From Actinomycetes bacterium (GTDB taxonomy: Bacteria > Actinomycetota > Acidimicrobiia > Spongiisociales > UBA5794), in the NCBI GenBank assembly GCA_024638645.1, contig JAHEJX010000006.1, forward strand, positions 9,776 through 73,775: a stretch of DNA of 64,000 nucleotides, given 5' to 3'. This document shows positions 1 through 64,000 of this stretch, one piece after another. The translations under genes and the position numbers were made by a program. A model generated the notes under the pieces. That model searched no databases, was not told the origin of the DNA, and worked only from the letters and a program-made list of their open reading frames with translations. Numbering within the stretch: position 1 is the first letter of the stretch; every line of letters starts with the position of its first letter.

Positions 1-291
1 GTCGAGCTGTCTGCGGCCGAAGATGGGCTGCGTGGCCTCGAACTCGCCAAGGCAGCGACGCCAGATGCCGTCGTGCTCGATATCGGCCTACCCGAAATGG
101 ATGGGTGGGAAGTTTTGAGGCGCCTTCGGTCGGATGAGGCAACGGCCGACGTCAAGGTGTTGATTCTCACGGCTCACGCTCAACCCGAGGTCGCCGAGCA
201 GGCTGTTGCCGGCGGGGCCGACGACTTCATGACGAAGCCGTTCCGGCCTACCGAGCTGCGCGAACGCATCGAAAAGCTGCTCGCCGGCTAA
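1..291 (+). CDS. Response regulator receiver (CheY-like) domain protein, 5'-truncated by window edge
   Basis: Frame open from base 1: AEDG..PDAVVLDIGLPEMDG..ILTA..FMTKPF receiver motifs. Confidence 0.85.
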   Translation, partial: VELSAAEDGLRGLELAKAATPDAVVLDIGLPEMDGWEVLRRLRSDEATADVKVLILTAHAQPEVAEQAVAGGADDFMTKPFRPTELRERIEKLLAG

Positions 292-334
292 CCGCCGCCG
301 ACCATGCTTCCCCCACCGGTTACGCTGCGCGTCT

Positions 335-1240
335 ATGGCGCGCCTCCTGATCATTGCCAATCCAGCGGCTTCCGGCTTTACCGGTGCCGCGGTGCGAATC
401 GTGAAGCGAGCCCTCTCAGCGCAGTACGAGGTAGACACTGACTGGCCGACATCAGCCGACGGATCGCGCCGAGCTGCAGCAGGCGCAGCCGCTGCCGGCT
501 ACGACGTCGTCGCTGCCATGGGCGGCGACGGAGTGGCTCATCATGTCGCCAACGGGCTCGTGCACACCAACACCGCACTCGCCTTGATCCCAGCCGGCAC
601 AACCAATGTGTTGGCGCGCATCATCGGGCAGCCGACCAAGCCGTCGAAGGCCGCTGCAGCCATCCTCAACAGCACGGCCCGGCCTATGACACTCGTACAC
701 GTGACGGACGGCAAGCGCTCGGACCATGCCCTCTTTGCTCTCGGAGTCGGTTTCGATGCCGACATGGTCCGGGAGTCTGAAAAGCGCCCCCACTCGAAGG
801 GCAAGATCGGCTCATTGCATTACGTTCGATCATCCATTTCCGTGGCACTGCGCGACTACCGGGCCAAGCCGGCCAACCTGATTGCAACGTGCGACGGTGA
901 CACATTTCACGCGGTAACCGTGATGGTTCAGATCCATGACACATACACGTACTTCGGTCCGCTGGCCCTCAGCCTCACTAGAGACATGAGCGACGGTCCC
1001 GTGGCGATGGCGACGAGCGACCTCCGGGTGCGCCGTGCCGTGGCGATTGCAGGAACGGCGGCCTTGAGACGAGACCTGGCAAAGCGCAACGGAGTCAGAC
1101 TGTGGTCCGGATTCAAGAAGTTGATAGTCGAAGCCGACCCAGGAGCTTCGCTGCAAGCAGACGGGGATTTCCTCGGAGTCGGCGAGTACTTCGAGATAAC
1201 GCCTGCGCCAGATGCCTTGCGGATGATGCTGCCGGTTTAG
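335..1240 (+). CDS. Diacylglycerol/lipid kinase family protein
   Basis: NPAA, GGDG, PAGTTN and QADGD motifs; TACGCT 8 nt before ATG. Confidence 0.85.
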   Translation: MARLLIIANPAASGFTGAAVRIVKRALSAQYEVDTDWPTSADGSRRAAAGAAAAGYDVVAAMGGDGVAHHVANGLVHTNTALALIPAGTTNVLARIIGQPTKPSKAAAAILNSTARPMTLVHVTDGKRSDHALFALGVGFDADMVRESEKRPHSKGKIGSLHYVRSSISVALRDYRAKPANLIATCDGDTFHAVTVMVQIHDTYTYFGPLALSLTRDMSDGPVAMATSDLRVRRAVAIAGTAALRRDLAKRNGVRLWSGFKKLIVEADPGASLQADGDFLGVGEYFEITPAPDALRMMLPV

Positions 1241-2424
1241 CCGCCGGGTGAGTAGCGATCCCGCAACTGGTGGGTGGCGACGACTCCGCTGGCGAGCGTG
1301 GCCGCAAACACGCCTCTGCGCCAAATGAGTCGACGCAGCGGCTCGCCGAGCGAGGCCTCGAGACGGGCCGCGATGTCGGCAGTGCTCGTCTCGTCTGTCG
1401 CCAGCTTCATGTCGACGGCATGTTCGATCCGCTCCGATGGAAACTTCTCTCTCAGATCTGCGCCCAGAGTTGGCCCGACCTCCGTCGCCAGCGCCGTAAC
1501 CAGATCTTCGAGCCGGCTGATGGCGTCTTCCCTGGCCGCCGGTCCAGGGTGAGCCAACAACTCTTGCGCCGAAGCGTCACGGGCCTTCGTCCATCGTTCC
1601 TCGAAGTCGACCCCTCCGCCAGAGCGGGCCACAGCTGATTCTCCGAGCCGATCGAGGATCGTTGCCAAATCGTTGATCGCCTTGCCCATTGCAACTCGCT
1701 TCACGTCGACCTCTTCTGCGAGGTGAGCAACAACCTGTTCAATACCCATCCGAGCGCCTACCGGCGGGTCGGCGGCAACCGGGAATAGGACCGGCCGTTT
1801 GAAGCCGTCGTGCCGTAGCGCTGCGATCAAATCGCTGCGAACCACGTCGACATCGCCTGCCGGCAACAGATCGATCTTGTTGAGAACGAAGAGGAACTGC
1901 TCTTCGAATGCCGCAAGCGGGCTGAGAAAGTGCTCGTGGAGGACATCGTCGTGGTATTTCTCAGGATCCATGATCCAGAGAACCGCATCCACGTGCGGAA
2001 GCAACTCTTCGACCATCTGTCTATGCCAGTCGGCAATAGAGTCGATATCGGGCAGGTCTATCAGCGCGATGTTGGGGAGTTTGTTTTGCAGCACCCGCTG
2101 AGTGATGCCGAGATCGTCAAGCAGTCGTTCTACGCCCTCCGATCGTTCTTGCGGTATCCAGGCCAATGGCGTCTGGGTGTGGGGCCGCAGAATGGATACG
2201 CCGGCAACGTCTTCGTCTGCAATTGCGTTGAGAAAACTCGACTTGCCGCTCCCGGTGCCTCCAGCCAGAGCCACAACGAGGATCTCTCCGAAGTGGCCCT
2301 TGCGGCCCCGTAAACCTTCCACCCGTGACTGAGCTTCAGCAATTACCTCGGCCGGTGCGTTACCTGTGCTTCTCGAAACGGCCAGCTCGACGGTGTCGAT
2401 GAGCTCGAGGATCGCTCGATTCAC
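1237..2424 (-). CDS. Dynamin-like/Era-like P-loop GTPase
   Basis: GGTGSGKSS, RPHT, DLPD, NKID motifs; 4-nt overlap with upstream GTPase gene. Confidence 0.8.
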   Translation of the reverse strand: MNRAILELIDTVELAVSRSTGNAPAEVIAEAQSRVEGLRGRKGHFGEILVVALAGGTGSGKSSFLNAIADEDVAGVSILRPHTQTPLAWIPQERSEGVERLLDDLGITQRVLQNKLPNIALIDLPDIDSIADWHRQMVEELLPHVDAVLWIMDPEKYHDDVLHEHFLSPLAAFEEQFLFVLNKIDLLPAGDVDVVRSDLIAALRHDGFKRPVLFPVAADPPVGARMGIEQVVAHLAEEVDVKRVAMGKAINDLATILDRLGESAVARSGGGVDFEERWTKARDASAQELLAHPGPAAREDAISRLEDLVTALATEVGPTLGADLREKFPSERIEHAVDMKLATDETSTADIAARLEASLGEPLRRLIWRRGVFAATLASGVVATHQLRDRYSPGG

Positions 2425-4133
2425 GAATCGGGCTCCGAACTGCCCGCGTCCGCGACAGCCTCGAGTTTCCTGTACAGCTCCTCGCCGCCGAGCTCTATAA
2501 CAGTCGAGCCTTCTGCGATTTCGATGGTGACTACTTCGTCCGGCGCGCTCTCGACAATCTCGACCTCGTCAATCGGCTCTGACCACGACCCGGGGATCTG
2601 GCCGGCAAGATCGTCGAGGCGCTCATCGAGAATGTCGGCGCGATCGACGATCGCCGCATAGATGTCCTCTAGTCCGTCCGATCCGAGGTAGCGGGTGAAC
2701 CGCTCGGCGTCGGCGGCAAGCGCTTTGCGCATGGCCTCGGAGAGTTCGGCACGCGCGGTAGCTATCAGATTGCTCCCGCCATCACGAAAGCGGCGATGCA
2801 GCAGACGTGGCATTTCGTCGCGGCCATCGAGCACTGCCCGCCACGCTTCCTGAACCGTTCTCGTCCTGATGCTGCGCCATCGCATGCGGCGCGGTTTGGC
2901 ATGAGATGTGACCAATGTCTCCAGGCCGGCGTGCCAGCCTTGCAGAGCCAGGGCAGCTGCCTGCGTAGTGTCGGCTCCGTGGCGCCACAGGGCCACTCCG
3001 GCACCGGAAACGAGCTCAATCGACTCATCATGTTTGGCCCACTCGGAGGCTGCTGCGTGGGCCGCAGTGCCCGCTCGGCGAGTGATCATTCCCGCGATAT
3101 CTCCCTGAGCGCTATCCCATGTGATGTAAGACGATGTGACGGCCAACTCGCCCGATTCAAGGTGTCGATCGAGCAGACTGGCCTGCTTTTCGTAGGCCGA
3201 AGCAACGGCATCAAGCAGCTTCTTGACGACCGGGAGCTCGGCAGCCATCGGCCTGGTTAGCGAACGGGCCCGCTCGGCGACCATGCGAGCAGTGGCATAT
3301 ACGGTCTCGTCCACGAGCCCGTGGCGATACACCGGATCGGCCACTTCGGCCAACTCCTTTCTGATCGCCGCCACCCCGTCGGCGTCGAGGCCGCCGATTG
3401 CGAGATCGATGTCACCTTCTGCGATTCCGAACAGCAGCGACGAGTCGGCCGCAGCAAGCAGCTCGCGGTGATAGAGCCGTGTGGCCAAGTCGTCGAGCAG
3501 GGCCTGTTGGGCTTCGATGTCCGCGGGAAGCCGGTTCATCACGAACAAGATTGGTATTCCGCGACGTCTGGTGCTCTTCAGGAAGTTCCAGGCCAGTCCG
3601 TCGGCGTATCGGCTCGGTGTTGTGACGAAGATACATAGATCGGCGATGGCCACGGCGTGGGCTGCGATGCCGCTCGAGTCGAGGCTGAGCGGAGGTGTGT
3701 CCACCAGCGTCAGGTGTGCGGTGAGCGAGCTCTCTCCGAGAACAAGGTGCGACTCGTCACCCAGATGTTGGGCAGCCCTCTCTATGAAGTCATTCCAGTG
3801 TCCGGCGCGATGGGAAGCGTCGGCCCAGACAACGGGATCGATCGTCGTCGGCCTCACGACGCCGGCCTCGGACACATGACTCTGTGCAATCGAGTTGAGC
3901 AACGTCGATTTTCCGACCCCGCTGGCCCCGACGATCGCAGCGACGATTGGAGCATCTGGAGCCCCGATTCTCGGTTCGAGATAGCCATCGAACGTGGACA
4001 TGATCTCGTCACGCTCCGCGCGAAACGCATCTGCGGTACTCCCGGGGAGAAGCATCGACGTATCGCGGAGGAGATCGGTCAATCTGGCGAGATCCGCTCC
4101 AATGGCGGCGAGATCGAGGGGGTCCATCGGCAT
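2421..4133 (-). CDS. Dynamin-like GTPase with long helical C-terminus
   Basis: GASGVGKST, RPTT, DTP, VMNR motifs; start placed at ATG 4133 to avoid overlap with mca. Confidence 0.8.
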   Translation of the reverse strand: MPMDPLDLAAIGADLARLTDLLRDTSMLLPGSTADAFRAERDEIMSTFDGYLEPRIGAPDAPIVAAIVGASGVGKSTLLNSIAQSHVSEAGVVRPTTIDPVVWADASHRAGHWNDFIERAAQHLGDESHLVLGESSLTAHLTLVDTPPLSLDSSGIAAHAVAIADLCIFVTTPSRYADGLAWNFLKSTRRRGIPILFVMNRLPADIEAQQALLDDLATRLYHRELLAAADSSLLFGIAEGDIDLAIGGLDADGVAAIRKELAEVADPVYRHGLVDETVYATARMVAERARSLTRPMAAELPVVKKLLDAVASAYEKQASLLDRHLESGELAVTSSYITWDSAQGDIAGMITRRAGTAAHAAASEWAKHDESIELVSGAGVALWRHGADTTQAAALALQGWHAGLETLVTSHAKPRRMRWRSIRTRTVQEAWRAVLDGRDEMPRLLHRRFRDGGSNLIATARAELSEAMRKALAADAERFTRYLGSDGLEDIYAAIVDRADILDERLDDLAGQIPGSWSEPIDEVEIVESAPDEVVTIEIAEGSTVIELGGEELYRKLEAVADAGSSEPDS

Positions 4134-4179
4134 GGCCCGATTACAGCACAAGCAGTGGCGATCGTCTTGAACGCGAAAC

Positions 4180-5031
4180 TCACCCCACTGCGATGCCGTC
4201 AAACAGGTTCTTCTCGTCGGGTTCGACGGTCACACGCGTCGCGAGCAATTCGAAATCCTCATAGGGGTATGTGTCGACCACGAGATCGACCGGCACATGG
4301 AACCAGAATCCATCGGGATCGACCTGGGTGCGGTGGGCCCGCAAGGCGTCGCGTCCCCGACTCAGCGTGGCTGATACGTCTACTGATGTGACCCGCTTGC
4401 CGATGTCGGCCACCGGGTCCATTCGCTCCATCCAGTCTGCGAAGGGCGACTCCCCCGTCCTGGTGAGCATCGCCTCGTGTAATGCGGTCAGCCGGGCCAC
4501 CGAGAACATCGGGGCATACAGCTTCTTGACCGCCCACGGCTCACCTAGCTCCGGACCGAACGAGGGATCAGCGGCGGCGGTGAAAACGTCTACGCCATAA
4601 CGGTGAATCGCCAGGTGGTCGGGGTGGGGGTAGCGCTCGTGCGAGTCGTAACCGAGCAGGACATGCGGGCGCTCGCGCCGCACAATCTCAACGAGTCGAG
4701 CCAATACCTCGGCTTCGTCGACGTTGGTGAAGGCATCCGCTCTGGCGTTGTCTTCTGTATCCGGCATTCCAGAGTCGCGGTAGCCGAGGAGGATCACCTC
4801 CTCGTAGCCGATGATCGCAGCCGCCTCGGCCAGCTCCTGCCGCCTGATCTCCGGCAGGTTCTTCTTGACGCCGGGCTTGTCCATTGCCGGGTTGAGGATG
4901 TCACCGGCCTCGCCGCCCGTGGCGGTGACGAGGACGGCCCTGACACCGTCGTCGATGTATTTGGCAACGGTGGCGGCCCCTTTGGAACTCTCATCGTCGG
5001 GGTGAGCGTGTAGCGCGAGCAGTCGAAACAT
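4180..5031 (-). CDS. mca: Mycothiol conjugate amidase
   Basis: HAHPDDESSKGAAT, GEAGDILNP, LGYRDSG, YPHPDH, AHRTQVDPDGFWF. Confidence 0.9.
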   Translation of the reverse strand: MFRLLALHAHPDDESSKGAATVAKYIDDGVRAVLVTATGGEAGDILNPAMDKPGVKKNLPEIRRQELAEAAAIIGYEEVILLGYRDSGMPDTEDNARADAFTNVDEAEVLARLVEIVRRERPHVLLGYDSHERYPHPDHLAIHRYGVDVFTAAADPSFGPELGEPWAVKKLYAPMFSVARLTALHEAMLTRTGESPFADWMERMDPVADIGKRVTSVDVSATLSRGRDALRAHRTQVDPDGFWFHVPVDLVVDTYPYEDFELLATRVTVEPDEKNLFDGIAVG

Positions 5032-5055
5032 AGGTCGGGCAGTATGGCACGGCGC

Positions 5056-5826
5056 CTAGGCGCTCAGAACCCGCAGCGCGGTCACGCCCTCCTCGCACTC
5101 CTCATGCAGCGGGCAGTACCTGCAGCCCGGACCGCCGCGCAGGGGGACCGTCGCTGGATCGGCAAAGCCGCCACGTAGCGTGGCGATCATCCCAGACAAT
5201 TTGCGAGCGGTATCCGCGGCGGAGCCCATCGAAGGGACGGTCACATGTCGCTCCCCGGAGGCGACCGATGCCGCCTCGACAAAAGCCGGCAACTCGCCCC
5301 TGACGAGGCCCCACAACAGAGCATAGAAATCGAGCTGATCCTCAGCACCACCGAGAGATCCGGTCTTCCAATCGACGAGGCGAACGCCACGAGAGTCGTC
5401 GAACACGGCGTCCACTCGTCCCCGCAATACGACCCCGGACCCGACGTTGCACTCGAGCTGTTCCTCGACACCTAAGCAGCCGTCTGTGGACACCAGCTGA
5501 AACCGTTTGTACAGCACGCCCACTTCCGCAATAACCCCGCGTAACTCGCTGGGCCTCAACTGGAGGCTGCCGAGCTTCGGATTCATCGCCTGCCCGATTT
5601 CCTCTCGGCAGGCCGATGTGAAGTTTTCGTGAGGGACTGGACCGGAGTTGAGGTGACGGGCGAAGATCCTGTGCGCCAGCATTCCCGAAAACGAGGATCG
5701 GCTGTCGGGGCCGTAGGTGCCCTGCACGTTCGCAAGAGCCTGCCCCGGGCACCGCAGAAACGTTGTGTAGAGGGTCGCCGAGATACTCAGCGGCTCTCCG
5801 GGCGGCACTGCAGGAAACTCGATCAC
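5056..5826 (-). CDS. PD-(D/E)XK RecB/Cas4-like nuclease with probable 4Fe-4S cluster
   Basis: RCP near N-terminus; GRVD..VDWKTG..QLDFYA; C-terminal CRYCPLHEEC. Confidence 0.8.
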   Translation of the reverse strand: MIEFPAVPPGEPLSISATLYTTFLRCPGQALANVQGTYGPDSRSSFSGMLAHRIFARHLNSGPVPHENFTSACREEIGQAMNPKLGSLQLRPSELRGVIAEVGVLYKRFQLVSTDGCLGVEEQLECNVGSGVVLRGRVDAVFDDSRGVRLVDWKTGSLGGAEDQLDFYALLWGLVRGELPAFVEAASVASGERHVTVPSMGSAADTARKLSGMIATLRGGFADPATVPLRGGPGCRYCPLHEECEEGVTALRVLSA

Positions 5827-5960
5827 CGGGCAATCGTACGTATTGACCGCGAGATGTGGTGGAATTGACTAAAGCGTGTGGCCAGTAAACTCCATGCCGG
5901 TCGTTGAACAGTGCCAGGAGCTCCGACCAAAACACCCCACGGTCCCGCACGTCATTTCGG

Positions 5961-7988
5961 ATGGATGTCCTGAAGCGTCTCAAGAACCTTTCTCGAAACG
6001 GGCGCCTCGCTCTTGTCGGAGCGGTGCTGCTCGTACTGTTGCTCGCTCCCGTCGCGGCCTTCGCCGTCGACGAGATGCGGTACAACGGCGAGGTGCCGCG
6101 CAACGTGAGCGCAGGAACGGTGGAGCTGGGAGGTCTTGGCCACGACGACGCCATTGCCGCACTCAGGTCCTACGAGAGCGAGCTGCGGCAATCCCCCATC
6201 AGCTATCAGGTTGGCGAGACGGTCTTTGAGATCCCCGCAGCCGACCTCGGCGTCGACATCGATGAGAACGCCATCTTGGAAATGGCAATGGAACAACGCA
6301 GAGGCGATGGATTTCTGTCGAGATTCGCTGATTGGTTTGGTTCATTCGACGATCAGATCGCCATCGAAGTGCCCGTTTCGTACGAGCCCGATCTTCTCGA
6401 CGACCTCCTCGACGGTTGGGAACAGGTGGCGATCAACGACCCCGCATTTGAGGGCGGGCTGATCGTCTCCGATGGAAGGGTTCTCCCGCAGTACCCGCAG
6501 CCCGGAGAGGGAATCGACCGCCAGGCGGCCCAAGCAGCAACTCAGCGGGCCTTGCAGACCATTGAACGGCGACCCCTCACTCTGGCGACGCTCGACCTGA
6601 CGCCAACTCTGACGGCAGATGACATCGATGCCGCAGTGACCCGGGCGAGTCGGATCATCGACTCGCCCATCACCCTGCGAGCCAACGATCCAGAGATCGA
6701 GGTCGAGTTCACGACAGCGACCTTGGCCGAGGCCCTGATCGCCGAGGTGCGGGCGACGGAGCCCGCCCGTGTCGACCTGTCCTTTGGCCGGACACCGATT
6801 TCCCGAGTGCTCGAGCCGCTGCGACAGGCAATCGAGCAGCCTCCTCGCGATGCCGAGTTCGTCATCGACGACGAGGACAACGTGACATTACGAGAGTCGC
6901 GACCCCAGACACTTTTGGATATCGACCTCGTAGTCGCCCGCCTCTTCGAGGTGGCCGATCGGGGCGGCACAACCGGCACCTTGCCCTTCGCGTATGGCGA
7001 GGAGGCCGCCTTCACGACCGAAATGGCGGAGGCAATGGGTGAGATAAGCAAGGTCTCTCAGTTCACAACTGAACACTCCTGCTGCGAACCGCGGGTCACG
7101 AATATCCAGACGATGGCGACGGCAGTCGATGGCGTGATCGTCCAACCCGGCGAGCAGTTCGACCTGAATGGACATGTGGGAGAACGGACCCGCGACAAGG
7201 GGTACGTGCCTGCGCCGCAGATCTTCGAAGGTGAAATCGTCGATGCCGTGGGCGGTGGCGTGAGCCAGTTCGCTACGACGCTGTTCAATGCAATGTTTTT
7301 CGGCTGTTACGAAGACATCGAGCACAAGGCACATAGCCGCTACTTCTCTCGATACCCGGAGGGACGGGAAGCCACCGTGTCCTGGGGTGGACCAGAACTG
7401 ATCTTCAGGAATGACACCGACGCTTTCCTGATCATCAAGACCGCGTTCACCAGCCGGTCGATCACGGTCAAGATGTTCGGCAACACCAATGGACGCGAAT
7501 GCACGGCAGGACTCGGCGACCGCTACGCCTACACCAATCCGCCGGTCGAATTCGAAGGCAACCCCTCGATCCCGCCGGGCACCGAGGTTCAGGACAAGGC
7601 GGGCGGGCGCGGCTGGTCTATCGACTTCTTCCGCTACGTGTCCTACGACGACGGCGGGGAAGAGACCCAGAGCTGGACGCACCGGTATCTGGCGACTCCA
7701 ACAATTGTGCTCAAACATCCCTGCGACCTAGAGGATGCTCCGAGCCCGTGCTTGATTGCAGTCCCCGACGTCGTTGGCATGAAGCCCGGTAAGGCCACGT
7801 CGACTCTCGAAACGTGGACCTTCGTGGTTGTCAAAGAGACGGTGCCGGTCACGGACGAGGGACTCGACGGCCGCGTCGTGTCCCAAAGCCCCAATTCAGG
7901 GCTTGGGCACGCTCGCGGCGCAACGGTGACAATCCAGATCGGTCAATTCGAGGAGGAGGGCGGAGACCCTGGAGCGGACCTGCTCTAG
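5961..7988 (+). CDS. VanW-family membrane-anchored protein with peptidoglycan-binding region and C-terminal PASTA domain
   Basis: N-terminal TM; RVTNI..GGGVSQFATTLFNA..HS..YPEGREATV; C-terminal VPDVVGM..GRVVSQSP..VTIQI; start could be 5904. Confidence 0.85.
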   Translation: MDVLKRLKNLSRNGRLALVGAVLLVLLLAPVAAFAVDEMRYNGEVPRNVSAGTVELGGLGHDDAIAALRSYESELRQSPISYQVGETVFEIPAADLGVDIDENAILEMAMEQRRGDGFLSRFADWFGSFDDQIAIEVPVSYEPDLLDDLLDGWEQVAINDPAFEGGLIVSDGRVLPQYPQPGEGIDRQAAQAATQRALQTIERRPLTLATLDLTPTLTADDIDAAVTRASRIIDSPITLRANDPEIEVEFTTATLAEALIAEVRATEPARVDLSFGRTPISRVLEPLRQAIEQPPRDAEFVIDDEDNVTLRESRPQTLLDIDLVVARLFEVADRGGTTGTLPFAYGEEAAFTTEMAEAMGEISKVSQFTTEHSCCEPRVTNIQTMATAVDGVIVQPGEQFDLNGHVGERTRDKGYVPAPQIFEGEIVDAVGGGVSQFATTLFNAMFFGCYEDIEHKAHSRYFSRYPEGREATVSWGGPELIFRNDTDAFLIIKTAFTSRSITVKMFGNTNGRECTAGLGDRYAYTNPPVEFEGNPSIPPGTEVQDKAGGRGWSIDFFRYVSYDDGGEETQSWTHRYLATPTIVLKHPCDLEDAPSPCLIAVPDVVGMKPGKATSTLETWTFVVVKETVPVTDEGLDGRVVSQSPNSGLGHARGATVTIQIGQFEEEGGDPGADLL

Positions 7989-8293
7989 GTGGCCGAATTG
8001 TCGTCGGCGTAGAACAGGAAGAAGCTCGAGATAACGCCGGCCGCGGTAGCCACTACATCTTCGTCCCAGCCATGTGGCCTGCGCACAACCACCTGATTCG
8101 AAGCAACGAACACGTGGTCGATGCCCGGAACCTCTCGAAATAGCCGATCCGCGAGCAGGGCCGGGAAGTCGGTCGAGGTGATTTCTTCGCCAGAGGTGTA
8201 CGAGACGCCGTCTTGCCCCGTGATACCGCGGTCGGTATCAAACATTGCGATGTCATCGACGACTGTCGACCCGACCTGAATCTTCTGTCCCAC
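7985..8293 (-). CDS. Standalone Nfu N-terminal (scaffold-like) domain protein
   Basis: LADRLF..PGIDHVFV..N.VVV.R...W pattern typical of Nfu_N. Confidence 0.65.
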   Translation of the reverse strand: MGQKIQVGSTVVDDIAMFDTDRGITGQDGVSYTSGEEITSTDFPALLADRLFREVPGIDHVFVASNQVVVRRPHGWDEDVVATAAGVISSFFLFYADDNSAT

Positions 8294-8355
8294 GTGCCCT
8301 CCCGGTACGTGCTGTCTGCGGCGCTGACTCTAGACCGTGCCGCAGGCCCTGCGAC

Positions 8356-9792
8356 TCACTCACCGACGGATGGGATGCCGGATATCTGTGAACCAATGAG
8401 ATGCAGCTTCATGAGGTTGGTGGACGCCGACCGGTTGGGCGGAATTCCAGCTGCCATGACGACACTGTCGCCGGGCTTCACGATGCCGAGGTCAACCAGG
8501 CTGCGCTCCGCGTATGAGATCATCTCGTCGGTCGATTCGACGCGTCCGAACTGGAGCGGTGTCACACCGGAGTAGAGCGCCATCCGGCGATACGTTTCCT
8601 CGATCGGCGTATAAGCGAAGATATCGGCGTGCGGCCGATACTTTGAAATCAGGCGGGGTGTCGATCCAGACTCCGTGAAAGCGACGATCGCGGCAAGATC
8701 GAGGTTGTCTGCCGCATCCACACAAGCCTGGGCCGTTGCCGAGGCGAAACGCGCCGCCGACTCGAGGAAGTGGATGTCCTCGCCGCGGCTGTAACTGGGG
8801 CTTGCTTCCGCTTCCACGCAGATTCTGGCCATGGCGGTGACCGCCCGCACGGGGTATTTACCGATGGCGGTTTCAGCAGAGAGCATCACTGCGTCCGAAC
8901 CGTCGAGCACGGCGCTCGACACGTCCGTCACCTCGGCGCGCGTTGGACGCGGTGAAGATGTCATCGACTCGAGCATCTCCGTGGCGGTGATGGTCAGCCG
9001 AGCTTTGGAATTGGCGTATGAGATGATCTGCTTCTGAGCACGCGGCACACTTTCGAAGGACAACTCGACGCCTAGGTCGCCCCTCGCCACCATCACGCCG
9101 GCGCTATCTTCGACGATCTCGCCGAGATTCCCGTAGCCGACAATCGATTCGATCTTCGAGATGACAGGGACCCCGTCGGCGAGACGCTTCACCTCGCGAA
9201 CCCCAGCTCCCGAGGTGACGAATGAGGCAGCGACGTAGTCAACGCCCAGCTCCTTGCCGAACTCGAGATCCTCCCGGTCCTTATCCGTGACGGTTGGGAC
9301 GTCTACCTGAATGCCGGGGAAAACAACACCCTTGTGGTCGCGCAGCACGCCCCCTTCGGTGACGCGACATTTGACAATCCCGCCGTCGACGAACATCACG
9401 TCCATGACGATCATGCCGTCTGCCATCAACACCGTGGAGCCGTCGGTCAGCGCCGCTGCCTCCAGGTTCTCGACATAGACCTCGCGGGAAGTGCCTTCTG
9501 CCTCGCCAGGCACCAGCACGACCTCCGTGCCGGTCTCGAGAACGGTTGATCCACCGGGGAAGGACCCAACTCGGATGCGGGGTCCTTGGATGTCTTGCAG
9601 AACGGCCACAGGAACTCCGAGACGCTCTGACGCCTCTCGGACCCAGCCGTGGTATCGCCGGTGCGTGTCGTGGTTCCCGTGAGAGAAATTGAGCCGCGCG
9701 ACGTTCATGCCGGCCTCTATCAGCTCCGTGATGTCCTCGAGCGAAGCGACGGCCGGTCCCAGAGTCGCGATGATCTTGGTCTTACGGGACAT
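8356..9792 (-). CDS. pyk: Pyruvate kinase
   Basis: TKIIATLGPA, ARLNFSHG, MVARGDLGVE, PTRAE, DAVMLSAETA. Confidence 0.97.
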   Translation of the reverse strand: MSRKTKIIATLGPAVASLEDITELIEAGMNVARLNFSHGNHDTHRRYHGWVREASERLGVPVAVLQDIQGPRIRVGSFPGGSTVLETGTEVVLVPGEAEGTSREVYVENLEAAALTDGSTVLMADGMIVMDVMFVDGGIVKCRVTEGGVLRDHKGVVFPGIQVDVPTVTDKDREDLEFGKELGVDYVAASFVTSGAGVREVKRLADGVPVISKIESIVGYGNLGEIVEDSAGVMVARGDLGVELSFESVPRAQKQIISYANSKARLTITATEMLESMTSSPRPTRAEVTDVSSAVLDGSDAVMLSAETAIGKYPVRAVTAMARICVEAEASPSYSRGEDIHFLESAARFASATAQACVDAADNLDLAAIVAFTESGSTPRLISKYRPHADIFAYTPIEETYRRMALYSGVTPLQFGRVESTDEMISYAERSLVDLGIVKPGDSVVMAAGIPPNRSASTNLMKLHLIGSQISGIPSVGE

Positions 9793-9861
9793 TCCAACGA
9801 CGTTACCAGTGCCACCAACGGCGCCTGTCCCTATCTAGAAATGCCGGAGTAGGTTGACGGC

Positions 9862-10467
9862 GTGCCAAATGACCTCCCGCTCGTTGGGATTCCCATCAAA
9901 CCGTTCGGAGTAGCCAAACAAAGGCTCGACTCCCGGTTGACCGCCGCGCAACGATCAGCGCTCGGCAAAGCTGTCGCCGGGCACACCACAGAGGTTGCTC
10001 TCGCCGCAGATTGCCGGGTAGTGGTCGTGACGAGTGATCCTGGCGTCCGCAAGTGGGCAAACAGAGTCGGAGCAGAGGCGATTGCGGAAGGGCCCCCCGG
10101 CACCGGCCTGAACGGAGCTGCCAGTGCGCTGCGCGATGCGGCCTTGGGCACGTCGCGACCCTGGTTGGTCTTACACGCGGACCTTCCTTCGATCACGTCG
10201 ACCGACATGACGGCGCTGCTCCTGGCCCTGTCCGCGGGTGCCGTCATTTCCCCAAGCTACGACGGAGGCACCGCGGCGTTCGGAGCCCATCGCCGCGCAG
10301 ACTTCGCTTACGGGCCCGGCTCGTTTCACCGGCACCTGCGGCGACTTCCGGGTGCCAGAGTTGTCACGCGGCCCGGACTGGCCTTCGATCTAGACACCGT
10401 GGCCGATCTCGACGAAGCGGCGAAAGCCAACGCTTGGATTCGCGCTGCCCTAGATTCGCCGACGTGA
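9862..10467 (+). CDS. cofC: 2-phospho-L-lactate/PEP guanylyltransferase (F420 biosynthesis)
   Basis: IPIKPFGVAKQRL, GLNGA, ADLP, DGGT, YGPGSF.RH, DLDT.ADL. Confidence 0.88.
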   Translation: MPNDLPLVGIPIKPFGVAKQRLDSRLTAAQRSALGKAVAGHTTEVALAADCRVVVVTSDPGVRKWANRVGAEAIAEGPPGTGLNGAASALRDAALGTSRPWLVLHADLPSITSTDMTALLLALSAGAVISPSYDGGTAAFGAHRRADFAYGPGSFHRHLRRLPGARVVTRPGLAFDLDTVADLDEAAKANAWIRAALDSPT

Positions 10468-11210
10468 CGAACATCTATTCAGAGATGCGAGACGCGCCCG
10501 AGCCTCTCGAGCCACCACAACGAGCACTCGCAATAGGAGCTCATCCGGACGACATCGAGTTTGGTTGCGGCGGGACTCTGGCGCGATGGGCTGCGGCAGG
10601 CTGTCAGGTCACGATGCTCGTCGTTACCGACGGGAGCAAGGGTACGTGGGACCCGACCGCCGACCCCGGCGAGCTTGCCGCCCGCCGATCCGAAGAGCAG
10701 GACCGAGCCGCCTCTGCCCTTGGGGCCGCAGCCGTCGTCAATCTCGGGTACGTGGACGGTGAGCTGGAGTACTCAATGGAGCTGCGGCGTCGCATCTGCG
10801 AACAGATCCGCATGGCACGGCCAGACGTTCTGCTCAGCCACGACCCGTGGAAGCGTTATCAGATCCATCCCGACCACAGGGCAACTGGGTTTGGAGTGGT
10901 CGACGGCATGGTCGCCGCTCGCGACCCTTTGTTCTTCCCGGAAGTGGCGGTTGCTCCGCACCGGCCGGGAGCGATGCTGCTGTGGTCCGCCGACGAGCCG
11001 GACCATTGGGAGCCGATCCAAGAGACGTTCGACAACAAGCTCGCCGCGTTGCTGTGTCACTCCAGCCAGGGCGAAACCACCATGGGAGACGCCCAAGCGA
11101 GCGGCGAGGCGCTGGCGGCGTTTACTGAACGGATCCGTTTGTGGGCCGCCGAGAATGGCGCCGGCACCGAATTCGATCTCGCCGAAGCCTTCAAGCGGCT
11201 CACTCCGTAG
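10464..11210 (+). CDS. PIG-L family deacetylase
   Basis: AHPDDIEFG, TDGSKG, HPDH, HSSQ, EAF motifs; GTG overlaps cofC TGA (alternative ATG 10485). Confidence 0.85.
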   Translation: MTNIYSEMRDAPEPLEPPQRALAIGAHPDDIEFGCGGTLARWAAAGCQVTMLVVTDGSKGTWDPTADPGELAARRSEEQDRAASALGAAAVVNLGYVDGELEYSMELRRRICEQIRMARPDVLLSHDPWKRYQIHPDHRATGFGVVDGMVAARDPLFFPEVAVAPHRPGAMLLWSADEPDHWEPIQETFDNKLAALLCHSSQGETTMGDAQASGEALAAFTERIRLWAAENGAGTEFDLAEAFKRLTP

Positions 11211-11250
11211 TTACGAGGCGAGCATCTACGGCTCCGCTAACGTGCCGGGA

Positions 11251-11958
11251 ATGGACCAGCCAATCGCAGTAGTGACAGGCGGCACCGGCGCCCTTGGCCG
11301 AGCCCTGGTTCCGCTTCTCGTACGCCGCAACTTCAAGATCGCGATCACCTATATCGTGCCGGAAGAGGCCACCGACCTCGAAGAGAAGCTGGATCTCAAC
11401 GAAGATCACATGTTGTTGCGCCGCGTCGACACCACCGACCCGGAAGCGGTCAACATGTTCATGAAGGAAACCGTCGAGGCCTTCGGTGGCCTCAATGTGC
11501 TGTGCAGCCTCGTTGGCGGTTGGGCGGGCGGCCGCGATGTAGCTGAGACGGACAACGTCCGGTTCGACCGGATGATCGACCTCAACCTGCGCTCCACGTT
11601 CTACACGCTGCGTGCCGCTATCCCCCACATGCGCGAGGCCGACTGGGGCCGGATCGTTGCCGTCGGGTCGAAGGCCGCATACGACGCTCCGGCCGGCCAG
11701 GCCACCTTCAACATGGCCAAAGCCGGCGTTTCGGCACTCATCCGCAGCGTCGCCCGCGAACTCGAAGACTCCAACGTCACGGCCAACGTCATTCTGCCGA
11801 CGGTGATCGACACCGAAGCAACGAGGGCGGCCCTCCCCTACGCCGACTACGTCGACTGGCCTACCCCCGATGAAATTGCGGCCGTGATCGATTTCCTGGC
11901 GAGTCCCGCAAGTCGCGTGATCACGGGAGCCGCAATTCCCGTCCACGGTGGGGATTGA
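11251..11958 (+). CDS. SDR family oxidoreductase
   Basis: VTGGTGALG Rossmann motif; catalytic YxxxK reads FNMAK; TAACGT 7 nt before ATG. Confidence 0.85.
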   Translation: MDQPIAVVTGGTGALGRALVPLLVRRNFKIAITYIVPEEATDLEEKLDLNEDHMLLRRVDTTDPEAVNMFMKETVEAFGGLNVLCSLVGGWAGGRDVAETDNVRFDRMIDLNLRSTFYTLRAAIPHMREADWGRIVAVGSKAAYDAPAGQATFNMAKAGVSALIRSVARELEDSNVTANVILPTVIDTEATRAALPYADYVDWPTPDEIAAVIDFLASPASRVITGAAIPVHGGD

Positions 11959-11963
11959 TGGAC

Positions 11964-12033
11964 AGGTATTAGGTATTAGGTATTAGGTATTAGGTATTAG
12001 GTATTAGGTATTAGGTATTAGGTATTAGGTATT
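11964..12033. repeat. Perfect heptamer tandem repeat (AGGTATT)x10
   Basis: Ten exact copies counted directly, starting 6 nt after the SDR stop. Confidence 0.97.
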
Positions 12034-12040
12034 GGATACG

Positions 12041-12091
12041 GGCGTATATGAGGAAACCCCGCCGTTACGGCGGGGTTTCCTCATATACGCC
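12041..12091. terminator. 24-bp perfect inverted repeat, likely bidirectional terminator between SDR gene and tRNA operon
   Basis: GGCGTATATGAGGAAACCCCGCCG-TTA-CGGCGGGGTTTCCTCATATACGCC. Confidence 0.8.
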
Positions 12092-12095
12092 TTCG

Positions 12096-12168
12096 TAGCC
12101 CCGACCGGATTCGAACCGGCGTTACCGCCTTGAGAGGGCGGCGTCCTAGGCCCCTAGACGACGGGGCC
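12096..12168 (-). tRNA. tRNA-Glu (CTC), CCA not encoded
   Basis: Reverse complement GGCCCCG..CCGCC-CTCTCAA-GGCGG..GGTTCGAATCC..CGGGGCTA forms a cloverleaf. Confidence 0.95.
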
Positions 12169-12196
12169 GCAATCTGCGACCAATGCCGCAAAGGCG

Positions 12197-12268
12197 CTCG
12201 GGGGGGAGGACTCGAACCCCCAACGACAGGACCAGAACCTGCTGTGTTACCAATTACACCACCCCCGA
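12197..12268 (-). tRNA. tRNA-Gln (CTG), CCA not encoded
   Basis: Reverse complement TCGGGGG TGGTGTAATTGGTAACAC..GCAGG-TTCTGGT-CCTGT..GGTTCGAGTCC..CCCCCGAG. Confidence 0.95.
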
Positions 12269-12468
12269 ATGGGTTGTGCGAGCCGAGAGGATAGCGGAAA
12301 CCCCAAGTGCCATAGTGAGCGGAGCCCGAATACCGGCACCCTTCCTGATTTCGCCCAGATTCACCCATTTCCCACAACGTGGCGTGTTCGAACTACACGA
12401 ATCACCACAATCCGCAGCCGAATGACAAAATCGACTTACACGCGTTTGTGTGTGTAAGAAGGTGTCTG

Positions 12469-12542
12469 GGTATCTCGTATCGTTCGCGGTACCGGATACC
12501 GGATACCGGCTACTGGCTACTGGCTACTGGCTACTGGCTACC
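12469..12542. repeat. Degenerate heptamer array (GGATACC)2(GGCTACT)4(GGCTACC) with inverted units upstream, overlapping gltX stop
   Basis: Seven 7-nt units at 12494-12542; inverted GGTATCT-CGTATCG at 12469-12482. Confidence 0.9.
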
Positions 12543-13982
12543 GACTCTCGCAATCGCACTCTCGAGCCGGGAAACAGCCTCGTCGCGGCCGAGCACTTCG
12601 ATGCTCTCGAACAGAGGCGGGCTCACTGTGGAGCCAGAAATGGCGACCCGGATCGGTTGTAGCCCTTTGCGGGCCGACAATTCGGTCTCGGTCAACATGT
12701 TGCGCAAGGCGTTTTCGATGCTTTCCGTTGTCCACTCCTCGAGGGTGGCTACTGCGGAGAGCGCCGCCGGCAACACGATGGCCGCCTCGTCCTTGGTCAT
12801 GACCTTTTCCCACGATGTCTCGTCGTAGACGACATCGCCGAAGATGAACGACACTTGGTCGGCCACCTCCGCGAGCCGCTTGGCGCGCTCCTGAACCTGA
12901 GGAGCGATCGCGGCGAGCTGAGCCGCCTCTCGCCCATCGAGCTGCCGGCCCAAATGCGACTCGACGAGAGGAGTCACCCTGGCAACGAAGTCGGTGACGG
13001 TGAGCTTCCGGATGTAGACGCCGTTCATCCACTCCAGCTTGTCGTTGTCGAAGATCGTTGGATTCTTCGTCACCTCGTCGAGATCGAAGCGGTCGATCAT
13101 GTCGGCGAGCGAGACGATCGTTTCGTCATCGCCCGGCGACCATCCGAGGAGGGCCAGGTAATTCACCATCGCCTCAGGCAAGATCCCCGCTTGTCGGTAT
13201 GCACTCAGTGCCGTGTGGCCATGGCGCTTGGACAGCTTCTTACCGTCGGGCCCCATCAGAAGCGCCAGATGCCCGTAGGTCGGTGGGATCGCCCCCATGG
13301 CCTTGGTGAGGACGATGTGTTTTGGAGTAGAAGACAAGATGTCCTCGCCGCGCACTACGTGAGTTATCTCGAAATCGACGTCGTCGACGGTGCTGGCCAG
13401 GTGGTATGTGGGAGATCCATCTGAGCGCAGTATCACGAAGTCGTCGACCTGGGCATGGTCAAACGTCACCTCGTCGCGCACAACGTCGTGGAAGGTCGTG
13501 GCGCCGGGCCGAGGCACCGCCATGCGGATCGGAGCCGACTCACCGGCCGCAATGCGATCGGCAGCTTCTTCGGGAGCAAGCTTGAAGCGGCCGTCGTACG
13601 CCGGCGTCTTCCCCGCAGCCTGGGCCTCCTTACGAAACTCATCGAGTTGCTCAGAGGACGCGAAGCTGTAGTAGGCCAGGCCGCGTTCGAGGAGATCCAT
13701 GGCGACGTCGCGGTATCGGTCGTAACGCAAGCTCTGCTGATAGGGCGCGTGAGGCCCGCCGATCTCAATGCCCTCGTCCCAATCCAGTCCCAGCCATCGC
13801 AGCGATTCAATGATGTCGGTGTGATATTCGAGTGCGTTGCGCTCCGAATCGGTGTCGTCAGACCTCAGTATGAATTGGCCGTTGCGTCCTCTTGCGAAGA
13901 GCCAGTTGTAAAGCGCGGCACGTGCCGTTCCGACGTGCAGATAGCCGGTCGGCGATGGAGCGATGCGGACTCGGACGCTCAA
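12531..13982 (-). CDS. gltX: Glutamate--tRNA ligase
   Basis: RIAPSPTGYLHVG, DTD, HVVRGED, KKLSKR; adjacent to tRNA-Gln and tRNA-Glu. Confidence 0.97.
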   Translation of the reverse strand: MSVRVRIAPSPTGYLHVGTARAALYNWLFARGRNGQFILRSDDTDSERNALEYHTDIIESLRWLGLDWDEGIEIGGPHAPYQQSLRYDRYRDVAMDLLERGLAYYSFASSEQLDEFRKEAQAAGKTPAYDGRFKLAPEEAADRIAAGESAPIRMAVPRPGATTFHDVVRDEVTFDHAQVDDFVILRSDGSPTYHLASTVDDVDFEITHVVRGEDILSSTPKHIVLTKAMGAIPPTYGHLALLMGPDGKKLSKRHGHTALSAYRQAGILPEAMVNYLALLGWSPGDDETIVSLADMIDRFDLDEVTKNPTIFDNDKLEWMNGVYIRKLTVTDFVARVTPLVESHLGRQLDGREAAQLAAIAPQVQERAKRLAEVADQVSFIFGDVVYDETSWEKVMTKDEAAIVLPAALSAVATLEEWTTESIENALRNMLTETELSARKGLQPIRVAISGSTVSPPLFESIEVLGRDEAVSRLESAIARVGSQ

Positions 13983-14743
13983 CGGTCCAACACAGGATTC
14001 AAGAGCAGGCCGATGCCTTCGATCTCGACCTCCACTCTGTCCCCTGCCTCGATCGGGCCCACTCCCGATGGCGTGCCCGTGAGGATCACGTCACCCGGCA
14101 GCAGCGTCATGACCCGAGACACATAGGAGATCAGTTCGCCCACGCCGAACACGAGGTCGGCGGTCGTGGCGGCTTGACGGACTTCGCCGTTCACCCGACA
14201 GGTGATTGCGAGCGACTCTTGCGGATCGAGCTCGGTGTCGATAACCGGGCCAAGTGGACAGAAGGTGTCGAATCCCTTGGAGCGGGTCCATTGGCCGTCC
14301 AGGTTCTGCAGGTCCCGCGCAGTGACGTCATTGGCCGCCGTGTAGCCCATGATGTAGGGGCCCACGTCCTCGATGGCAACGTCTTTGGTTACCTTGCCCA
14401 TGACTATGGCGAGCTCGGCCTCGTGGTGCACCTCATCCGAGTCCGCGGGCAGCCGAATCGGCTGCAACGGCCCGATAACGCTGGTGGGAGGCTTGAGAAA
14501 CATGAGCGGCCGTTCCGGCACGTCTGCGCCCATCTCAGCGGCATGGTCGACATAGTTCTTGCCGATGGCGACGATTTTGGTGGGAATGACGGGCGCCAAG
14601 AGGCGGGCCTCCTGCCAGCCGACGACGGTCTCCGTAGGCTCCCACGCCACAAAGGGTGACCCGCGGTGAAGCCGTATTCCTTCAGGCTCCACGGCGCCGT
14701 ATGCGATGTCCGCGACCTCCGAGTCAACCCGAACGATCTTCAC
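13979..14743 (-). CDS. Fumarylacetoacetate hydrolase family protein
   Basis: KIVAIGKNY, FLKPP, HEAEL, NDVTARD, KGFDTFCPLGP, LTGTPSG; GTG 14743 overlaps upstream stop. Confidence 0.92.
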   Translation of the reverse strand: MKIVRVDSEVADIAYGAVEPEGIRLHRGSPFVAWEPTETVVGWQEARLLAPVIPTKIVAIGKNYVDHAAEMGADVPERPLMFLKPPTSVIGPLQPIRLPADSDEVHHEAELAIVMGKVTKDVAIEDVGPYIMGYTAANDVTARDLQNLDGQWTRSKGFDTFCPLGPVIDTELDPQESLAITCRVNGEVRQAATTADLVFGVGELISYVSRVMTLLPGDVILTGTPSGVGPIEAGDRVEVEIEGIGLLLNPVLDR

Positions 14744-15264
14744 TCGGAGCTTCCCCCATTTCTGAATATCCAGCCCGAACTCACGTGGGTCCGCAAGGCG
14801 TCCGGAGTTGCCTCGAGTAGTTGCTGCGGCACGTCGGCTACCAGCTTCCTCAACTTGGCGGCGTCGTGGCCCACGTTGGCCAACCATCGCGGCCGATTCG
14901 ACAGGACCCCTGCATCGACCGCAGCGGCAGCATCGAGACCAAGCACGATCATGCCGACCGCCACGTCGTCTGCGATAGGAGCGCGGCCCAGTCGCGCCGC
15001 TCGAGCAGAGGCAATCGCGGCAACAGCTGCTGCGACGTCGTGATGATGCTCACCGGGGAGCAAAGCCAACTGATGCTCGCCAACGAGCTTCAGCGCGTAC
15101 CCCGAGTCGGGACCGATCACGCCAAACGGCCCGCCGGACGGGACCTCTTCTGGTGAATTGAGCTCGCCGGGACGGGAGGGGCGCCACGAGCGGGCAACTC
15201 CCGGCGCCGCACTACGGCGCGGCAGGTCGCGTGGATCGATCTCGATGTTGGGCTGCTGACCCAA
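14740..15264 (-). CDS. Hypothetical protein, translationally coupled to FAH-gltX
   Basis: 174-aa ORF with upstream GGAGG and 4-nt overlap with next gene; no recognised domain. Confidence 0.7.
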   Translation of the reverse strand: MGQQPNIEIDPRDLPRRSAAPGVARSWRPSRPGELNSPEEVPSGGPFGVIGPDSGYALKLVGEHQLALLPGEHHHDVAAAVAAIASARAARLGRAPIADDVAVGMIVLGLDAAAAVDAGVLSNRPRWLANVGHDAAKLRKLVADVPQQLLEATPDALRTHVSSGWIFRNGGSSE

Positions 15265-15343
15265 GGTTCGACCTCCCTGACGAAGCTAAGCGATGGTAGC
15301 GGCGCCGGTGTCCCGGTCCGCGGTACACGCCGGCGCAATTCAA

Positions 15344-16255
15344 TCAGACGTACTCGAGCCACTCCGGATGCGAATGCAGCTTGCCTCTGACTGTGTCCAG
15401 ATACAGTTGCTGGGCCCGCTTGGTGATCGGACCCGGCTTGCCGTCGCCGACCACTCGATCATCGACTTCCCGGACAGGTGTCACTTCAGCTGCGGTACCC
15501 GTGAAGAACACCTCATCGCAGTAGTACAAGTCTGAACGCGAGAATGTCTTCTCCGCTACCTCGTACCCGTCCTCAACAAGCAGTCTGACCACAGAGTCTC
15601 GCGTGATGCCATCGAGACAACCCGCCGAGACAGGCGGCGTATAGACCTTGCCGTCGCGAATGATGAAGATGTTTTCGCCTGAACCCTCGGAGATCTTGCC
15701 GTCGGTATTGAGCATGATCGCCTCGTCGTAGCCGTTTCGGACCGCCTCCATCTTGGCGAGGATGCTGTTGATATATGTGCCGGATGCCTTGGCGTTCGGA
15801 AAGACATCCATGGGGAAACGGCGCCACGAGGAAACTGCGACGCGGATTCCGTTCAGCATTCCCTCCTCGCCGAGATACGCACCCCAACGCCACGTGATGA
15901 TGGCGGTACGGACTCTGGCGTTGGCTGGGTTGAGACCGACGGCACCGAGCTCGAGGAACTTGATCGGACGAACGTAGCCGCCTTCGAGCTCGTTGGCTGC
16001 CAGCAACTCCTTCGTGGCCTTGGTGAGATCCTCAACGGACCACTCGGCATCCATGTGATATGCCTTGGCGGATCGCAGGAGGCGATCCATGTGCTCAGTC
16101 AGGCGAAATACGGCCGTGCCCTGCGGGGTCTCGTAGGCACGAATTCCCTCGAATACGGCAGTTCCATAGTGGATCGCGTGCGTGAGGACATGCACTTTGG
16201 CCTCGTCCCAAAGCACCATTTCGCCGTCGAGCCAGATGTATTTCGTTGGTTCCAT
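15344..16255 (-). CDS. ilvE: Branched-chain amino acid aminotransferase
   Basis: HYGTAVFEGIRAY, AKASG.Y, EGSGENIF, LDGITR, GTAAEVTP. Confidence 0.95.
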   Translation of the reverse strand: MEPTKYIWLDGEMVLWDEAKVHVLTHAIHYGTAVFEGIRAYETPQGTAVFRLTEHMDRLLRSAKAYHMDAEWSVEDLTKATKELLAANELEGGYVRPIKFLELGAVGLNPANARVRTAIITWRWGAYLGEEGMLNGIRVAVSSWRRFPMDVFPNAKASGTYINSILAKMEAVRNGYDEAIMLNTDGKISEGSGENIFIIRDGKVYTPPVSAGCLDGITRDSVVRLLVEDGYEVAEKTFSRSDLYYCDEVFFTGTAAEVTPVREVDDRVVGDGKPGPITKRAQQLYLDTVRGKLHSHPEWLEYV

Positions 16256-16341
16256 CCGACGATGATATACCAGCGATACCCGGGCGTGGCTGGGAGATCG
16301 TTAGTCGGGAGCAACGGTCATTCCACAGACGAGAAGCCACG

Positions 16342-16374
16342 CGTTTGAAGGAGGCTCGCGGCCTCCTTCAAACG
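16342..16374. terminator. 14-bp perfect hairpin downstream of S9 peptidase
   Basis: CGTTTGAAGGAGGC-TCGCG-GCCTCCTTCAAACG. Confidence 0.7.
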
Positions 16375-16480
16375 TTCCCCCTCCACAGCTAGGCCCTATA
16401 CGCCTGGCTCTGCCTACACAGATAGGAGATGTCCGCCACGAGTTCCTGATACACGATTCTCAGTGACATATTCGAGAACC

Positions 16481-16501
16481 GACTACCGACTACCGACTAC
16501 C
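16481..16501. repeat. Heptamer repeat (GACTACC)x3 overlapping the S9 peptidase stop
   Basis: Three exact copies read directly. Confidence 0.8.
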
Positions 16502-18423
16502 GGCTGTGGGTCGAGGTAACGCCCGTGCCAGTCGAGGATTGCTTCGAAGCGTTCAACCCGATGCTTCGGCTTGCCCGACCGAGACAGCTCGTGGCTTTCG
16601 GGACCGGGAAACCGCAGCAGCTCGACTTCAGTGCCGTTGCGTAGCAAAGCGGTGAAAAGCTGCTCCGCCTGTTCGATCGGGCAGCGAAAGTCGTCCTCGC
16701 TGTGCAGGATCAAAGTCGGCGTAGCTATCGCTTTGAAGCGGCTCATCGAGCTGCCGCTCCACATCGTGGCTTGATCGTCGATCGATCCCCGGCCGAGGTA
16801 CATGTCGGTGAACCACGGACCGATGTCGGAAGTCCCGGAGAACGAGTTGAAGATATATACCCCTCGTTCGGCGACCGCAGATTTGTATCGCGGATCGGCG
16901 GCGATGATGCGGACAGTCGCCAATCCCCCGTAGCTGCCGCCCATCACTCCAACGTTGCCCGTGTCTAGGCGGGGTTCGACGGCCGCAGCCGCGTCGACCG
17001 CAGCCAAAAGGTCACGCAGGTCGGGGGGCATCTCTTCCTGCCATTGTCTTGCGACGGCGCGCACGTGGGCATCGCCGTAGCCGCTCGAACCCCGCGGGTT
17101 TGTCGCCACCACGCCGTATCCGGCGCCGACGTAGACCTGGAACTCGTCGAAGAAACCCCATCCGTATTGAGTAGCGGGACCGCCATGGATGTTCAGAAGC
17201 ACGGGTACCTTGTCATCACCGGGCGGCAGGTACACCCAACCCTCGACAGTGACGTCCTCATGTTCAATCGTGAATGTCGACGGTTCTACCAATGACGCTG
17301 CCAGACCCCCATTCAGGTCCGTCAGTCTCTCGGAACCTGCGCTCGTCCACCGCCACAGCTCACCGGGGTTGGTGGCAACACTCGCCACATACACGGCCTC
17401 AGCCCCATCTGTGGTGAAGCTGGAACCAGTGATTACCTGCCTACCGCCGATGAGCTCTTCTACCTCACCCGATGCGGAGACCACGTTGCAGGTCACTGCG
17501 CCACGGTCTTCGATGAGCATTCGAGCAGTTCCGTCGGCAAGCCACTGTGGACCTGCGGGCGCCGTGGGCGGAGCGGGCACAACCACATTGCGATCCAAAC
17601 CGGGCGTCAATACGACGGCGCCGTCGGCATCGAGCCGGTACAGCCGTGTCGTGGATGGATGATCCCAGTGGTCGGGATTGCCGCCCGCATAGAGCCGACC
17701 GGCGCCGTCGAAGCTGAGTTCGGCCCAATTTCCGACCTCGGCCCTCAGCGTCGCTTCGCCTCCCCGCACACCGACCGTATAGACCTGGGTACCGCTCTCG
17801 AGGCCATAGCGCTCGTGGCGTGGCGACAGGAAGGCGACCTCGGAGGAGTCGGGGCTCCACACAATCCCGGTCTCGTTGTCGTCGCCGGGTGTCAGGCACA
17901 GGGGGTCGCGCGCCCCGTTCGGATCGACGATCCAAACATGGTCACGCCGGTCATGGGTCCAACCCTTGTTGTCCCAACGAAAGGGCAGCGAAGTGATCCT
18001 GCGAGCTCGCCGAGCTCGCTCTTCGGCCTCGAGGCCCTGGAGTTCGGGAACATATTCGGTGGCAACGACAGCCAAGTGGGTGCCGTCTGGAGACCACTGA
18101 ATCTCCTTGACGCCGAGCTCGAAGTCCGTCAATACGACTGGCTCGCCGCCGTCGCCCGGCATGACCGCTACTTGCGGCTTGAGAGTCGGGTCCACAGCTC
18201 TCAAGAATGCGAGCCGGCTGCCGTCTGGTGACCAGCGCGGGGCAGTGTCGGCGGGGCCGGCGGTGAACGGCGCACAATCGGCGCCATCCCACTGCCAGAT
18301 GACGTTGACGTACCAGTCATCCTCGAGGTCCATTTGCTTCACGACGAACGCGGCGCGAGCACCGTCCGGATGCATCGCCGGGTCTGACGGTTGACGGATG
18401 TCGGCGATCTGCTCCGGATGCAC
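16483..18423 (-). CDS. S9 family (prolyl oligopeptidase/acylaminoacyl) peptidase
   Basis: PD40-like WSPDG repeats; IHGGP, NPRGSSGYG, GGSYGG, DFRCP, ESH catalytic triad. Confidence 0.93.
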   Translation of the reverse strand: MHPEQIADIRQPSDPAMHPDGARAAFVVKQMDLEDDWYVNVIWQWDGADCAPFTAGPADTAPRWSPDGSRLAFLRAVDPTLKPQVAVMPGDGGEPVVLTDFELGVKEIQWSPDGTHLAVVATEYVPELQGLEAEERARRARRITSLPFRWDNKGWTHDRRDHVWIVDPNGARDPLCLTPGDDNETGIVWSPDSSEVAFLSPRHERYGLESGTQVYTVGVRGGEATLRAEVGNWAELSFDGAGRLYAGGNPDHWDHPSTTRLYRLDADGAVVLTPGLDRNVVVPAPPTAPAGPQWLADGTARMLIEDRGAVTCNVVSASGEVEELIGGRQVITGSSFTTDGAEAVYVASVATNPGELWRWTSAGSERLTDLNGGLAASLVEPSTFTIEHEDVTVEGWVYLPPGDDKVPVLLNIHGGPATQYGWGFFDEFQVYVGAGYGVVATNPRGSSGYGDAHVRAVARQWQEEMPPDLRDLLAAVDAAAAVEPRLDTGNVGVMGGSYGGLATVRIIAADPRYKSAVAERGVYIFNSFSGTSDIGPWFTDMYLGRGSIDDQATMWSGSSMSRFKAIATPTLILHSEDDFRCPIEQAEQLFTALLRNGTEVELLRFPGPESHELSRSGKPKHRVERFEAILDWHGRYLDPQPVVGSR

Positions 18424-18536
18424 AGACTCTCCCCACTTGGCGAATGGCTATCGGGCCTCCGTGATGATAACGAGCGCTGCCCGTCGAGTCCGGTCGCGGT
18501 TCCTTGCCGAACGAGTCTGCACGGTACGCTCGCGCC

Positions 18537-18986
18537 ATGCGAAGATTCGTGGCCGCCGGCTTCGGTGCCGGCTTGCTGCCCAAACGCCTCTACGGAAGCC
18601 ACAACGGGGCCGGGACTTTTGGAGCCGCCGTTGCGCTCATCGTCGGAGTGTTCCTGATCCCTTCTCCGTGGTGGATTGATCTGATGGTTGCGCTCGTTGC
18701 GGTCGGTGTCTCCCTGTGGGCTTCCGCGCCGTTTGCCGTGGATGGCGCAGACCCGGCATGGGTGGCGATAGACGAGGTTGCAGGCACGCTCGTCGCCATG
18801 ATCGGTCTCAGCGGATGGCCATTCGCCGCCGCTGTGGCCGTGGCTCGACTGCTCGACATCTTCAAGGTGGCCCCCGGAATCAGCAGGGCGGAGTCACTGC
18901 ATGGGCCGCTGGGCGTAACGATGGACGACGTGGTCGCCGGGCTCTACGGACTGGGGATTGGGTGGCTCCTCATGGGGTTGCTGTAG
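18537..18986 (+). CDS. pgpA: Phosphatidylglycerophosphatase A
   Basis: GTFG, DP..V.IDEVAG, RLLDIFK, G.LGV..DDVVAG. Confidence 0.85.
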   Translation: MRRFVAAGFGAGLLPKRLYGSHNGAGTFGAAVALIVGVFLIPSPWWIDLMVALVAVGVSLWASAPFAVDGADPAWVAIDEVAGTLVAMIGLSGWPFAAAVAVARLLDIFKVAPGISRAESLHGPLGVTMDDVVAGLYGLGIGWLLMGLL

Positions 18987-19743
18987 CTGCACCCGGGCGA
19001 TAGACAGGCTCAGCGAATACGACCGCGTCGGCGGCCACTATTCCGCGAACACCGGCATCGCTGACCAACCAGTTGAAGAATTCCAGCCCCGCTTCATCGA
19101 CCCGAATCGCCGAATACTGGTTGGCGAGGGTGGCAGCGTCATCCAGGGGCACCGGTACGAGGTCGATGGTGTCAGCGGCACTCGCGTACACCCCAGCCTC
19201 GACCAAGGTGAAGCCACCGATCTGATCGGCGACCTGGAGCGTCAGGCCCATACCCTGGCCCGTAGCCACGTACCAGGCACCTTCCGGCGTAACGCCGGCT
19301 TCGGCCCACAAGGCGAGCTCGCGGCTGTGGGTGCCCGACCCATCATCTCGCGTAACGAACTTGTGACCGGCTGCTGCGATCGCCCCCATTGCATCTGCAG
19401 CCGACGCCGTCGAGATACCTCCGACGAGTTCGAATGGTCCGACCAAGAGAAAGCGGCTGTGGAATACACCAGCGCGCTGCGCAGTGGGGTTATTCGCCAT
19501 GAACTGCAATTCCTGACGCTCATCGTGGACGACCACCAGATCGAGTGACCCCTGAGCCGCCAACTCGAGCAGCTCCGCCGTGGAACCGGGCACGATCGAT
19601 AGGTCGGCACCGTACTGCTCTTCGAGCGCCGCCATGAAGCCGGAGTCGACCGTTGTCGTGCCGGCGCCCGCAACCACCCTGTCCCCGCCGCCACAGGCGG
19701 TGGTCACTAGGGCAACCATGAGAATCCAGCGGCGCCGAATCAC
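18970..19743 (-). CDS. tupA: Tungstate-type ABC substrate-binding lipoprotein (TupA-like)
   Basis: Lipobox TAC; DSG, FVTRDDGSGTH.RE..LW, TGQGMG.TL, NQY. Confidence 0.75.
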   Translation of the reverse strand: MIRRRWILMVALVTTACGGGDRVVAGAGTTTVDSGFMAALEEQYGADLSIVPGSTAELLELAAQGSLDLVVVHDERQELQFMANNPTAQRAGVFHSRFLLVGPFELVGGISTASAADAMGAIAAAGHKFVTRDDGSGTHSRELALWAEAGVTPEGAWYVATGQGMGLTLQVADQIGGFTLVEAGVYASAADTIDLVPVPLDDAATLANQYSAIRVDEAGLEFFNWLVSDAGVRGIVAADAVVFAEPVYRPGAATATP

Positions 19744-20759
19744 TGCTTGGCGGAGGTGACGGCTCGGGCAGCGGTTGCCTTGACCGAGAGCGCAACCTTG
19801 TCGTCAACGGTGATGCCCATGCCTGCCATAGAGCCCTCCGTGATGAGCGCGGCGACGGGCTGTCCCACATCGACGACGACCTCGATCAACCTTCCCACAT
19901 CACCGAGCGAACGAACGCTGCCGAGCCAGTGGTTGCGAGCTGAATCCTGGCCCTCCGTGGCCGTCGCAGAGGAAACCGTGTGCAAGGTCACTGCGTCCGC
20001 CCCAAAGGTGACCCGGACCTCGCTACCTGCCGCTTGCTCGCCGAGCGCCCACACCATCAGACCAGAACAAGACACTTGCACCAAAGGACCGTCTTGTTTG
20101 ACAACCGTGCCGACCATGACGTTCTGATGACCCAGCAGATGGGCTACATCCTGGTTGGCCGGGTCGAGAAATATCTCCTGGGGCGGACCTACCGACCGAA
20201 CTGCACCGTCGACCATCAGCGCGACGCGGTCGGCAAAAGCAACCGCAATGTCTCGATCATGAGTCACGACTACCGCGGTGCGCTCGCCAATGGCGTCGCC
20301 GGCTACGGCAATCACGTTGTCGCGATCCTTGGCGCCGATAGCCGCCAGCGGTTCATCCAAGGCCACCAAGCTTCGCCCCGAAGCGAGGGTCCTCGCCAGA
20401 GCGAGCCTTTGCCGTTCGCCTCCGCTGAGGCGAGCTGCGGGAGTCCCCAGCAGATTGGACACACCGAGGCGTTTCGCCAGGACTTCTGCGCGATTCGACT
20501 CTTCTCCAGCCAACCCCATCAACAGATTGCGCCGGCCACTGCCGCGGAACATGAAGGGGCGTTGCGGGAGATAGGCGACGTCCTCACCGCTACGTTCTCC
20601 GATGACCCCGGCGATCAGTCGCAGCAGGGTGGACTTGCCCGCGCCGTTGGGCCCAAAGATCACCATTCGCTCGCCGCTGCGTATCCCCAAGTCGGTCGGA
20701 GCGACAATCTGCATGCCGTCACTCTCCCAAGCGAGCTCGCCGAAATCGACGGCCCTCAT
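19740..20759 (-). CDS. tupC: Oxyanion ABC ATP-binding protein with C-terminal TOBE domains
   Basis: GPNGAGKST, LSGGE, LDEP, SARN..KATA TOBE; ATG 20759 overlaps permease stop. Confidence 0.8.
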   Translation of the reverse strand: MRAVDFGELAWESDGMQIVAPTDLGIRSGERMVIFGPNGAGKSTLLRLIAGVIGERSGEDVAYLPQRPFMFRGSGRRNLLMGLAGEESNRAEVLAKRLGVSNLLGTPAARLSGGERQRLALARTLASGRSLVALDEPLAAIGAKDRDNVIAVAGDAIGERTAVVVTHDRDIAVAFADRVALMVDGAVRSVGPPQEIFLDPANQDVAHLLGHQNVMVGTVVKQDGPLVQVSCSGLMVWALGEQAAGSEVRVTFGADAVTLHTVSSATATEGQDSARNHWLGSVRSLGDVGRLIEVVVDVGQPVAALITEGSMAGMGITVDDKVALSVKATAARAVTSAKQ

Positions 20760-21457
20760 GCTGCCGGCTCCCCACGCAGCTGCGCCCAGGTCAGGGCCAG
20801 GTTGACGATGAGGGCCACCGCCAGCAGGACGAGACCGAGCCCAAGAGCCGCCCCGAGATTGGACTGTCGTGCCTCCTGGACGATGGCAGTTGTCAGCACC
20901 CGAGTCTCCCCCTCGATGTTGCCGCCAACTACGAGTACTGCGCCGACTTCGGCGATGACGCGTCCGAAGGCAGCGGCAACGGCGGCTGCAATCCCCGGCC
21001 ATACCTCACGCGCCGCAATCCACGAGCGTCGCGACGCGCTCACGTTCAGGGCCGCCAGTTGCTCAACCGCATCGCCACTCAGATTCCGCACGGCGCCGGC
21101 AGTGACCCCGGCCGCTATCGGAAAGGCAAGCAGAGCCTGCGCCCCGATCATGGCGCCGGGCGTGAAGAGTGCGTCCCACGAGCCCAAGACGCCGTCATTC
21201 CAGAGAAGGATCAAGAGGAGGAGACCGGCGAGGACCGGCGGGATTCCCATGCCCGTATTGACGAGCGCCAACACGAGACCGCGCCCCCGAAACCTGCTCA
21301 GACCGAGCCACACGCCGAACGGCACACCGACCAAAACGCCGATCGCCGTCGCCAATCCGGCCACGATGAGCGTCAATGCCAGGATCGTCCGCAGCTCGGG
21401 TCCGAACTCAAAGACATACCGAAAGGCGTCTCCGAGCACCTCACCTAAGAATTCCAT
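20756..21457 (-). CDS. tupB: Tungstate-type ABC permease
   Basis: NTGMGIPPVLAGL, FGRVIAEVGA..VGGNI.G.TRVLTTAIV. Confidence 0.85.
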   Translation of the reverse strand: MEFLGEVLGDAFRYVFEFGPELRTILALTLIVAGLATAIGVLVGVPFGVWLGLSRFRGRGLVLALVNTGMGIPPVLAGLLLLILLWNDGVLGSWDALFTPGAMIGAQALLAFPIAAGVTAGAVRNLSGDAVEQLAALNVSASRRSWIAAREVWPGIAAAVAAAFGRVIAEVGAVLVVGGNIEGETRVLTTAIVQEARQSNLGAALGLGLVLLAVALIVNLALTWAQLRGEPAA

Positions 21458-21460
21458 TGC

Positions 21461-21787
21461 CTACCTAAGGAATAGAAACCACGCGATTACAGCAAGTACT
21501 CCGAAGAAGACCGCAGCCTTCGTCGCGCTCTTGACAACCCCGTACCCGAAGCCGATTACCGCCATTACACCAATCAGGGCAAACAAGGGGTTCGATGACG
21601 CCGCCTCGATGAGGCCGGGAGGAACTCGGTCCTGCAGCCCCTCCGGTAGTCGATCGATGATGTCCTGCGGAATCTTGTCGATCACGCCGTCTTCGAGCTG
21701 TTGCCGAATGTCCTCAGGAAGCCGTTCGAGAACCTCGTCGGGAATCGAGTCCACCGCGGATTGAAAACGGATGAATAGCGAGAGCAT
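21461..21787 (-). CDS. Small membrane protein with internal Pro-periodic repeat
   Basis: TAGGCT 7 nt before ATG; two C-terminal hydrophobic segments; 3 nt from tupB start. Confidence 0.7.
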   Translation of the reverse strand: MLSLFIRFQSAVDSIPDEVLERLPEDIRQQLEDGVIDKIPQDIIDRLPEGLQDRVPPGLIEAASSNPLFALIGVMAVIGFGYGVVKSATKAAVFFGVLAVIAWFLFLR

Positions 21788-21840
21788 GGGCGATAGCCTA
21801 CCGGCGCATTCTTTCGCCGCACCTCAACTGATCGCGCCTT

Positions 21841-22236
21841 ATGACCCAGCAACAACTAGAGCTGAACAGGTCGTGGTGGCGGGGCGCCGCCCGCGCCGTC
21901 CTGCTGCGCTGTCCGCGTTGCGGGAAGGGAAGGGTTTTCCGCCGCCTAGTGATCATGAACGAGCAGTGTGCGGCTTGCCACCTCACTTTTGATCGTGGTC
22001 ACGGCTATTGGCTGGGGTCGATGATGTTCAACATGGCGTTCGCAATGGGGGCCGTGGTTGCCGTGTTCGTCCTGACCCTCGTCCTCACGAGCCCCGAACC
22101 GGACTGGGACCTGACGATCATCCTGGTGGTGACGATCGCACTCCTGTCACCGCTGCTCTTCTTTCCGTTCTCGCGAACTCTGTGGATCGCCGCGGAGCGG
22201 GCCGCCCGACTCCGGGATGGGACGGAATCAGAGTGA
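21841..22236 (+). CDS. DUF983-like zinc-ribbon membrane protein
   Basis: RCPRCGKG..C..C followed by two TM helices. Confidence 0.75.
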   Translation: MTQQQLELNRSWWRGAARAVLLRCPRCGKGRVFRRLVIMNEQCAACHLTFDRGHGYWLGSMMFNMAFAMGAVVAVFVLTLVLTSPEPDWDLTIILVVTIALLSPLLFFPFSRTLWIAAERAARLRDGTESE

Positions 22237-22252
22237 ATTACCCTCATCGACG

Positions 22253-25021
22253 ATGAGCCACGCCTACAACCCAGACAAAGATGCCCCGCTGCGGGCAGAC
22301 ATCCGATTGCTCGGCAACATGCTCGGCGGGACCCTGGTTCGCCAGGAAGGGCAACACTTGCTGGATCTCGTCGAGCAAGTAAGGGCACTAACCAAGCGAC
22401 AACGCGCCGCCGAGCAGAAGGGCGAGGTCGACGTTGCCGCAATGGAAGAGCTCAGCGAGATCATTGCCCACCTGGACATTCCGACCACGATCTCGCTCGT
22501 CCGGTCGTTCACAGTCTTCTTCTATCTGGCGAACGTAGCCGAGCAAACACATCGGCTCGACGAGGCCGGCGCCCGTTCTGAGGCCTCCCGGGGCTTCCTC
22601 CAGTCCACAGTGGACCGCATCGAGGCCGCAGACCTCGACGTCGCTACGACCCACGAGGTCATCAACCGCCTCGAGCTCCGTCCAGTCTTCACCGCTCACC
22701 CCACGGAAGCAGCCCGCCGCTCGATTCTCTCGAAGATCTCGGCCGTCGCCGAGCTTCTCACCGAACGCTCCGATCCACGCATATCCGACTCGGGACGCGA
22801 TCGAATCGATCGCCGCCTTGCGGAGCTCATCGACCTGATATGGCAGACGGACGAGCTACGTCGCGCTCAACCGACGCCCCTCGATGAGGCCCGCTCCGTG
22901 ATCTACTACCTGGATGAGATATTCCGAGAAGTTTCAGCGGACCTCTATGACGAACTCGATCATCAACTCGCCAGGCTCGGAGTCGAGTTGCCGGCCGATT
23001 CGAAGCCACTCCACTTCGGAACCTGGGTAGGTGGTGATCGCGACGGCAATCCCTACGTGACACCTGCCACCACGATCGAGGTGCTCGAGATGCAACACGG
23101 CCACGCATTGCGCGAGCTGATCCGGGCGATCGAGGAACTCTCCTTCGAATTGAGTCCTTCTGACCGGATCAACGAGATCACGAGCGAGCTGCTCAAGTCG
23201 CTGGAGGATGATGCCCAGTCTCTCCCGGGGGTCCATACTCGATTCCGCAAGCTATCTGCCGGTGAGGCCTACCGACAGAAGTGCGCCTACATCCATCAGC
23301 GTCTTGTGAACACCGTGGAGCGGCTCCAGGCCGGCACAGACCACGTACCGGGCCAGGACTATCAGTCTGCCTCCCACATGCGAGCGGAACTGGAGCTGAT
23401 GCAATCGAGTCTCGAGGCGAACCACGGGGAGCTGGTCGCCGACGGCATGCTGCGTCGCCTGATCCGCCGCGTTGCCGGATTCGGATTTAGCCTGGCAACG
23501 ATGGACATCCGAGAACACGCCACCAAACATCATGCCGTTATCGACGAGCTACTGCGGCGTGTCGACCCTGCCACCACCTACGCCTCATTGGAGCGAAGCG
23601 AAAGGGCGAAGATTCTGGCTGCCGAGTTGTCTAACCCGCGGCCGCTGTCACAAGTGACCACCCAGCTGGCACCCGAAACCACTCGCACAATCGAAACGTT
23701 CCACACGGTTCGCGTAGCGCTCGATAGGTTCGGCCGCGACGTCGTCGAGAGCTACATCATCTCGGAAACAAGGGGCGCAGACGATGTGCTCGCCGCATGT
23801 GTGCTCGCCAAAGAGGCCGGCCTCATCGATCTTCAGGCCGACATCGCACAGATCGGCTTCGTCCCGCTGTTCGAAACCACAGAAGAGGTTCGCAGCTCCG
23901 GCGCGATGCTCGATCAGATGTTGTCCGACCCCTCATATAGGCGCATTGTCGAGCTCCGCGGCAACCTTCAGGAAGCCATGCTCGGCTACAGCGACTCCTC
24001 GAAACACGGCGGCCTGACGACATCGCAGTGGTTGCTCTATTCGGCGTCGCGCGATCTGCGCGACGTCGCACGGCGCCACGGCGTGGAACTGCGCATTTTC
24101 CACGGGCGCGGCGGCACCGTAGGCCGCGGTGGCGGCCCGACAGGCGAAGCGATCCTCGCCCAACCGTGGGGAACCGTCGATGGCCGCATCAAGATCACCG
24201 AGCAGGGCGAGGTCATCGCAGACAAGTACGGCCTGCCTGCGCTGGCCTATGCCAACCTCGAGCTGGCCCTAGCGGCCACCCTCGAAGCTTCGCTCCTGCA
24301 CCGGGTGAGCCGTAAGTCGCAAAGCGTGCTTGCCGAGTGGGACGCCGCCATGGACAAGATCTCAGAGGCGGCCCACGGCGAGTACCGCGCACTCGTTGAA
24401 GATCCCGACATGATCGCCTACTTCCACGCATCGACGCCCGTCGAAGAGCTAGCCGCCATGAACATCGGTTCGCGTCCGTCGCGCCGGCCCGGCACCAAGC
24501 CCGGTCTAGATGGATTGCGTGCAATTCCGTGGGTGTTCGGCTGGACACAATCGCGCCAGGTAGTTCCCGGTTGGTTCGGAGTCGGCACCGGCTTGGCAGC
24601 CGCGCACGAGGCAGGCCTCGGCGACGCCATCCGCGACATGTACGAGAACTGGTCTTTCTTCCGCACTTTTGTGTCAAATGTCGAGATGACTCTCACGAAG
24701 ACCGACATCACGGTCGCCGGGCGTTACGTCGACCAACTCGTACCAAACAACCTGCGCCATGTGTGGGACACGGTGCTCGCCGAGTTCGAGCAGACGCTCG
24801 AGCAGGTACTGAACATCACAGGCGATACCGAGCTACTCGACCGTTACCCGATCCTCCAGAGAACCTTGGCCGTCCGCGACACATATCTAGACCCGATCAG
24901 CTACCTCCAGGTCGCCTTGCTGAAACGGTCTCGCGAGGACGGCGAGACCAGCGCCGACCTACAGCGTGCGCTGCTATTGACGGTGAACGGCCTCGCAGCC
25001 GGCCTCCGCAACACCGGCTAA
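22253..25021 (+). CDS. ppc: Phosphoenolpyruvate carboxylase
   Basis: VFTAHPTE, GGDRDGNP, MLGYSDS.K, FHGRGGTVGRGGGP, LRAIPWVF, C-terminal RNTG. Confidence 0.98.
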   Translation: MSHAYNPDKDAPLRADIRLLGNMLGGTLVRQEGQHLLDLVEQVRALTKRQRAAEQKGEVDVAAMEELSEIIAHLDIPTTISLVRSFTVFFYLANVAEQTHRLDEAGARSEASRGFLQSTVDRIEAADLDVATTHEVINRLELRPVFTAHPTEAARRSILSKISAVAELLTERSDPRISDSGRDRIDRRLAELIDLIWQTDELRRAQPTPLDEARSVIYYLDEIFREVSADLYDELDHQLARLGVELPADSKPLHFGTWVGGDRDGNPYVTPATTIEVLEMQHGHALRELIRAIEELSFELSPSDRINEITSELLKSLEDDAQSLPGVHTRFRKLSAGEAYRQKCAYIHQRLVNTVERLQAGTDHVPGQDYQSASHMRAELELMQSSLEANHGELVADGMLRRLIRRVAGFGFSLATMDIREHATKHHAVIDELLRRVDPATTYASLERSERAKILAAELSNPRPLSQVTTQLAPETTRTIETFHTVRVALDRFGRDVVESYIISETRGADDVLAACVLAKEAGLIDLQADIAQIGFVPLFETTEEVRSSGAMLDQMLSDPSYRRIVELRGNLQEAMLGYSDSSKHGGLTTSQWLLYSASRDLRDVARRHGVELRIFHGRGGTVGRGGGPTGEAILAQPWGTVDGRIKITEQGEVIADKYGLPALAYANLELALAATLEASLLHRVSRKSQSVLAEWDAAMDKISEAAHGEYRALVEDPDMIAYFHASTPVEELAAMNIGSRPSRRPGTKPGLDGLRAIPWVFGWTQSRQVVPGWFGVGTGLAAAHEAGLGDAIRDMYENWSFFRTFVSNVEMTLTKTDITVAGRYVDQLVPNNLRHVWDTVLAEFEQTLEQVLNITGDTELLDRYPILQRTLAVRDTYLDPISYLQVALLKRSREDGETSADLQRALLLTVNGLAAGLRNTG

Positions 25022-25031
25022 TCGGCCCCAC

Positions 25032-26483
25032 TCAGCCGCCGGTTTTGGCCCGGATCAAGTCGGAAACCTGCTTTGGATCGGCCTTACCTCCTGTGGCTCT
25101 CATGACTTGGCCGACGAGGAACCCAAAAGGCTTGTTGTCACCGGCTTGGATACTCGCAACGGCATCGGCATGCCCTGCCAGTACCGCATCTACCTCAGCC
25201 TCGATGACGGACGAGTCCGAGATCTGAATCAGGTCGCGTGACTCGGCAACCTCGCCCGGAGTGCCTTCTCCGGCTAGGACGCCTGCCAAGACCTGCTTGG
25301 CGGCCGACGCGCTGAGGGTGGAGTCGCCGACCATTTCGGCGAGCTCGACGAGATGGGCCGGTACAAGCGGCGTATCACCGATGGCGACTTCTTCCGCCCG
25401 GCTCCACGCCACGGCCTCGCCGCTGAGCCAGTTGCCGATGAGCCGCCCATCGCCGCCTGCGTTCATTGCACCTTCGAACAAGTCGCCTATGGCGTCCTCG
25501 GAACCCACCAGCACCGCAGCCACCCTGGCATCGACGCCGAGACCCTGGTACCGAGCCCGGCGGGCGGCGGGCAGCTCTGGCAGCGCCTCTCGGACTGCAT
25601 CGCGCCACGCCGCCGAAACCTCGATCGGAACGAGATCCGGTTCCTGAAAATACCGGTAGTCCTCAGACTCCTCTTTGGACCGCATCGAGGTTGTCTTACC
25701 GCTGTCCTCGTTCCAATGGCGCGTCTCCTGCACGACGACGCCACCGCTCTCGACCAACTCGATCTGACGGTGAATCTCGAAAGCCACCGCTCGCTGGAGC
25801 GAACGGAGTGAGTTGACGTTCTTGACCTCCGCCCGGGTGCCAAGCTCAGCGGCCCCGGCCGGCCGGATCGAGACATTGGCGTCGAATCGCATACTCCCCT
25901 CTTCGAGCCTGGCATCCGACACACCGAGTGTCCGCACGATGCGCTGGAGTTCGGCGCCATATGCTCTTGCCTGCTCTGCGCTGCGAATGTCTGGCTCGGT
26001 GACGATCTCGACGAGGGGGACGCCGGAACGGTTGAAATCAAGCAGCGAGTACTCGGCGTCGTGGATGCGGCCGCCGCCACCGACGTGAATGCTCTTGCCC
26101 GTGTCCTCCTCCATGTGAACCCGGGTGATCCCAATCTTGGTGTCCTCACCATCGACCTCAACCTGGATCTCGCCGTCGTGGCAGATTGGGACGTCGTACT
26201 GGGAAATCTGATAATTCTTGGGAAGGTCGGGATAGAAATAGTTCTTCCGGTGAAAGAAGGAGGTATCGGCAACTTGGCACCCGAGCGCGGTACCGATCTG
26301 GAGGATGCCTTCGATGGCCTCGGAGTTGGGCACCGGAAGCGCGCCGGGCAAACCGAGGCACACTGGGCATGTGGTGGTGTTTGGCGGCTCACCGAACTTG
26401 ACAGGACAGCCGCAGAACATCTTCGAATCCGTCATCAACTCAACGTGGGTCTCGATGCCAATGACGGCTTCGTAGTCGGTCAT
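25032..26483 (-). CDS. gatB: Asp/Glu-tRNA amidotransferase subunit B
   Basis: IGIETHVEL, RKNYFYPDLPK, HMEEDTGK, DYRYF.EPD. Confidence 0.97.
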   Translation of the reverse strand: MTDYEAVIGIETHVELMTDSKMFCGCPVKFGEPPNTTTCPVCLGLPGALPVPNSEAIEGILQIGTALGCQVADTSFFHRKNYFYPDLPKNYQISQYDVPICHDGEIQVEVDGEDTKIGITRVHMEEDTGKSIHVGGGGRIHDAEYSLLDFNRSGVPLVEIVTEPDIRSAEQARAYGAELQRIVRTLGVSDARLEEGSMRFDANVSIRPAGAAELGTRAEVKNVNSLRSLQRAVAFEIHRQIELVESGGVVVQETRHWNEDSGKTTSMRSKEESEDYRYFQEPDLVPIEVSAAWRDAVREALPELPAARRARYQGLGVDARVAAVLVGSEDAIGDLFEGAMNAGGDGRLIGNWLSGEAVAWSRAEEVAIGDTPLVPAHLVELAEMVGDSTLSASAAKQVLAGVLAGEGTPGEVAESRDLIQISDSSVIEAEVDAVLAGHADAVASIQAGDNKPFGFLVGQVMRATGGKADPKQVSDLIRAKTGG

Positions 26484-27961
26484 GGGCTCACGACCTCGGA
26501 TGTCGCCAGCGGGGCGCGGGCGGTGAAGTTGGCGATGTCTTCGACTGCCTGAGCCACCTGGAACATCCGCTCCTCACCCAGCGAAGGCGCCATCACCTGG
26601 TATCCGATGGGCAAATCGGCAGAATCGAGCCCAATCGGTATTGAAGCTCCTGGATCGCCAGTGAGGTTGATCGGAATCGTGCAAACGTCGGCGTAATACA
26701 TCGCAATAGGGTCATCTGTTTTCGCCCCGATCTCGAAAGCCGTCGTGGGGCTAGTCGGCGCCACCAGGACATCGACCCCTTCATAGGCGGCAGCAAACTG
26801 CTGTCGAATGAGCGTGCGCACTCGCTGTGCTTGGCCGTAGAAGGCGTCGTAGTAGCCCGCGCTGAGCGCGTAGGTGCCAAGGAGGATGCGCCGAATCACC
26901 TCGGGCCCGAATCCCTCCGCCCGGGTCGCCGCCATCATCTCTTCTGTGGTGGCACCTTCGGAACGCAGCCCGAAACGGACCCCGTCGAAGCGGGCGAGGT
27001 TCGCCGAGCATTCGGCAGGCGCAATGAGGTAGTAGGCGGACAGCCCGTACTCGCAGCTGGGCAGCGACACTTCGGTGACCTCGGCGCCGGCGTCGGCAAG
27101 TGCGTCATGCATCTTCGACACGGACGTGCGCACCTCGGGGTCGATCTCAGGGCCGCTGAGCTCCTTGATCACGCCGATCTTGAGGCCGGCAACCCCATGA
27201 TGCAGCGAGCCGCGGAAGTTAGGGATCTCGCCGCGGATACTCGTTGCGTCGTGAATGTCGTGGCCGGCAATCGCCTCCAAGAGAACCGCAGAGTCTTCGA
27301 CGCTGCGAGTGAAGGGCCCGATCTGGTCTAGAGATGAGGCAAACGCGATCAGCCCGTACCTGCTGACCAGGCCATACGTCGGCTTCACTCCAACTACGCC
27401 GCACAGGGCCGCAGGCTGTCGGATGGAACCGCCGGTGTCCGAGCCGAGCGCGGCCAGTGCCGAACCGGTGGCGACGGCAGCAGCCGAGCCTCCGGAGGAC
27501 CCGCCGGGAACTGTGTCTGTGTTCCACGGGTTGCGCGTGGCACCGTAGGCCGAATTCTCGGTTGAAGAGCCCATGGCGAACTCGTCGAGGTTGGTCTTGC
27601 CGACGAGCACAGAGCCTGCGGCCTGCAGCCGGCTGACCACCGTCGCGTCGTAAGGGGGTATCCATCCGGCCAGGATCTGCGAAGAGGCTGTGGTCTCGAT
27701 GCCCTTGGTGCACATGTTGTCCTTGAGGGCGATCGGTATCCCATGCAGCGGCCCGCGATCGTCGCCGGCGGCCAACGCCGCATCTGCCGCGGTCGCCTTC
27801 TCGCGAGCCCCCGTTTGATCGAGCGTGAGATAGGCGTGCAGGTGGGACTCTGACATCCGGGCGCGTTCGAGCACGGCTTCCGTCAGGTCGACTGAAGACA
27901 GCTCGCCCGAACGAAGTTTGGCGCCGGCTGCGGCGATCGTGAGGTCTGCTGGATCGCTCAT
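26480..27961 (-). CDS. gatA: Asp/Glu-tRNA amidotransferase subunit A
   Basis: KDN, GGSSGGSAA, GSDTGGSIRQPA, RRILLGT. Confidence 0.97.
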   Translation of the reverse strand: MSDPADLTIAAAGAKLRSGELSSVDLTEAVLERARMSESHLHAYLTLDQTGAREKATAADAALAAGDDRGPLHGIPIALKDNMCTKGIETTASSQILAGWIPPYDATVVSRLQAAGSVLVGKTNLDEFAMGSSTENSAYGATRNPWNTDTVPGGSSGGSAAAVATGSALAALGSDTGGSIRQPAALCGVVGVKPTYGLVSRYGLIAFASSLDQIGPFTRSVEDSAVLLEAIAGHDIHDATSIRGEIPNFRGSLHHGVAGLKIGVIKELSGPEIDPEVRTSVSKMHDALADAGAEVTEVSLPSCEYGLSAYYLIAPAECSANLARFDGVRFGLRSEGATTEEMMAATRAEGFGPEVIRRILLGTYALSAGYYDAFYGQAQRVRTLIRQQFAAAYEGVDVLVAPTSPTTAFEIGAKTDDPIAMYYADVCTIPINLTGDPGASIPIGLDSADLPIGYQVMAPSLGEERMFQVAQAVEDIANFTARAPLATSEVVSP

Positions 27962-28248
27962 TCGTCCCCCAGAACCGGTGGCACCTTGAAGTAGCCGTCT
28001 TCGGCCGCAGGCGCACCGCTGAGCGCCTCGTCGGGCGACAGCGATTCGGTGACCTTGTCTGGACGGAATGAGTTTGTCATCGGAACGGGGTGCGACGTTG
28101 GTGGAATGCCCTCCGTGGGCAGTTGTTGGACCCGCTCCGCGTGTTCGAGAATCGCGCCTAGCTGCGCGCCATAGCGGGCAAGCTCCTCGGCGGATAGGGC
28201 AATGCGGGCCAGGGACGCGACTTTGGCGATGTCAATCTCAACGGGCAT
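27958..28248 (-). CDS. gatC: Asp/Glu-tRNA amidotransferase subunit C
   Basis: VASLARI, PTSHP, FRPD, AP...GYFKVP; TAGCAT 7 nt before ATG. Confidence 0.92.
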   Translation of the reverse strand: MPVEIDIAKVASLARIALSAEELARYGAQLGAILEHAERVQQLPTEGIPPTSHPVPMTNSFRPDKVTESLSPDEALSGAPAAEDGYFKVPPVLGDE

Positions 28249-28328
28249 GGCTGCGATGCTAACCGGGCTCGGAGACGCATCAGCTCGCATCACATCGCCT
28301 TGCATCGCCACCGGTAGGCTCTGGCGCC

Positions 28329-28982
28329 ATGGCCGTACGCGACATGTTTCTCGATCCGCCGCCGCGCCGGGAAATGCCGGGACGCCTGGCTCGACTCTTT
28401 GCCGGACTCGCCATGTTCGGGTTCGGAGTGGCCTTGATGGTGCGATCAGAGCTGGGGCTATCGCCATGGGAGGTGCTCCACCAAGGCATCTCGTTCAAGA
28501 CTGGGATCCTGCTCGGCACCGTGGGGATCATCGTGGGTTTCTTCGTCCTGTTCGGCTGGATCCCGCTGCGGGAGAAGCTCGGGATCGGTACGGTCGCCAA
28601 TGTTGTAGTGATCGGGATTGTGATTGACCTGTCGCTGTGGCAGCTCCCTGAGGAGTTCACGCACTTCGGCGTGCGATGGGGCCTGCTCATCGCCGGAATC
28701 ACGCTCATCGGCGTGGCCACGAGCCTCTATATCGGGGCCGGCCTCGGGCCCGGGCCGCGTGATGGACTCATGACGGGGCTGGCCAAGCGGGGGTGGGCGA
28801 TCGGGCTGGTACGCACCGCTCTGGAACTCTCGGTCTTAGCGGCGGGTTGGCTGCTTGGCGGCACCGTCGGAATCGGGACGGTCCTCTTCGCCGTAGGCGT
28901 TGGTCCAATCGTGCACTGGACGCTGCCTTTCTTGACGCACGGGAATTCAGCGGCGCAGAAACTCGCCGAGAACCTCGAGTGA
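28329..28982 (+). CDS. YczE/YyaS/YitT family membrane protein
   Basis: LGLSPWEVLHQG, GIGT, GPGPRDGLMTG. Confidence 0.85.
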   Translation: MAVRDMFLDPPPRREMPGRLARLFAGLAMFGFGVALMVRSELGLSPWEVLHQGISFKTGILLGTVGIIVGFFVLFGWIPLREKLGIGTVANVVVIGIVIDLSLWQLPEEFTHFGVRWGLLIAGITLIGVATSLYIGAGLGPGPRDGLMTGLAKRGWAIGLVRTALELSVLAAGWLLGGTVGIGTVLFAVGVGPIVHWTLPFLTHGNSAAQKLAENLE

Positions 28983-29999
28983 CCGGTCCAGGTTCTCCAA
29001 CGGAACCGACTCGGCCACCTGATGGGCTTGGGCCACCTCGCCCGGTCCGTAGTTGACTGCCGGAATCCCTCTTGCCGTAAGCCGTGCGACGTCCGTCCAG
29101 CCCTGTTTGGCCTTGCGGTCGCCGCCGGCGATGCTTTCGAGCCGAAGGACGAGGTCATTGCCTGCCGGGACCGTCCCCGCCGGCGCCCTGTCTCGAATCA
29201 CTATTTCGTCAGCCTCGGCCGCCACCGCCCGAAGGCGCGCCTCTGCCTCTTCGAGCGAGTAGACCGGAGGGAATCGGTGATTCACGTTGATGACGAACCG
29301 CGGCGGAATAACGTTGTTGGCGATGCCGCCGTTGGCGCGGGTCACCGCGAACACCTCTCGAAACTCGAGACCTTCGATCGTGACCAGGTCTGGCTCCATC
29401 GTGTGCAGTTTGGCGAGCAAGTTCCCCGCTTTGGTCACCGCGTTTTCGCCCAGCCAAGGCCGGGCGCTGTGTGCGGACCTCCCTGAGAAGATGACATCGG
29501 CATTGAGTGCCCCGTTGCAGCCGAGCTCGATGTTCAGGTCGGTCGGCTCCATCACGATCGACAACTGGGCGCCACTCAGCCACTCGACCCTATCGAGAAC
29601 CTCTTCGAGACCGTTCTCGTCGGCCGGCCCTTCTTCCTTGTCATAAAAGACTCCGACGACGTCGTATGCGCCGTTGCGAACCTTGTCGTCCTCGAGCAGG
29701 TGGATCATCACTGCGAGACCGGCCTTCATGTCAGAGGTGCCGAGACCATGCATCCGGCCGTCGGCAACACGGGCAGTGCCGTTGTTCTGCTCCGGCACCG
29801 TGTCGGTGTGGCCGTAAAGTGCAATCATCGGCCTTCCAGACGGCTCTCCGACGACCAAGCTGTTGCCGATACGCGTGACCGACTGCATCGACCAGTGCGG
29901 CAGCAGCCGCTGAGCTATTGCGGTCGCGATACGACCCTCGTTACCTGTCACCGAAGGCGTGTTGACAAGCCATTCGAGGGTCTCATGAACTGCGTTCAC
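28947..29999 (-). CDS. dapE: Succinyl-diaminopimelate desuccinylase
   Basis: GHTDTVP, GTSDMK, KEE, HSARPW.G.NA, GWTDVAR, AH; in dapCD operon. Confidence 0.9.
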   Translation of the reverse strand: MNAVHETLEWLVNTPSVTGNEGRIATAIAQRLLPHWSMQSVTRIGNSLVVGEPSGRPMIALYGHTDTVPEQNNGTARVADGRMHGLGTSDMKAGLAVMIHLLEDDKVRNGAYDVVGVFYDKEEGPADENGLEEVLDRVEWLSGAQLSIVMEPTDLNIELGCNGALNADVIFSGRSAHSARPWLGENAVTKAGNLLAKLHTMEPDLVTIEGLEFREVFAVTRANGGIANNVIPPRFVINVNHRFPPVYSLEEAEARLRAVAAEADEIVIRDRAPAGTVPAGNDLVLRLESIAGGDRKAKQGWTDVARLTARGIPAVNYGPGEVAQAHQVAESVPLENLDRSLEVLGEFLRR

Positions 30000-30826
30000 A
30001 CCGCTACCCCGTGAGTGCGGAGCGCGTCGTTGAGGCTGAGCTTGTCGTCGGTCGACTCGCTGCGCTGCCCGATGATGTAGGCGCAGCCGAGCTGGACCAC
30101 TCCGGACGGGAACTCCTTTGGCCTCGTGCCGGGAACCACGATCGCGCGCGGAGGAACGTAGCCCCGATACTCGACGGGCTCGTCACCGGTCACGTCGATG
30201 ATGGGGATGGAAGCGGTCAAAGATGTGTTGGCACCGAGAATCGCCCCGGCGCCAATAATCGTGCCCTCCGTGACGATGCAGCGACTACCGATGAACGCGC
30301 CATCGCCGACGATCACAGGACGGGCGTTCGGGGGCTCGAGTACGCCACCGATCCCCACCCCGCCCGATAGGTGAACGTTGCGCCCGATTTGAGCGCAAGA
30401 TCCGACGGTCGCCCACGTGTCGACCATCGTTCCAGAACCGACGTGGGCGCCGATATTCACATAGCCGGGCATGACTATGACCCCCGGCTCGCAGAAGGCG
30501 CCGTAACGCACGGTACCCGGCGGGACCACCCTGATGCCGGCCTCGGCAAGGCCCTTCTTGGTGGGGATCTTGTCGTGGTATTCGAACGGGCCGACCTCCA
30601 TAGTCTCGAGGCCCGCCAGCCGGAAATAGAGCAATATCGCTTCCTTGGCCCACAGATTGACTTGCCAAGCGTCGCCGGGATCTCCGTCGGACGCGCCGCT
30701 TGGCTCTGCGATCCGCAACCGGCCCTTGTCGAGTTCTTCGATCGTTGCGGCTACTGCGCTTGCCGCATCTTCGATGGGAGTCTCGCCGGCGTATGCCGCC
30801 TCGATCATGGCGCGGGCTTCGCTCAA
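29996..30826 (-). CDS. dapD: Tetrahydrodipicolinate N-succinyltransferase
   Basis: WAKEAILLYF, DKIP, MVDTWATVGSCAQIG.NVHLSGGVGIGGVLEP. Confidence 0.95.
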   Translation of the reverse strand: MSEARAMIEAAYAGETPIEDAASAVAATIEELDKGRLRIAEPSGASDGDPGDAWQVNLWAKEAILLYFRLAGLETMEVGPFEYHDKIPTKKGLAEAGIRVVPPGTVRYGAFCEPGVIVMPGYVNIGAHVGSGTMVDTWATVGSCAQIGRNVHLSGGVGIGGVLEPPNARPVIVGDGAFIGSRCIVTEGTIIGAGAILGANTSLTASIPIIDVTGDEPVEYRGYVPPRAIVVPGTRPKEFPSGVVQLGCAYIIGQRSESTDDKLSLNDALRTHGVAV

Positions 30827-31974
30827 CGCAACGCCTCCTCGATTGCCGACACCGCAAGTTCACATTGGGCAACAGTCGGGACCAACGCCAAACGCACGTA
30901 CCCCTCGCCGCCGGCGCCGAAAAAGCGGCCCGGCGACACGACGATTCCTGCCTCGAGGAGCCGGTCGGTGACTGCCATGTCGTCGCCGACCGCTACCCAC
31001 ATGTAGAGGCCCGCGGTCGATGCAACCACGTCCATGCCGAGTGAGTCGAACGCCGGGCGCAGCGTGTCGCGCTTCTTGGCGAAGATGGAACGGCGCTCCG
31101 CAGCGTGAGCGTCGTCGTCCCAGGCGGCGGCGGCAGCCATCTGCACGAAGTCGGGCGAAGCAGTTCCTGTGGCCGTGCGCAGGCGTTTGAGTGCAGCGAT
31201 CGCGTCGGCGTCGCCAACCATGGCGCCGGATCGGTATCCCGTCATGCCGCTGCGCTTGGAGCAGCTGAAGAAAGCGAGCACACCGGTGGCTCCCGGGCCA
31301 GCATGCTGCAACACCGAGGCTGGGCCGCCGGGGTGGACGCCCTCCTCGTAGACGTCTGCATAACACTCGTCGGACATCAACAGCGTGTCCGTGGCGCGGG
31401 CTCGCTCAACGAGGTCGGCGAGGTCGCCGCCCGACGTCACCGCGCCGGTCGGGTTGTGTGGGGTGCAGATCCACAGCATGCGAGCTCGTTCCCACCGCTC
31501 GTCGCTCACGTCCTTGGCTCGCAACACGAAGTCGCCGCTGAGTGTGATGGGGTCGATGGCCGCGCCGGCGAACAGGGCACCGCGCTCATATATCGGGTAG
31601 CCGGGAGAGCCGTAGACAACCGATTGATCTGCGTTGCGATCCAGAAAGGCCAAGGGTGTGCTGAATACGGCCTCCTTGGACCCGGAGGTTGGCATCACCT
31701 GAGTCGCCGGGTCGATCTCCACGCCGAAACGCCTTGCTAGATAAGCCGCTATCGACTCCCTCAGTTCACCTCGGCCTCCGGTCAGCGGATACTGCGAAAC
31801 CGCCGGGACTGCGGCTTTGAGGGCGTCCGCTATGAACTCCGGCGTCGGCTCGCGCGGATCGCCGATTGAGAAGTCGATGACGTTCACACCTTGCGCGGCA
31901 AGGCTGTGCGCCCGCTCCTGAATCATTGCGATCGGGTAGGCGCCGAGCTGGTCGAGGATGGGATTGAGCTTCAC
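30823..31974 (-). CDS. dapC: N-succinyldiaminopimelate aminotransferase (class I/II PLP)
   Basis: SIGDP, GSKEA, PHNPTG, SDECY, SCSKRS.MTGYRSG; upstream of dapD-dapE. Confidence 0.85.
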   Translation of the reverse strand: MKLNPILDQLGAYPIAMIQERAHSLAAQGVNVIDFSIGDPREPTPEFIADALKAAVPAVSQYPLTGGRGELRESIAAYLARRFGVEIDPATQVMPTSGSKEAVFSTPLAFLDRNADQSVVYGSPGYPIYERGALFAGAAIDPITLSGDFVLRAKDVSDERWERARMLWICTPHNPTGAVTSGGDLADLVERARATDTLLMSDECYADVYEEGVHPGGPASVLQHAGPGATGVLAFFSCSKRSGMTGYRSGAMVGDADAIAALKRLRTATGTASPDFVQMAAAAAWDDDAHAAERRSIFAKKRDTLRPAFDSLGMDVVASTAGLYMWVAVGDDMAVTDRLLEAGIVVSPGRFFGAGGEGYVRLALVPTVAQCELAVSAIEEALR

Positions 31975-32030
31975 GAGTGCCGATCTCGTTGTGGCCGATT
32001 GATGCGGAGTGAACCGTAACATGACCGGCC

Positions 32031-32432
32031 GTGAGCACGACCCGCTACCGCATCATTCTGTCCGTCCTGGGCTTGGCATTTGGAGCTCTCGTGGTTGGCG
32101 CCGTGGTACTGGCGCCGTCCGGCGACGTGACCGACTTGCCAGGCGCCCTCGAGGGCTTCTCGCCGGACGACGGTGCCATCGTGCAGCGCCAGACATCACT
32201 CGAGGTGGACCTACGCGCAGGCTACGACCTGAACATCGTGATCGACGGTTTGACTATCCCACGAGAAGACATCGAGTTCACCGAGGCCACAGGCAAGTAC
32301 GTCTTCCGGCCCGGGCCAGACAAGGTCATCACCGAGTGGCTACCCGGGTTCCACATCGTGGAGATCGAGTTCGATCGGGCAGTTGGGCTTCCCGACCCTG
32401 GATCGCTGCGATGGAGTTTCCGGACCCAATAG
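32031..32432 (+). CDS. Membrane-anchored hypothetical protein, beta-rich (possibly Ig-like)
   Basis: N-terminal TM; ends WSFRTQ; TAACAT 8 nt before GTG. Confidence 0.7.
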   Translation: MSTTRYRIILSVLGLAFGALVVGAVVLAPSGDVTDLPGALEGFSPDDGAIVQRQTSLEVDLRAGYDLNIVIDGLTIPREDIEFTEATGKYVFRPGPDKVITEWLPGFHIVEIEFDRAVGLPDPGSLRWSFRTQ

Positions 32433-32454
32433 TGCGTCAGAACCGTACAGGTGC

Positions 32455-32468
32455 CTGACATATGTCAG
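32455..32468. promoter_or_regulatory. Perfect 14-bp palindrome, candidate transcription-factor operator
   Basis: CTGACATATGTCAG about 50 nt upstream of the YceI-domain gene. Confidence 0.55.
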
Positions 32469-32518
32469 ACACATCGGCGACATGCCGCTAGCTTTCTGCG
32501 ACACACCCGGGGGTTCGA

Positions 32519-36717
<4,199 letters not shown>

Positions 36718-36721
<4 letters not shown>

Positions 36722-37845
36722 CGGACTTCCCTCGCAACGGCGGCGACTCGCTTGGCCGCTTGCTCGCCATCTACAACGTCGTTCACCCAGCCGAAAGTGA
36801 ATCGCACGCTCTCGGCCGCAACTTGGTCGGACGCTCCCATCGCTTCGAGAACATGGGACTTGTCAATCGCACCGCTCTGACATGCGGATCCGGCGGCTGC
36901 AGCGACCCCGGCCTGGTCGAGGCGGATCAGAAACGTCTCGGAGGCCACGCCCGGGATCCTTAGATGGCTGTGTTGGACGAGTCTTGGCTCACCAATAGTG
37001 AGGACGACATCCCCGAGCTCAGCCCGCAGGACATCTTCGAACCTATCGCGGGCTCCCCCGACCCTTCGCCTGAACGCATCACGATCCGCCGCACTCGCCT
37101 CCATGGCGGAGACCAGCCCGACAATTCCGGCGACGTTGTGTGTACCCGAGCGCCGTCCCAGCTCCTGCCCTCCGCCGTGAAGCACAGGCTCGAGGTTGAT
37201 GCCGGTACGGACATAGAGAAGACCTGCGCCCTTGGGACCCCCCAACTTGTGGCCCGCAATCGAGATCATGTCGGCCCCCGTGGCCGCAACCGAGACCTCC
37301 TCTGAGATGAAGGCTTGGACAGCATCGGTGTGGATGACTGAGCCGCCGCGGGCATGGACGAGGTCGGCCACCTCGGCGATGGGCTGGACGGCACCCGTTT
37401 CGTTGTTGGCGGCCATGACCGACACGATCGAGGCATCGTCACATGCCGCGGCAACAACCGCGGGGTCCACTCGGCCCTCGTGGTCTACTCCGACCACAAC
37501 GAGCTCGCATCCGAGCTTCTCGGCGAAACGAGCAGACTCGAGCACCGCCTCATGCTCAATGGGAGTCGTGACGATGCGACGGCGGCCACCCCCGGCAATG
37601 GCCGCCCCGACAACGGCCAGGTTATCCGCCTCCGTGCCGCCACCTGTGAAGACGATCTCGAGCGGCTGCGACGCACCTAGCAGATCGGCGGCCCGCTCCC
37701 TGGCCTCCTCGATGGCGTTTTTGGCGCGCCGCGACACCCCGTGGATACCGGAGGGGTTACCGAAAGCGTCTTCGAGATACGGAGCCATGGCATCGCGCAC
37801 CTCGGGACGCACGACGGTCGTAGCGGCATGGTCCAGATACAGCAT
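36718..37845 (-). CDS. Cysteine desulfurase (IscS/NifS-like)
   Basis: YLDHAATT, GNPS, HTDAVQ, GHK, RSGT, GSAC; coupled to mnmA. Confidence 0.93.
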
Positions 37846-37943
37846 TGCGGCGACATTCTCGCAGAGCGCCCGTTGCAGTAAGCCGGAATGCACGTAGTGC
37901 ATCTGAAGTTGCAGAAGCCGGAAGCGAAACGACAGGTGACTGT

Positions 37944-38180
37944 GTGAGCAAAGACGTGACTGTGTACTGGCGGCCCGGATGTGGGTTCTGTATCGGGTTG
38001 TTGCGCGATATCGATGAGGCGGGTTTGACCCATGCCAGGATCAACATCTGGGACGACGCGGACGCCGCCGCCTTCGTCCGCTCCGTCGCCAACGGTAGCG
38101 AAACGGTGCCCACCGTCATGGTTGGGAATCAGGCCATGGTGAATCCAAACCTGCAACAGATCCAAGCCGCCCTCGGGTGA
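37944..38180 (+). CDS. Mycoredoxin/glutaredoxin-like protein
   Basis: VYWRPGCGFC, VRSVANGSETVPTV, NP. Confidence 0.85.
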   Translation: MSKDVTVYWRPGCGFCIGLLRDIDEAGLTHARINIWDDADAAAFVRSVANGSETVPTVMVGNQAMVNPNLQQIQAALG

Positions 38181-38216
38181 CGAGGGCAGCGGCCCAAGTC
38201 GGTACTGTCGTCGGCA

Positions 38217-38654
38217 ATGGATGTGACACTCGTCGAAATCTCAGCCGAGAACCTCAGGGCCGTCATGGATCTGGAAGTCAAGCCTCAGCAGCAGAGCTAC
38301 GTGGCTCCCAATTCGGTGTCGATTGCTCAGCATTGTTTCGACCAGGAATCGTGGATGAGGGCGATCTACGCCGGTCCCGCTCCCGTCGGATTTGTTCTGC
38401 TCAGCGAAAGGCCAAGCCCGCCCCGCTACTACCTATGGCGTTACATGATCGCCGGGGACCAACAAGGTAGGGGCTACGGCACGCGAGCTCTCGACCTCGT
38501 CGTCGAGCACGTCCGCACCTTGCCAAGCGCCACGGAGCTCTTTCTCAGCTATCAATCCGGCCCAGAAGGTCCCAGGGACTTCTACGCCAAATACGGCTTC
38601 GTCGAGACGGGGGTTGAACACGAAGGCGAGCTCGAGATGCGGCTCGTCCTATAG
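38217..38654 (+). CDS. GNAT N-acetyltransferase (spermidine N1-acetyltransferase-like)
   Basis: QQSYVAPN..SIA, RYMI..QGRGYG, FYAKYGF. Confidence 0.85.
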   Translation: MDVTLVEISAENLRAVMDLEVKPQQQSYVAPNSVSIAQHCFDQESWMRAIYAGPAPVGFVLLSERPSPPRYYLWRYMIAGDQQGRGYGTRALDLVVEHVRTLPSATELFLSYQSGPEGPRDFYAKYGFVETGVEHEGELEMRLVL

Positions 38655-38655
38655 C

Positions 38656-39798
38656 TCACTCGGCAGCACGGACTGTGTCGATGAAACTGAGGAGAGCTTC
38701 CTCGTAGCGGGCGGGGTCGGCGTTCCACAGTTGCCCATGGCGGCCAGACTCGAACCGCACGAACCGACCCAGATTGCCGAGTCCGGATACGAACTCCTCA
38801 GCAACTGCGATGTCTGCAACCCGGTCCAATTCACCGTGCAATACCAACACCGGCACGGTGTACTCCGGCGCCCTGTCGACCTGGTCGAGTTCGTTCCAAT
38901 CGATGTCGAATCGGATCGATGCCAATAGCTTTCCGGCGCCGACTATCGGAGCCGGCACGCCACGCTCTTCGGCAACGCGATCCGCGATTCGCTCAGGATC
39001 CAGAAGGGCTGAGTCGTACACGACACCACGTACTGCGTTGATGTCGTCGGCTCGATGGAGAAAGTTGGCAACTACGCCCGCCCCGGTGTCCAAGCCGATG
39101 AGCACGAACTCGCTTGCGTCCTGACTCAATCCGAACTCGACTGCGGCGGCCAGGTCTCGCCACTCGGTAGCGCCGAGGGCCCGTAGACCGTTGTTGGGAC
39201 GGGGCGCCCCGCGATCGCCCCGCACCGTCATGACCATCACCGAAAACCTCTGGGCGACTAGGCCCGGCAGCATCCGCAAGGCCTCTGCCCGCTGCTCAGG
39301 GCCGGCTCCGTGCACGACGATCACCCACGCTTCACGGTCACCTTCGATTATCCAGGCTGGATATACACCGAGATCGCCGGTGAATCGAACCTCTTCGAAC
39401 TCGATGTCATGAGCCTCGAGCGGATTTCCCGGATACGCGATCGGGTCGAATGCAACCAACTCGCCGACGTCGAACTCGCCACTCAGAACGCGAAAGCCCC
39501 GCTCGACGACCTCGTCTGTGGAAGCGATCACGACCGATGCTTGGCCGTACCCGTTGGGCCCGGCCACCCCCCAGATTCCTTCGATCTCCGTGAGCTCGGT
39601 GCGCGCCACCGTGATCCGCCCGGAGCCAACCGTCACCACCTCGATTTCCTGCTCTATCTCGGAATCGTCGATGAGCACGAGTTCGTCACGCAACGCGTTG
39701 CTGTACGACCACGTCGCGAAGAGGAGGACAAGCAGTAGCAACGTGACTACGGCAAACCCGATGCGGGCTGGCCACTTGGATCTCTCGGTCGGCTCCAC
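38656..39798 (-). CDS. Membrane-anchored alpha/beta hydrolase
   Basis: N-terminal TM; IVVHG, RGDRGAP, LG.TEW.DL, GLDTG elbow, HG..D, GRHG; start uncertain. Confidence 0.8.
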   Translation of the reverse strand: MEPTERSKWPARIGFAVVTLLLLVLLFATWSYSNALRDELVLIDDSEIEQEIEVVTVGSGRITVARTELTEIEGIWGVAGPNGYGQASVVIASTDEVVERGFRVLSGEFDVGELVAFDPIAYPGNPLEAHDIEFEEVRFTGDLGVYPAWIIEGDREAWVIVVHGAGPEQRAEALRMLPGLVAQRFSVMVMTVRGDRGAPRPNNGLRALGATEWRDLAAAVEFGLSQDASEFVLIGLDTGAGVVANFLHRADDINAVRGVVYDSALLDPERIADRVAEERGVPAPIVGAGKLLASIRFDIDWNELDQVDRAPEYTVPVLVLHGELDRVADIAVAEEFVSGLGNLGRFVRFESGRHGQLWNADPARYEEALLSFIDTVRAAE

Positions 39799-39875
39799 GG
39801 AGCGAGATGATACGAGCGCTCGGCAACTCTGTTGCATCGGATTCGATGACTCAGCGCATACCCTACGATTCGGCC

Positions 39876-40310
39876 ATGCCACGAACGATTGAAGTGTCCG
39901 TTGAAGTGCCCGCCCCGATCGACGCGGTCTGGGCAGACCTAGCCAAGCTCGAATCTCACAGCGAGTGGATGCGCGACGCCGAGGCGATCGAGTTTCTCAC
40001 GGAGCAACGAGAAGGCGTCGGAACGCGGATTCGGGTGCCAACTCGGGTCGGCCCACTGACCACGGTCGATGAGATGGAGTTCACGGCATGGGAGCCACCA
40101 CATCTCATGGCGATCAATCATCAAGGCAAATTCTCCGGTCAAGGAGAGATCGCACTCCAGGAGTCCGAACACGGCACCCAGGTCACGTGGCGGGAGAAGG
40201 TCAAGTTTCCGTGGACTTTCGGCGGGCCTGCCGGCGAGCTAGTGGCGGCGCCGATCTTGCAATGGATCTGGAAGACCAATTTGAAGGCACTGGCGAAACG
40301 GTTCGAATGA
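39876..40310 (+). CDS. SRPBCC (START-like) family protein
   Basis: APIDAVW..L....HSEW, GVGTR, WEPP, GTQVTW. Confidence 0.85.
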   Translation: MPRTIEVSVEVPAPIDAVWADLAKLESHSEWMRDAEAIEFLTEQREGVGTRIRVPTRVGPLTTVDEMEFTAWEPPHLMAINHQGKFSGQGEIALQESEHGTQVTWREKVKFPWTFGGPAGELVAAPILQWIWKTNLKALAKRFE

Positions 40311-40318
40311 CGGTTCGC

Positions 40319-40362
40319 CAGTATCAGGTATTGGTTACCCAATACCTAATACCCATTACCTG
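40319..40362. repeat. Head-to-head heptamer array forming a hairpin between convergent genes
   Basis: CAGTATC AGGTATT GGTTACC CAATACC TAATACC CATTACC; AGGTATTGG/CCAATACCT are complementary. Confidence 0.8.
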
Positions 40363-40374
40363 ACAGCCCCACGC

Positions 40375-41142
40375 TCACTTCCCCTCGAAAGCAGGCTTCT
40401 CCTTTGCCAGGAATGCGTTGATGCCGCGTGTGGCGTCTTCGGTGCGGAAGACCTGGTTGAAGACCCGGCGCTCGACGGCGAGGGCATCGAGAATCGGCCT
40501 GCCCCATCCCTCATTCATTGCCTGCTTCACGGCCGCGTATCCCAACGTCGGTCCCTCGGCCCACTTGGCGGCGTCGGCCAGGGCGGTGGCAACGAGCTCT
40601 TCGGCCGGCACAACCTTGTCCGCGAGACCGATAGCGAACGCCTCGTCAGCATCCAGATGCCGCCCGGACAAGTTCATCTCCTTCGCGCTTTGAAAGCCCA
40701 CGATCCTCGGCAATCGTTGGGTGCCGCCGGCCCCGGGGATGATCCCGAGGAGGATCTCGGGCTGCCCGACTTTGGCGTCCGCCGCCATGTAACGAAAATC
40801 TGCTCCCATCGCCAGCTCGAGCCCACCGCCCAGCGCGTATCCACTGATGGCGGCAATTGTCGGCTTGGCCAGGTTCTCTAGCTCGACGATCACCTCGAAA
40901 AGCTCACTTGCGATTTCCTCGTCACCTGCGTTCTCCAACGAGTCGAGGAACCTGGCGATATCGGCGCCCGCTGCGAAATGCCTCTTACCCGCAATGACAA
41001 CCGATCGGATGGCGGGATCAGCAGCCTCAGCGAGAGCGGCACTGATGTCGCCGGCTAGTTCCGCATTGAGGGCATTGACGGGCGGACGGTTGAGAGTGAG
41101 CAGAGCCACTGCTCCCTCTGTGGTGTATTCGACAAGGCTCAA
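40375..41142 (-). CDS. Enoyl-CoA hydratase/isomerase
   Basis: LNRPPVNAL, FAAGADI, ALGGGLELA, PEILLGIIPGAGGTQRL. Confidence 0.93.
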   Translation of the reverse strand: MSLVEYTTEGAVALLTLNRPPVNALNAELAGDISAALAEAADPAIRSVVIAGKRHFAAGADIARFLDSLENAGDEEIASELFEVIVELENLAKPTIAAISGYALGGGLELAMGADFRYMAADAKVGQPEILLGIIPGAGGTQRLPRIVGFQSAKEMNLSGRHLDADEAFAIGLADKVVPAEELVATALADAAKWAEGPTLGYAAVKQAMNEGWGRPILDALAVERRVFNQVFRTEDATRGINAFLAKEKPAFEGK

Positions 41143-41186
41143 CAGATAACCAATCTCTCGGGAATCGGCAGGCTAATCGGACCAGA

Positions 41187-42125
41187 TCAGTGTCCTTCGA
41201 GCAGCCGACCAGCGCCGGTCCACGGATCGATGTCACCGGCCACCACCGCGGCCAGGGTCTCGCGTCCGGTTGGAGTGTCCAAAGCCTCCTGCGCGGCCCG
41301 GGCCAAGCGCTCGGCAACTGCCCGCCTCAGTGCGCCTTCGCGTCTCTGCACGGCTACCTCACCGCGGGCCGTGAGATGCTCACGGTGCGCTGCTATTGCA
41401 TTCACGAGATCGAGAACACCTTCACCGGAGGTTCCGACCGTGGTTACAACAGGTGCTCGCCAATCTGTTGGTTGTGCCAGTGCCAACATCTCGGTCAGCT
41501 CACGCACCGCATCTGCCGACCCATCGCGGTCGGCCTTGTTCACCACGAACACGTCTGCAATCTCCATCACTCCGGCTTTTGCCACCTGGACGCCGTCGCC
41601 CCAACCGGGAGTGACGACAACGACCGTCGTATCGGCCGCGGCCGCCACGTCCACTTCCGACTGGCCGACACCCACAGTCTCGATCAGGATTTCGTGGTAG
41701 CCCAGCCCGATGCACAGCGCGGCCACACGCTCGGTCGTTCTCGCCATCCCTCCCAGCCACCCGCGCGTTGCCATGGAACGCACAAGCACTCCATGATCGG
41801 CTGAACCGTGCTGCATCCGGATGCGGTCGCCAAGCAAGGCGCCGCCCGTGAAAGGGCTGGTGGGATCGACGGCCAACACGGCAACCCGGCTCTCGGTTTC
41901 GCGCCAGTGGGCGACGAGATGGTCGACGAGGGTGCTCTTCCCGGCGCCGGGCGCACCGGTGATGCCGGTGATCCAGCCGACGGTACGGCTCTCGTGGATG
42001 CGGGACAGCACCGCGGCGCTGGCGACTGCATCGTTCTCCACGGCAGAGATGAGGCGTCCAGTTGCACGACGATCGCCTGAGCGAGCCGCGGCAATCAGGT
42101 CTTCGAAATAGGTGGGGTCGGCCAT
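41187..42125 (-). CDS. meaB: Methylmalonyl-CoA mutase-associated GTPase MeaB/ArgK
   Basis: GITGAPGAGKST, AVDPTSPFTGGALLGDRIRM, ETVGVGQSE, NKAD. Confidence 0.93.
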   Translation of the reverse strand: MADPTYFEDLIAAARSGDRRATGRLISAVENDAVASAAVLSRIHESRTVGWITGITGAPGAGKSTLVDHLVAHWRETESRVAVLAVDPTSPFTGGALLGDRIRMQHGSADHGVLVRSMATRGWLGGMARTTERVAALCIGLGYHEILIETVGVGQSEVDVAAAADTTVVVVTPGWGDGVQVAKAGVMEIADVFVVNKADRDGSADAVRELTEMLALAQPTDWRAPVVTTVGTSGEGVLDLVNAIAAHREHLTARGEVAVQRREGALRRAVAERLARAAQEALDTPTGRETLAAVVAGDIDPWTGAGRLLEGH

Positions 42126-42161
42126 CGAGCCAGCTTAGAAGTCGAAGCGAAAGGCTCCGGG

Positions 42162-42476
42162 TCAGGTGGCGACGATCTCTTCTACGCCGGCCACCCTGTC
42201 ACGCAGGATACGTTCGATCCCCGCCGTGAGGGTCATGCTGGAAAGCGGACAGCCGCCACAGGCTCCCACCATCTGTAGATGGACCCTGCCTCCCGTTGTT
42301 CCCAGCAAGATCATGTCGCCGCCGTCGGCTTGAAGTGCCGGACGGATGTACTCGAGAGTCTCCGCCAGCAGATCGTGGTCGATCGGGCTGTCTGCCGGCG
42401 CGTCGAAAGTAACGGTCCCCGTCGAGCCGAGGGAACCGACTTCAATTACCGACGACGTAACTTCGTTCTCAGACAT
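42162..42476 (-). CDS. NifU C-terminal (Nfu) Fe-S carrier domain protein
   Basis: IRPALQADGGD..GACGGCP.S..TL.AGIE. Confidence 0.9.
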   Translation of the reverse strand: MSENEVTSSVIEVGSLGSTGTVTFDAPADSPIDHDLLAETLEYIRPALQADGGDMILLGTTGGRVHLQMVGACGGCPLSSMTLTAGIERILRDRVAGVEEIVAT

Positions 42477-42733
42477 CTCCGCGTTTCAACCATCTCGTGG
42501 GTTGGGCAATTCCCGGACAGGACTTGTCGGGTCCCGGCATTCTAAGGCGGCATCGACGCTCCGCCGACATTGCCTGGCAGAATGCCCTGCCGTGTCGACC
42601 TACAAGCACCCGAGACTGCCCCTTGGCATCGACGCAGTCGCTGCCAACCTGCCCCGGCAAGACGCCCGGGTGCATCTACGTGGCGACCGAACGATCCGGG
42701 TCGAAGTAGCGCGCAGCTGCGAACGGGAACGGA

Positions 42734-44071
42734 CTACCTGGGCCACTTGCGTCGCAAAACAGCAGGCCCGTAGCTGGATTCCGCGCCCTCAGGGGGTACC
42801 ACCGCAATACCGCCGGACACCGCTCTGAACTGCCAATCGCCGGCCGGAGCCACGCCCAGGGACATGCCATTGGCCCGCAGCTCGAAGGGTCCGTCGGCCG
42901 CGACATCCAGTGCAAGTGCCTCCTCGACCAGTCCAATCCGAACCATCCCTGGGAGGTCGCCGGCCTCTGGCAGTAGTCCTCCGTAGTAGTGCGCCAGGAT
43001 CTGGTCATACGTGGCGCCCCGATCTGCCATTGCTTTGGCACCCCACTGGCTCATGCCGACTCCGTGCCCCCAACCCTCGCCTGCGATCTGCAACCGGCCG
43101 TCGTGACCCCGGTCCGACTCTGGCAGCAGCTGGCGGAGCGCCGCCGAAGAGCGCGGAGTGCCCGACTCCCATGAGATGTCGAACGTGTACGAGAGAACCG
43201 ATTGGGGCCAGCGCCGCCCATCGGGTCGCGCCGCCGGGAGCAGGCCTGGATAGAGCTCAGGCCCGTAGACGTTCATGATGGCCCGAAATCTCGAGATGCT
43301 GAGCCTGGTCAACCCTGATTCAGAAGCCACGACCACCGAGGAACGGCCGGCCCCCTCCGCTGGTGCATCCACGTAAGCGTCGGTGATTGCTCCGCCGGTG
43401 CTGATTCCGGCTGCAGCCATCACACGCCGCACTTCCTCACTCCCCAGTTCCACCAACCACTCTTCGTATGGGGTGACGCCTTCCTCGGGCGAGTCGACTG
43501 CAACCAGGTATGGCGAGCCCCCACCGCCCCAGACGTCTTGAACCGGCCTGGTTCGGCTCCCGGCGCTCGACGAGTAGAACGTGTGCGCTGGGCTGCCGTT
43601 GTGAAGCAGGACCTCGCCGCTGGTTCGGTTGACTGCATCTACCCACGGGGCGGCAGCCGGGTCGCGCGCTATGGCGCTCCCTCGGTAGACCTGGCACGCC
43701 TGCGTTGCACAGATGTCGTAGCCGTAAGTGCGAGCCGAACCCGATCTCCCCCGGTTCATCTCCCAAGCCAGGAAGCTGCGGGCTGCAACCGCTTGAGCCT
43801 CGAGGGCAGCAGCCGGCCAACTAGCCGGGACCTCACGCAGCCCGGTCAAGTAGTCGTCGAGTGGCCGCGACTCGACGAGGCCAAGCCTCCCGTCGACGGC
43901 CACCACTTCCAACTGGCCGACGAACCGCCCTGTGCCCCATACCAGCTCGGTTTCCCCAACTGGCATGAGCTCAACTGTCTCCGGGAGCGTATCGGGCAAC
44001 GCGGAGGCGGCCGGCATGCCTGAGACCGCCAGGAGAAGGGCAGTGAGGCTGATCGGCAGGAATCGTCGCAT
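42734..44071 (-). CDS. SpoIID/LytB domain protein (lytic transglycosylase-like)
   Basis: Signal peptide; EVPASW..ALEAQAVAARS, DICAT..CQVY, G.GHGVGMSQWGA, ILAHYY. Confidence 0.9.
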   Translation of the reverse strand: MRRFLPISLTALLLAVSGMPAASALPDTLPETVELMPVGETELVWGTGRFVGQLEVVAVDGRLGLVESRPLDDYLTGLREVPASWPAAALEAQAVAARSFLAWEMNRGRSGSARTYGYDICATQACQVYRGSAIARDPAAAPWVDAVNRTSGEVLLHNGSPAHTFYSSSAGSRTRPVQDVWGGGGSPYLVAVDSPEEGVTPYEEWLVELGSEEVRRVMAAAGISTGGAITDAYVDAPAEGAGRSSVVVASESGLTRLSISRFRAIMNVYGPELYPGLLPAARPDGRRWPQSVLSYTFDISWESGTPRSSAALRQLLPESDRGHDGRLQIAGEGWGHGVGMSQWGAKAMADRGATYDQILAHYYGGLLPEAGDLPGMVRIGLVEEALALDVAADGPFELRANGMSLGVAPAGDWQFRAVSGGIAVVPPEGAESSYGPAVLRRKWPR

Positions 44072-44104
44072 CAGTTGATTCTCTCATTGCCGGACGTACA
44101 GTCG

Positions 44105-44302
44105 CGCAAAGGCCCGGGACTGACGCCCCGAGCCTTTGTCGCGGATCACCCTTCAGGAGGTGGTCGCTGAGTGACCGATGGTCCGCCAGCTGCCCATTGC
44201 CCCATCTGGGTTCTTTGTCGGATCCCGCATGACCGGGACCGCAACTTCTTACTGCTGCCACCTCGCTTGACCGGGTCTACAAGCCCGAAAAACAACTCGT
44301 TG
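44105..44302 (-). ncRNA. Candidate 6S/Ms1-like structured RNA
   Basis: TATGCT at 44314-44309; arm 44251-44276 pairs with 44148-44172; inner stem 44227-44240 with 44180-44193; AAGAAG bubble; 3' hairpin 44107-44138. Ends approximate. Confidence 0.6.
44107..44138 (-). terminator. 12-bp hairpin closing the candidate ncRNA/murA transcript
   Basis: CAAAGGCTCGGG-GCGTCAGT-CCCGGGCCTTTG on minus strand (one G-U pair). Confidence 0.7.
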
Positions 44303-44370
44303 TAGCCGAGCATAAGCGTTGAGCGTTCGATTCGCTCGGAAACGTGGATGGGTCGCGGATACCTCGGCGC

Positions 44371-45633
44371 TCATGTACGAGAGATCCTGGCCCCGAGAGC
44401 CACCATCTTTGGTACGAACCCCGCGTAACCTCGATCGATGTGATCTGCGTCGACGACTCTCGTTTCCCCGTCTGCAACGAGCCCCGCCAGTACGAGAGCG
44501 GCGGCGGCCCGGATATCGCAGCCGTCCACCTCGCATCCACTCATCTCGTCCACGCCTCGAACCACAACGTGCTGGCCGTCAGTCGTTATGTCTGCGCCCA
44601 TACGATTCAGCTCACCGACATAGCGGAATCGGGCGGCGTAGACATTCTCGGTGACGATGGAGGTGCCGTCGGCAGTAGCCAGAAAAGCCACCATCTGCGG
44701 ATGCATGTCGGTGTGGAACCCGGGATATGGAAGCGTGGCGAAGTCCACCGGCGATGCGCGCTCGGGTCCCGCCACGGTGACCCAGTCTTCACCCGTTGAT
44801 ACCTCGCACCCGGCGGCAGCCATCTTGCGGAGCTCCATTCGGAGATGATCTGGGACACAATCGATGATGGTCACAGCACCGCCGGTGATGGCGCCGGCAA
44901 GTGCGTAAGTGCCGGCTTCCAGCCGGTCCGGAACCACACGATGATTGGCCGGTTCCAGGCCGGGCACACCGTGAACGGTTATCGAAGAGGTACCGGCGCC
45001 CTCAATCTTCGCCCCCATCTTGTTGAGGTACTCGGCAAGGTCGGCAAGCTCCGGTTCCCTGGCAGCATTCGAGATTGTCGAGGTGCCGGATGCCATCGCC
45101 GCCGCCAGGAGGATGTTTTCTGTGGCCCCGACACTGGGAAACTCGAGGTAGATGTCTGATGCATGCAGTCCGTCGGGAGCAGTGCCCCTGAGCACGCCGT
45201 GGCTCAGTTCGAAGGTGGCGCCCATTTCCCGCAAACCGTCCAAATGCATATCAATGGGTCGCGACCCAAAGTCGTCGCCACCGGGCAGAGCGACTCGTGC
45301 TTCCCCGCAGCGCGCCAGCAGAGCTCCGAGTATCAGGATGGATGCTCGCATCTTGCGAACGAGCTGGAGCGGCGCCTCAGGATTGGGTCGCTCTGGCACG
45401 GTGATTTGAAGGGAGTTGCCTTCACGTTGACACGTGGCACCGGCGTGCGATAGAACCTCTCCCATGATCGCCACGTCGGCAATCCCGGGAACGTTGTCGA
45501 GAACGTGGTCCCCCGGGGCGAGCATGGCAGCGACCATGTGCTTGAGAACCGCGTTCTTGGCCCCGAGAACGGCTACCTCGCCACGCAGAGGCGCACCGCC
45601 GGTCACCTTGATCGTTTCGATCCTCGAACTCAC
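44371..45633 (-). CDS. murA: UDP-N-acetylglucosamine 1-carboxyvinyltransferase
   Basis: GAKNA, MRASI, LPGGD..G.RPID.H, PSVGATEN, DIRA, HIDRGY. Confidence 0.97.
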   Translation of the reverse strand: MSSRIETIKVTGGAPLRGEVAVLGAKNAVLKHMVAAMLAPGDHVLDNVPGIADVAIMGEVLSHAGATCQREGNSLQITVPERPNPEAPLQLVRKMRASILILGALLARCGEARVALPGGDDFGSRPIDMHLDGLREMGATFELSHGVLRGTAPDGLHASDIYLEFPSVGATENILLAAAMASGTSTISNAAREPELADLAEYLNKMGAKIEGAGTSSITVHGVPGLEPANHRVVPDRLEAGTYALAGAITGGAVTIIDCVPDHLRMELRKMAAAGCEVSTGEDWVTVAGPERASPVDFATLPYPGFHTDMHPQMVAFLATADGTSIVTENVYAARFRYVGELNRMGADITTDGQHVVVRGVDEMSGCEVDGCDIRAAAALVLAGLVADGETRVVDADHIDRGYAGFVPKMVALGARISRT

Positions 45634-45684
45634 GGTACGAGTCTACGGCGAATGCCGGCTACTGCAGGGTACCGGCCCGTCGCT

Positions 45685-46215
45685 TCACAGATCCTCGTTG
45701 AGAACCACTAGGCCGCTGCGAAAGACGTTGGCGTGAGACTCCCAGCTCGAGTTGGGGGCCCTGACTTCGACGCCGAAGCCCTTCGACGGAGTCACAGGGA
45801 CAAGTCGATGCCAGAGGCGCCCGCTCGAGATAAATCCCCACGAGTCGTAGACCCCACCCTGCTCGAGCATCACGTTGGCCAACTCAGCTTCGCCACCGTC
45901 GAGGATCGACCACAGGAGTTCAACGACGTCTCGAGGAGCCACGGGCCACGACGCTCCGGCATTCACAGCTATTCCTTCGAGATTGACCCGACCAACCGTC
46001 GCGATGACGTCGGCTGAGTCTGCATGGGTGAACGAAACGAACCTTTCTCCTGTTTCTGCCACGGTCCAGCCATCCGGATAGTCGACGCAGAAGTCGGCTA
46101 TGCAGACCTGCTGGGTCGCGGCTATCACAGGCGCGTTGGGACCGCCGCCGCACGACGCTACGAGCATCGCCGCGGCGAGTGCGACGATCTGGGAAAGCCT
46201 GGTACTGCGATACAT
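45685..46215 (-). CDS. Hypothetical lipoprotein
   Basis: Lipobox VASC; start uncertain. Confidence 0.65.
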   Translation of the reverse strand: MYRSTRLSQIVALAAAMLVASCGGGPNAPVIAATQQVCIADFCVDYPDGWTVAETGERFVSFTHADSADVIATVGRVNLEGIAVNAGASWPVAPRDVVELLWSILDGGEAELANVMLEQGGVYDSWGFISSGRLWHRLVPVTPSKGFGVEVRAPNSSWESHANVFRSGLVVLNEDL

Positions 46216-46292
46216 CGTTCCTCTCAAACGCCCGGTCCGGGGCGCCGATTCATTAGTACTATTGCCGCTCCCCCACTTCTTGATCGGCTGCT

Positions 46293-48362
46293 GTGATGCA
46301 AGAACGATATATCAACCGAGAGTTGTCGCTGCTGGCGTTCCAGGAGCGGGTTCTCGCGCTCGCCGCAGAGGCGACCGCTCCCCTACTCGAGCGGCTCAAG
46401 TTCATTGCCATCGTGAGTTCCAACCTCGACGAGTTCTTTCAGGTCAGGGTCTCCGGTCTCATCGGACAGAAGCGCAGCGGAGCCGACATCCGGTCGATCG
46501 ATGGGATGACGGCGTCTGAGCAGCTCGAAGCCATTCGGCAACGGGTGGCATCGATCGTCACTGAGCAAGACGACATCTTTCTCGACCAGATAGTGCCGGC
46601 CCTCGACAAGGAAGGCATTGCATTCGTCAGTTGGGACGAGCTCCCCGCCGCAGAACGCCGCGAGCTGGCTGTGACGTTCGAAGAGCAGATGTTTCCCGTC
46701 TTGACACCGCTTGCGGTCGACCCGGCACACCCCTTCCCGTACATCTCGAACCTGTCCTTGAACCTGGCCGTACTGGTTCGCGACGCGGCGTCGGACACGC
46801 GCCGTTTTGCCCGCGTCAAGATCCCACCCGTTTTGCCGAGATTCGTACCCCTCGCCGATGGCGAGCGCTTCGTACCCCTCGAACAGGTAGTTGCTGCGCA
46901 TTTGCCACGCCTGTTCCCGGGTAGCACGGTCGAGGCTCACTTCGCATTCCGTGTGACACGCAACGCCGATTTCGCGGTTGAGGAGGACGAGGCCGACGAC
47001 CTGCTGTCCGCAATGGAGAACGTCCTCTACTTCAGGCAGCGCTCAGCGAGCGCTGTGCGGCTCGAGGTGGAAGAGGACATGACCGACGAAGTCCTCAACG
47101 TTCTCATCCGCGAGCTCGACCTGACCTTTGATGACGTCACAATTCACCGGGCGCCACTCGGCCTGTCGGCGCTATTCAGCATCCACAGTGTCAATCGCCC
47201 CGATCTCAAAGACCCACCGTGGGTGCCGACCACACAGCGGACCCTCACCCCGGCGGGCGAGACGGTCGATTTCTTCGCAAAGATGAGACAGCAAGACATT
47301 CTCGTGCATCACCCTTATGAGTCGTTCGGCACGTCGACTGCCGCCTTTCTCGCCCAAGCAGTGAAGGACCCTGACGTCCTCGCCATCAAACAGACCCTCT
47401 ACCGAACATCCGCGGCAGACGACCCGGCGATAGGAGGCGAGCGGGCCGTGGTTGAGATGCTCCGTGAAGCAGCCATGGCCGGCAAGCAGGTTGTTGTGCT
47501 CGTCGAGCTGAAAGCTCGGTTCGATGAAGCGGCGAATATCAACTGGGCTCGGATGCTCGAAGACGCAGGCGCCCATGTCGCGTACGGCGTGACCGGCTTG
47601 AAGACCCACGCCAAGATCCTCCTCGTGGTGCGCCGTGAAGATGGCGGGGTTCGCCGGTACGCCCATCTGGGCACGGGCAATTACAACCCCAAAACTGCAG
47701 TCATCTACGAAGACCTTGGTTTGTTCACCGCAGACGAGAAGATCGGGGCCGACATCTCGGAGCTCTTCAACTCGCTCACCGGTTACGGTGCGGGCGCCGA
47801 GTACCGGAAGCTGTTGGTGGCGCCGGCGCGGCTGAAGGACCGCATGATCGAGCGGATCCGTAACGAAGCGGCGCTCGGCACCGATGGCAAGATCGTCTTC
47901 AAGATCAACCACATCACCGATCCGGACGTCATTGACGAGCTGTACGCCGCCTCGCAGGCCGGCACTCGGGTCGAGCTCATCGTGCGAGGGATCTGCTCTA
48001 TCAGGGCCGGAGTCCCCGGGCTTTCAGACAACATCAGCGTACGTTCGATCGTCGGCCGCTTCCTAGAGCACTCCCGGATCTACCGCTTCGGCCGACCAGG
48101 TCGGGGTGCGGTCTACTACATGGGTTCGGCCGACCTCATGCAGCGCAATCTCAGCGGAAGGGTGGAGTCGCTGGTTCCGGTCACCGATTCCGGCCTTCAG
48201 GAGCGCATAGAGGAGATTCTCGACACACTGCGCGCCGATGATGTGCTGGCATGGGAGCTCGAGCCGAGCGGTGAGTGGCACAAGGTTCCGGCCGACGCCG
48301 GAATCGATACTCACGTCACAATGCAGGCGAGCGCACTCAACCGAAGCAAGGAAGCGTCCTAG
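46293..48362 (+). CDS. ppk1: Polyphosphate kinase 1
   Basis: INRELS, SSNLDEFF, HPFPYIS, HHPYESF, ELKARFDE, KTHAK, GTGNYN, FLEHSR. Confidence 0.97.
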   Translation: MMQERYINRELSLLAFQERVLALAAEATAPLLERLKFIAIVSSNLDEFFQVRVSGLIGQKRSGADIRSIDGMTASEQLEAIRQRVASIVTEQDDIFLDQIVPALDKEGIAFVSWDELPAAERRELAVTFEEQMFPVLTPLAVDPAHPFPYISNLSLNLAVLVRDAASDTRRFARVKIPPVLPRFVPLADGERFVPLEQVVAAHLPRLFPGSTVEAHFAFRVTRNADFAVEEDEADDLLSAMENVLYFRQRSASAVRLEVEEDMTDEVLNVLIRELDLTFDDVTIHRAPLGLSALFSIHSVNRPDLKDPPWVPTTQRTLTPAGETVDFFAKMRQQDILVHHPYESFGTSTAAFLAQAVKDPDVLAIKQTLYRTSAADDPAIGGERAVVEMLREAAMAGKQVVVLVELKARFDEAANINWARMLEDAGAHVAYGVTGLKTHAKILLVVRREDGGVRRYAHLGTGNYNPKTAVIYEDLGLFTADEKIGADISELFNSLTGYGAGAEYRKLLVAPARLKDRMIERIRNEAALGTDGKIVFKINHITDPDVIDELYAASQAGTRVELIVRGICSIRAGVPGLSDNISVRSIVGRFLEHSRIYRFGRPGRGAVYYMGSADLMQRNLSGRVESLVPVTDSGLQERIEEILDTLRADDVLAWELEPSGEWHKVPADAGIDTHVTMQASALNRSKEAS

Positions 48363-49264
48363 TGGCGAAGTTGCTGCGAAGAGAGTCGGACTACCTCCCC
48401 ACTATTTGGGCTGCGGGCGCAGCTGTGTATCGCATGCGCAACGGCAAGCCCGAGATCCTTCTCACCCATCGGCCCCGCTATGACGACTGGTCACTGCCCA
48501 AGGGGAAGCTCAACCGGGGTGAAGGCTTCAGGGATTGTGCGGAACGTGAAACAGAGGAGGAAAGCGGAGTCACAGGGGTCGTCGAGGATTTGATCGGCAC
48601 CGTCGGCTACGTGACGGGCGCCGGGAACAACAAGGCCGTCCGCTATTGGCTGCTCCAGGCAAAGGACGAGTCGTTCAAACCAAACCAGGAAGTGGACAAG
48701 ATTCGCTGGTTCCGCCCGAACAAGGCGATGGACAAAGCAACCTATTCCCGCGACGAGGCAATAATCGCCGCAGCTGTTGACATGGCCATGGACCGTGAGC
48801 CCGGCACCGTCTATCTGGTGCGACACGCCCACGCCGGAGAGAAGAAGAAGTGGCGCAAGGCCGATGTTGTGCGACCAATTTCGAAGAAGGGCCACGAGCA
48901 GGTCGAGGAGCTAACGACCCGTCTCGTGCGGACCCCTATCACTGAAGTACTTTCGAGCCCCTCGCTGCGTTGTGAACAATCAGTCGCACCGCTTGCGGCG
49001 CGGCTCGGACTAAAAGTCAGAACGGCGCAGGCTTTGCGCCGCGAATCCACATTGGACAAGACCCTGCGGCTCATTCGCAAGAACCGCGGGAAGCGCACCG
49101 TGATGTGCGCGCACGGCGAGACCATCGGTCCGCTGATAGAGAAGCTCGCCGCCGACCCGAAGGTCGACGTACGAGGACCGATGGAGTGGCCGAAAGGCTC
49201 GATTTGGGTGGTCACGACCCGCAAGAATCGGATCGTCAGAGCCCGATACGTCCCGCCTGCCTAG
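48362..49264 (+). CDS. NUDIX hydrolase-histidine phosphatase fusion (MutT1-like)
   Basis: HRPRYDDWSLPKGK..GE......RE..EE.G; LVRHAHAG, SSP..RC, CAHG; follows ppk1. Confidence 0.88.
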   Translation: MAKLLRRESDYLPTIWAAGAAVYRMRNGKPEILLTHRPRYDDWSLPKGKLNRGEGFRDCAERETEEESGVTGVVEDLIGTVGYVTGAGNNKAVRYWLLQAKDESFKPNQEVDKIRWFRPNKAMDKATYSRDEAIIAAAVDMAMDREPGTVYLVRHAHAGEKKKWRKADVVRPISKKGHEQVEELTTRLVRTPITEVLSSPSLRCEQSVAPLAARLGLKVRTAQALRRESTLDKTLRLIRKNRGKRTVMCAHGETIGPLIEKLAADPKVDVRGPMEWPKGSIWVVTTRKNRIVRARYVPPA

Positions 49265-49917
49265 AGAGAGCGTACCCAATCGGCGGCCCGGCCCACGATG
49301 CCGTCGATGACCTCCGCCGTTGTCGACTCGGACCTCTTGGGGACATTGAAGCTGTGGTCGCCAAGTTCGATCACCTCCACGGTGGCATTTGGCAGGGTCT
49401 TTGCCAATGGCACCATCAGCTCGGGCGGGCTGAGGCGGTCTCGCGTGCCGGCGAAGAAGATCTGCGGTACTCCAATTCTCTCCAGGTGATCTGTTGGGCG
49501 CGGCTCGCCCTTGCCGATGGGAACGAGCGGATAGCCGAGGTACAGCATTCCAACGGCAGGCCACCCTGCGTCGCCGGCCAGATGCGAGCCAACCCGGCCG
49601 CCCATGGACTTCCCTGCCAGCACGACGCCGTCGGCATAGGCGGCGAGGCGGTCCGCGGCAGCCCTGTGCACGGCTAGGAGTTTGGGCATTCGGTCAGGCG
49701 CGCGGCGACCCGACTGGATGTAGGAATAGTCAAACGTCATCACGATGATGCCGGCAGCGCCGAGGCCACGCCGAACGCGTTCCATGAAGCGATGCCGTTG
49801 GCCCGCCCCGGCCCCGTGAGCGAGAAGCACTCCAACGGATGTGGTGTCCTTCGGGACTTCGAGAAGCGCATCAACTGCGTCGCCACCATCCCATTTGATC
49901 TTCAGTCGCCTAGCCAT
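49261..49917 (-). CDS. Alpha/beta hydrolase
   Basis: LAHGAG, GKSMGGR, GTRD, GDHS. Confidence 0.85.
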   Translation of the reverse strand: MARRLKIKWDGGDAVDALLEVPKDTTSVGVLLAHGAGAGQRHRFMERVRRGLGAAGIIVMTFDYSYIQSGRRAPDRMPKLLAVHRAAADRLAAYADGVVLAGKSMGGRVGSHLAGDAGWPAVGMLYLGYPLVPIGKGEPRPTDHLERIGVPQIFFAGTRDRLSPPELMVPLAKTLPNATVEVIELGDHSFNVPKRSESTTAEVIDGIVGRAADWVRSL

Positions 49918-49978
49918 GGTCCCATTGTGCCGCATTACTCAGTGAGCAGAATGTTCCTGGGCTGCCATGCCAGGCCGT

Positions 49979-50000
49979 GACTACCAGATACGAGATACCA
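49979..50000. repeat. Short heptamer array GACTACC AGATACG AGATACC
   Basis: GATACGAGATACC is the exact reverse complement of 12469-12481. Confidence 0.6.
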
Positions 50001-50026
50001 GGTTCTCCGGAGTTAGTGTCGCTTCC

Positions 50027-50731
50027 GTGAACGCCATCACCACCCTCGCAACGCCTCAGGCCGTCGCGGCCGCTGCAGCAGATCACATAGCTTCCGCGCT
50101 CGACGTCATCGGTGGTCCGGCAACCCTCGGCCTGGCCGGGGGCGGCACACCGCAAGCGACTTACCGTGAACTCGCGTTACGGGATGTGGCTTGGGAGGAC
50201 ATCACGATGTGGCTCGGGGATGAGCGATGGGTAGCTCACAATCATCCAGAGTCCAACGTGGGAATGGTGCGTGGAGCGCTCGTCGATTCCGTGAACGGTC
50301 ACTTACTCGCCCCCAACCATGCTATCGGTGACCCGCACGCGGCGGCAGCCGCATATGAGACTGCGCTCGGGTCGGCATTCGTCGATCGGGGCCAGGGCAA
50401 GGCCCCCGATATCGTTCTCCTCGGAATCGGCGACGACGGGCACACCGCGTCGTTGTTCCCCGGGACGGCCGCCCTCGAAAGCGCCCACCTCGGCTATCTA
50501 GCCAACTGGGTCGAGGCCAAAGATGCATGGCGCCTGACCGCCACACTGCCGTTGCTGTGGTCGGCCGAACAGCTCGTCTTCATCGTCACGGGAGAAGGTA
50601 AGGCGCCGATAGTGAAAGAGATTCTGATTGAATCCAAGCCGTATCCAGCGCAGCGGGCAGCTGAGAGCGCCCTTCTGGCTACCTGGTTTCTCGATGAGGC
50701 AGCCGCGAGCCTCTTAGGAGAAGCGGGCTAA
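50027..50731 (+). CDS. pgl: 6-phosphogluconolactonase
   Basis: LAGGGTP, GDERWV, SN, LGIG.DGHTASLFPG, R.T.T.P; TAGTGT 7 nt before GTG. Confidence 0.92.
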   Translation: MNAITTLATPQAVAAAAADHIASALDVIGGPATLGLAGGGTPQATYRELALRDVAWEDITMWLGDERWVAHNHPESNVGMVRGALVDSVNGHLLAPNHAIGDPHAAAAAYETALGSAFVDRGQGKAPDIVLLGIGDDGHTASLFPGTAALESAHLGYLANWVEAKDAWRLTATLPLLWSAEQLVFIVTGEGKAPIVKEILIESKPYPAQRAAESALLATWFLDEAAASLLGEAG

Positions 50732-51138
50732 GGGCCGGGACTGTCTCCAGGTGTGACGCCGCGCATGATCTCGAGCAAGATCGCCCCGGCCAGCGAGTTC
50801 GGTTCGAGATCGTCACCAACCCGTTCCATGATTGCGGCGTTGAGCGCAGCCGGATCGCAGTCGAGCGCCTGGGATCTGCTGTCGAACTCCTTGCCCTTGG
50901 CGAGGAGCTCGGCCAAATCGCCTTCCGCTGGCTGATCACCGGTGATCACGTCGAGCGGAGCCGCCTCCAGTGCAGCGAGCAGCTGAACGGCAAGCGCTTC
51001 TCCAGTCGGGATCAAATCGTCGCAACTCTGGGCCTCCTCGGGCAGCACCTCAACCTCGATGGGATCAGGCGTGCATGCCGCCAACAGCGAGAAGAGGACG
51101 AGCGAGGAGGCGAGCCAGATTCGGGGGTGAACGAACAC
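50728..51138 (-). CDS. Hypothetical lipoprotein
   Basis: Lipobox LAAC, acidic helical body with two further Cys. Confidence 0.65.
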   Translation of the reverse strand: MFVHPRIWLASSLVLFSLLAACTPDPIEVEVLPEEAQSCDDLIPTGEALAVQLLAALEAAPLDVITGDQPAEGDLAELLAKGKEFDSRSQALDCDPAALNAAIMERVGDDLEPNSLAGAILLEIMRGVTPGDSPGP

Positions 51139-51148
51139 AGCGCGCAGT

Positions 51149-51868
51149 CTAAGTCGGCACTTGTGCTGCGCCCTGTCGATATGAGGCGCGGCTGGCCACC
51201 CGATAGCCGGCCCACAGGAGCGCAGCCCCGATCAGCAGCGAGATGGCGAACGCACCACCTTCTCCAAGGGCGGTCAACGAGCCACCGAAAGCAGGAGCAA
51301 GGGTGCCAAGGATGATCAGAACGTTGCCGATCAAGGCGTTGCGGTCACTGCGGCGCCGTACCGCGCTGATTGCGGCCAACCCGATGACGATGACCGTACC
51401 AACTCCGCCGGCTATGGCGGCGAAGGTACGCGGACTCGGGATCGGGGGGACCGCAGGATCGTCGATCATCCCGCGTTGGAAGACGGCGGATCCCTCGGGA
51501 ACACCGACGTCGGCGATCTCCCCAACTGCAGGCGCCACCATGGTCGACCAGGCCGCCAACGCGAAGAACGGGATCAGGAAGCCGACAAATCGTCTACCTG
51601 CCCGTTCTCCCCTGACGAGTGCGATCGACCCAAGCGCCAAGATCGGGATGTTCACAACAGCCCCGAGGTAATAGAACACACGAAAGCTGGTGTCGGTCCA
51701 GCCTCGAAGCAGGCCCCAGGCCAAGGTCCATGTTGCGATGGCGTACAACGACATCGCCATTGCCCAGGCAAGCGCGTGGAAACGAGCCCGACGCACCTGA
51801 CTGTGCCACAGATCAATGGCAAAGCCCGAGGCCAGGGCGGCAGCCAAGAACGCAAGTGCTCCGTCCAT
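51149..51868 (-). CDS. Hypothetical integral membrane protein
   Basis: About 7 hydrophobic segments; start at ATG 51868 inferred. Confidence 0.7.
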   Translation of the reverse strand: MDGALAFLAAALASGFAIDLWHSQVRRARFHALAWAMAMSLYAIATWTLAWGLLRGWTDTSFRVFYYLGAVVNIPILALGSIALVRGERAGRRFVGFLIPFFALAAWSTMVAPAVGEIADVGVPEGSAVFQRGMIDDPAVPPIPSPRTFAAIAGGVGTVIVIGLAAISAVRRRSDRNALIGNVLIILGTLAPAFGGSLTALGEGGAFAISLLIGAALLWAGYRVASRASYRQGAAQVPT

Positions 51869-52074
51869 TCGGGCGCAACCATAAGGCCGATGACCGACTG
51901 CGTCACAACCACGCCACTCGCGGGGCCGCGACGATTTCAGAGCCGGCGACGTTGTAGCTGAGGAACGCAACAAGGCTCATCGGCGTCTCATGCGATGGGA
52001 GCGCGAATACACCGCCCAATTGAGACGCGAAGATCTCGGCCCACAAACCCCAATCCAGACATAAGATGAAATCC

Positions 52075-52344
52075 ATGGCGAGCGACGGTGATGTGAAGAG
52101 GGAGGGCGAGGCTGCCGAGCGCCGCTCTGGGCCGGTCCGCAAGGTAGGGGTGGCGGTCGCCGGCATGGTCGTGATCCTCATCGGCATCCCGATGATCCCG
52201 CTGATTGGGCCCGGTTGGCTCGTTGTGTTCACCGGCCTTGCGATCCTCGCCAGCGAGTTCGAGTGGGCGGGTAGATTGCGGGACCGGATCCGGGACCGGA
52301 TCCGGTCACTGATTGGAAGATCGCCTTCTGGAAGCACCGACTGA
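52075..52344 (+). CDS. PGPGW-domain membrane protein
   Basis: IGPGW..GLAILASEFEWA; TAAGAT 7 nt before ATG. Confidence 0.8.
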   Translation: MASDGDVKREGEAAERRSGPVRKVGVAVAGMVVILIGIPMIPLIGPGWLVVFTGLAILASEFEWAGRLRDRIRDRIRSLIGRSPSGSTD

Positions 52345-53262
52345 ATGACCGCTGCCGCTGCGGGGGGTTTGATCTCGACGAGCCGGCTCGGCCATGCATA
52401 TGGCGAGATCGTCGCGCTCCACCACCTCGATTTCGAGGTACCGGACGGCCGGATTGGCCTCGTCGGCGCCAATGGAGCGGGCAAGAGCACCTTGATCAAG
52501 GTCCTGCTCGGCATTCTCTCGCCAACCGACGGCAACGCGACGGTTCTCGGACACGACGTTCAGCGCGATCCGATTGGCCTCAGAGCGCGAGTTGGCTACA
52601 TGCCCGAGGAGTCTTGCCTTCCGCTTTCGCAAACCGCCGCAGACTTCACGGTGTACGCGGCTGAGCTGGCAGGGATCCCAACCAAGGCCGCCCGGCAGAG
52701 GGCATCTGATGTCTTGACCCTCGTAGGCCTGCACGAAGAGCGCTTCCGATACTTGGGCGAGTTCTCCACAGGAATGAAGCAAAGGGCCATGCTCGCCCAG
52801 GCAATCGTGCACGACCCCGAACTTGTCTTTCTAGACGAGCCAACCGCCGGGCTCGACCCCGAAGGCCGCGCAGAGATGCTCGAGCTGATTGCCCGTCTCG
52901 GCGACTTCGGTATCAACGTGCTCGTGTCATCCCATGTGCTCACGGACATCGAGTCGACGTGCGACTGGGTCGTGATGCTCGACGGCGGCAGAGTGCTGCG
53001 AACCGGGCCGCTCAGCGGTATCACTGGTAGCGACACCGTCGATGTCGAGCTCTTCGGGACCCATGATGTGGTAATCGAGCATCTCCAATCTCGCGGTGCA
53101 ACTGTTGAGGTACGCGGCAAGGTCCTGCGGATCAGCTCCGAGGAAGATTCGTTCGACATGATCCGAGACGTTCTTGCGGAAACCGGAGTCGGCATGCGTC
53201 GCCTTTCCCAATCAGCCCGCACCCTCGAAGACGTTTTCCTCGCGGAAGGCAACGTCGAATGA
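52345..53262 (+). CDS. ABC-2 type ATP-binding protein
   Basis: GANGAGKST, FSTGMKQR, LDEPT, SSH. Confidence 0.92.
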   Translation: MTAAAAGGLISTSRLGHAYGEIVALHHLDFEVPDGRIGLVGANGAGKSTLIKVLLGILSPTDGNATVLGHDVQRDPIGLRARVGYMPEESCLPLSQTAADFTVYAAELAGIPTKAARQRASDVLTLVGLHEERFRYLGEFSTGMKQRAMLAQAIVHDPELVFLDEPTAGLDPEGRAEMLELIARLGDFGINVLVSSHVLTDIESTCDWVVMLDGGRVLRTGPLSGITGSDTVDVELFGTHDVVIEHLQSRGATVEVRGKVLRISSEEDSFDMIRDVLAETGVGMRRLSQSARTLEDVFLAEGNVE

Positions 53263-54155
53263 CTGCTGAACAGGGCGCCGTCTTCGATCTTGGATACCAA
53301 CCTCACGAGGGGCCGCGACTGGGCCGTCGCGGGGCGATACTCGCAACGCTGCGCGACGGACTGCGCCGCATCCTCGGGCTGCGCCGCAAAGCGCGTAAGA
53401 AGATCATGCCTTGGTTACTTTTCGGGATCGCTTTGCTCCCGGTCATTGCCATTGTCGGCCTCTCGTTCTTCACGAGCACCGTGCTCGGCGAGGCGGGGCC
53501 GGAGAACCCGTTCGCCGGCCATCCAAACATCTTCACACTGACTACGAGCGTATTCCTGATCTTCACCGCGCTTGCCGGTCCCGAATTGCTCATACCCGAT
53601 CGCGTCGAGGGCGTGCTGTCCGTCTACGCCTCCCGCCCCATGCGGATCAGCGACTACCTGGGAGCGCGTGCCGGTGCTCTCGCAGTCGCAGCAGGAGGCT
53701 TCCTCGTTCTGCCCCAGTTGGTGCTGTACATAGGGCTCGCCTCGTTGCATCCGGACGGGTGGTTCTCAGGCCTGACGGCCAACCTCTCCGACATTCCCAA
53801 GATTCTGTTGGCCTCGCTGTTCTATCTGCTCGCATATGGGGCTCCCGCATTCTTGATCAGCATGTTTGCCAAGCGACTCGGCCCCGCCTGGGGCGTGTAT
53901 TTGGCGGTGATGATCCTCTCGACGGCATTCGCAGTTGCCATCTCCGAGGCCACGGCGGGAATCGGGCGCTGGGCGGCGCTTGCTGCCCTGAGCATCAACC
54001 CCGACATCGTGATGGACTGGATATTTGGACAAACAACGGTTCGCGAAGGAATCTCGAGCGCCGGCTTCAGCCCGATGTGGAGCGTCGGTGTGATCCTCGG
54101 CATAGCAATTGTCACCTGGATCGTGGGGCTGCGCCGCTATCGGAGCCTGCTGTGA
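53259..54155 (+). CDS. ABC-2 type permease
   Basis: About 6 TM; YASRP..DYL motif; overlaps flanking ATPase genes. Confidence 0.85.
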   Translation: MTAEQGAVFDLGYQPHEGPRLGRRGAILATLRDGLRRILGLRRKARKKIMPWLLFGIALLPVIAIVGLSFFTSTVLGEAGPENPFAGHPNIFTLTTSVFLIFTALAGPELLIPDRVEGVLSVYASRPMRISDYLGARAGALAVAAGGFLVLPQLVLYIGLASLHPDGWFSGLTANLSDIPKILLASLFYLLAYGAPAFLISMFAKRLGPAWGVYLAVMILSTAFAVAISEATAGIGRWAALAALSINPDIVMDWIFGQTTVREGISSAGFSPMWSVGVILGIAIVTWIVGLRRYRSLL

Positions 54156-55171
54156 CGGCGCCTCCTCCCCCGCCACCGATGCCGGCCGAGCCGGCGGCGC
54201 CCCCACCGCTGGAGGCCATCCCGCCGCCTGTTGCCAATCCGGCTTACGCCGCCAATCCCACAATCGCAGCCGACTCCGTGTCGAAGTTCTTCGGGCAGAA
54301 GGTCGCCGTGAGCAACGTGAGCGTATCGTTTGGGCCGGGCATCACCGGCCTGCTTGGCCCCAATGGCGCGGGAAAGACAACGCTGCTGCGAGTGCTCGCC
54401 GGCTTGCTCGTTCCTTCAGAAGGTGCCGTTACCGTCCTCGGCAGGAACCCACGCCGCGACCACAGCGTTTATCGCGACGTCGGCCTGGTACCCGAAGAGA
54501 GCTCCATCTATCCGTCGATGACCGGCCGCGAATACGTCGAATACGCAGCCAAACTCGCCGGATTCTCTAAGCCGCGGCTAGCGGCAATCAATGCGCTTCA
54601 GGAGGTGTCGCTCGAACAAGATGCAGATCGCGAGCTGGCCGGCTACAGCAAGGGCATGCGGCAGCGCGCCAAAGTCGCCGCCGCACTGGTTCACGATCCG
54701 GCGGTGTTGATCCTCGACGAACCCCTCAACGGCACCGACCCGGTACAGCGGGTTCACCTGATCAGGGCGTTCAAAAGGCTGGCCGAGACCGGCCACACCG
54801 TGATCGTTTCATCTCATGTGCTCCAGGAAGTCGAGCGCATGGCAACTCGTATCGTGGCGATGGTCGACGGCAGGCTCGCCGCAGCCGGCGACATTCATGC
54901 AATCCGCAGCGCGATGTCAGACATCCCATATCGGGTAACTCTCACCGCCGAACCCGCTCGTCCCTTGGCCCGTGAGCTCATGGGGGTGCCCGCCGTCGAC
55001 GGCGTGACGCTGCTTGGCAAGGGCTCGGTGTCGGTGCAAACTAACGACATCACGGCTCTCGGTACAGCTCTGCCGAAGATCGCCAAGGACTTGGGGGTTC
55101 GCCTAACCCACTACAGCCCCGACGATGAGTCGCTCGAGTCGGTTTTCCGCCATCTGGTGGGTAAACGATGA
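54152..55171 (+). CDS. ABC-2 type ATP-binding protein with Pro-rich N-terminus
   Basis: GPNGAGKTT, YSKGMRQR, LDEP, SSH; GTG overlaps permease TGA. Confidence 0.9.
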   Translation: MTAPPPPPPMPAEPAAPPPLEAIPPPVANPAYAANPTIAADSVSKFFGQKVAVSNVSVSFGPGITGLLGPNGAGKTTLLRVLAGLLVPSEGAVTVLGRNPRRDHSVYRDVGLVPEESSIYPSMTGREYVEYAAKLAGFSKPRLAAINALQEVSLEQDADRELAGYSKGMRQRAKVAAALVHDPAVLILDEPLNGTDPVQRVHLIRAFKRLAETGHTVIVSSHVLQEVERMATRIVAMVDGRLAAAGDIHAIRSAMSDIPYRVTLTAEPARPLARELMGVPAVDGVTLLGKGSVSVQTNDITALGTALPKIAKDLGVRLTHYSPDDESLESVFRHLVGKR

Positions 55172-55917
55172 CTGCCACGCTCTCTATCGTTGCGGTGACG
55201 GCTCGCAATGTCCTCGGGCTACGCCGAATGGTCGGCTTTGGACTGCTGGCGGCCTTCCCGGCCTTCATCTTCTTCTTGACAAGCCGGCAGTCTTCAGATG
55301 TGGGGCGACTCGAGAACTTCACGGGGTCGTCCCTCTTCATCTTCCTCGCAGTTGTGGTGCCAATCATCACAGTCGTTGTCTCCGGCTCGGTCCTCGGCTC
55401 GGAACGCCGGGGCAACACTATGTCGTTCCTGATGCTGCGGCCGCTGAGCCGCTACACGATCGCCGGCGCCAAGCTGGTTTCGGCTGTCGCCGCCTCCTTC
55501 GCGATCTCGGCCGTCGGGGCAGTGTTGCTCGGTCTGATGGCGAGCATCTCGTTCGACGACTTCGGTTATTTGATCGGTTTGCTCGGCGGCACGCTGCTGG
55601 CCAATGCCGGTTACGCCGCCATCTTCATGCCCATCGGATACCTGACGGAACGGGCCACGCTGACGGGGTTCATCTATATCTTCGTCTGGGAGTCGGCTAT
55701 TGCCGCGATCATCACGGGCCTGAGCGGAACCTCGCTATGGCGGATCGCCGCGACCGGCTTCGCCGCCCTTGCAGAAAGACTGGACGGCGAGATTCTCGAT
55801 GCCGCCCTCGGCTCCCTGACGCCGGGCGTCGGAGGCGCAATCACCAAGGTGGCCGTCATCTGCGCCATTTCGGTGGTCATCACGGCCTACCTACTCCAGT
55901 CGCGGGATCTCACCTAA
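55168..55917 (+). CDS. ABC-2 type permease
   Basis: About 6 TM; E...T..FL..RP.SR..I..AK; ends RDLT. Confidence 0.85.
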   Translation: MTATLSIVAVTARNVLGLRRMVGFGLLAAFPAFIFFLTSRQSSDVGRLENFTGSSLFIFLAVVVPIITVVVSGSVLGSERRGNTMSFLMLRPLSRYTIAGAKLVSAVAASFAISAVGAVLLGLMASISFDDFGYLIGLLGGTLLANAGYAAIFMPIGYLTERATLTGFIYIFVWESAIAAIITGLSGTSLWRIAATGFAALAERLDGEILDAALGSLTPGVGGAITKVAVICAISVVITAYLLQSRDLT

Positions 55918-55976
55918 CGTTTCATTGCCGGCGCACAGGCGCTGCTCCTCGCTACCTTGCCGGCCGAGGAGAGTTC

Positions 55977-57539
55977 GTGAGCGAATCAACACTCAACAAG
56001 AGGTTGGGGGCCGCTGCCCTCATCGTGTCCGGCGGCGTGCTCCTGTCCCGCATCCTTGGGCAGCTCCGTGAGATCATTTTTGCGGCGCTGCTCGGCGCCG
56101 ACGGCATCACGGACCAGTACGTTGCAGCATTCCGGATTCCCGACTTCCTGAACTACTTGCTGGCCGGCGGTTTCCTCTCGATCACGTTCATCCCGATCTT
56201 CGCCAAGTACCTCGCCGACGATGACGAAGCCGGGGGTTGGAAGGCACTGTCTGCGGTGCTGCGTCCGATTGCTATCGGCATCGTCGTCTTGGTGGTGGTC
56301 GGTATGGCGGTGGCGCCGTGGGTCATCGATGCGATCTACCCGGAGTTCACAGACTCACAGGTCGCCGCCACGGTGCGCCTGACCCGCATCGTGTTGCCGG
56401 CCCAGGTGTTCTTTGTACTCGGGGCTCTGTTCTCGGCAGTGCAGTACGCCAAGGGCGAGTTCCTCGTGCCGACCATCGCTCCGATCGTCTACAACCTCGG
56501 AATCATTGGAGGCGGCGTCCTATACGCGCAGGCTTCCGGAGTCGCCGATCCTGAAGGGTTCATCTGGGGTGCACTGGTCGGGGCGTTCGTGGGGAACTTC
56601 GCTCTGCAGTGGTGGGGGGCGCGGCGCGTAGGCATGCAGCTAGACCTTGCGACCCAGTGGAGGCACCCGGCACTCTTGCAGTACGTGGCGATTGCACTGC
56701 CGCTGATGATCGGCCAATCGATCGTCGTACTCGACGAGACCTTCATGTCGACTTTTGGCGGTTTGGCCGGCGACGGTGCCCAGACCCAGCTGCTCTACGC
56801 GCGGCGTACGATGTTCGTCCCGATCGGTGTCGTGGCTCAGGCGGCGGGTGTAGCCGCCTATCCGTTCCTCGCCAGGCTGTTCGCCGAAGGCAAACATCGC
56901 GAGATGGCAGACACCGTTGACCGCACCCTGCGTTGGGTATTGGCGCTTTCGATCCTGGCCGCTGGGGCCATTGCCTCGCTGTCGGTACCGACGATCCGAA
57001 CACTCTTCGAGCGAGCAGCCTTCAAGCCGGACGACACCCTCGCGGCAGCCAGTGCCCTGTTCTTCTACTCGCTCGCGATACCCATTTGGGGCGGCCTTCA
57101 GGTGATCACGAGAGCCTTCTACGCCCGCACCCAAATGTGGACTCCGGTCGTTGTCGGCACCGCGGCCACGTTGCTGGCGATTCCCACCTATTGGCTGATG
57201 CAACGGGAGTTCGGCCTCGAGGGCGTCGCAGCCGCCAGTGTCATAGCTCTCGGTGGATACACCGTGGCGCTGGCGGTCATCTGGTACCGCGATCCGGATC
57301 ACAGAGCTCGCGCCGGCTCCATTCTCGAAGGCGCAGGACGCGCCCTTCCCCTAGCAGTAGGCGGCGGGGCAGCCGCCTGGGCAGTCGCCAGAGTCCTAGA
57401 GAGCTCTCTCGGAACGAGCTTCCTCGGCTCGCTGGCAACGCTCCTAGGAGGCGGCGTCACTTACGTTGGCGTCGCACTCGCCCTCGCGCTCGCCTTCTAC
57501 CCCTTGACAATTCGCCAACCCGAAGAGGGCAGTACCTGA
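55977..57539 (+). CDS. murJ: Lipid II flippase MurJ/MviN
   Basis: SRILG..RE, AF.IPD, FIP, RAFYA; about 14 TM. Confidence 0.9.
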   Translation: MSESTLNKRLGAAALIVSGGVLLSRILGQLREIIFAALLGADGITDQYVAAFRIPDFLNYLLAGGFLSITFIPIFAKYLADDDEAGGWKALSAVLRPIAIGIVVLVVVGMAVAPWVIDAIYPEFTDSQVAATVRLTRIVLPAQVFFVLGALFSAVQYAKGEFLVPTIAPIVYNLGIIGGGVLYAQASGVADPEGFIWGALVGAFVGNFALQWWGARRVGMQLDLATQWRHPALLQYVAIALPLMIGQSIVVLDETFMSTFGGLAGDGAQTQLLYARRTMFVPIGVVAQAAGVAAYPFLARLFAEGKHREMADTVDRTLRWVLALSILAAGAIASLSVPTIRTLFERAAFKPDDTLAAASALFFYSLAIPIWGGLQVITRAFYARTQMWTPVVVGTAATLLAIPTYWLMQREFGLEGVAAASVIALGGYTVALAVIWYRDPDHRARAGSILEGAGRALPLAVGGGAAAWAVARVLESSLGTSFLGSLATLLGGGVTYVGVALALALAFYPLTIRQPEEGST

Positions 57540-57565
57540 TACCGGATACTGGCTACCGGATACCG
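57531..57565. repeat. Degenerate heptamer array between convergent murJ and sodN
   Basis: TGATACC GGATACT GGCTACC GGATACC, overlapping murJ TGA. Confidence 0.8.
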
Positions 57566-57578
57566 CTGAAGCTCCGCT

Positions 57579-57995
57579 TCAGCTTGGCGGATACACCCCG
57601 GCAGAAGCCGAAGCTTCCGTCTGCCAGAAGATGTCTGCGATCTCGGAAATCAGCTCGATGAGCTTCTCGCTGACTTCGGGATCGACCGACTTCTTGGCTT
57701 CGCCGGCCTGTTTGATGGCATTCCAGAACAGGTCGTGAAGTTGGGGGAACTTCTCTAGGTGTGGCGGCTTGAAGAAATCGGTCCACAACACCGAAAGATG
57801 GTGCTTCACCAGTTCGGCCCGCTCTTCTTTGACAAGGATGCAGCGGTCACGGAACACCGGATCATCCGATGCGTGATACTTCGTGCAGCAATTGAGCACC
57901 GACTTGGCCTCGATCATCGCCTGCGCCGGGTCGTACACCCCGCAGAAGAGATCGCAGTGAGCATGAGCCAACCGGCTCGGCTTGAAAAGACCCAT
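57579..57995 (-). CDS. sodN: Nickel superoxide dismutase precursor
   Basis: 12-aa leader ending AHA, then HCDLFCGVYDPAQA, KE.RAE.VKH, LWTDFFK; GGAGG RBS. Confidence 0.92.
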   Translation of the reverse strand: MGLFKPSRLAHAHCDLFCGVYDPAQAMIEAKSVLNCCTKYHASDDPVFRDRCILVKEERAELVKHHLSVLWTDFFKPPHLEKFPQLHDLFWNAIKQAGEAKKSVDPEVSEKLIELISEIADIFWQTEASASAGVYPPS

Positions 57996-58106
57996 CAGGC
58001 ACCTCCACCTTCGACGTTCGTTACCTTCGTGTTCGGACAGTGACCCTACACGGCGCAACAGTACGCCGACGCAGTGTTCCAGAGCCGGCCGTGCGATGAT
58101 CACTTC

Positions 58107-58607
58107 GTGTCATCTACCGCTCGACCTCGTGCCGCAGCCGTAGCGGCGATCATGGCCGCGATCGCCGCAATGATCGTTGCCGTGTTCCGCAACAGCGTCG
58201 CTCGATTCGAAGTTGTAGACAACTCGATGCGGCCGGCGCTTGCCCCCGGCGACTACCTGGTCGCCGTCCGCACGGCAACGCCGCGACGCGGAGACATCGT
58301 CGTATTCCCTGACCGTACGCAGCCCAATCGGGACCTGGTCAAACGCGTTATCGGCCTGGCCGGCGAGACAATCACGGTCAAAGCGGGCGACATCGACATA
58401 GATGGTGAGCCTTTCACAGAGCCCTGGGCTGACGGCCCCACTCTCCCAAACGGCCAATGGCACAACCCGCCAAACACCATCTTCGTACTCGGCGACAATC
58501 GCAGCTTGTCGAGCGGGGACAGTCGCGTCGCGGGATCAGTGCGTGTGGACGAGATGTATCGAGTCGTATACCGCTACTGGCCCGTCTCGTCGGTCGGTCG
58601 TCTCTGA
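58107..58607 (+). CDS. S26 signal peptidase-like protease, likely NiSOD maturation protease (SodX-like)
   Basis: NSMRPAL.PGD, VKRVIG, GDNR..S.DSR; divergent from sodN. Confidence 0.8.
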   Translation: MSSTARPRAAAVAAIMAAIAAMIVAVFRNSVARFEVVDNSMRPALAPGDYLVAVRTATPRRGDIVVFPDRTQPNRDLVKRVIGLAGETITVKAGDIDIDGEPFTEPWADGPTLPNGQWHNPPNTIFVLGDNRSLSSGDSRVAGSVRVDEMYRVVYRYWPVSSVGRL

Positions 58608-61501
58608 CCTTCTTGCCCTAGTCGCTGCCGGGACATGGTGTCGGCAACGCTGCTGCGCTTCATCACTCGCCTTGCGATGGCTTCGGCGGCGTCCTCCGGA
58701 CGAGCCAGCCACCGCGACTCCATCGCCGTCATCAGGTCCCAGCCGGCGCCGCGCAAGGCGATATGGCGATCCATGTGCGCCGAGACTCCGGCAGGGTGAA
58801 CTGTGCATTCGACCCCAATGGCGCCTTCGCCCGCACCAACCACGATGTCAACGGCGTAGCCACCAACGGGATAGTCGGCCCACAGAGGAAGGCCGTACGG
58901 CCGCAGTGCCTCCAGCACCGCTCCCTTCCATCCCGTGTGATCCGAAGCGGGGGATGGACGCGGACCGACCGGCGCCCGCTCGGCATGGCGCAGGTAGTCG
59001 AGTAGCAACCCGTCCCCTAGCCCTTCGGGATCCATGGAAAGCAACACCGTGACATCCACCCTTGCTCGAGTGATCATGACGTTGAACAGGTTCGGGTCTT
59101 CAACGAAACGCAACGAGCGGGAATCTTCCGGCCCCACTCCCAGCGACACGATCATGTTGTCCCGTTCATTGCCCTGGAATCCGTGCACCGTGGCGATGCG
59201 AAGATCGAGGGCGTCGAGATCCTCGGGAGAAAGACGCTTCTGGGCCTCACGCGCAATGGCGTCTGCTTGGGCTCGGAACGGCGTGACCACCCCTACCGAG
59301 GTGCCGCCAGACGCTTTGGCCTGCTCGATCAAAGCAAAGACTCTTTCCAGCTCGGCGCGAACAACGCCTTTTCCGTCGCGCTCCCCCACAACTCGTTCCA
59401 CATGAATCACGTCCTCCGACGAGTATGCGGGGTGTTCCGTCATGAGTTGCAGGCGTCCGCCGTAAAAGCGCCGGTTGGAGAATTCGATCAGGTGCCGCGA
59501 CGACCGGTAGTGCTCACTGAGCTGCATCACAGGAGTGGTGCCGGCGGCAACGTCGAAGAGGCTGTTGCGCCGGATGTCGAGCAAGGGCGTCGATTCGATG
59601 CCTACCTGTCCGGCGGCATCGCGCATTGCATCGTCGCCCACGAAACTCACGTGGCGCAACTGCCGAGGATCTCCGATCACCACCGCACGCACTCCCCTGG
59701 CCAGCGACGTTGCGGCTCGAACCTGGTTGACCTGCGATGCCTCGTCGATGATCACGACGTCAAACATGGCGGGCCGGATCGGCAGGACGTCGTCGATGTC
59801 TGCAATCGTGCCGAGCCAGAGCGGCAGCGCTTTGAGAGCGGCACCCATTTCAATGGTCCGCAGCGCCCGCCGCCGAGCCGATTGCCCGGATCGGAGCGCG
59901 GTTGCAAGCAGCCCAATGGAACGAGTTGCCCCGGGATCCCACGACCGACCCGATCGCAGCGCTTCGACATGCTGGCCGAAGAGGGTGCGAACTTCCTCTG
60001 AGACCCTATCGAGTTCTGCAAACGACTCGGCGATGCTCTGGGCGGCGGTGGCCTGGCCGGCCCTGATGCTTCTCTCGGCCTCGATCAGTTCCACAACGGC
60101 TACCCGGACCCGGTCTATCGATTCCGGGGTGATCCGAAGCATCGCGGCGATCCGTCGGATTGCGGCATTGCGGCGCAGCCCGCTGAACAGGCCACCAGCA
60201 TCCTCTCGCCTCTGGATGAGCCGGGCAAGCTCCTCCGTACGACCGGCATCCGCAAGCACATCGGTAAGTCCCGGAGCGTCGGCGAAACACCACGAGTTGC
60301 GGCGCCGAGTCTCGAGCGCTCTCGAGAAATCGCGTTCGATTTGCAGCCGGCGCCGCACTGAGTGATCGATGCGTTCCAGTTGCTCTTCCATCTTCTCCAA
60401 TTGGCCAACGGTTCGCTGCAGGGAGCTTGTTGGATCCGACACCAGGCCATCCGACAACTCGACGGCCACCCGCTTGCGGGACGATCGCGATCCGAACCGC
60501 ACATGACGCGGGCTCGAGTACCTGCCGAGCAACGCCTCGACGGCATCAACGGCGTCGTCGGATTGGGCGGCGATCAGAACCGACTTGCCGTGCGCAATTT
60601 GATCGATCGCAATTGCCACGGCCGTGTGGGTCTTGCCGGTACCGGGTGGGCCCGATATGACCGTTACCGGGAGTTGCCTGGCGGCGAGGACGGATTGTTC
60701 TTGTTTGCTGTTGAGCGGTAGCGAGCTTGCCACGATGTGATTGACGTCTGGCTCGTCGGCGTATGTTCGTTCGGCGTATACCGAAGCCAGCGCGGTGCGG
60801 ACCAGCTTCTGGTCGGCCCACTCTCTGAGGGTCGACTCCAGGTTGATGGCGCTGCGATCGCGCGACGTGTACACCGCGAGACCGGTGTGCACGGTTAATT
60901 CACCCTCGGTTGGAACGACCGGCGACGTTGTCTTGGCAACCTTGATGGGGCGTGGCAGGCCTGCCTCGCGGCAAAAGCCGTCAACGAAGCCCTTGACCAA
61001 GTCCCAGCTCATGACACTGGCGTCGAGCGGGAACGCACCCTCGATGATGCCCTCCAATTCCTCGTTCAACCGCTCCCTGACCTTGTGATCGGGAAAGACG
61101 GTCTCGGGGACGGCCAGGTCGGAGTCGGCAATGATCTGGTACTCAGCAGCTGGGCTCGCGCCGGGGTGCGGGGCATTGGGCCGCCGGAGCCGAACCGGAG
61201 CTGAGGCCACCGGTAAGAAGACCGAGGTCTTCTTACCTGCGATATCGACACTCCCGGATAGGAACAACCAACCCATCCGCAGAAAGTCGCGGGAACCGTT
61301 TATGCGAGCCGCGCTCCACAGCCGCCACAGCTCGGTGGTCTTTCCCTCGACGACGAGCGTGCCGTCCTCCTCCGCAACAACTTTCCAAGGCCAAGGGATT
61401 GACACGATGTCGCCGTCCGCAGGAGCGTGACTCCACCGTGGCCCGCGTCCGACGGGGGCAAGTTCGGAGAAGTAGCGCAGTATCTCGCTCGGGAGAGGCA
61501 T
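58574..61501 (-). CDS. SF1 (UPF1/DNA2-like) helicase with C-terminal Vsr/restriction endonuclease-like domain
   Basis: LNSKQ, GPPGTGKT, IIDEASQ, GDPRQL, HYRS, TPFRAQ, TVHGFQGNE, ITRAR; C-terminal VDIVV..GVEC..R..AL...GW. Confidence 0.85.
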   Translation of the reverse strand: MPLPSEILRYFSELAPVGRGPRWSHAPADGDIVSIPWPWKVVAEEDGTLVVEGKTTELWRLWSAARINGSRDFLRMGWLFLSGSVDIAGKKTSVFLPVASAPVRLRRPNAPHPGASPAAEYQIIADSDLAVPETVFPDHKVRERLNEELEGIIEGAFPLDASVMSWDLVKGFVDGFCREAGLPRPIKVAKTTSPVVPTEGELTVHTGLAVYTSRDRSAINLESTLREWADQKLVRTALASVYAERTYADEPDVNHIVASSLPLNSKQEQSVLAARQLPVTVISGPPGTGKTHTAVAIAIDQIAHGKSVLIAAQSDDAVDAVEALLGRYSSPRHVRFGSRSSRKRVAVELSDGLVSDPTSSLQRTVGQLEKMEEQLERIDHSVRRRLQIERDFSRALETRRRNSWCFADAPGLTDVLADAGRTEELARLIQRREDAGGLFSGLRRNAAIRRIAAMLRITPESIDRVRVAVVELIEAERSIRAGQATAAQSIAESFAELDRVSEEVRTLFGQHVEALRSGRSWDPGATRSIGLLATALRSGQSARRRALRTIEMGAALKALPLWLGTIADIDDVLPIRPAMFDVVIIDEASQVNQVRAATSLARGVRAVVIGDPRQLRHVSFVGDDAMRDAAGQVGIESTPLLDIRRNSLFDVAAGTTPVMQLSEHYRSSRHLIEFSNRRFYGGRLQLMTEHPAYSSEDVIHVERVVGERDGKGVVRAELERVFALIEQAKASGGTSVGVVTPFRAQADAIAREAQKRLSPEDLDALDLRIATVHGFQGNERDNMIVSLGVGPEDSRSLRFVEDPNLFNVMITRARVDVTVLLSMDPEGLGDGLLLDYLRHAERAPVGPRPSPASDHTGWKGAVLEALRPYGLPLWADYPVGGYAVDIVVGAGEGAIGVECTVHPAGVSAHMDRHIALRGAGWDLMTAMESRWLARPEDAAEAIARRVMKRSSVADTMSRQRLGQEGQRRPTDETGQ

Positions 61502-61547
61502 CTGCGGAGGTTAGAGATGTCGCCGACGGCGCCAGTCCGGCCGATCG

Positions 61548-62126
61548 CTAGCCGTTGCCGAGGTTGCTCAATTCTTCGAACGTGAGGCAGTCGGTGATGA
61601 GACCGAAGATCGTCTCGGCCTGTTCCGGGTTCTGCAACGGATCGGTGTTGTCGCCGGTCAGCTGCGCTTTGGCAAGCGCTTGGATGAACTCGTCATCGAA
61701 TCCATCAGCTAGGCAGCCGGCCGACTCATCTGAGACTCCCCCCGCCGTGAATTCCTCGACGAACAGACTCCTGAAGTCCACACAATCCGTCATGAGCTTC
61801 GTCATACGATCGGCCTGGCCGTCGGAAAGCGGCACGTCGCCCGGCTCGGTGCCTGCCTCGATGTTCTCGACGCTCAAGCCGAGCTCGATCAGTTCCGCCG
61901 CCGTGAAACCTCCTGCGATGCCGTCGGAAAAGCAGCGCGCCTCTGGCTGTCCGAACGGGGTGTCATCGGTGCCGCCGGCCATGATCTGATTGAATATCGC
62001 ATCCGAGATAGCCTGCTGATCTGAATCGAGGCCGCTGCCGTTGCCGCCTTCGCCGCCACCGCCGCCACCGCAGGCCGTCGCTACAAGTGCGAATAGAGCT
62101 GCGACAACCAGACCACGCCGAATCAT
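61548..62126 (-). CDS. Hypothetical lipoprotein with two Cys-paired helical repeats
   Basis: Lipobox TAC, Gly-rich linker, EARC..TDC and SAGC..TDC repeats. Confidence 0.7.
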   Translation of the reverse strand: MIRRGLVVAALFALVATACGGGGGGEGGNGSGLDSDQQAISDAIFNQIMAGGTDDTPFGQPEARCFSDGIAGGFTAAELIELGLSVENIEAGTEPGDVPLSDGQADRMTKLMTDCVDFRSLFVEEFTAGGVSDESAGCLADGFDDEFIQALAKAQLTGDNTDPLQNPEQAETIFGLITDCLTFEELSNLGNG

Positions 62127-62179
62127 TGGAAATCCCTTTCGTTCAATCCGGCGAGCCTAATGGACACCCAACCCGTAGC

Positions 62180-62854
62180 TCAGACGTCGAGATGCTTTGT
62201 CGCTTCACGGAATGTCAGCCCCGACCAAGCTGCGCGATTGGCCATCACAAAATCAGCAACAATGTCCGGGGAGGTCTTGGCGTATTCGCGCAGCGCCCAT
62301 CCGATGGCTTTGCGGATGAAGAACTCAGGCTCGTGGGCCCTCCGCAAACAATGATCGAACAGAGTCGACTCGTCGGTGGATCCCTTGTGCTTGAGATGAG
62401 CAAGAAGCGCGGTCCGTCTGAGCCACATGTTGGGATCATCAATCCAGCGCTCCATCACCGGAGCGATTTTCGATCGATTATCGAACAGGAGCCGGCCGAC
62501 GAGGTTGGTCGCCACTTCGTCGACGAAGTCCCACCAAGCTCCCTCGACGACGAGTTTGCGATACAGCGGCAGGCTGGGCGGAGTTATGTAGTCGGAGGCT
62601 TTGCGAGCTAGCCCGATAGCAAAGTACTTCTCCTCACGGTGTGGCTGCGCCCAGAGCTCCTTGACCGCAGCCTCATACTCGCGGCGTGTTGCCACCGGGT
62701 AACGCAGCATCATCTCCTTGAAGATTGGGTCACGGTCGGGCCGTTTCACGCCGAAGAAGGGCATGTCGGTCTTCATGTAGGCCGCCATGGCAGTCGCGTT
62801 CTCGGCGTTCGCCAATTTGCCGAGCTCACGGGCCACAAACTCAGTTCGATCCAT
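62180..62854 (-). CDS. DNA alkylation repair protein (AlkD-like HEAT repeat)
   Basis: MAAYMK..F.GV, WWDFVD, W.RRTA, EFFIRKAIGWALREY; TAGCGT 7 nt before ATG. Confidence 0.9.
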   Translation of the reverse strand: MDRTEFVARELGKLANAENATAMAAYMKTDMPFFGVKRPDRDPIFKEMMLRYPVATRREYEAAVKELWAQPHREEKYFAIGLARKASDYITPPSLPLYRKLVVEGAWWDFVDEVATNLVGRLLFDNRSKIAPVMERWIDDPNMWLRRTALLAHLKHKGSTDESTLFDHCLRRAHEPEFFIRKAIGWALREYAKTSPDIVADFVMANRAAWSGLTFREATKHLDV

Positions 62855-62912
62855 CGATCCCACGCTACCCATAGAGGATCACGTAATGCGCATGCCCCTA
62901 TACACTTCCGCC

Positions 62913-64000
62913 GTGCGAATCTTCCGGCGGGCCACGGTGTTTGTCTGCTTCGCTCTCATCGCTGCCGCCTGCAGCGGAGACGGCGGGGACACGACAACAT
63001 CTACCGCAATCACAACACTCCCGCCAGTCACTACGACGTTGACGACAACTTCGTCCACGACAACTTCGACGACCACCACCACTACGTCGACAACGACAAC
63101 CACCCTCGGACCGCAGAACCCCTCGCCGCTCAATGGCTTGGACGTGATCGACGCATCGGCTCTGGACAGGCGAGCCATTGCAGTCAAGATCGACAACCAT
63201 CCCTCGGCTCGGCCACAGTCTGGTGTGCAAGAAGCCAACATGGTCTACGAACTGCTCGTCGAAGGCGGGCTGACTCGCTTCATTGCGGTCTTCCACGACG
63301 GCGACAGCGAATACGTTGGTCCGGTGCGCTCGCTGCGCCCCACCGATTCGACCCTTGTCATCTACCTCGACGCCCCGCTGCAGATCAGCGGCGGGCAGGA
63401 CTGGATCCAGTCACTCTCGCGATCGCGGGGACTCAAACTGATCAGCGACGACAGGGTTTCGACTTACCGCATCGGCTCCCGCCGCTCACCTCACAACCTG
63501 TACGCAACGACACTCAAGATGCGTTCGACAGCCGACCGGCGGGGCTGGAGCGACGATGCCCCTGAGCCGATATTCACCTTCGGCACGCCGACTCCTGCAC
63601 TGACTCGCGCGACGGAAGTCACCATGGACTGGTCAGACAGGCCCGAAGTCGTCTGGCGCTTCGATGAAGAGCTCGGCGCGTATCTCCGTTTCAACAGAGA
63701 CACTGCGCACGACTGGCTCGCCCGCGACGGCGAACGTGAGCAGATAGCAGCAGACACCTTGCTGGTTCTCACGGCTCGCGCCTACACAGCATCTCCGAGC
63801 TCGGGTAACGGCTCTTCGGTCCCAGCCCTCGACACTTTGGGAACCGGCTCGGCTCTCCTCTTCTACGGCGGCGGGCTCATCAAGGGAACTTGGGAGAGGG
63901 ATTCATACGATGAGCCGTTCTCACTGAAGCTCCCTTCCGGCAACGAGATGGTGTTGCCCGCCGGGAAGCTATGGATCTCCGTCTTCCCCACCTCCGGTAG
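62913..64000 (+). CDS. DUF3048-family lipoprotein, 3'-truncated by window edge
   Basis: GTG 62913 MRIFRR..LIAAAC, Thr-rich linker, AVKIDNHPSARPQSG..VYE.LVEGGLTRF, GPVRS.R, PHNLY; absent from ORF track because it lacks a stop in the window. Confidence 0.85.
   Translation, partial: MRIFRRATVFVCFALIAAACSGDGGDTTTSTAITTLPPVTTTLTTTSSTTTSTTTTTTSTTTTTLGPQNPSPLNGLDVIDASALDRRAIAVKIDNHPSARPQSGVQEANMVYELLVEGGLTRFIAVFHDGDSEYVGPVRSLRPTDSTLVIYLDAPLQISGGQDWIQSLSRSRGLKLISDDRVSTYRIGSRRSPHNLYATTLKMRSTADRRGWSDDAPEPIFTFGTPTPALTRATEVTMDWSDRPEVVWRFDEELGAYLRFNRDTAHDWLARDGEREQIAADTLLVLTARAYTASPSSGNGSSVPALDTLGTGSALLFYGGGLIKGTWERDSYDEPFSLKLPSGNEMVLPAGKLWISVFPTSG

Follow-up and report, generated by a model that had tools for sequence, protein, structure and literature searches.

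A conserved RNA element and candidate small RNA gene between murA and spoIID in a single genus of Acidimicrobiia

Small RNAs of Gram-positive bacteria include C-rich base-pairing RNAs such as 6C/B11 and RoxS/RsaE, which occur in lineages without Hfq, and riboswitch leaders, for example those of the c-di-AMP ydaO class, precede cell-wall hydrolase genes. Acidimicrobiia are abundant in sediments and waters; to our knowledge almost no RNA biology is on record for them, and the name 'Acidimicrobiia' does not occur in the 15 best-ranked of 472 papers. For RNAs of the 6S and Ms1 type, the main text of PMC9130861 provides the relevant yardsticks: candidates below 150 nt are excluded, the shortest known 6S RNA measures ~160 nt, Ms1 was searched for at ~300 nt, with Streptomyces representatives of 220-235 nt, and Ms1 lies between HAD-hydrolase-type and oxidoreductase genes. 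The string 'Acidimicrobi' does not occur in that main text. An earlier note on the window analysed here, a 64,000-nt stretch of an Acidimicrobiia contig (JAHEJX010000006.1), had proposed that the region between murA and spoIID encodes a 6S/Ms1-like RNA of about 190-200 nt that imitates an open promoter and binds RNA polymerase. The main value of our analysis is negative, as this attractive reading fails; beside it stands a conserved, folded element that may represent a small RNA gene of one genus.

The gene upstream of the element, murA (UDP-GlcNAc 1-carboxyvinyltransferase; 44371-45633, minus strand), is a 420-aa ORF with a Pfam EPSP_synthase match (E 6.1e-94). Downstream, on the same strand, a 445-aa ORF (42734-44071) encodes a SpoIID-domain protein with a signal peptide (Pfam SpoIID, E 3e-18) and has no in-frame start further upstream. 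MurA catalyses the first committed step in peptidoglycan synthesis, and the spoIID product is a peptidoglycan-remodelling protein. The 299 nt between them (44072-44370, minus strand) are non-coding, and these flanks bear out the earlier remark that the context is unlike the synteny of either 6S or Ms1. The same note had seen no credible ORF in the gap, which also held. A small protein might be suspected from two minus-strand ORFs of 55 aa (44146-44313) and 96 aa (43971-44261) and from a plus-strand ORF of 44 aa (44171-44305) with AGGAGG in front of it, but none of the three is retained in relatives. The small ORFs are ruled out by two further observations: peptide matches between the relatives' gaps are short and equal across all frames and both strands, and a 1-nt length difference within a conserved block (CCUG-AAG-GGUG versus CCUG-CG-GGUG) breaks the reading frame. 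We thus give a protein-coding role of the gap practically no credence.

The long gap is a peculiarity of one genus of uncultured bacteria, whose named matches assign it to the Acidimicrobiia. Of 41 related genomes, 39 contain a match to the SpoIID gene, and murA lies directly upstream of this gene in 29 of the 30 loci fetched. At all 23 syntenic loci outside the genus, which include L021 and L024 from genomes flagged as unpublished (G027 and G038), the spacing between the two genes is only -14 to +77 nt, and the stop codon of the one often overlaps the start codon of the other. Genus members have gaps of 299 (this genome), 217, 184, 263 and 184 nt, while the sixth, G004, has 68 nt. Among metagenome contigs, a scan turned up a further locus of genus level, L233 (its SpoIID is 62% identical), with ~224 nt from the murA stop to the spoIID ATG, so that gaps in the range of 184-299 nt are found only in five of the six genus genomes and this one contig. 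Because every outside-genus locus has a short gap, the insert is a genus-level novelty and not a conserved trait of the murA-spoIID junction.

Covariance searches gave the same distribution. The core model R1 found exactly one match each in G000, G001, G002, G003 and G005 (69-89 bits); across 121 family genomes, our own included, G004 (95% complete) gave no match and the remaining matches reached at most 33 bits. Model R2, built without the window, recovered the window copy at 54.5 bits (E 1.2e-12), and apart from this copy nothing exceeded 36 bits in 151 order genomes, again with our own included. In both searches, the element is present once per genome that carries it. The weak R1 and R2 matches outside the genus are plain GC-rich hairpins that follow stop codons away from murA and spoIID, and were discarded. 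A pattern scan of genome contigs for CCTCCT-N3-5-GGTGATCCGCG returned at least 119 stretches; among the matches listed none adjoins murA or spoIID (0 by tblastn), and they were set aside as noise. The short gap of G004 has an 11-nt string, GCTGGCGGACC, in common with the apex of the window copy, which suggests that G004 lost the insert by deletion; in a tree of MurA and SpoIID, the genus forms a four-way polytomy that fits both gain and loss in G004. An origin of the insert by inverted duplication of spoIID was rejected, as the reverse-complement local alignments were equalled by 30, 146, 20, 33, 2 and 43 of 200 shuffles.

The six insert-bearing gaps are largely unalignable, yet they have a common core (44095-44170, minus strand, in the window), which spans the 3' strand of helix P1, a linker and hairpin P2 and which models R1 and R2 detect once per genome. 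It is laid out as ACCUCCUG, 2-3 nt, the 11-nt run GGUGAUCCGCG and then a long hairpin closed by CGCG/CGCG. In alignment A2, which holds six sequences, 30 of 77 core columns are invariant, among them all of the 11-nt run (6/6). As a neutral yardstick we took the fourfold-degenerate sites in the last 210 murA codons of five lineages, which are saturated: only 7 of 94 columns are invariant, and pairwise identity is 31-47%. The core is conserved under selection, and the difference between the 30/77 and 7/94 invariant columns marks this selection as evidently purifying. The earlier note had made its case dependent on conservation and covariation in relatives, and both were found for the core and its two helices, whereas the proposed bubble and inner stem are not conserved. 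We are confident that the gap contains an element that functions at the RNA level.

The fold was examined on the predicted transcript, 44301-44095 (207 nt, minus strand), and on each relative separately. The region reaches a minimum free energy (MFE) of -102.8 kcal/mol (z = -3.0), with 1 of 200 shuffles as good, and z-scores for whole RNAs are similarly low (-3.25, -3.68, -3.61 and -3.06). Four parts can be distinguished, all on the minus strand. P0 (44279-44300), a 5'-terminal hairpin in the MFE folds, is found in this genome, in G002 and in the metagenome contig and is absent from G001, G003 and G005. P1 (44148-44276) is a closing helix in two parts, P1a (ACCC/GGGU) and P1b (GAGGUGG/CCACCUC). 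It is followed by the invariant single-stranded linker GAUC (44144-44147), which belongs to the 11-nt run, and by P2 (44103-44143), a GC-rich, terminator-like hairpin of 18 bp with no U-tract, at -33.8 kcal/mol here and -26.9 to -31.5 kcal/mol in relatives. When each lineage was folded alone, beginning at its predicted start, the layout [P0]-P1a/P1b-GAUC-P2 came out every time with pair probabilities of 0.9-1.0: P1a pairs [A/G][C/U]C[C/U] with [G/A]GGU, an internal loop follows, P1b joins a G-rich strand to ..ACCUCC, and the apex varies. An RNAalifold consensus of five relatives recovered both P1 and P2.

Does covariation support these helices? In alignment A3, with the window copy included, MAFFT misplaced the 5' strand of P1, and the model was built from A4, which leaves the window out. 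In A4, 94.4% of the cells are paired, compared with 40-51% once partners are slid; 5 of 28 pairs changed on both sides, a count reached by 8 of 500 shuffles, and the covariation score was reached by 1 of 500, with only four distinct sequences underlying these counts. Three of the 17 pairs of P2 changed on both sides, as did one pair each in helices 1 and 2. Because so few distinct sequences stand behind it, the covariation seen across these four or five lineages is supportive and not conclusive. The strand, on the other hand, is fixed: in five of five sequences, the fold of the RNA in gene direction is more stable than that of its reverse complement, by 2-16 kcal/mol, and holds 2-8 G-U pairs.

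The predicted RNA is 202 nt long in this genome and 96, 96, 98, 115 and 120 nt long in relatives. In this genome only, P1 encloses a branched insert of ~94 nt (44164-44257). R2 aligns an inner AACCCAGAUGG (~44212) to the 5' end of the relatives' short RNAs. It thus looks as if the RNA of the window had gained ~65 nt on its 5' side together with a branched apex, and these gains are exactly the parts that had been read as bubble and inner stem.

Several findings speak against the 6S/Ms1 reading. The outer pairing on which it had been built, ACCC..GAGGUGG with CCACCUC..GGGU, does dominate the ensemble of the window RNA, with pair probabilities of 0.93-0.94. The inner stem (GGUCC..UGC with GCA..GGACC) and the central bubble, by contrast, have a pair probability of 0.0; the irregular rod, when enforced, reaches -82.2 kcal/mol and so falls 13.5 kcal/mol short of the MFE (-95.7 kcal/mol), and the interior of the MFE structure is a multi-branch of local hairpins with no rod. 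What survives of the proposal is a putative discrete non-coding RNA unit on the minus strand, whose -10 box, closing helix and hairpin recur in the insert-bearing relatives; the open-promoter mimic does not survive, as its bubble and inner stem are neither favoured nor conserved. Like 6S RNA, the element has its own predicted promoter and paired 5' and 3' ends, and it measures ~200 nt, in this genome alone. It differs from 6S RNA in lacking the central bubble or rod, in its other gene neighbourhood and in the size of its homologues. 6S RNA also shows broad housekeeping conservation, whereas the element is confined to five genomes of one genus, was found neither in G004 nor in the other genera searched, and is apparently dispensable. 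With Ms1 it has in common an actinobacterial lineage and a structured intergenic RNA; its conserved part is only ~100-120 nt long and its neighbours are murA and spoIID, unlike the Ms1 described in the main text of PMC9130861. The central 94 nt are missing from the relatives, whose RNAs fall below the size accepted in that text (PMC9130861).

Covariance models of known families gave no match either. Rfam at gathering thresholds reported two tRNAs and nothing else in the 64-kb window; a permissive search of 501 nt (43950-44450) returned two chance matches on the plus strand (E 2.3 and 5.3; 12-14 bits against cut-offs of 47) and no 6S at E <= 10, and the loci of five relatives (19,723 nt) gave no match at E <= 1. 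The cmscan-type check proposed in the earlier note thus finds no family at the element, 6S included. RF00013 has no match in the whole genome or in 41 order genomes, which would leave room for a 6S equivalent, if the lineage has one; since the model matches only 5 of 14 well-known control genomes, the missing match is weak evidence for the absence of 6S. Taken together, the 6S/Ms1 reading is not supported, and we regard an RNA that would bind RNA polymerase in this manner as highly improbable.

Is the element transcribed on its own? The predicted -10 box TATGCT (44309-44314, minus strand) is present in the sequence as the earlier note had described it, and each of the six insert-bearing gaps contains exactly one TANNNT before the core (TATGCT, TAAGAT, TATGGT three times, and TATGCT), 56-75 nt past the murA stop; at this base composition such a box is expected about once per 145 nt, and the lone box per gap is by itself weak evidence. 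The genome (62.4% G+C) was also surveyed in front of the first ATG or GTG in each of 6,491 ORFs with 150 aa or more. A TANNNT ends 6 nt before 241 of these start codons and 7 nt before 115 of them, whereas the background is 16.4 +/- 6.0. Because of this enrichment, leaderless mRNAs are probably very common in this genome. No -35 signal accompanies TANNNT promoters genome-wide, a scan of the murA-spoIID region with the sigma-70 consensus found no two-hexamer promoter, and TANNNT alone seems to mark promoters here. With the spacing of leaderless genes, 7-8 nt past the hexamer, transcription of the element would start at 44301-44302 (minus strand). In all lineages a helix, either P0 or P1a, begins 1-3 nt past the predicted start, which supports the promoter. 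Directly after murA lies a terminator-like hairpin with a T-run (GCTCG-7-CGAGT followed by TGTTTTTCGG; 44285-44311, minus strand), which overlaps the -10 box and is probably the murA terminator of this genome. An RNA started 7-8 nt past the box does not contain this hairpin with its T-run, and in the other lineages the murA stop is followed immediately by another kind of hairpin.

The 3' end is less straightforward. The earlier note had closed its RNA with a terminator-like hairpin, and P2 is found where it was placed (44143-44103), whereas the U-tract of a classical terminator is absent: the 10 nt after P2 are not T-rich in any lineage. In this organism, such hairpins seem to be the rule. Hairpins that fold at -28 kcal/mol or below are overrepresented behind stop codons (39 versus 7 of 800 sampled), and of 127 gene-end hairpins classed as strong (-22 kcal/mol or below) only six have at least four T in the next 8 nt; P2-like hairpins stand at gene ends in relatives, too. 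Because strong hairpins with no T tail are enriched after stop codons here, we infer that P2 belongs to the normal type of gene-end signal of this organism and that transcription would terminate there. As a long, GC-rich hairpin like those after stop codons in the genome and the family, P2 resembles intrinsic terminators and intercistronic hairpins; it differs from them in its missing U-tract, its invariant flanking bases and its coupling to a second conserved helix.

These resemblances invite a simpler account, in which the insert has no separate RNA function and is a murA 3' UTR or intercistronic insulator, with stacked terminator hairpins and a spoIID promoter that uncouple two genes which other genera have fused or overlapping. 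Outside the genus, murA and spoIID indeed overlap or are at most 77 nt apart, loci with gaps of 43-59 nt show a hairpin and then the same promoter-like box, and P2 looks like an ordinary gene-end hairpin. Terminator stems normally retain pairing rather than sequence, and here, although fourfold sites are saturated, no base varies in the 11-nt run that reaches from the end of P1 through the linker into the base of P2. An insulator would also not require P1 to be conserved with covariation, and it leaves the TANNNT box and the helix after the predicted start unexplained. We therefore consider it improbable, both as a plain 3' UTR and as a device that uncouples the genes.

The main rival to a separate small RNA follows from the 3' end itself, as P2 may not terminate. 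With no U-tract after P2, the RNA may be read on as a spoIID 5' leader of 130-230 nt made from the same promoter, in which P1-GAUC-P2 would serve as a cis attenuator, a stabiliser or a protein-binding site. Such a leader would account for the constant position of the element directly upstream of spoIID on the same strand, and in three lineages only 28-34 nt separate the end of P2 from the ATG. Over all lineages, however, this spacer measures anywhere between 28 and 96 nt, and a conserved promoter-like box lies within it. The box, TGAGAGAAT (44078-44086, minus strand), lies 6 nt before the ATG and is a candidate extended -10 box for leaderless spoIID, or part of a ribosome-binding site. The pattern TGnGA[GC]A[AG]T followed by 6-7 nt and ATG is found at seven of seven genus-level loci, and GA[GC]AAT with 6-7 nt before ATG or GTG occurs in L012, L018 and L020, from three other genera. 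This recurrence is compatible with a -10 box for a leaderless spoIID mRNA; against it, the box begins with G, and GANNNT at this offset is only weakly enriched genome-wide (118 versus 89 +/- 16).

The ydaO-class leaders offer a precedent for a regulatory leader. Like them, the element sits upstream of a peptidoglycan-remodelling gene and has a hairpin at its end; unlike them, it matches no Rfam riboswitch or leader family and contains no conserved domain of the size of a ligand pocket or aptamer. Upstream of P1, neither length nor sequence is constant. In single-sequence folds, which we inspected non-systematically for this purpose, no conserved alternative (antiterminator) pairing was noticed, and one structure dominates, with MFE frequencies of 0.40 (L007), 0.19, 0.11 and 0.08. 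Together with the use of P2-type hairpins as gene ends in this genome, this leaves the leader a minority reading in our view, though one to be taken seriously. On balance we lean towards a separate transcript rather than a spoIID leader.

A link to spoIID of another kind came from searches for pairing partners. The best duplex of a conserved 21-nt stretch within the ~4-kb locus falls at spoIID +692 to +697 (VDRPPEG) in this genome, G001 and G003 (-26.1, -34.3 and -28.0 kcal/mol, respectively), which could speak for the leader. The site, ~+695, is the top pairing site in three of six loci, with a chance of ~0.004-0.006 per gene for the best lineage, and an ungapped match as good as that of G001 (16 Watson-Crick and two G-U pairs out of 21) occurs 26-38 times per 8.2 million genome positions. 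Its significance is thus marginal, and the sequence changes in G003 and G005 are uncompensated; we treat the pairing as a lead only. The other top sites are ATC-ACC (Ile-Thr) codon pairs. Pairing with the 3' end of murA, at GGAUCACC-type codons, was rejected, as 30-96 better distinct sites exist in four loci and 12 and 3 in the other two. No convincing target for the conserved RNA emerged from the pairing searches of the locus and the genome.

Our preferred explanation, which we hold with moderate confidence, is that the insert would be a gene for a small non-coding RNA, confined to a single genus of Acidimicrobiia and placed between the terminator of murA and the promoter of spoIID. Transcription would start at ~44301/2 from the -10-only promoter TATGCT, and the RNA would fold into the 5' hairpin P0 and then the two-part closing helix P1, followed by the four-base linker GAUC. 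P2 would end or protect the transcript in the way of similar gene-end hairpins here, giving a product of ~200 nt in this genome and 96-120 nt in relatives, while transcription of spoIID would rely on a separate promoter-like box, 6 nt in front of the ATG. The functional surface is likely the invariant junction GGGU-GAUC-CGCG together with the C-rich P1 strand, ACCUCCUG, and most likely this surface is either bound by a protein or pairs with G-rich (Shine-Dalgarno-like) mRNA once P1b opens.

Between these two modes of action, a base-pairing regulator is a tentative proposal, and a protein-binding RNA is a doubtful one. The former has counterparts in the C-rich small RNAs 6C/B11 and RoxS/RsaE: the element, too, would be small, stable and terminator-ended, and its C-rich ACCUCCUG could pair with Shine-Dalgarno-like sequences. 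It differs from them in that its C-rich stretch lies inside helix P1b and not in a loop, and no Rfam family reaches E <= 1 at the relatives' loci, with matches here staying at E > 2. The fold is very stable and ties up most of the conserved bases in pairs, leaving only ~4-9 conserved unpaired bases for a seed.

As the element sits between murA and a peptidoglycan-remodelling spoIID, it is a candidate regulator of cell-wall homeostasis. If confirmed, it would be among the first small RNAs described for Acidimicrobiia, as far as the literature searched shows. The analysis also offers ground rules for reading genomes of this lineage: promoters that seem to consist of a -10 box only, frequent leaderless genes, gene-end hairpins that lack U-tracts, and no 6S RNA detectable with RF00013.

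Finally, we would like to mention a resemblance between the element and the ribosome. It would allow the RNA to act on translation instead of transcription, docking on the 30S subunit or occluding Shine-Dalgarno sites, with P1b perhaps imitating a Shine-Dalgarno:anti-Shine-Dalgarno duplex. We think this very unlikely; if true, such an RNA could tune the balance between leadered and leaderless mRNAs where leaderless genes abound. The pattern of the 16S rRNA tail was matched by four of 13 related genomes, the unpublished G027 among them, and by no genus assembly out of six; the resemblance of P1b and linker to this tail covers 6-8 nt and was found after the fact. Within these bounds, the 3' strand of P1b, CACCUCCU in this genome, resembles the 16S rRNA tail of related genomes, and the invariant GGUGAUCC that follows this strand is complementary to the GGAUCACC of that tail.

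The Rfam 6S model RF00013 gave no match in any of the 41 genomes of this Acidimicrobiia order (the window's own genome and 40 relatives), an absence that weighs little as evidence, given that the same model matches 5 of 14 well-known genomes in a control set. A 6S RNA of this lineage, if present, is not detectable with the current RF00013 model.

The structured RNA predicted on the minus strand of the murA-spoIID gap (44072-44370) was not found in one congener, G004. There, the gap measures only 68 nt, and no copy of the RNA's core, the conserved 3' part (window 44095-44170), was found anywhere in the genome. An 11-nt string in this short gap is shared with the apical insert of about 94 nt that is specific to the window copy; its retention at the locus suggests a deletion in G004. 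In another congener, G003, a 15-nt unit is repeated in tandem between P2, the GC-rich 3' hairpin of the RNA (44103-44143, minus strand, in the window), and the spoIID start (locus L008, 2261-2327). With 4.5 copies and 73% matches, this array lengthens the spacer from P2 to the promoter-like box of spoIID. The unit occurs as a single copy in the congener G001, and the array may represent a repeated regulator site or the product of replication slippage.

Across the whole locus, a conserved 21-nt segment of the RNA forms its best duplex within spoIID itself (window 43352-43377), at about +695 from the start and across the codons for VDAPAEG. The homologous spoIID site is likewise the best duplex in G001 and G003, with energies ranging from -26 to -34 kcal/mol over the three loci. 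No compensatory change was found between the segment and this site, and the significance is marginal.

What do starts and ends of genes generally look like in the window's own genome? Counted genome-wide, the distance from the end of a TANNNT hexamer to the first ATG or GTG of long ORFs is 6 nt in 241 cases and 7 nt in 115, compared with a background of about 16; leaderless genes thus appear to be very common. No -35 element was detectable at these promoters across the genome. At gene ends, GC-rich hairpins of -28 kcal/mol or below are enriched 3' of stop codons (39 versus 7 of 800). Most strong gene-end hairpins have no T-rich tail (at least 4 T in 8 nt), which is present in 6 of 127, and by sequence these ends appear unlike canonical intrinsic terminators.

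Elsewhere in the window, the sole Rfam matches at gathering score are two adjacent tRNA genes (12096-12268, minus strand). Downstream of spoIID are genes for a protein with a NifU-like domain and for a MeaB-type GTPase (41187-42476, minus strand), and upstream of murA lie a 180-aa ORF with no Pfam match (45685-46227, minus strand) and, on the opposite strand, a polyphosphate kinase gene (46293-48362, plus strand).
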